A stretch of DNA of 32,000 nucleotides from Zygophlyctis sp. KS116 (GCA_054661495.1 BAAFSQ010000052.1:20091-52090); one strand, 5' to 3'. Shown: positions 1 to 32,000, numbered from the stretch's first letter. Numbers and translations are program-made. Notes: generated by a model not told the origin, from the letters alone.

Positions 1-314
1 AGGTTGTTTATTCAAACATATCTCTAAAGAATAAATCAAATTCTATGAATGGATCTCTCAAAAAAGGTTTTAGATCTGGTTCTGGATCAAGCAATAATAA
101 TCCTTTTTTAGCAGAAAAGTTGGTAATTAATGATTTTAAACGCTCTTTGTATTCTAAACCAGAGACTGATGCTTCTTTTTCAACTACTGGTAATGGGTCT
201 AGTGGATTACTAGATGAAATATATCAGGCAAAGGATGATACAGAAGACCAAGGAATTTTATTCTTTAATGATGATATTCAAGAATTGTATGGATCTGATT
301 ATGAATTGTTTTAA
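1..314 (+). CDS. 3' end of an unidentified protein gene (Ser/acidic-rich C-terminus), truncated by the window start
   Basis: Frame is open from position 3 to TAA at 312-314; no recognisable domain. Confidence 0.55.
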   Translation, partial: VVYSNISLKNKSNSMNGSLKKGFRSGSGSSNNNPFLAEKLVINDFKRSLYSKPETDASFSTTGNGSSGLLDEIYQAKDDTEDQGILFFNDDIQELYGSDYELF

Positions 315-387
315 ATAAAAGAAAAATTCAATGTCCGAAATATGACTTGCAGCGCTCACCTAGCGCTATGACCCTACAGATCTGAAA

Positions 388-2040
388 ATGAATGGTACAA
401 AGGAACTAACAGAAGATCAGTTATTAAAGGAAATTGGAGAGTTTGTTGATGAAGATGAGGCCTTGATCGCTGCTGACAGTCCAATCGTTCCAGATTTAAG
501 TATACCACTAAGCGCTACGATCCATGAAAATCATTTGGATAGATCAATAAGTCTTTGGTCGGGTATATGGATTATTATTGCATCTACTATTGGGTCGGGT
601 ATATTTGCTTCACCCGGAATTGTCTTTGGTTACACGAAATCAGTAGGTTCCGCATTATTGGTTTGGATTGTTGCAGGTCTTTTATCAATAACTGGAGCAT
701 TGTGTTATGCAGAGCTCGGATCAATGATGCCAATCTCTGGTGGAGAATTCACATACTTATTGAGGGCGTATGGATCTCTAGGTGCATTTTTGTTTTCTTT
801 TGCAAATATTTTGATTTCAAGGCCTGCTTCAACTGCGATTTTATCTCTTACTTTTGGTCAATATGTAGCTAAATTATTTGACTCATCCAGCTCTTTTCTT
901 GTGAATTTTATAGCTGTTACAGCAATTATTTGTATTTGTTCATTAAACATATTCTCTGCACGGGTAGCAGTGTTTGCGCAAGGTTGGCTTTGATTTAATT
1001 TTGATTATATTAGATATTTTAGCTGGCATTAAATTATTTGCGCTGTTGATGATAAGTTTATTTGGTATTCTGTACATGTTTACTGTAAATCTATGGTTAT
1101 AATTATACTAGAGCTCTAATCAACTGCCCACTTTTTGGTTTAATACAGCCTCTACATCATCCGGTGATTATGCGTTGGCTATATATTCTGCGCTTTGGGC
1201 ATATGATGGATGGAACTCTCTGAATTTAGTCTGTGAAGAATTAAAAAATCCTAGAGAGAATTTACCAAAGGCAGTTGTTGGTGGACCATTTCTCGTCATG
1301 ATTTGTTACTTTTTTACAAACTTGGGATATTTTACAGTTTTGGAACCTTCTCATGTCCAATATTCAAAGGCAATTGCTATCGATTTTGGGCAGGTTGTAT
1401 TTGGGGCGAATTTCGGACGTTTATTGTTTACAGTCATAGTAAGCTTAGCATGCGCTAGTGCTGCGCACGCAAATGTATTTTCTGGCTCTCGAATAATCTG
1501 GGTGAGTTTTTTTCATCATAATGATAGAATTCATCACGCAATCATGAAATTCCAGAAATATTTTCTCGAATTCATGAGAATTACGGGACTCCGCATTATG
1601 CAATACTATTACTTGGCTTAGAATCTATAGTGTTTGTAATTTTGGGGGATATTCCATCTCTTATCACACTTAATGGAATGATTGCCTTACCATTCTATTG
1701 GCTCAGTGCCATGGCTCTAATTGTATTACGTTTCAAAGAACCAAATACGCTCCGTCCTTTTAAAAACTGGCTCATTATTCCAATAGTATTTTCAACTGTA
1801 TCATTTCTGGTGATAATATATGGTGTAATGAGCTCTCCTTCACAGGCTCTAGTATCTTTGGCAGTTTTTGGAATTGGTGCTGGCGTTTGGTCACTTGATG
1901 AAAAAACTATTGTAATTATAAAATCTCGCTTGATCGAATGGTTTCATTCATTAAAGTCGAGGTTAACAGGGTCAACCAGGAAGGAATACATACATGCATC
2001 AAGCGATGGTATATCACTGACTGATTTCAATACGGAATAA
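388..2040 (+). CDS. APC-superfamily amino-acid permease (LAT/methionine-permease-like)
   Basis: Motifs IGSGIFASP, GALCYAELGSMMPISGGEFTYL and LWAYDGWNSLN. Introns 983-1013, 1085-1111 and 1502-1527 join ORFs 388, 1175 and 1630 into one frame. Confidence 0.93.
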
Positions 2041-2074
2041 TAATTGGTGACGTAAAGTTGTAATCATTTTAACA

Positions 2075-3650
2075 ATGATTAAAAATGATCGTGAATCAAA
2101 AGAAAATAGAGCTTCAAACAGCTCTAGAGATACCCGTAATGCAATTAACATTTCCAATACAAACAAATTAGAATCGTAATTATAAATGATTGATGTAATA
2201 GTTTATCCCTTTCAACGCCAAATCTGAATTTACCAATTCGCTTTAAGACAGATATGAGAAATACCGTCTGGGATGTTCTTCGGGATCGCAGCTGGAAGGA
2301 AGTAGACAGCTGTGATAGCGATTGGGATTTCTATTGGGCTCCGGTGACCTGGGTCCATGAGCAGTAATAACTTAATCAATTGACGTCAGATTTGATCATA
2401 TGTACTTAGGCGAAAATCAAAAGATCAATCATTATCGTAATCATTACGAGGTATATTTTTCGTGTCCTGAATGTTAGCTTACCAGGAAAGATTTGCTGGT
2501 TAAAAATGTGAAGCGAATGATTCGAACAGTTGAGAAAGAATTTGGTAAGGCTGAGGCTGCAAAGTTTGATTTCATTTCTACATCATATGCGTTGCCACAA
2601 GAGCATGCTCTATTCCAAGAAGAATTTAAACGGAATAGTGGAGGTGTTTGGATCATGAAGCCTGTCGGCAAAGCACAAGGGAAGGGGATTTTTCTCATAA
2701 ATAAATTAAGTCAAATATCTGGCTGGAAGAAAGATCCACGTCTTAAAAATGGAAAAGCAACCACGACAGATCCCCCTGAAGAAGGTCCAGAAGCATATAT
2801 AGTTCAAAGATACATTGATAATCCGTATCTAATTGGTGGTAAACAATTTATGGAGCTTATCAAAAGGAAAAAAGTTTGATATCCGAATCTACGTTTTAGT
2901 TACTTCATACTATCCCCTTCAAATCTATATTCACAGAAATGGATTTTGTCGTTTTTCAAATACTCAATTTAGTATGAACTCTAAAGACATATCTAATCTT
3001 TGTAAAATTATAAAACATCTAAATCTAGATATACACGCCACTAATGTTGCAATCCAAAAAACAGCACCAAACTATGATAGCGATAAGGGATGCAAATGGC
3101 TTCTTAGGAATTTAAAATTATATCTTACATCAAAACATGGAAAATCATCTGTAGATGCTCTATTTACAGATATGGAAGCACTTATTGTTCGAAGTTTGAT
3201 GAGTGTACAAAAAGTAATGATCAACGATAAGCATTGCTTTGAATTGTATAATTATATTTTTTAATCGTTTAGATATGGATATGATATACTTATAGATGAT
3301 GCTCTTAAACCGTAACATTTTTAGGTATTAATATTAGATGGCTCTTAGAAGTTAATGCATCACCTTCTCTCTCTGCAGAGACTCAATTTGATTATGACCT
3401 AAAGTATGGAATGTTGAGTGATGTATTTGATGTTATTGATTTGGAGAAAAAGTTTGCCCATGAAAAACGACTTCGGACACGAGTTGGAGGATTTGATCTA
3501 GTCTATAATGATGGATCTATCAAACAAGAAAAGACTTCAAACTACGCATCATACTTGGGAAGTTACAATCCTGTAATGCGAGCCCCTAGAATAAAGAAAA
3601 GATTTGCAGCATCAATGAATTCACTTTTAAATAGTAATCATAGTATTTAG
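2075..3650 (+). CDS. TTLL9: Tubulin polyglutamylase TTLL9-like
   Basis: Spliced product contains IRFKTDMRNTVWDVL, WDFYWA, HYRNHYELTRKDLLVKN, WIMKP, KFDIRIYVLVTSY, HATNVAIQK, CFELYGYDILID and PWLLEVNASPS. Seven introns: 2176-2201, 2364-2389, 2451-2477, 2839-2866, 3002-3028, 3246-3272, 3312-3337. Confidence 0.88.
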
Positions 3651-3662
3651 AATTAGAATAAA

Positions 3663-4043
3663 TCAATAACCCAATGGACTATAGTATGCTAGACCCGTAA
3701 GATTGTACCTATAAATCAGATAAACAATAATCCACGATAAGAATATTATTAAAAATAGGATTGATCCATAGAGTGAAAGCACTTGATCTAATACTTAAAA
3801 GAAAATAGTACATTGCTTGATATCCTTATTCAAGTTTGGAAAATCTCTAGTGATTGGCGCCAAATATAAATAGTTGATCAACCATATCCAAGGAAGCAGG
3901 GCGAATCCCAGATAAAAATACCGTGTAGCAACTTTTAAGAGTTCGTCTTCTTTGAGATTTAATCTCTTAATTTTTGGAGTAATATTCATCTCCGGCTTTT
4001 GGCCCAATACGAAGCGGTCTAGTTTTTGTATGAAATTCTGCAT
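3663..4043 (-). CDS. PEN2: Gamma-secretase subunit PEN-2 (presenilin enhancer 2) homolog
   Basis: RYFYLGFALLPWIWLIN resembles PEN-2 KYYLGGFAFLPFLWLVN. A 24-nt intron (3788-3811) adds a second exon YQVLSLYGSILFLIIFLSWIIVYLIYR...YSPLGY* with a hydrophobic helix and the terminal PLG motif. Confidence 0.85.
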
Positions 4044-4137
4044 TTAGGAAACACAATGATTAGAAACGATATGATTGGTTATCGAATCTTACACGTTGAA
4101 AGTTCGTGTCATCGGGAGATTCGCTCACCTTTATGCA

Positions 4138-4184
4138 GATAACTCATGGAATAACTCATTCTGATAATTAATGGGATAACTTAT
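4138..4184. repeat. Four degenerate copies of GATAACTCAT at a 12-13 bp period, upstream of PEN-2
   Basis: gataactcat at 4138, ataactcat at 4151, gataattaat at 4163, gataacttat at 4175. Confidence 0.55.
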
Positions 4185-4265
4185 GAAATTCTAATAAGTA
4201 CTGTCAATATTTCATTTATTGATCAGTTCAAATCGCAGTTGATTCCAAGATTCATAAAAAGTTCT

Positions 4266-4790
4266 CTAAATACTAGCACTTTCTTGTTCATAAAGCACAA
4301 TGTTAAATATGCTCAATAATGAGTCAACCATTGCCTTTGAAACCGGGACTGTGACTCCACGGATATTTATGTATGATCCAGAGCTAATCAACCGATCGGT
4401 GCTGTGGGCGCATGCAAGCGGGTCCCTTTCAGCTACTGAAGAAGACTTTCTTTCAGGAACACAACTATCTCCAAACTCCCGCCATGGATTAATTGAAAGG
4501 GGAAAATCAAAATTGCTTGCAATAAGTTCGAATTCGGGAATACCATTCGGCCCAAAACTATCAAAAAACTGATTGATAAAAGAAAGACAGTTTTTGGAGC
4601 CATTATTTCCATCAGAATAAGCAATTTTGCAAATATCTGTAGCTGACTTAAAGCAATCAGTGTGCGGTTTATCAGTATCAATTGTGCAGCTAAAATCATG
4701 GCCATCTGATTCTTGGCTAAAAGTCAAGGAAGTAGCAAAATAAGTTGGAAGAAAGCCAACAGAGAGAATTGCAGCGAGAGAGACTTTCAT
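4266..4790 (-). CDS. Secreted 6-cysteine protein, paralog A (174 aa), unknown family
   Basis: Hydrophobic N-terminal signal. The pattern C-x10-C-x7-C...C...WRxFGDxC...C is shared with 5034-5498. Single exon. Confidence 0.8.
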   Translation of the reverse strand: MKVSLAAILSVGFLPTYFATSLTFSQESDGHDFSCTIDTDKPHTDCFKSATDICKIAYSDGNNGSKNCLSFINQFFDSFGPNGIPEFELIASNFDFPLSINPWREFGDSCVPERKSSSVAERDPLACAHSTDRLISSGSYINIRGVTVPVSKAMVDSLLSIFNIVLYEQESASI

Positions 4791-4950
4791 TTTTATTTAT
4801 TTATTGTTTGCGATCATGATGTCACTAGAAATGCATTTAGATTCAGCGGGACGATCGATATATGCTGTAAATTCAGTTTCTTCTCAGATACCATTGTGTG
4901 ATTGGATTCTTCTTTAGATTTGAATATAAGGGAAATGATCAATCTCAAAT
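4718..4950. repeat. 233-bp direct repeat, copy 1 (upstream region plus signal peptide of paralog A)
   Basis: Identical by eye to 5426-5658 (offset 708 bp). Confidence 0.95.
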
Positions 4951-5033
4951 CAAATACATACTTAAATAATTCGTTCAGCGTTACTTTAATCATGAATCGA
5001 CCTTGCTATGATTTACAATCGCTCTTAATGAAA

Positions 5034-5498
5034 TCATTGTTTAACACCAACATAGTGGATAATTGTATTCACTAATTCTCTTGTTACTGGAAGCTTAATG
5101 CCTTGTGGACTTAAATAGGATTCAGTTTTCAGCAATTTAGTGGTGCTATCACTGCATCCTTGTTCGGTGCCTACTATAGCAACCCCTGATGTAGATTTTC
5201 TTCCAGCAATACAATTGTCTCCAAATGCCCGCCATGTGCTGCCAGAACTGAAACTATTGAAAATCTGGTTAATAGAAGAAATGCATTCTTGAGAAGGATT
5301 CACTGCTCCAGAGGATTGTGTCGAGTGAGTGGCTTTACAGGCACCTGCAGCTAAGTTAAAGCAGTTTTGGGCTGGTTTATCACCGATAATCGAACAAGAA
5401 TATTTGTAAGATCCTATAACCTTAATAAAAGTCAAGGAAGTAGCAAAATAAGTTGGAAGAAAGCCAACAGAGAGAATTGCAGCGAGAGAGACTTTCAT
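5034..5498 (-). CDS. Secreted 6-cysteine protein, paralog B (154 aa), unknown family
   Basis: First 24 aa are identical to paralog A; same Cys scaffold with WRAFGDNC. Confidence 0.8.
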   Translation of the reverse strand: MKVSLAAILSVGFLPTYFATSLTFIKVIGSYKYSCSIIGDKPAQNCFNLAAGACKATHSTQSSGAVNPSQECISSINQIFNSFSSGSTWRAFGDNCIAGRKSTSGVAIVGTEQGCSDSTTKLLKTESYLSPQGIKLPVTRELVNTIIHYVGVKQ

Positions 5499-5658
5499 TT
5501 TTATTTATTTATTGTTTGCGATCATGATGTCACTAGAAATGCATTTAGATTCAGCGGGACGATCGATATATGCTGTAAATTCAGTTTCTTCTCAGATACC
5601 ATTGTGTGATTGGATTCTTCTTTAGATTTGAATATAAGGGAAATGATCAATCTCAAAT
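5426..5658. repeat. 233-bp direct repeat, copy 2
   Basis: Identical by eye to 4718-4950. Confidence 0.95.
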
Positions 5659-5698
5659 ACATACTTTAATCATTAGTGCATCAGAAGCGCGGCCAATA

Positions 5699-6124
5699 TT
5701 ACAAGTTTATAACGACTTTACTCAAGTACAAACCTAGTAAAATTACAATAACTCCTACTCCCCAAACCATCCACTTCTCTTTAATTTTCAATTGACTCTT
5801 ATACTCTTGTACTTGAACTTGTAAATTCCTGAGATTAAATTCCATCATTTCCACTTTAGAATTATAATTTTCCAAAAGACCAACTTGACTTTGCAACTCT
5901 TCTTCTTTTTCTGCATAATTTTTAATTTCCTTTTTCAAGTTTTGTAATTCCTTGAGTGCTTTTGCATAGTCTAGTCCAACATTAACATTCTCACCATGCA
6001 ACAATGATTCTCGTGTTTCTTCTTCCGCTATCTGCTCCTTGACCCTGTGAGAGAAATTTGACAGTTCCTTGAGAGCCTTGAATGGAGTAGACACCTTGTT
6101 TCTCGACGTTGAAGGAGTGAGCAT
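5699..6124 (-). CDS. Tail-anchored coiled-coil protein of unknown function (5' end uncertain)
   Basis: Heptad-like E/K/Q/L-rich middle and C-terminal hydrophobic segment WMVWGVGVIVILLGLYL. Confidence 0.7.
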   Translation of the reverse strand: MLTPSTSRNKVSTPFKALKELSNFSHRVKEQIAEEETRESLLHGENVNVGLDYAKALKELQNLKKEIKNYAEKEEELQSQVGLLENYNSKVEMMEFNLRNLQVQVQEYKSQLKIKEKWMVWGVGVIVILLGLYLSKVVINL

Positions 6125-6340
6125 TGGATTTCTAGTATATTTAACCTAAAGCTTGTAAATTCCCCTAAACTTTGACTGTTCAGACCTAGGAGTCTGCAAT
6201 GAATGAAATCTACAAAAGACTCTCTAGACCCCAAAAGCTGGGTGTATCTCTAGGTAATGCAGTATTATTTACTCTAGGTCTTTTTGCATTTGCATTGACT
6301 GGAAATTTCTTGAATTCTTATTTTGAGAAAAAATTAAAAA

Positions 6341-7036
6341 ATGGAAAAGTACAAGAATAGAATTTTAGAGATTTTAAAGTCTCATGATCTGACGATAGTC
6401 ACTCCTAAATACATTCGTTTAAAATTACAAGAAGAATTTCAAGTGGATTTACTTGAGTTCAAGTCTGAATTAAAATCTTTGATTTCTGAATGTTTGACAA
6501 TTGTTGACATTGATGTAAAGGAAGAACATACTCAAGAGCAGACGCTAGAAGAAGTCATTGGTCCAGACACTGATGTTGTTGATTCTGACGCCAAAAGAAC
6601 TAAAAGTAGAAAGAGGGAGACAAGAACCAAGGTAAAAAATACTACTCCAAAAAAGTCTGCAAAGAAAGAGTCTGCAGGAAAACAGTCTTCAGGAAGAAAG
6701 GGATTTCAAATACCACATTATATTTCAGTAGAATTGGCTGAATTTCTAAATAGGAATACTGCTTCAAGAGCACAAGTTACAAAATTAGTTTGGGATTACA
6801 TAAAGGAAAATAATTTACAAGATCCAAAAGATAAGAGATTTATTGTTCCAGACGAGAAACTTAAAAAGGTACTAAGAAAAGATAGAGTTCAAATGTTTAA
6901 AATGACTAAAATACTCTCAGATCATATTAAAGAAGCAGCGCAAGAAGAAATTATGGAAACTGTACAAGATTCTTCTCAAGACTCTGAGACTGGTGAACCA
7001 AAGCTAAAAAAAGTTAAAACACTCAAAGAAGAGTAA
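6341..7036 (+). CDS. DEK-C plus SWIB/MDM2 domain protein (UAF30/Tri1/Spp27-like)
   Basis: N-terminal DLTIVTPKYIRLKLQEEFQVDL (DEK-C-like); SWIB motif SRAQVTKLVWDYIKENNLQDPKDKRFIVPDEKLKKV. Confidence 0.88.
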   Translation: MEKYKNRILEILKSHDLTIVTPKYIRLKLQEEFQVDLLEFKSELKSLISECLTIVDIDVKEEHTQEQTLEEVIGPDTDVVDSDAKRTKSRKRETRTKVKNTTPKKSAKKESAGKQSSGRKGFQIPHYISVELAEFLNRNTASRAQVTKLVWDYIKENNLQDPKDKRFIVPDEKLKKVLRKDRVQMFKMTKILSDHIKEAAQEEIMETVQDSSQDSETGEPKLKKVKTLKEE

Positions 7037-7052
7037 GGATCAGGTTTACAAA

Positions 7053-8446
7053 ATGTCTTTGAGACAAGTTCAAGTAAATTTACTACAAGAATAATAAAAA
7101 GTGGGATATTGAGAGTTCATTTGAGTTTCCATCTTCGTCTTCTCTTTTATCTTCGGATCCATTTCTTGAGATTCAAGGTCAAGTCTTAAAACTAGAACAG
7201 TATTGTCCGAAACAAGTGTCAATTTATATCTCAGAATTAACAAGGACTGTAGACTTTAAAAATACTATTCAAGAGTATGAAATAGAATGGAAGTCAAGGT
7301 AAAAGTTATAACATGGAAATTAGGGAAAATATACTATTGGAAATAGATAAAGTACTAGATCAGATTTCAATTGCATTGGCTAATAGAGAAATTCCGGTTT
7401 TGAAAGTCATTAATAGAAATGCTGATTCTGGGTTCAAGTTTGAAGATTATGCGATTGTATTGAATATTGGACAATTGAAAATCATGAATATAAGATTTGG
7501 AACTCAAAGATTTGAAATTTATGTAAATATCTTGAAAGATATACAACAAGGACTAGAGTGTAATGTAACTTCAAAGAAACGGTAAATTTGTCTTCTCAAA
7601 CTAGAGATTTATATTACAAAAATCCAGAATTATATACAAATCAGACAAAAGTAGATGATGCAGTTGAAAATATTGCTTGTTCGTTTGGAGTTCCAAGACG
7701 ATGCTTAAATGTTATTGCAGGTTCAAAAGGTTTGGTTTTTGGTAAACTTTTACTCTGTCTACGATCAGGATCAACATTGGATTGTAGTTTGGCAAATGAT
7801 CAAGTAAGGTTTCTTTGTTATGAATTCATAGGGAACTTTGATTCCTGAAGGTTATGAAATTGAATCATTTCGGACATCAGCAAAAGCTGTACTTGTAATC
7901 GAAAAAGAAGCTACATTTTCAAAATTACTAAGCCATAAATCGTGTAATTCTTCTTTTGCTTTTTTAGATTCTTGTATTTTGGTAACTGGGAAAGGGTAAA
8001 TTGTACTATAGTTTTAATATGATAGATATCCGGATGTTTCAACACGAATGCTGGTAAAATTGCTCTGTCAATATTTACCAATATATTGTATGATTGATGG
8101 TGATCCTCATGGATTTCAAATTTATCTAACATACAAATATGGATCAAAATCAATGGCCTTTTCCTCTTCTAGTTTAGCGATCCCTTCGATCATTCTCCTA
8201 GGAATATATCCTTCATCATGGTTTTCTCAATTACAGATTGCATTCAAGGATTTAATCCTATTATCAAGGCATGATGTAAAAAAATGCCATTGCTTGCTAC
8301 GTAATCCCCACGTTTGCCGTGATCAATTGCTCAAGAGAGAAGTAAGCCTATTGATCTTTTACAATTATAAAATCGAAATTCAGGCGATCTCTACGGAGAA
8401 TCTTGCCGCCTTTCTCGAAAACCACCTCTCGCCACCAAAGAGATGA
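7053..8446 (+). CDS. SPO11: Meiotic topoisomerase VI-A-like endonuclease Spo11 (start at 7053 or 7313)
   Basis: KRDLYY (catalytic Tyr region), VLVIEKEATF, LVTGKGYPD and DGDPHG. Introns 7582-7604, 7804-7831 and 7996-8025; probable upstream introns 7074-7101 and 7299-7323. Confidence 0.9.
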
Positions 8447-8497
8447 TCTTCACGCCACGCTCATTGTTCCCTTAAATCTTGATAATATAATCAATAA

Positions 8498-9787
8498 ATG
8501 AATCCTGAGATTGATCCACTTATCGCCCGAATAGAACTTATTACATATTTGTTGAAGCAATATAACCTCTTAAGAGATACTTCCGCAGTGATACAGAATG
8601 ATCTTCAAGTTTTGAATACTTTTGCATTGGCTAAAGATTGGGATAAAGTCAAGTTGGCTCTTGATAAATGGACAGAGAAGCTTAAGGATCCTAACCAAGT
8701 TGCAGTTATAATCTGCAAATGGAACATTTCGATTGAGGTTGCAGTGGACGGTTCGGACATTGAATTTTTAAAACTATTGCTTCCATTCGTTGGTAAGCAT
8801 AAGAAATTAAGAATCAAACTCTCATATATGGCAATCGCTTTAGAAAAGCAAGATCAAACAGTTGTGGAAATGATGTTACGCCATTTACATCATGATAAAG
8901 ACGATAGCTCAATTCTAGCTCGTCTTCCAAAAGAAGATCAAAGAGCATATCAAGCATTATTCAATAGATATTGCTGTGTATCAGACAATGATATCATTAA
9001 GGAAATCCTAGAAGATTATAAAAAAACTGACGTTTCAAAAGAAGAAGCATCAATTATTGCTCAAGAGCACAGGCTGGCCATGATCACATATCTATGTCAT
9101 CATTCAAACATTACGATTGCAGAAGATACTGTTTGGAATTGTATTAATAGTGGAAATATTCATATTTCAAAATTATTAGAAAAGTTGAAGGAAATATCTG
9201 TTATTGGCTGGATGGAAACATTTGATTCAGGTGAAAATTCGAGTGCTAGAATGGAATCTGGAGCAAGACCCAATACTCCATTGTACCATATATCAAACAA
9301 TAAAACTCCCAAAACCCAGGCTGAAGACGAACAGTTTAATTCTCTTTTAGCATTATATTCTGCATATGGTGGAAATATATCAGGCATTGATCTGGAAACA
9401 AAAGAAAAAATATCAGTGATGAATCCTCCAGGATCTCCCAGATCACTTTCTGGGTTCCTAAACAGAAAGGGAGCGCCTAAACGGTTTAGAGGTGCATCAG
9501 AGATTCCGTCCGAGGCAGCAGTTAAAATCGTTCAATCAAAACAAGATGATTATTGGACAAAATACTTGTGTGGAGAAATTCAAGATATATCATCTTTACC
9601 TTGGATGGAGCCTTCAAACGATTTCAACGTGAAATTCGATTATAGCGCCAGTGAAGCCAGTCTTCCTCAAGATCCAGAAAATGCAATATTCGAAGGTCTA
9701 GCAGGGTTAGCATCTAGAACAAATTCAGTTCGTCGTATAAGTCGGGACGATTCATCCTTAACAAATCCGCAGATTATAACTCATTAA
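8498..9787 (+). CDS. Hypothetical protein, 429 aa, possibly with degenerate ankyrin-like repeats
   Basis: Long intronless ORF. Segments AVDGSDIEFLKLLL, ALEKQDQTVVEMML and CINSGNIHISKLL weakly resemble ankyrin repeats. Confidence 0.7.
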   Translation: MNPEIDPLIARIELITYLLKQYNLLRDTSAVIQNDLQVLNTFALAKDWDKVKLALDKWTEKLKDPNQVAVIICKWNISIEVAVDGSDIEFLKLLLPFVGKHKKLRIKLSYMAIALEKQDQTVVEMMLRHLHHDKDDSSILARLPKEDQRAYQALFNRYCCVSDNDIIKEILEDYKKTDVSKEEASIIAQEHRLAMITYLCHHSNITIAEDTVWNCINSGNIHISKLLEKLKEISVIGWMETFDSGENSSARMESGARPNTPLYHISNNKTPKTQAEDEQFNSLLALYSAYGGNISGIDLETKEKISVMNPPGSPRSLSGFLNRKGAPKRFRGASEIPSEAAVKIVQSKQDDYWTKYLCGEIQDISSLPWMEPSNDFNVKFDYSASEASLPQDPENAIFEGLAGLASRTNSVRRISRDDSSLTNPQIITH

Positions 9788-9802
9788 ATTTTTTAGATTG
9801 AA

Positions 9803-11417
9803 ATGAAAGCCAATTATTTGCTAAACTTTAGTTTTCCAAAGAATCCGATTGAGAGCCCAAAAAAGAAGAAGCAATTCACTGCTCAGTTTGATAAGAATGT
9901 CTTTATGAATGCAAAGTATTTATTTAATGCTCACCTTTTAGTTTTCAGTGGGTGATGCAAGATGCAAAGACTGCTAGTGGATTATTATCTAATCCTGATG
10001 CCATTGTGGAATGGGGACAAGTTGCTTTTATAATAACTTCAATTACCAATTGCCCAATATGCTTAACTGAACCCACAATACCAAAATGCACCAAATGCGG
10101 GCATATTTATTGCTGGACATGCATTCTTCAGTATCTAGAAACAAACTATAAGTGTCCGATTTGTTATGAATATGTTTCATCTGAAGATTTAAGAAGCGTC
10201 ATAGGAAAGCCAGATGTAAATTATGAGCAAAAACAACTCACAATGAAGCTTTTAAAGAGGAATTCTGTAAGTATATTGTATTTATAATACTTTCAAGACT
10301 TCCAATAGGCTTGCTCTAAAAAATGGTCAATTGTATAGTGAGGAGCTGCCATACTTTGAAGATGAAGAAATTTCACCATTTTCGAGACATTTAATAATTA
10401 GAAAGCAAACGTTACTGATGCTTATCAATAAAGATAAAGATACTCTCTCAAGTTTCTCAGAGTTATTGAAAATGGAACAAGAGAGCTGGTTGGAAATTCA
10501 AGGGTATCTACCGGCTGGATTATCAAATGATTTGCCCTTTATAGAAATTGCAATCAAAAAATTAGATGAAAAAATAGAATCTATAAAGAATGAAAAATCG
10601 ACAGAAAATAATCATCGGATGATTTTAGTTCCAGACTATTATTTTTTCATGGATTCTAGGGGTGAACATACGTATTTATCACATTTGGATATCAAAATAT
10701 TGAAACAAGAATTCTGCAATTATTGTGATTTTCCAGAAGACATTCAGGTCCAGATTCTGGCTTTGTCTGATTTGCAACTGGATGAGGTAAGTGGATTCCT
10801 TTTTAATGATTAAAGGGTTTCCGGAAGCGAATGAAGTATTTAAGTCATCTTCCGTTGAATTGCAGCATTGTAAGGAATAATCTTCTAAAATATAAAGAAG
10901 TTGCTTGATATTGACTGGGATAGGACAAATTTGGTTACAAAGGAAACCTTGGATATTTTTTCTAGTATTTTTGTTAATTTAATTGAAAGAAGAATTATCA
11001 GACAGGAAGCGTCGCATCTTGAAAATTCAAAAGAAGGAATTTAGAGAATCAAACAGTCTAAACGTTAAAATGAATCTCTCAGAGCAGGCTATCTCAGATC
11101 CTCCTCTTCCAACTCCTGATGACTTTCCTCAAGGCCTAATCAAGCCTTCATCACTTGAAAAGGAATATAATGGACCTTCTTTTGCAAGCATGACCAAAAA
11201 GGCTCCCGGCACTTTGCCCTTCTCCCCAACAAGGAATTCTAAAGCTCGTTTGATTGTTGATGAGAATGAAAATGAACTTTCAGACTCTTTAGGATGGACT
11301 TTGGATCTTGAAGACATGCTTCTTGAGGGAGAAAATTCTAAAATATCTATTAACGGGAAGAAAAAAACCAAGAAAAAATCTGTTCTTAATAATGGAAGTA
11401 GTAGGAGACGCACTTGA
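9803..11417 (+). CDS. MAG2: RING-finger E3 ubiquitin ligase, RNF10/Mag2 family
   Basis: N-terminal NYLLNF and FDKNVFMNANFQWV; C3HC4 RING CPIC...CGHIYCWTC...CPIC; YLSHLDIKIL and RKRMKYLSHLPL. Five short introns, including 9916-9941 and 10267-10297. Confidence 0.85.
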
Positions 11418-11899
11418 AATGGAAAGCGTATGCATTTCAACAGCAGGATCATGGTAATGATTCAGCTTATCATTTCAACACATTTTGCTTGTTTCGGCAC
11501 AAGCCATCAGAATCTGATTGATGATTGCTTCGCCAATATGCAAGCCTTGGCTACCAAGTGTTAAATTATTTGGCTAATGTATTTCACACAGGATGAAGAC
11601 CAAACTATTTTTGACGAATAACTCAAAGATGATACTATCTTTTTGTTGTGATCTGACTGCTTCAAAAGAAGCTAGAATATATTTTGAATGCTCATAATTA
11701 AACGATGATTTTCAGTTATTGAATATGATTTTGATGTTATTCTATGAAATAAGGCATTACTGATCTCGCTCTCGACGCCGATCATGTTCGGACAACCCAT
11801 TATAATTAAAGCCAGCGTATAGTTTCATGGCACTCCAAATAAAATCATCATAAAAAGAAATATCTATTCAAAGCTATGAAAGTGATTGCTCTTCTATAT

Positions 11900-12274
11900 C
11901 TATTGACAAGTACCTCCAACATCTGGAATATTAAACAAGACGCAAGTCAATCCACTGGCACAAATAGGGGCGTTCATGATAAAACCTCCACAATGTTCTC
12001 CTTTCCCAACAGTTCTTGGAGCCGATGTCTCTAACCTAGCAGCTTTCTCTAATGCAGTTGCGGTTATTGCTATGCATACTCCTGGAAGATCATGAATACC
12101 TGTAGGATAATAGCATTCTAGACCCTCTTGGCATTGAATACTTGGTGTGATTGGTCCGCCACAAATTTCCCCGCGAGCTGCTAATTTTATCTATATAGTT
12201 ATGTCATTAAAGCTTACTTTTTGGCAATCAGCAGTTGCTGATAAAATGGCTAGAAGAAGATGTGAAAGCTTCAT
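11900..12274 (-). CDS. Small secreted protein (115 aa) with two 4-Cys repeats; not in the ORF track
   Basis: Exon 1 (12274-12218) MKLSHLLLAILSATADCQK; 27-nt intron 12191-12217; exon 2 encodes GEICGGPITPSIQCQEGLECYYPTGIHDLPGVC and GEHCGGFIMNAPICASGLTCVLFNIPDVGGTCQ*. Confidence 0.88.
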
Positions 12275-12283
12275 AATCGGACG

Positions 12284-12321
12284 ACGCGAAATTGACACGA
12301 AATTCACGCGAAATTGACACG
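12284..12321. promoter_or_regulatory. Three CRCGAAA motifs (SCB/E2F-like) at an 11-bp period in a 62-bp divergent intergenic region
   Basis: CGCGAAA at 12285, CACGAAA at 12296, CGCGAAA at 12307; the 16-mer ACGCGAAATTGACACG occurs at 12284 and 12306. Confidence 0.55.
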
Positions 12322-12336
12322 TTTGCGACAGTTGAA

Positions 12337-13161
12337 ATGTCTAAATTCATAACGATTATAAAGAGATCTATTTCTTCGGGATCAGTAAATATACATTACA
12401 GAGATGGAATAGTGGAGGTTAGTTTGCAAAGTCAGAGGAAAAATTCACTTTCGTTGGCAATGATGAGCAACTTAAGTGATCTGCTAGATACTTTGCACCA
12501 GAAAAATGATGAATTATTTGGATTGATCTTGAGTGGTGAAAATGAAACATTCTGTTCAGGGTTCGATCTCAAATCTGTTGGAAACGATTCTGGAGATATT
12601 GCTACTCAAATGTGTACTATAATGCATTCCAACTATTTGAAATTTGCATCCCTGCCATTGGTTACAGTTGCAGCTATTGAGGGATATGCATTGGGTGGTG
12701 GAGCAGAGCTTACAGCGTGAGATCAATTTTATTAACTCTATAGCTGGTGCGATCATCGAATAATGAGTAAAAGTGCAACATTAAGATTTGTGCAGGCAAA
12801 AATGGGAGTTTCTCCGGGTTGGGCCGGTGGGATAGCATTGTCTAGCATAGTAGGAAAATCTAAAGCTCTACAGATTTTTAATGGGACTAGAAAAATGAAT
12901 GGTTTGGATGCAAAAGAAATTGGTTTTGTGGAAAAAGTTGTCGAAACGGGCTCGTGTAAGAGGGAAGCAAGAGAGCTTTTAAAGAGTTATCTAAATTCTG
13001 CTGATGGATCAATGAATGCCATCAAAGGCATAAAGAAGGCACTTATGGCGGATCAGGATCTGCTTCGTGCGGCTTTAGCGAGGGAGAGAGATAGCTTTCT
13101 TACATTATGGGGAGGTGAAGACAATAAAAAAGCAATTTCAAATTCATTAAAGAAAAAGTAA
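12337..13161 (+). CDS. Crotonase-fold protein resembling ethylmalonyl-CoA decarboxylase (ECHDC1-like)
   Basis: FCSGFDL, GYALGGGAELTAWCDHRIM and RFVQAKMGVSPGWAGG; intron 12717-12743; ATG at 12337. Confidence 0.8.
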
Positions 13162-13186
13162 TATATTGTACATCGAAAACATAATT

Positions 13187-16100
13187 TTAGGCTTTCTTGG
13201 ATGACCGTTTCCTGTTTGATTTCGGTGCCATTGCCTTAAAGGTACAATCTTGAGTTTGTCCTTCCCAAACTTGCATCAAGTCTAAGAATTCATCAAGTTT
13301 ACAAGACATTATTGTTTCATCAGCATTTTCAAAGATGGACAATGATCCTAAATTTAATTCAACTGAATCAATTCGATCTGCTGGTTTTTCTGGCTTGATG
13401 GAATCAGATGACTTATACTGGGCCAACTTACTAACACGTTATTTCAAAATAATTACGTGTCGTCAATATCGTATACTCTCTGAAGAAAAGTCATTAGCTT
13501 AATCAGCATTATTAGAGATGCAGCACATTTGAACAGAAGAGACAAAGGCAGAGTGTCTTCAACTAAAAATCAAAATGGTTTGAAACTTACGGCCAGACTG
13601 AAAATCTTCAATCAAAGAAACTAAAGATTCTCCTGCAAGAGATAAAATTCGATTTCCTTGAGATAAAACAAACATAACTTCCTCCATAAATTTGTATTCC
13701 AATAATGAGAGATTGAATGTCAAAAATCCATACAATAAAACATCAACCTTGCATTAATTTTGACATATATATACCTCATCTTCAGTTATGCATTTGAAGT
13801 CCAAGTCAAAGAATTTGATACAATTCGAGAAAAAATCATTTCTTCTGTAGGCTTTACCTTGACTGACCAAATCATACAGAACATATATCATGGCTTCTTT
13901 TTTCTCAATAAATGATCCATCTTCATTCACTACACATGATACAATGTGCGCTATATTGTTGAGATTTAATAAAATACCCTGTAAAAAATCACTTTTGTTC
14001 GCTTGAGAAACTTTCTGAAATTTGTAAATCATTTTGAAACATTCGATATTTTTTGAATGAATAAAGCTAGCATGCCGTTGGACGAGTTCTTTATGTATTG
14101 CGATGGCCTTTGACCGAACACACGCCTGTGGATGAGTTTCCAGAGCGACTATGTAGGGAATGCACTTAAAATTAAAATAATTTTAAAATACAGAAAGAGG
14201 ATGTCCCAATCCCTGTATGACAATTATTTCTAATATATCAGATGCTAGCAGAACCAAGTCTTGAGATCTAGACAATATAAGCTCTAAAACATCTGGTAAA
14301 AATAATTGCGTAATCGATGCAACAGCGTTGGCTTTCCCCAAATCATCTGAGCATCCCACTAAAATTCCCATATCGACCTTTTTATAAGAACTTTTAGCTG
14401 TCTTTCCATTCTGAGAGGCTAATGGTTGAATAAACAATCATATACCTTTACTTTGGAGTTGATCCCTTTGCAATAATAGTAAAAATATTTTTAGCAAATC
14501 CTTTTGAAAGATTATGATATTTCCATGGAATATTTCACGCATTATATTCTGAGATACTTCCGACTGCATCAAATTGGGACTGGCAACGAAAACGTTTCCT
14601 TGATTTTCAAATATGATAAATATTACCCATAGCTGATAAGGCAATTGATCTCAGCGAAGATTCATTTCCCGGCTTTGAATAGAAATTTGTCATGAATGCA
14701 AGCGAAACTTCCATAACACTCATCTAATAAATGAGAGCCATTGGTCTTACATTAGGAAAAGAAAGCAATATTTGACTTAAAGAACCAACTGGGCATTAAC
14801 AATTCTCATTTACTTACCTATTTCAGGAGAATCACAATCACAGTTTCGTATAAAATGAGACAATACCAGTAAACAGCGGCAAACATTTTTACTATTAGAC
14901 GGCGGATTATTGTGAGCTTCCTCGGTAGTTTTTTGTAAAGTTTCTGTATATGAATTAGTGAAATGCTCACCTAAGCAAGTTCGCAATACAAAGGAAACTT
15001 TGGCCCAATTTTTTGTAACTTTCACAGCAGAAATTAAGCATGGGATTGATACAGATACAAGCTAAGTCTGAAAATAATAAAACAAATACCATTTGAGAGC
15101 CACGAGTCAAAATTACGAGAATGTCATTTTCTATTTCTGAAAATATTTTGATGTCTGGATCTTCTACACGAGAGAGGATGTTTTTTAAAATCACGACCAC
15201 ATTATGAAGCATTTGACCATCAGCTTTCACATTATTTCCTTTACCCGGAGATAAATTCTAAAACGTTAGCGAAAGAGAATACTTCAATAAGCTTTAAGTA
15301 TGGGTGCATCATATTCACGTAGCTGCGAAACATGTCAGGGTAGTATTCACTGAGAATACATAAAAGCTCTATAATTGTAGCCGAAATATCCTGTGTGTGA
15401 ATAAAAATCGCATCTTACATCATTGATAGCATCTATCTCTAAAAGCCTGAAAAATAGACAATCAATGACATGTTTGAAAACACATTTTTCGTAAAATAAC
15501 TGCTGATCGCATTGAGCATTCTGATCCATAAAATACTTGAAATTCAAAGAGAATGATGTGTTTGATTTAAAACAGCCGACAAGGAGATCAGTTCTAAAAC
15601 CAACTTCCATTTTTTGAACATTAGTAAGATTCATCCATTTTTCTTGTAAGTAGTCCAAATTTGGTTCTTTGTGAGTTACTGCAGAATTAAAAGAGAAGGG
15701 CGAAAGTATTGTTTCAAAAATAAGCTTTGAAGCGAGCGCCTGTTTGTTAATTAAATTGTTAATACGTACCGATACCGTTTCTTCTGAATCCACCACTCTC
15801 GAGAATAATTTTGAAACAATATCTACTGATAAATTTTCGATATTTGCTAGATAAATTTCACGAAGTAGTTTCATCACCCTCTTCCGAACGCCAGTGCTTA
15901 CATCCTAATAATAAATAATTCATTAGAAAGTACAAGAACTCTTTGAGAAATCAAAGGATAGAATATATCCAAATATTGCTTCTGTTTGATGAATTTACCC
16001 AAAAAATCAATCACTGATTCTCTAACGCTCGCACTCTGGTCATGTAGTAGCTGTTTTAGCTGCATAATAAGAGAGTCGGTAAGAATTGATTCTGTATTCA

Positions 16101-18004
16101 GAATGGCCAATTCTTGAATTGATTTAAGTGCTTTATTCCTGATAGATACATTAACATGATCGAGGCTATGAATCATACGTTGAAACAATTGATCAAAAGA
16201 CTGAAAGAGAACGCCTAGAGAGATATTAAACAAATAGCCATTCTGTAGAGCGGGATCATAATTCTTAATTTCTTCATCGCTAAATGTTATTTTTAGGGAT
16301 AAACCTTGTTTCTAAACAATGATGAGTAAGCCACAAGAGAAATGAGTCTTTGTTTAAACTTTCAAGTTGAGAAGATGCCCATGATACTGCAAGAAAATCA
16401 TGAGAATGCTAAAATCAGAATTTAAATATTTCATACTAATGAATGAATTTTCAGAGAAAGTAAAATGCTTTTCCGAACTGATTCAAGGGAGCTGTCAGAT
16501 GAAAAACTTTTTACAATACGAGAAAGTTCTGTAATCCGAAGCAATAGCTTACCAATGCATTCGAGGACTTTGAACATTAAAACTGAAAATCTTACATATA
16601 GCCCGCAAACTTACATCTGAACTTTTTTGACTGTCCAAATAATCAATCTAAGATAAGAGAATGAAACTTTACAGCAATACGAGAAAACGACAATAGTACA
16701 AGCTCAGCAACTGGCCAGAATACATTTCCAAATACTTGGAGCGTGTCTGCTAAAAATGTCATCAGTACTCCTTTCCCACTATCGATAGCAATAGACTTTT
16801 TTCGTTCACTTTTATCTATAGAAATTATTCTTTGAATCATATGATTAAAACAAAACATTATAATTTGACTAGATGAAGTTAAATGTTCTGAACAAAGATT
16901 CATAAACTATAATTTCTTAAAAATTTACTTTATACCTGAATTGAGCAGTCCCCAGTAGCTTTAAATGTTACACTTAATTCATTTAATTCTTCTCTTGTAA
17001 AACAACAATTTGCCTGAATCAATGATAGTAATAAAACACTAGTTAATTGCAAAGCTTGACCATTTTCAAGACTAAAATTTAAAATTAATCAAATATTACT
17101 AGTATAGCGGCTGCTGTGAGTCTAAATGACACTTGAAAACAGTTGATACGGTTTCTTGAATTAAAAAGTGACAATGTTCCTTGTAATAGACATAAATCCC
17201 AACGATTAAAGGTAAACAATGCTGTTGTAGACTATAAATCCCTAAAGATTTCGTTATTGCAGTTGATTTAATAGGAATCAATGAAAATCCCAAGAATGCC
17301 ATCTTGACTAAGTATATAAAATCACTTACAGTAACTATTTCCTGTGCAGGAATCACCCTTTTACCCACTAAATCATTTAAAACCACCATTAATTTTTCTA
17401 AATCCCCTGAAAACTCTAGACTCCCATTATTATCTTGGTAACCTTGTAAAATCAATTCGACACCCTTTTTAAAAGTAGAAATTATAGTCTTAAAGACTGT
17501 ATCAGAGTAATACTTTTGATCAAGAGAAATCTGATCTGAATTTTCCAAACAAGTATTTATACAAGATGCGTAAATCAAGACTAATTTTACACATTTTTCA
17601 AACGATTGACTAAAATCCGCATCATTAAAATTCCCCAAGATATCAAGAGATGATTGAGCATTTAATCCAGAGACAATTTGATTTAATTCATCCATTGAGC
17701 AATCATTTAAATTTCCATTAATTTTCAATTCTTTGACAATCTTTCGTTTCTTTACAACGGTCGACGGTTGAGCGTCTCTGTCTGTTGATTGGAATGAAGA
17801 TCCAACAGACGCAACAGCCGAATCGGCCAACGGTAAAACATATTTGGACTTTTTGAATCGTAGTTTTAAATTCTTTGCATCTAATTCCAATTTCTTTAAT
17901 TTCTCTGCAGGAATCTCAAGATTCAATTTCTGTTTAAATTGTAGATTTGGGATCAAGTTTATCATTTCAACCTCAGGAAGCAGAGAAGTGACTGTGAAAT
18001 TCAT
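13187..18004 (-). CDS. SCC2: Cohesin loader Scc2/NIPBL (HEAT repeats, many tiny introns)
   Basis: Cohesin-HEAT-like IRNKALKSI...DQSASVRESVIDFLGKF...GVRKRVMKLLREIY and Nipped-B C-terminal-like QGLGHPL...IPYIVALETHP. Not all exon junctions were resolved. Confidence 0.85.
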
Positions 18005-18017
18005 TAAAACTTAAAAT

Positions 18018-19405
18018 TTAACCCTCTTGTCCGAACTCTGCCGTCCAGTTTACATACTTTTCCAAATCACTACCATTCACAGAGGGTCTAACAGTAGATG
18101 CGGCTCTTTGGAAATCATTATATATCAATTCAGGCTCAAGTAATTCATCCGATCCTATACTAGTCCATGATTTCTCTTCGGCCTTGGGATCTCCAGGTGA
18201 ACATGGAGTGTAATGAGGTGTAATTTTAGTAGAGTCAGATCTACTAGGAGCCATCACCTATACTTAATAAATAAAATTACTTTTTTGAAATGTGTAGCCA
18301 TTTGAACTTTACGTACAGGTTCCATTAGGGCATCACGAACCAAAACTGCTATATCAGACCCAGAAAATCTAATTTTTTAAATCTTTTTAAAATTACCCCT
18401 CAGTTTGATCAGCCAACAACTTGAATTCTTTAGTCCCTAGTTTACATGGTGTAGAACCTATATTTAAAGACATCATTTTAGCTCTAGCATGAGGATCAGG
18501 AAGAGGAATGTAAATACGTTTTTCAAATCTTCTACGAATAGCAGGATCTAATCCCCATGGAATATTTGTAGCACCCAATACTAAAATTCCTTGAGTATCA
18601 TTTCCAACACCCTGCATTTGAACTAAAAATTCAGTTTTGATTCTTCTTGAAGCCTCTGATTCTCCTTCTCCACGTGTTCCACACAATGAATCTACTTCAT
18701 CAACAAAAATAATTGCAGGTTTTGACTCTCTAGCTAAAGCAAACAATTGTTTTACAAGTCTTTCAGACTCTCCCATCCATTTTGAGACTAAATCTGAAGA
18801 AGAAACAGAAAAAAAAGTAGAATTAGCTTCAGTAGCAACTGCTTTTGCCAAGTAAGATTTCCCAGTCCCAGGAGGTCCATATAGTAAAATCCCTCTCCAA
18901 GGAGTCCTTTTACCTGTAAACAAGTGAGGAAATTTTATAGGTAAAATAACAGCTTCTTTTAAAGCTTCTTTTGCAGAATCCAGTCCTGCAATATCTTCCC
19001 AGTGCACATTAGGTTTTTCTTCTAAAATAGCACCAGCGAGCGCATTTCTCATTTTTTTAACTTCAGAATCTACATTATCATCTTCCGAGTCAGCATCAGC
19101 CTTTTCCTCTTTATTCCCTGATGAAGCAGACGCAGGAACCATTTTCTTTTTTGATTTATTTAAATATTCCTTTAATTTTTCAGCTCTTTCTAGATACTCT
19201 GTGAATTTTTTACGAATTGTTTCCTTTGTTTTTTCATTTTTTTCATATTTAATTGCCAACATAAAACATTCCAGCGCCGCAGAGTACTGCTTATACGCTT
19301 CCTCGTAATTATTCTGTGCATCCAATTCAGTCGCCTTTTTTACAATATCAATAGCCTTCTATTATTTAGAAAATTCCAAATTACCTCTAAGAAATTGCTA
19401 TTCAT
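18018..19405 (-). CDS. VPS4: ESCRT AAA-ATPase Vps4
   Basis: MIT domain, Walker A GPPGTGKS, Walker [23 protein letters not shown] and C-terminal EFGQEG. Introns 19359-19384, 18369-18396 and 18258-18280. Confidence 0.97.
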
Positions 19406-19430
19406 TTTCGACTCTCAACGCTGGACCTAA

Positions 19431-19478
19431 CTGTTGACTGTTTTTCAGACTGTTTTTTTCTTGTTGACTGTTTTTTTT
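19431..19478. promoter_or_regulatory. GACTGTTTTT x3 in the VPS4/thioredoxin divergent promoter
   Basis: Copies at 19436, 19448 and 19466. Confidence 0.5.
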
Positions 19479-19522
19479 ATTCAAAATTAACAGGTTATAA
19501 AATCCTTTTAAAAAGTGTTTAA

Positions 19523-20006
19523 ATGGTTGCGCAAACAACGTCTGAATCTCAATTCAAGAGCCTTATTAGCAGCTCAAAGGTAACGCTGGTAGACTGGTTT
19601 GCTGAATGGTGTGGGCCTTGCAAGGCGGTGTCTCCTGAACTGGATAAATTGGAAAAGGAGTTTCCAAATGTTCAATTGTATCTAAATCTTATTAATTTCA
19701 AGTATAAAGGTAGATGTTGATAAATTCCCAGATCTAGCAGCTAAATATTCTGTATCGGCAATGCCTACTTTTACGTTTTTTAAAGGAAATTCGGTTTTAA
19801 ATACAATTGTTGGCGCAAACGTTTCACAATTAAAATCTACATTGGCTCAGTATGGATCAGCAGCCTCTTTAAATAGTGGAGGAAGAGTATTGGGAAGTGG
19901 GAAAGTGGCTCAGAATAAATCTAGTGCTCAGAATGGAAATTTGGTATTTTATGGTATAATGGGTGCATTCATTCTATACCTATATTTTACTAATAATAAA
20001 GAATAG
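19523..20006 (+). CDS. Thioredoxin with a C-terminal transmembrane anchor
   Basis: WCGPC active site, VSAMPTF, intron 19678-19702, and tail LVFYGIMGAFILYLYF followed by five polar residues. Confidence 0.9.
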
Positions 20007-20031
20007 CATCTGTGCTTTCATTATGAAAAAA

Positions 20032-20274
20032 TTAGATTGGGCTGTGAGAGTCTGTACAAGATTTGGAAATTTCAGAAATTTCAGATTGGAAATCTAGATT
20101 CCATTCCATGCTTTCCTCTGTAGATGCAGATGCAGATTTAGAAAAATTAGGTGGGGATTTCTTAGATCCCTTACATGGACAGAGAGAGTTTACTAGGAGG
20201 GGGGAATATTTAATTCTCTTGGGATCAGAGAGTGGTACAAGCATATAGGATACAGGGGTCTCATAATATTGCAT
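20032..20274 (-). CDS. Possible small protein (80 aa), unknown
   Basis: ATG-initiated ORF filling almost the whole gap between the thioredoxin and PAS genes; no recognisable domain. Confidence 0.35.
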   Translation of the reverse strand: MQYYETPVSYMLVPLSDPKRIKYSPLLVNSLCPCKGSKKSPPNFSKSASASTEESMEWNLDFQSEISEISKSCTDSHSPI

Positions 20275-20291
20275 AGTAAAAATAGGGTTTT

Positions 20292-23200
20292 TTAAATGTC
20301 ATTCAATTCAGAATACACTTTTTCAATATACTCAACTATTGGTTGAGATCCGGCAAGGATTTCTAAAGGTACCATGGCAAATACTATAAAGTAAATAATT
20401 ATGTCTTACAGGCTCGGTTATGACGGATTTCGGCAGAAAATTCATTAATCAAGGGTCTAAAGTACCAGATTCCAAGAATTATAGTATAGAAAAGTCCAAT
20501 TAAATAACTGGCTAAAAAGGCGGATTCGGTATTGCTTCTAGAGGTTTTAATTCTTTGATTCACCAGATTCTTGATATAGCGAATGGCTTCATCACCTTCA
20601 TGAGAAACAGTTTCTTCAATAATCCAATAATTTTTAATAGGAAGTGGGCCTTGAACAATATTTTTAGCAGACCCAGGAGCTTCAGATAATTCCCATAGGT
20701 TGGAGCCCACATAATTCATGAGGATTGATATGCCCCTAGTAGCATGAACAGAATAGTCGGATGGTAGAGCTAGTTCAGGAGGTGTCTTTACATCATCCGT
20801 TTTAAACTTGTCATTGCATCGAGTTTCCCGCGCAGGAACTTCATATACTATACTGTTTTTATAAACATATGTTGAATTCATTTTAGGAGTAACAGTTATC
20901 ATATCATCTTGACAAGAGGTGTAAACTTCAGTAAGCTGATTTGGATTGTATAACAATTTAGAAATCTCAAAATCGGCCGCATAATCATCTGTCAATCTCT
21001 TAAATTCATAATATAACTATGCGTTAGAAAAAAAAATTCCTTACATCATCTGCTTTTTCTGCGATTCGATCTGATGCGGTCTTATAATCGTCCCAAACTG
21101 GAGCAAATACGGGTGGTGCATTTTGTGAAGGATGCCATATAGGGATGGATTCGAAACGAAGAGATGAGAAAAGGCTATACAAGACTAAAATATCTCTATA
21201 TCGTTCAATCGTCAACTGAGATGTCTGATTGTCAGTATACCGCCACGCACAATGCACGATTATTGGAAGAGCAACAGACAAAAGGGCGGCGAAAGTTATT
21301 ACCAATAATCTTACTTTACTGTCATTTACCACCTCGATAGCATCATCAGTTTTCATTTTTCTAGATTTTGCCTTACTAAGAGCCAATTTTTGTGCATCAC
21401 TGAGTTCACGATTATCTTCATCGTCTGCGTCCTCCCCTTCTTCTTTTTCTTTATAAGTGACATAAACGAAATCCCAAATAAGTGATTTTGGCACAAGGAG
21501 CAAAAGTTTAAGAATGTTGCTTCGCTCTCCTTGAAGTTTTTTCATTGCAGGTAAGATAAAAAAGCCTACAAGAATGAATGGAAGTATAATTAAGATAATA
21601 GCAAAAACAAGGTGAATTATAAGCTCCAAATTTTGATTGCTAATCACTTGATCAAAAATAATTCCTTGCAAAGATTTGATTTGTTCATCAATTATGTGTC
21701 GATTTTTAGCCAAGAAGAGAAAATCCAATTGTGCAGCAATATCTTTCACATCGTGCTTCTTGGAGAGCTTCACTACTGCATCTACGACTTTAGAAGATAC
21801 AAAATCAGCCCAATTAGGCGATTTCTGTGTTACTAGCCGATCAATCCCATAAAATTCAAAATAATCAAATGAAGCAGTATACTGAGAATCTAAAATATCC
21901 TTCTCTCTTCGAATTTTGGCGTAAAATTCTGTTAAGACTCCCTGTGTCTGTTCCAAAGTTTTTGCTACTTCCACTAGATGGTCAGAATAATGTGCCTTTT
22001 CTACAAATGTGCATTTCTCTAAAGTTTTCTTAGCACCTGTATCGATATTCGTTTCACTCTTGATAGCAAATTCGTATTCTTCACCGAACGTACAAGGCCA
22101 GTAATTCTGGGAAATATGGCTTTGAGTCATGTTTAGAAGAATATCATTCGAGATTTCCTCTAATAAAACAACATCGGCCGAGTATATCGCATCGTAGATT
22201 TCACGCCCCTGATCTAGTAGCAAATCGCTAAATACAAGATATCCGTCAAATTTGGGAAGTGCATTCAAAGATATCAATGCTATTACAAATGTTGAAATAT
22301 AAATTACCAAGGTGATAAAAACCGAATTCATAAAAGATCGATTGATTCCATCAATTTTTGTAGTATTCTTGATATATGCAAGTTTAGATTCTATTGACTT
22401 AACGAGAGATTTATCAACGGACGTCTCTTCATCTGAGTCTTCATCCGAACTACAAGATTCATCCACCGATGAATAACTTTGGGCAGTGGGATCAAGGTTT
22501 GCATTACTACCAGATTTACTCGGTGCCTGACTATAGCCTGTAGGGACACTAAGTGTTATATTTTGATCTTCTATTTTCTCGGCCTTTTCGGATCGGATAA
22601 AGAGAGAATCGACAAATGCTAAAAGATTAAAAACTAATATTACCTCTATCCATACGATTCTCAATACTAACATGTCGAATACGTCCTATAAATGAATTTC
22701 CATCAGAATTTTGTATTTCAGCTACCTAAAGATAAGTCTTTTAAATTTACTTGGATTTCAATAGGTAATATGGAACCATCTCTATGGATAGTACTAATGA
22801 CCCTTGGTATTCCAACAACGCGAGCCACACGGGTATCATTATACCTTTGCAGATATCCATCATGATTTGCTGCTATTGACTCGTGCATAATGCACTTTAT
22901 ATTTTTCCCCATAATTTCATCTGCGTCAAATCCAAGCAGGATATGACCATCTTCATTGAATGTGAGAATCGTGCCGAGATCATCAATCGAAACGACAGCA
23001 TCGGTCGTGGTTAGATCACGCACACGCATTAATATAACCTCTGAAGATTTCATTGATAGAGCAAATGTTACAGGGAGAAGCCCATAAGATTTCGTCACCA
23101 TCAATATGTAAAAATTCAAGTCGGTGTTGCTTAAGGCCAATGACATCCAATAATTTTTATCCTGGCGATTATTTCCACTTATTGGAGGTATAAGAGTCTC

Positions 23201-26200
23201 TATCGGTTGACCTATGTATTCTTCATCGATATTTTCTGACATGTATCCCAGCATTTTGAATACTGCTTCATTAACTGATATGATAGTCCCGTCCTTTTTC
23301 AATTCCAATACACAATTGTCATCAAAGCCCATTCGTTTGATTTTTGAAGCCGAAGAGATTGTATCAACTCTCCTTATCAATCCTTTAAAAAGAAGATTAT
23401 CATCATTTCCCGTCTCGGATTTTTGTATAATTGCCTTTATCTGCACAATACTACCATCAGCATGAATTGCAGGTAGAGTGCGGCCATCAACTGATCGAAG
23501 GATGTTTGAAACCTTTGTACGTCGATATCTTTCCAAAAATAAATCATGAACTAACTTTAGTACAATTATATAAAATACACATATTATAAGGAGGTGGCAT
23601 AATATTTTTAAGATTCATGCCCATAATGTCTTCTTTTCTATACCCAAGTAGACTTGTCACACCAGAATCAACATTTTGAATCATACCAAAGCCATCAATA
23701 AATATAACTGCAGTTAATTTACTAGTGTCTCTAATAACTGCTGAATAGAAACGATCTGATCCCACATATTCCTCTGTAACGGTTAATGAAATTGGAACAA
23801 CAGAGCCGTCCTTTCGACGACCAGGTACATTTCGCCCAGCTGTTCCAATAACACGAGCTTCTCCTGTTTCTTTGTATCTGCGAAGATAAGATTCATGATT
23901 GGCCGCATATGCGTCTAGCATAAAAACGGTAATGTTAGCTCTGAAAACTTCCGCTGCCTTATAACCAAACATATGTTCAATACTTTTTGAAATCATAATG
24001 ATCGTCCCGTCTTCTGAAATTATAATTTGTCCCTCATCATTGCTGACTGGAACGGCAACAAGAGTCCCTACGAAAATGCGCTCGCCAGTTTCCTTTCTTT
24101 TTTCCTGAAGGGAAAGCATAAGAGGGAAGCCATAACCTAGTCTGTGCAGCCCAAACAAAGCTCTTGGAGGATGCCCGATTACCTTAGCATTTCCAGTAGC
24201 TTTATACTTATCTAAAAACTGATCATGACGTTCTCTATAAGGTGATGGGACTAAAAGCTTAATGTTTCTAGTTATGAGTTCACTTCTTAGCCATCCAAAT
24301 AAATTTGTCACGGCCTTATTAACCTGTTCAATAGTCCCCTCTTCATTAATAGATATAACTGCACGACTGTCTATTCCTCCATCTGAGATTCCTGAATCAT
24401 CGTGTTCGCGAGCTCTGAGCTGTTCAGCACGACGATGGTATCGTTCTGCTTCCTCTCCATTTTTCATAACTAATTCCAAAAAATATGCATAAGAACTCAA
24501 AATATATAATTGCTTTGGAAAACGAACAATGAGAGACTATGGATCAGTTAGCAGATTTTACCTTATAAGTGGCCAAAGCCTTATTTGTAGCAGAATCAAC
24601 AGCTTTTGAGGCCTCGAGAAATTTAGAAATCTTGATTTCAGGATTAAGAAATAACGACCAAAAATCACTAATTGCCTTGATTGCGACAGAATTATACTTT
24701 TGCGCCTCACTTTTATAAGACTAATAAGAAATTACACGTAATACTTCTGAAAATCACCGAATTGATTTAGGTTGGTTATGGAAGAATTAACATCACCTGC
24801 GATTGATACACTTTGCTTAGAATCTTTGATGCGTTTTGAAATTAAGAACCGAATATAATAAGAAGTCTCCAAATTCAGGGCAGTTTCGAGCAAGTCTATA
24901 AATGCAGATGAATCTGCAGATAATGTCATAAGACAAGATGCTCTGCGTATTCTGATAATAGCTAGATCAGGAAATGCTGAATCAGCCATGCGATATAATC
25001 GATACGCAGCCTCCACATTTACTTTATCGGAGGTATTGAACCATAAAAGACGACCTATTATTTCGACCGAAGTAGTGTCAGCTCCAAACTTCTGCAAGAT
25101 CTGGGGCAGATACAAATATGGATTTCTCTTCGCCCCTTCAATCAATTCTTCGGATTTTTTTGTAGTAAATTTAGCCAAGTATAGTTCCTTTGACTCAAAT
25201 TCTGCCTCGATTTCCTGACAAAGTCCTGTTGCAAAAGCTAAAATAATGAAATTATACAAACCATACCTTGGAAAACCAAGTACCTATATTGAATGGCATA
25301 ATATCCAAACAGAGCAATCGGTATCATTCCTTAAAGTAAGTAAAAACGAGTACCAAAAATTAGAGCGAAATCGATGAATCTCGATGTTACAAGATTGTAT
25401 TCCATGTTGTTTGCGACAACGAACGTAACGGCTGCACTCCACCACAATGCAAATGTTAACGCTCCGAGTATTGAATTGCTATGGCGATTCTAGCTAATGA
25501 AAAGATAAAAAATACTTGATAAGGTAAATAATATATCAAAAGACCCGGTAAAATAGTAATGGCAATCCAATTAAACAATGCCTCCCACCAAGTTCCGATG
25601 ATTTGCCCAATCAAATATTCATTTATCGTCATAAATATGATGATTGAATAAAATGCTATGTTGTAAATAGGGGTCACAGTAACAAACAAATCCAGGGGTA
25701 CCGGAAAAAGGTTGACATAAGCTACTGTTGAAATTAGCATAAGCCCAATGAGTATAATAGCTGTTATCGTTCCAATAATTAGATAAGCCATATTTGACGA
25801 GCCCCAGCAGTCAATCCTACAGGTTATATTTAAAAATTACGCTTCACCATACTGCTCAAAAGGGAAGAGCTTTTGAGTAGCTGGATTGCACCACCACGGA
25901 GTTGCTAATAATTTAAATCTAAAAATCAACAAAAAATATATAACCCTGCTGGAAATAGGATTCTAAGCGCTATATTGAAAGAATAGAATAGAGTTTTGAC
26001 TGCTATTGGATTGGGTTCGTTATTTTTGTAATATGATCTAAATACTATTCCGGCATTGATCAAGATCAAAAGCGTTATGGCAAAACTGGCCCAGAATGCG
26101 GCCTAATATCAATACTTATATATAAAGTACAGTAAAGCTAGACCATGTGGTTAACTTGATCTGAAGCTGTAAATATCGAGCAAAACGTCCCCATGTCGTT

Positions 26201-26479
26201 GTATATGAGCCATATCCGTAGCCTGTAAAATAAGATCAGTCTCTAGGAATTACCATCTTTTATTAAAAATAATCAAAATATACCATGTACAAAGAAAGGA
26301 ATGATCTGGACAAAACTTAATATCATTACTGCCACAGCTGGCAACCAATTGAGATGCGCTAGCGCAGGAAACGCGGTCGGATATATATCATATATAGTAG
26401 ATGACAATGCAGACTCCACCTTTTTTTTTAATTTCGTGAATTCTGACTCCTCAACAGTTCGAGCTCCTGAAGATGACAT
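20292..26479 (-). CDS. Large multi-pass membrane protein with five PAS domains (TmcB-like architecture)
   Basis: N-terminal multi-TM exons (25.3-26.4 kb), helical TPR-like region (24.4-25.2 kb), PAS repeats (about 22.75-24.37 kb), then further TM helices. Last exon LFAMVPLEIL...NDI* with stop at 20292-20294. Probable ATG at 26479. Confidence 0.82.
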
Positions 26480-26581
26480 TGATAAACCAAATGAAAGCGC
26501 GTATGACGACGCGACTATGCGCAGCCTGATCGCGAAAATGTTCCGAAATTCCGGATCATTCACTTGTTCATTTGTGATCAA

Positions 26582-28936
26582 TTACAATGCTAGATTTTTC
26601 ATTTGTATCAAGTAGCTATTAGATGGCTCAGCATTAGGCTCATCCTCCCATACATTAAAGTAGACGACAAAATTGGCAGGCTCTTTACCCTGCTCCACTG
26701 TTAAAAGTGGGCAGTCTTCCTTATCTTCAAGCTTTGATCTTTTTATGTCAATTGCTCGAAAAGTAAGTTGTGTAACAACATCAGATGCTTCATTTCCCTT
26801 CCATAAAAAAAGGGGACCAGGTCTGCAGTCGAGAATAACAACACAATCTGGGCGTAAATCATCCTGTGAAAATACTCCTAGATATTCAATACTATAATAT
26901 CCTAGGGCACAAGAGCATCTAAAGAATTGGGGAGCGTAGATCGGATTCAAATTGACATTTTCCATATTGAAAGTAGGAAATGCAATCAGAGAAGAATTTT
27001 CAACAATATTGATTGGGATCTCCAATTTTTTCTGGTATAAAATAGATTTACAAATTCGGTATAAATTCGAAGCTTCTGAAATCCCTCGACTCTTGTAGAG
27101 AGTCGCTTTATGATCATAAATAATAAAATGAGAATCAGAATCAACGAGATACGGAATAGGATCACTAACATTCCAAACCCGAACTGTCCCAAACTTTGAA
27201 TCTATTCTTATCCTATATACTTCAGTTTTAGATTGGTTAAGTTGATTCCTAAGCCCTTTTTCATAAGTCACTTCATTAGAAAGATGTGATAAAAGAATTA
27301 AAGGCTCTTTACCAGGGTCAACATGAACAACTTTCATTTCACAATTATATAGAGATTTAACCAACTCTTCCAATTCATGCTGTGTTTTAAAACGAAATGT
27401 TGCATATGCTAAATGATTAACGATGCAAATAAAATACCTCTCCGTGCAGCCTTCCTACCTTTCCAAAAGTATAAAACACATTCAAGAGAAGTTTCATTTT
27501 TTGAAGACTGCGCCAAAGATGGTTCTAATTCTTCTTCAATAACCTTGTAAACGCATAAAAAGATATACGCCTCTTTCATGAACAATAATCCTGCTTCATC
27601 TTCTGGGACAGAAATGAATTTACCATTTGAATGTACAAATACACTCATCTTTACTAAAAGTGAATTAAAACTCGATAATGTGCTTAGCAAAAATGAATTA
27701 TCTCGTTTAATAGCTTGGCCACCTGTAAAAAAAGATTCAATGTCCATATGAATCCCTTCCAATTTATTCAATTGAACTAAAAATAATTAAACTCAAAGAT
27801 TTGATTACCTTTATCATCCCAAACATGAACATCTTCCCAATCACTAAAATATAATTTAAATAATTCTGGCTCATGTTCTTGCATACATCTATCCAAATAC
27901 AACCATTTTGGACGAATTTTTAACGGAACTATTTTCTAAAATCTTAAATTTCCTTTAAATTACAGTTAAATACTCTGTAGCCATTAATTTTTTCTCTTGA
28001 GATGCATTTTTACCAATCCATAGTATCAGTATAGATCCTGAATCTACAATAAAACAACCTTTAGAATCTAAAAGCCCTTTTTTAAGTTTTTTAGAATCTA
28101 GAATATCATTCTTTGGATCTCCTAGTAAATCCTTTGGGACTCTATTAGTAAATCTACGAGTTTCAATACCTGTACAAAACAGGACCATCCCATTTTTCTT
28201 TAGTAGAAAGATTTCTAGCCTCTAAAGACTCATCACATCCCAATAAATCCAAAAATCTTGAAACTTCATGTCCTTGTTCTTGTTCTATGACTCTTGCTCT
28301 CCCTTTTCTCTCATTCCTATTAATCCTTTGACATATTATTTTCCCTTTTAATCTCTGTTGCTTTGAAGAATCTCTTCCATTCCATAAAAATATCTCTAGT
28401 CCATTATCTAGTATAAAAACATTTAAATTTGACAAAACTGTATATAATGGTTCTAAATTTTCCAATGCCCAATCATGAACTTTAAATAGTAATAAATTCC
28501 AAGTTTTATCTTGTACAGGAAACAATCCACTTTGAGTTGAATACGTAGCTTCAGAATATTCAAGATTTGGAAATAAATCTTTAAACGCAATAGATTCTTC
28601 ATTAGGCCCAACTTTAATAATTTGAGAATTTCCTCTTAGAAAATCCTTTAGTCCGACCGCATACATTGCACAACAAAACCTTTTATCCAATTGTGCACAT
28701 GAACCAATCCAAGTATAAATAAAATAATAAATTTCATCAAGTCTTTTTACAGAATTTAGAATTAAATAACAATCACCAACACAAAATTCCCCATCAAATT
28801 CAACCTGTCTTGGTTCCAATTGATTAATCTCAAAAACAACAATTCCCTCTCTTCCAATATTTGTAAAATAATCACTGAAATCCAGGGCCTTGAAGGGACT
28901 CTGCAATGAAGATGTTGACACTGGCGAAAGATGCAT
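26582..28936 (-). CDS. Gelsolin-repeat protein most similar to the gelsolin half of Flightless-I
   Basis: LDFSDYF...IYTWIGSCAQLDKRFCCAMYAVGL, VFILDNGLEIFLWNG...RINRNERKGRA and FFRCSCALGYY...FSQDDL correspond to recalled FLII segments LDYSEFF, KINKNERKGKA, LFRCSNEKGYF and FCQDDL. Confidence 0.82.
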
Positions 28937-29039
28937 TACAACCCAGACCTGTAAACAAGGTTGATCAGTGTGGCACCAGTGGCACCAAGGTGAAAACTTA
29001 CGGTTCCTGGGCCTATGCTCTAGAAAAAAAATCTCAAAA

Positions 29040-30492
29040 ATGACGGAGCCTGCAGATGATCTTATTGACTATGAAGACGAGGAAGAGACCGTCTTGCCAG
29101 AGTCTTCTGTCCCGGTGACTGGTCAGGCAGAGGCTAAGAAAGGATCATATGTAGGAATACATGCGACTGGTTTCAGAGACTTTTTATTAAAACCAGAACT
29201 CTTGCGAGCCATCGTAGACTGTGGGTTTGAACATCCGTCAGAAGTACAGCAGGAATGTATTCCACAGGCTATTCTGGGAATGGATGTTTTATGTCAGGCA
29301 AAGTCTGGTATGGGGAAAACTGCAGTCTTTGTCTTGGCTACTCTTCAACAGTTGGAAAATATTCCTGAACCTAGTGTTCTAGTCCTATGTCACACCAGAG
29401 AACTGGCATATCAAATTAAAAATGAATATGCTAGATTCTCTAAATATATGCCAGATCTTAAAACTGCAGTGTTTTATGGTGGTACATCAGTCAAGCAAAA
29501 TATTGAAACTTTAAAAACTGAAAAACCACAAATTATTGTTGGTACTCCAGGAAGAATACAGGCTTTAATAAGGGATAAAGTACTCATTTTAAGTAAAATT
29601 AAACATTTTGTATTGGATGAATGTGATAAAATGTTGGAATCTCTAGGTAAATTTTTAAAAGAGAATGATGAATAATTTTTGCTATTAAACCCAGCTCTTT
29701 GAAGTATATTACTTGTATACTAGAGAGATTAAAAATACTTCTGACTCTTTGAAAAAAAAATTCTAACAATAAAGATATGAGAAAGGACGTTCAAGATATC
29801 TTTAGAGCTACACCGCATCACAAGCAAGTAATGATGTATTCTGCAACGCTAAGTAAAGAAATTCGGCCAGTTTGCAAGAAATTTATGCAAAATGTATGTA
29901 CAAAATAATTAAAGGTTAGCCTTTGGAAATCTTTGTAGATGATGAAACGAAATTGACTCTCCATGGGTTGCAGCAATATTATGTAAAACTAGAGGAAAAT
30001 TCAAAGAATCGAAAATTAAATGATTTACTGGATGCTTTAGAGTTTAATCAAGTTTGTATTTTTGTCAAGTCTGTTCAGCGTGCGAATGAATTGAATAAGC
30101 TATTGGTTGAATGTAATTTCCCTTCAATTTGCATTCATTCTCAAATGCCCCAAGAAGAAAGGTAAAATTGGGTAGATTTATTTCATAGAATTGCTCGGTA
30201 CAAGTCTTTTAAAGATTTTAGCAAGAGAATCATGGTTGCTACAGATATTTTTGGAAGAGGTATAGATGTTGAACGTGTCAATATTGTCATCAATTATGAT
30301 ATGCCTGATTCCCCTGATTCTTATCTTCATCGTGTTGGTAGAGCTGGTAGATTTGGTACCAAGGGTTTAGCCATCACTTTTGTATCTACAGTGGATGATT
30401 CTAATGTCTTGAATGCTGTTCAAGGAAGATTTGAAGTTAATATTTCAGAATTGCCGGAAAAAATTGATATTTCGACATATATGGCATCCTAA
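29040..30492 (+). CDS. SUB2: DECD-box RNA helicase Sub2/UAP56 (DDX39)
   Basis: [37 protein letters not shown] and [10 protein letters not shown]. Introns 29647-29774, 29894-29919 and 30162-30188. Confidence 0.97.
29658..29750 (+). ncRNA. snR69: Intronic box C/D snoRNA, snR69-like (predicted guide for LSU rRNA Cm2948, yeast numbering)
   Basis: Terminal stem AAAGAG (29658-63) with CTCTTT (29745-50); C box ATGATGA (29665-71); D box CTGA (29741-44); guide TAAACCCAGCTC (29686-97) complementary to conserved LSU GAGCUGGGUUUA; D' box TTGA (29699-702). Confidence 0.85.
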
Positions 30493-30613
30493 ATGAACCG
30501 GATGTAGATTTAATACCTTTAAGCTCTTTTAATAAAAAGAGATTCTTTAATACTTTATGTTAGGGATTCTTGAATTCTTTGTTATACACCAACTCCACCT
30601 CTGTAACTTAATG

Positions 30614-31883
30614 TCATTTTTTATTAGAAGAATCAAGGTCTTTAGATATTTCAGTACTGACAACCCGTTTTCTCTTTGTAGTTGAGGATCCGTCAGTCAT
30701 TTCAGGGTCTAGATTTTTCTCTAGATTTTTTTCTCCTTGCATCCGTTGTCTATTGAGTAATTTTGTATATTTTTTAGAAGATCCATGATAAATTTTGGCA
30801 TTACCGTCAATACTCTCCATTGGATCAACACCATCCCTAAATTTAATTTTAAAATTCATACAAGAGACTTGAAAGATACTCGTGAAAATCAAAATTTTCT
30901 TGGGAATCTGATCTATTCCTTTCGTGTTCAGTTCTTATCAAATCCTTTAAGAGAGATTCCATTTGAGTAGCCTTTATAGAATAATCTTTCCATTGTAAAT
31001 AAATAGGTAGTAAGACATTTTTCTTAAAATTCCAATTAATTAAATCATTTTCAGAAGGAGTATTGACTTTTGGCGATGAAATTTTCCAATTAAAAGTCCC
31101 TTCAGGATAAACACAATCTACTAAAACCAATGGTGTTTCTGGTGCCATATCATAATTAGGTCTTCCTTTTGCCTCCAACACATTTTCTTCTTGTAACAAG
31201 GCCCTAATTGTGTCTGGTGTCTCTAACCCTACACCTACCATGAACAAACAAGAAACCAAACATCGGACTTGATGCCATAAAAATGCTCTTCCTTGAATCA
31301 CAAAAACGTAAAATTTCCTTGGATCCTCTTCCTTTTCTGGAAGATTATTTTCTATAGGTTCTTGGTCTTCTGATCCATAAGGTTGAATATAAGCCATTGA
31401 CACAGTTCTTAAATATCTTGTTTCTTTTGTTGGATTAACTTTACAAAAGTTTTTAAAATTAAATGTTCCCTTGTACTGCATTGCCCCCTCTTGCATTTTC
31501 CTTAAATTGAGTCCTTGAGCTGGAAAATAATACTTGTATTTTCTAGCAAGACAATTAAATCTAGCATCAAAATCATTTGCCACAATTGAGTATCCAGTGA
31601 CTCTAACTTCTATTGGAAGCACTCTATTCAACATTTTATCCAATTCCAAGTCCTGTTTCTTCTTCAGAATAGTAAATGCCACAATTTGAGTCCAAGAAGA
31701 GACTCCAATATCAGTTCTTCCACATTTAGAAAAATTACAATTTCTTAAATCCTTGATCAAATTCACTTTTTTGAGAGCATTTTCTAGTAAAAGTTCTATC
31801 GTTTGATAATTCTCTTGCATTGCAAACCCATGATATTTATATCCCACATACAAGATCTTTAATGCAATCTTGATCTCTTCCAT
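30614..31883 (-). CDS. DEG1: tRNA pseudouridine 38/39 synthase (TruA family, Pus3/Deg1)
   Basis: FSKCGRTDIGVS, FDARFNCLARKYKYYF and FLWHQVRC. Intron 30837-30861 joins a last exon containing KKYTKLLNRQR. Confidence 0.9.
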
Positions 31884-31890
31884 CTAGTGA

Positions 31891-32000
31891 TTTCTTATAA
31901 TTTTCTAATAATATGACCTGATAATTTTCTTATAATTTTCTAATAATATGACCTGATAATTTTCTTATAATTTTCTAATAATATGACCTGATAATTTTCT
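31891..32000. repeat. 35-bp perfect tandem repeat (ATAATTTTCTTATAATTTTCTAATAATATGACCTG), at least 3.1 copies, running off the window
   Basis: Units begin at 31921, 31956 and 31991; a partial unit spans 31891-31920. Confidence 0.95.

Follow-up and report, generated by a model that had tools for sequence, protein, structure and literature searches.

A probable TmcB/TmcC-family membrane receptor with four FixL-type PAS domains and no detected output enzyme in Zygophlyctis sp. KS116

The window analyzed here, a 32,000-nucleotide stretch of Zygophlyctis sp. KS116 DNA (GCA_054661495.1 BAAFSQ010000052.1:20091-52090), carries on its minus strand a region (26479..20292) that, read as a single gene of 15 exons, encodes a membrane protein of 1,928 amino acids. 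By its sequence the protein is a new member of the known TmcB/TmcC family, and as a whole it is best explained as probably a 12-helix receptor of that family in which gas sensing by haem-PAS domains is relayed to partner proteins. From N- to C-terminus the layout consists of an eight-helix membrane bundle, TPR_TmcB repeats, five PAS domains, an acidic and serine-rich linker, and a four-helix membrane module (Table 1). The transmembrane bundles that a first-pass annotation had placed on either side of the PAS array thus correspond to eight hydrophobic helices before it and four after it. Because the FixL-type residues for holding haem and oxygen are kept, no enzyme part is present, and the family to which it belongs is functionally unexplained, the protein is a good candidate gas sensor.

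Table 1. Predicted features of the gene, in window coordinates
Feature	Coordinates	Strand	Details
Exons 1-5	26479-26284, 26222-26131, 26102-25945, 25918-25841, 25816-25516	-	Spliced model
Exons 6-10	25489-25354, 25329-25267, 25237-24736, 24709-24562, 24536-23579	-	Spliced model
Exons 11-15	23550-22751, 22725-22644, 22618-21045, 21016-20410, 20383-20292	-	Spliced model
N-terminal membrane bundle, 8 predicted helices	25298..26374	-	aa 36-331; hydropathy, homologue alignment
Putatively cytosolic helical repeats ending in TmcB-type TPR (PF25474)	24369..25235	-	Pfam; introns 24735-24710, 24561-24537
PAS1, FixL-type	24036..24368	-	His aa 662 (24227-24225); distal Arg aa 683 (24164-24162)
PAS2, FixL-type	23715..24035	-	His aa 772 (23897-23895); RRY Arg; distal Arg aa 793 (23834-23832)
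PAS3, FixL-type, split by intron 23578-23551	23318..23714	-	His aa 879 (23548-23546); Arg in ERY; Arg aa 901 (23482-23480)
PAS4, without haem-ligating His (Asn instead)	23003..23317	-	Pfam PAS_9, PAS_8 at exon residues 100-163
PAS5, FixL-type	22666..23002	-	His aa 1107 (22864-22862); final strands after intron 22750-22726
Linker, Ser/Asp/Glu-rich, predicted disordered	22323..22665	-	Homologue alignment; spans intron 22643-22619
C-terminal membrane module, 4 helices	20468..22322	-	Hydropathy, homologue alignment, P0016 model
TM9	22322-22266	-	C-terminal module
Outside domain 1	22265-21612	-	C-terminal module
TM10	21611-21555	-	C-terminal module
Cytosolic loop	21554-21309	-	C-terminal module; conserved ILKLLLLVPK motif, acidic run
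TM11	21308-21252	-	C-terminal module
Outside domain 2	21251-20525	-	C-terminal module; holds intron 21044-21017
TM12	20524-20468	-	C-terminal module
Cytosolic tail and stop codon	20292..20467	-	Conserved ..HNRALFAMVP...QPIVEYIE.. after intron 20409-20384

The five tandem PAS domains recognized at first pass occupy residues 615-725, 726-832, 833-955, 956-1060, and 1061-1164 of the spliced model, and Pfam detects PAS in two large exons (E 1.7e-21 and 3.7e-11). The motifs quoted for them are all present, with His in PAS1, 2, 3, and 5 and Asn at the equivalent position of PAS4. When searched with phmmer against all PDB chains, every match at E<=0.001 was a haem PAS domain of the FixL or DosP/YddU type, FixL being the best. 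PAS2 matched the haem domain of R. meliloti FixL (1d06) over 104 residues at E 2.5e-19, in an alignment that takes in the His, both Arg residues, and the RKDGS..P strand, and 1d06 was likewise the best match of PAS5 (E 3e-15). Judged by these alignments, the similarity of the PAS domains to FixL is far beyond chance. Rhizobial FixL (1d06, 1dp6, 1xj4) and E. coli DosP, the best sequence matches, share with the window's domains the proximal His, both Arg residues, the IIG..R loop, and the RKDG..P strand. They couple a single haem-PAS domain to a histidine kinase or a c-di-GMP phosphodiesterase, whereas the window protein places four tandem haem-type PAS domains in a eukaryotic 12-helix membrane protein that has no enzyme. 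An equivalent of BjFixL Arg220 is found in all four FixL-type domains and one of Arg206 in PAS2, 3, and 5, with Lys in its place in PAS1. Unlike FixL, PAS1, 2, and 3 have insertions of one or two residues ahead of the distal Arg; PAS5 has the Arg of QRY and its distal Arg, in GIPR, at exact FixL spacing. Splicing is needed to complete two of the domains. Removal of 23578-23551, as already proposed, proved correct, yielding ...PPPYNMFHDLFLERY... in PAS3 and so restoring the motif that unspliced homologues carry as ...PPPYNQYHDMYLERY..., while the PAS5 splice gives ...PIEIQ/VAEIQNSDGNSFIGRIRHV..., the expected final two PAS strands. The four motifs are kept domain by domain in homologues at 45-86% identity and, for PAS1, position by position in P0002-P0006.

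With the motifs aligned to FixL and conserved in homologues, the earlier assignment of four FixL-type domains that retain the His for haem ligation and the Arg for O2 and propionate contacts holds, and the proposed haem binding and gas sensing by PAS1, 2, 3, and 5 are well supported by sequence. Whether a domain of the FixL/DosP PAS cluster binds haem depends first of all on its F-alpha His (PMC10468136). A competing view is that the PAS domains are not gas sensors: haem might be a structural or redox cofactor, its availability might be what is sensed, or another ligand might be bound, leaving the protein mainly a scaffold or a receptor for an extracellular ligand. We regard this as unlikely, although several observations speak for it. 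Approximately 40% of the FixL/DosP PAS cluster is without the His and presumably has another role (PMC10468136). PAS4 of the window protein has lost its His, and haem is not essential to the family, since distant members keep the layout with zero to three His motifs when a strict pattern is applied. Against this, homologues in the window protein's own clade, down to 45% identity, retain the His and distal Arg in four of four domains and the first Arg in three (Lys in PAS1). In FixL structures this distal Arg makes contact with both the bound O2 and the haem propionate.

If the four domains do sense gas, each would hold one haem b through its conserved His, and binding of O2 (or NO/CO) would shift the distal Arg and FG loop in the manner of FixL. 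The PAS array, altered in this way, would act on the membrane parts anchoring its two ends and through them on partner proteins, rather than on an enzyme domain within the same protein, with cyclic-nucleotide signaling as the likeliest downstream pathway. In agreement with the first-pass annotation, no kinase, cyclase, or phosphodiesterase domain was detected in any exon (by Pfam) or in full-length relatives. A histidine kinase (HisKA and HATPase_c) following the haem-PAS domains was likewise found in none of these, and identity as a FixL orthologue is excluded because the kinase domain is lacking.

Family membership is indicated by the helical repeats that precede the PAS array. PF25474 is split by two introns over adjoining exon pieces, 24720-24547 (24.9 bits, profile 28-78) and the start of 24536-23547 (17.0 bits, profile 80-123), each below the Pfam cut-off of 27 bits and together, as a rough sum, above it. 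Paralogues with an unbroken frame, 47-66% identical over the TPR region, score 85.8 and 85.3 bits. The part of the gene encoding the N-terminal bundle spans six short introns; its product aligns with chytrid, Blastocladiella, Cyanophora, and Diphylleia relatives and carries, in the loop that joins helices 3 and 4, a conserved pair of Cys. An AlphaFold model comprising eight long helices was obtained for a contiguous homologue (P0074:1-375; pLDDT 82.4, pTM 0.81) that is 10-25% identical to seven exon pieces of the window protein.

On the far side of the PAS array, the linker has a counterpart with pLDDT <50 in the AlphaFold model of homologue P0016; as it separates PAS5 from the membrane helix that follows, a conformational signal would have to take an unusual path through such a disordered segment. 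The P0016 model (residues 100-887; pLDDT 84.7, pTM 0.76), from a protein 26-33% identical to the window's exons, represents the C-terminal module. In it the two outside loops form four-helix bundles continuous with the membrane helices. VIA-align superposes them on the double bundle of the NasR NIT domain (4akk_B) with Z 15.5 and rmsd 3.6 over 257 residues, a score that for a helical bundle is just modestly beyond the reach of unrelated helical proteins, and on the single four-helix bundles of the TorS, PilJ, PcaY, McpN, and Tsr sensor domains with Z of about 9-11. As modeled, the module resembles a receptor bearing a pair of extracellular sensor domains, each a four-helix bundle, the likeness being one of fold. 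There is no detectable sequence similarity to NIT/4HB sensor domains: no Pfam family was found in the module in 55 members, and NIT, 4HB_MCP, PilJ, and TarH gave no match in the window's exons (E<=0.1) or in the 55 aligned members (E<=1). The modeled bundles further differ from NIT/4HB proteins in that each has additional beta hairpins in which Cys is conserved and in that the two are built from distinct loops of a single chain instead of a single periplasmic domain; and unlike in chemoreceptors and kinases, no HAMP, kinase, or methyl-accepting domain follows. We favor a topology in which the TPR-PAS array would be cytosolic and the two C-terminal loops of 220-230 residues extracellular, because conserved Cys pairs sit in the loops taken as outside; the outside bundles would then add a second, extracellular input.

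These membrane parts also bear on the suggestion, made in the first-pass annotation, of a gated channel or transporter, in which the twelve helices, alone or in an oligomer, would form a pore or carrier under haem-PAS control. Twelve membrane helices without an enzyme would suit such a function, as would the confident, compact fold of the eight-helix bundle in the homologue model, and PAS domains regulate some eukaryotic channels, for example those of the KCNH family (PMC10468136). The structural comparisons, however, make this reading doubtful. Foldseek returned no match at E<=0.001 for either homologue model and hence no resemblance to a solved channel or transporter. For the P0074 bundle, no convincing match was found in the PDB or ESM Atlas, nor any solved channel, transporter, or receptor resembling it: the best VIA-align hit (Z 9.1 over about 100 residues) consisted of generic three-helix pieces, and ESM Atlas TM-scores were <=0.44. 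A new channel fold would escape such comparisons. The four C-terminal helices, for their part, extend the receptor-like bundles in the homologue model.

A bolder extension of the receptor reading, which we consider speculative and rather improbable, is an enzyme-less receptor with two inputs, an outer tandem NIT-like sensor (e.g., of nitrate, nitrite, or another small anion or metabolite) and four inner haem-PAS domains (O2/NO), that would steer zoospore aerotaxis or encystment through partner cyclases, possibly at the flagellar membrane. If true, it would constitute a new class of eukaryotic receptor. For the cyclic-nucleotide pathway of the favored reading, a lead comes from the cytosolic tail, where the splice at 20409-20384 restores a C-terminus common to six homologues. 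In the metagenomic protein P0093 the last-helix-plus-tail motif stands ahead of a class III cyclase (hhalign probability 92.6%), the cyclase link consisting of one borderline match (E 2.4e-4) and genetics in a distant organism.

For the TmcB/TmcC-type receptor favored here, all parts must belong to one chain. The limits given at first pass, 20292-26479, are the exact ATG and stop codon of the 1,928-residue frame that opens once 14 short introns are removed; all are GT..AG and 24-29 nt long, apart from the first (61 nt, or 27+3+31), and the exon junctions agree with homologues. A metagenome relative, 95.8% identical in DNA, differs at 1.9, 0.8, and 8.3% of codon positions 1, 2, and 3, respectively, and at 7.0% of intron positions. 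It has no stop codons in frame and keeps every GT..AG; all 14 gap positions within the gene model fall in introns and none in exons, with five more in the flanks. The codon-position pattern is that of purifying selection on the 1,928-aa gene. An annotation artefact joining two or three separate genes (a membrane protein, a soluble PAS protein, and a second membrane protein) is hardly credible, for although prokaryote-style gene calls on metagenome contigs break the region into pieces (P0018, P0030), start and stop signals are absent from the domain borders, the ultra-short canonical introns and intronic indels fit a single frame, and annotated proteins of Blastocladiella, Quaeritorhiza, Cyanophora, and Diphylleia (transcriptome) unite these parts, in this order, in a single chain.

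The kinship with TmcB/TmcC noted at first pass is supported by PF25474 together with the membrane parts shared at the N- and C-terminal ends. Compared exon by exon with P0002-P0009 and with paralogues, of which the window's genome holds at least six, the protein follows the order of parts of other members, and this layout recurs in relatives from chytrids, Blastocladiella, Rozella, Cyanophora, Diphylleia, and volvocine algae. As in all long relatives scanned, a TmcB-type TPR is followed by PAS, membrane helices lie at both ends, and no enzyme is present; in the window's chytrid clade the PAS domains number five, of which four bear the haem signature, and other members have fewer. No Dictyostelium sequence was among the homologue search matches, the direct link to Dictyostelium TmcB or TmcC resting on the Pfam family name. 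Functional data on the family are limited to Dictyostelium (macrocyst size and the cAMP pathway; cited in PMC12750705), where tmcB is described as a cAMP pathway regulator that rises after 24 h of hypoxia (PMC12750705, citing Muramoto 2005), a further lead toward cyclic-nucleotide signaling. The algal relatives anticipated earlier were found in Chlamydomonas incerta and Edaphochlamys, as volvocine proteins with TPR_TmcB, PAS, and the same membrane layout. Isolated PAS domains of Chlamydomonas FXL1 and FXL5, which may be TmcB-type proteins, reportedly bind haem and O2, with loss on mutation of the His; by the strict His pattern the two algal relatives have no motif. One Chlamydomonas TmcB-related protein has been found in a cilia proteome (PMC11244166). 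As to the co-occurrence with flagellated lineages raised as a check at first pass, most lineages found are flagellated, but Dictyostelium, the family's namesake, has no flagella, and a link of the family to zoospores or flagella is only suggestive.

To our knowledge, FixL-type direct haem O2 sensors are well understood in bacteria only, and we know of none characterized in fungi. The function of the family is a question of some breadth, since it spans several deep eukaryotic branches. Two features may guide work on its enzyme-less signaling, the likeness of the C-terminal module to a bacterial-type extracellular sensor and the recurrence of the tail motif ahead of a cyclase elsewhere. The gene and its paralogues provide concrete and readily testable candidate gas sensors for zoosporic fungi.

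The receptor locus (26479-20292, minus strand) presents as a series of open frames whose phase shifts every few hundred bases. Splice junctions were set one by one through comparison of these frames with public homologues and with paralogues elsewhere in the genome. The resulting gene model has 15 exons, and each of its 14 introns is GT..AG. Thirteen introns measure 24-29 nt; the first is a single stretch of 61 nt or else a pair of 27 and 31 nt flanking a 3-nt exon (ATG, 26256-26254). The introns are uniformly ultra-short, starting with GTA, GTT or GTG and ending in AG. Once spliced, the model forms one open frame of 1,928 aa, the ATG and stop of which coincide exactly with the limits (20292-26479) that the first-pass annotation had assigned to a membrane sensor. 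The joined translation served for coordinates, hydropathy and motif positions; searches and folds used single exons or homologues. Fusion with the upstream gelsolin-like gene was ruled out by the stop codon between the two, by the sole candidate intron there, which leads directly into TGA, and by the paralogues, which begin with Met at the same position.

An independent test of the gene model was provided by a metagenome scaffold (L021; ENA ERZ19571628 scaffold_238) that shares 95.8% DNA identity with the window across 6.2 kb of the receptor gene and also carries the gelsolin-like upstream neighbour in conserved gene order. Under the model, codon positions 1, 2, and 3 differ by 1.9%, 0.8%, and 8.3%, respectively, and the introns by 7.0%; codon differences comprise 144 synonymous and 54 non-synonymous changes. 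All 14 gap positions within the gene model fall in introns and none in exons (five more lie in the flanks), the splice dinucleotides are all conserved, and L021 contains no stop codon under the model. Together, these comparisons argue that the receptor is one gene evolving under purifying selection along its whole length. Given the identity over the gene and the shared gene order, L021 therefore represents a sister strain or species of the window organism sampled in nature, from an environmental metagenome.

Layout of the receptor protein, haem-signature codons and neighbouring genes
Feature	Position	Strand	Remark
N-terminal bundle	aa 36-331		eight hydrophobic helices
Helical repeats	aa 343-614		final part is the Pfam TmcB-type TPR domain PF25474
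Five PAS domains	aa 615-1164		haem signature in PAS1, 2, 3 and 5; not in PAS4
Linker	aa 1165-1270		Ser/Asp/Glu-rich
C-terminal module	aa 1271-1879		four helices: 1271-1289, 1508-1526, 1609-1627, 1861-1879
Tail	aa 1880-1928		49 residues with conserved motif
Receptor intron 8	24735-24710	minus	
PAS1 His codon	24227-24225	minus	
PAS2 His codon	23897-23895	minus	
PAS3 His codon	23548-23546	minus	
PAS5 His codon	22864-22862	minus	
Gelsolin-repeat gene	26585-27454	minus	stop codon 26584-26582, about 100 nt upstream of receptor ATG
80-aa open frame	20032-20274	minus	begins 17 nt past receptor stop, same strand
Thioredoxin-like gene	19523-20006	plus	WCGPC motif; apparently two exons; just downstream of receptor
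Vps4-like AAA ATPase	18393-19325	minus	just downstream of receptor

Downstream of the receptor, the 80-aa frame may be a small gene or a piece of the receptor 3' untranslated region; the thioredoxin-like and Vps4-like genes are unrelated to the receptor finding.

When the two PAS exons were compared with the PDB, all matches at E<=0.001 were haem-binding PAS proteins, headed by Rhizobium meliloti FixL (1d06; PAS2, E 2.5e-19; PAS5, E 3e-15) and followed by Bradyrhizobium japonicum FixL and Escherichia coli haem PAS proteins of the DosP/YddU type. In these alignments the proximal histidine of FixL falls on the receptor PAS histidine, its arginine pair on the two receptor arginines, and the corresponding FixL strand on the receptor RKDGS..P strand. 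The distal arginine is present in all four His-bearing domains, whereas the first arginine of FixL is replaced by lysine in PAS1; the FixL loop spacing is exact in PAS5 but one or two residues longer in PAS1, 2, and 3. PAS4 has asparagine where the other domains have histidine. The splice earlier proposed across 23578-23551 in PAS3 proved correct, restoring a motif that is unbroken in homologues. Homologues as distant as about 45% identity retain each of the four FixL-type motifs in the corresponding domain. Across some three million PAS domains surveyed, this histidine proved to be the primary determinant of haem binding in the FixL/DosP PAS cluster (PMC10468136), so we strongly infer that PAS1, 2, 3, and 5 would bind haem.

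None of the receptor exons matched a kinase, cyclase, phosphodiesterase or any other catalytic family, and scans of full-length relatives (Quaeritorhiza, Blastocladiella, Cyanophora, Diphylleia, and Rozella) likewise yielded no catalytic domain. What the first-pass annotation had observed (gene span, PAS motifs, splice and lack of a visible enzyme) is confirmed in every detail. For the membrane parts, AlphaFold models were built from contiguous homologues of the window protein, with the window exons entered as alignment rows. The C-terminal module, with loops of 218, 82, and 233 residues between its helices, was modeled confidently on residues 100-887 of homologue P0016 (55 sequences; pLDDT 84.7, pTM 0.76). 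In this model the membrane helices are very long and reach into two outside bundles of helices; small beta hairpins in each bundle bear the conserved cysteines. No sequence family was detected in the module in any of the 55 members, BLASTP of its two halves lent no support to an internal duplication, and Foldseek returned no PDB match for the P0016 model. The best match from an exhaustive structural aligner (VIA-align) was the double four-helix bundle of the NasR NIT domain (Z 15.5, rmsd 3.6 over 257 residues, both loops covered), followed by the periplasmic sensor domains of TorS, PilJ, PcaY, McpN, Tsr, and several kinases (Z about 9-11). Scores in this range, when obtained with helical bundles, are suggestive rather than decisive. 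Our reading of the modeled module as receptor-like extends to its fold alone. The N-terminal bundle, modeled with similar assurance on residues 1-375 of homologue P0074 (35 rows; pLDDT 82.4, pTM 0.81, eight helices), matched nothing meaningfully in either the PDB or the ESM Atlas and could conceivably represent a new fold. The earlier suggestion of a channel or transporter therefore gains no support.

In the genome of Zygophlyctis sp. KS116 (12.7 Mb, 1,175 contigs), the same TPR domain and order of parts recur at six or more additional loci. One paralogue is present in closely similar copies on two contigs of about 4.4 kb (L009 and L010; C555 and C557), as an intron-free frame exceeding 1,070 aa and cut by the contig end in both; allelic variation, a recent duplication or an assembly split could each account for the pair. 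When a paralogue served as query, a word search recovered metagenomic relatives 53-86% identical and one Quaeritorhiza haematococci protein, all carrying TPR_TmcB and PAS domains alone. Of 1.84 billion representative proteins searched in full by HMMER with a profile of the C-terminal module, a region blank in Pfam, only 86 matched, the named carriers being the chytrids Quaeritorhiza, Clydaea, and Lobulomyces, two Blastocladiella species (B. emersonii and B. britannica), Rozella allomycis, the glaucophyte Cyanophora, and the CRuMs flagellate Diphylleia. A word search with the N-terminal bundle added one chytrid protein only, from Phlyctochytrium, and in a separate search proteins combining the TPR domain with this membrane layout turned up in Chlamydomonas incerta and Edaphochlamys. 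ESM Atlas feature searching with the C-terminal exon returned unnamed eukaryotic clusters only, plus a weak hint of TmcB and PilJ. This spread of lineages marks the family as old and widespread in protists and zoosporic fungi, and it is already catalogued as TmcB/TmcC. Its members carry from zero to four His-bearing PAS domains. In Q. haematococci two members (P0008 and P0040; HK102_003405 and HK102_003406) lie side by side on a single contig, showing that the family undergoes tandem duplication; P0008 seemingly misses one helix of the N-terminal bundle, probably through an annotation error.

Functional knowledge of the family is thin. For FXL1 and FXL5 of Chlamydomonas, binding of haem and O2 by their PAS domains has reportedly been shown. 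A 'TmcB-related' protein of Chlamydomonas was found in cilia (PMC11244166), and Dictyostelium tmcB is described in PMC12750705 as induced after 24 h of hypoxia and, from work cited there, as a cAMP pathway regulator in sexual development. A possible link to output is P0093, a JGI metagenome protein of 1,067 aa with four membrane helices and long loops, which matches the last helix and tail motif of the family (hhalign probability 92.6%, E 4.5e-7, 62 residues) and continues after that motif into an adenylate/guanylate cyclase domain of class III. P0093 could represent a relative of the C-terminal module coupled to a cyclase. About four class III nucleotide cyclase loci occur in the KS116 genome (contigs C71, C219, C80, and C199), none of the four adjoining the receptor gene and none with the membrane module within the stretches examined. 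The P0093 cyclase and the Dictyostelium tmcB genetics hint, weakly, at cyclic-nucleotide signaling as the most plausible downstream pathway of the receptor.

The interpretation first offered for this gene is supported in part: the gas-gated channel is not favoured, while the predicted multi-haem FixL-type sensing array in an enzyme-less membrane protein of the TmcB family is well founded on sequence. The receptor is a newly found member of the known but unexplained TmcB/TmcC family.
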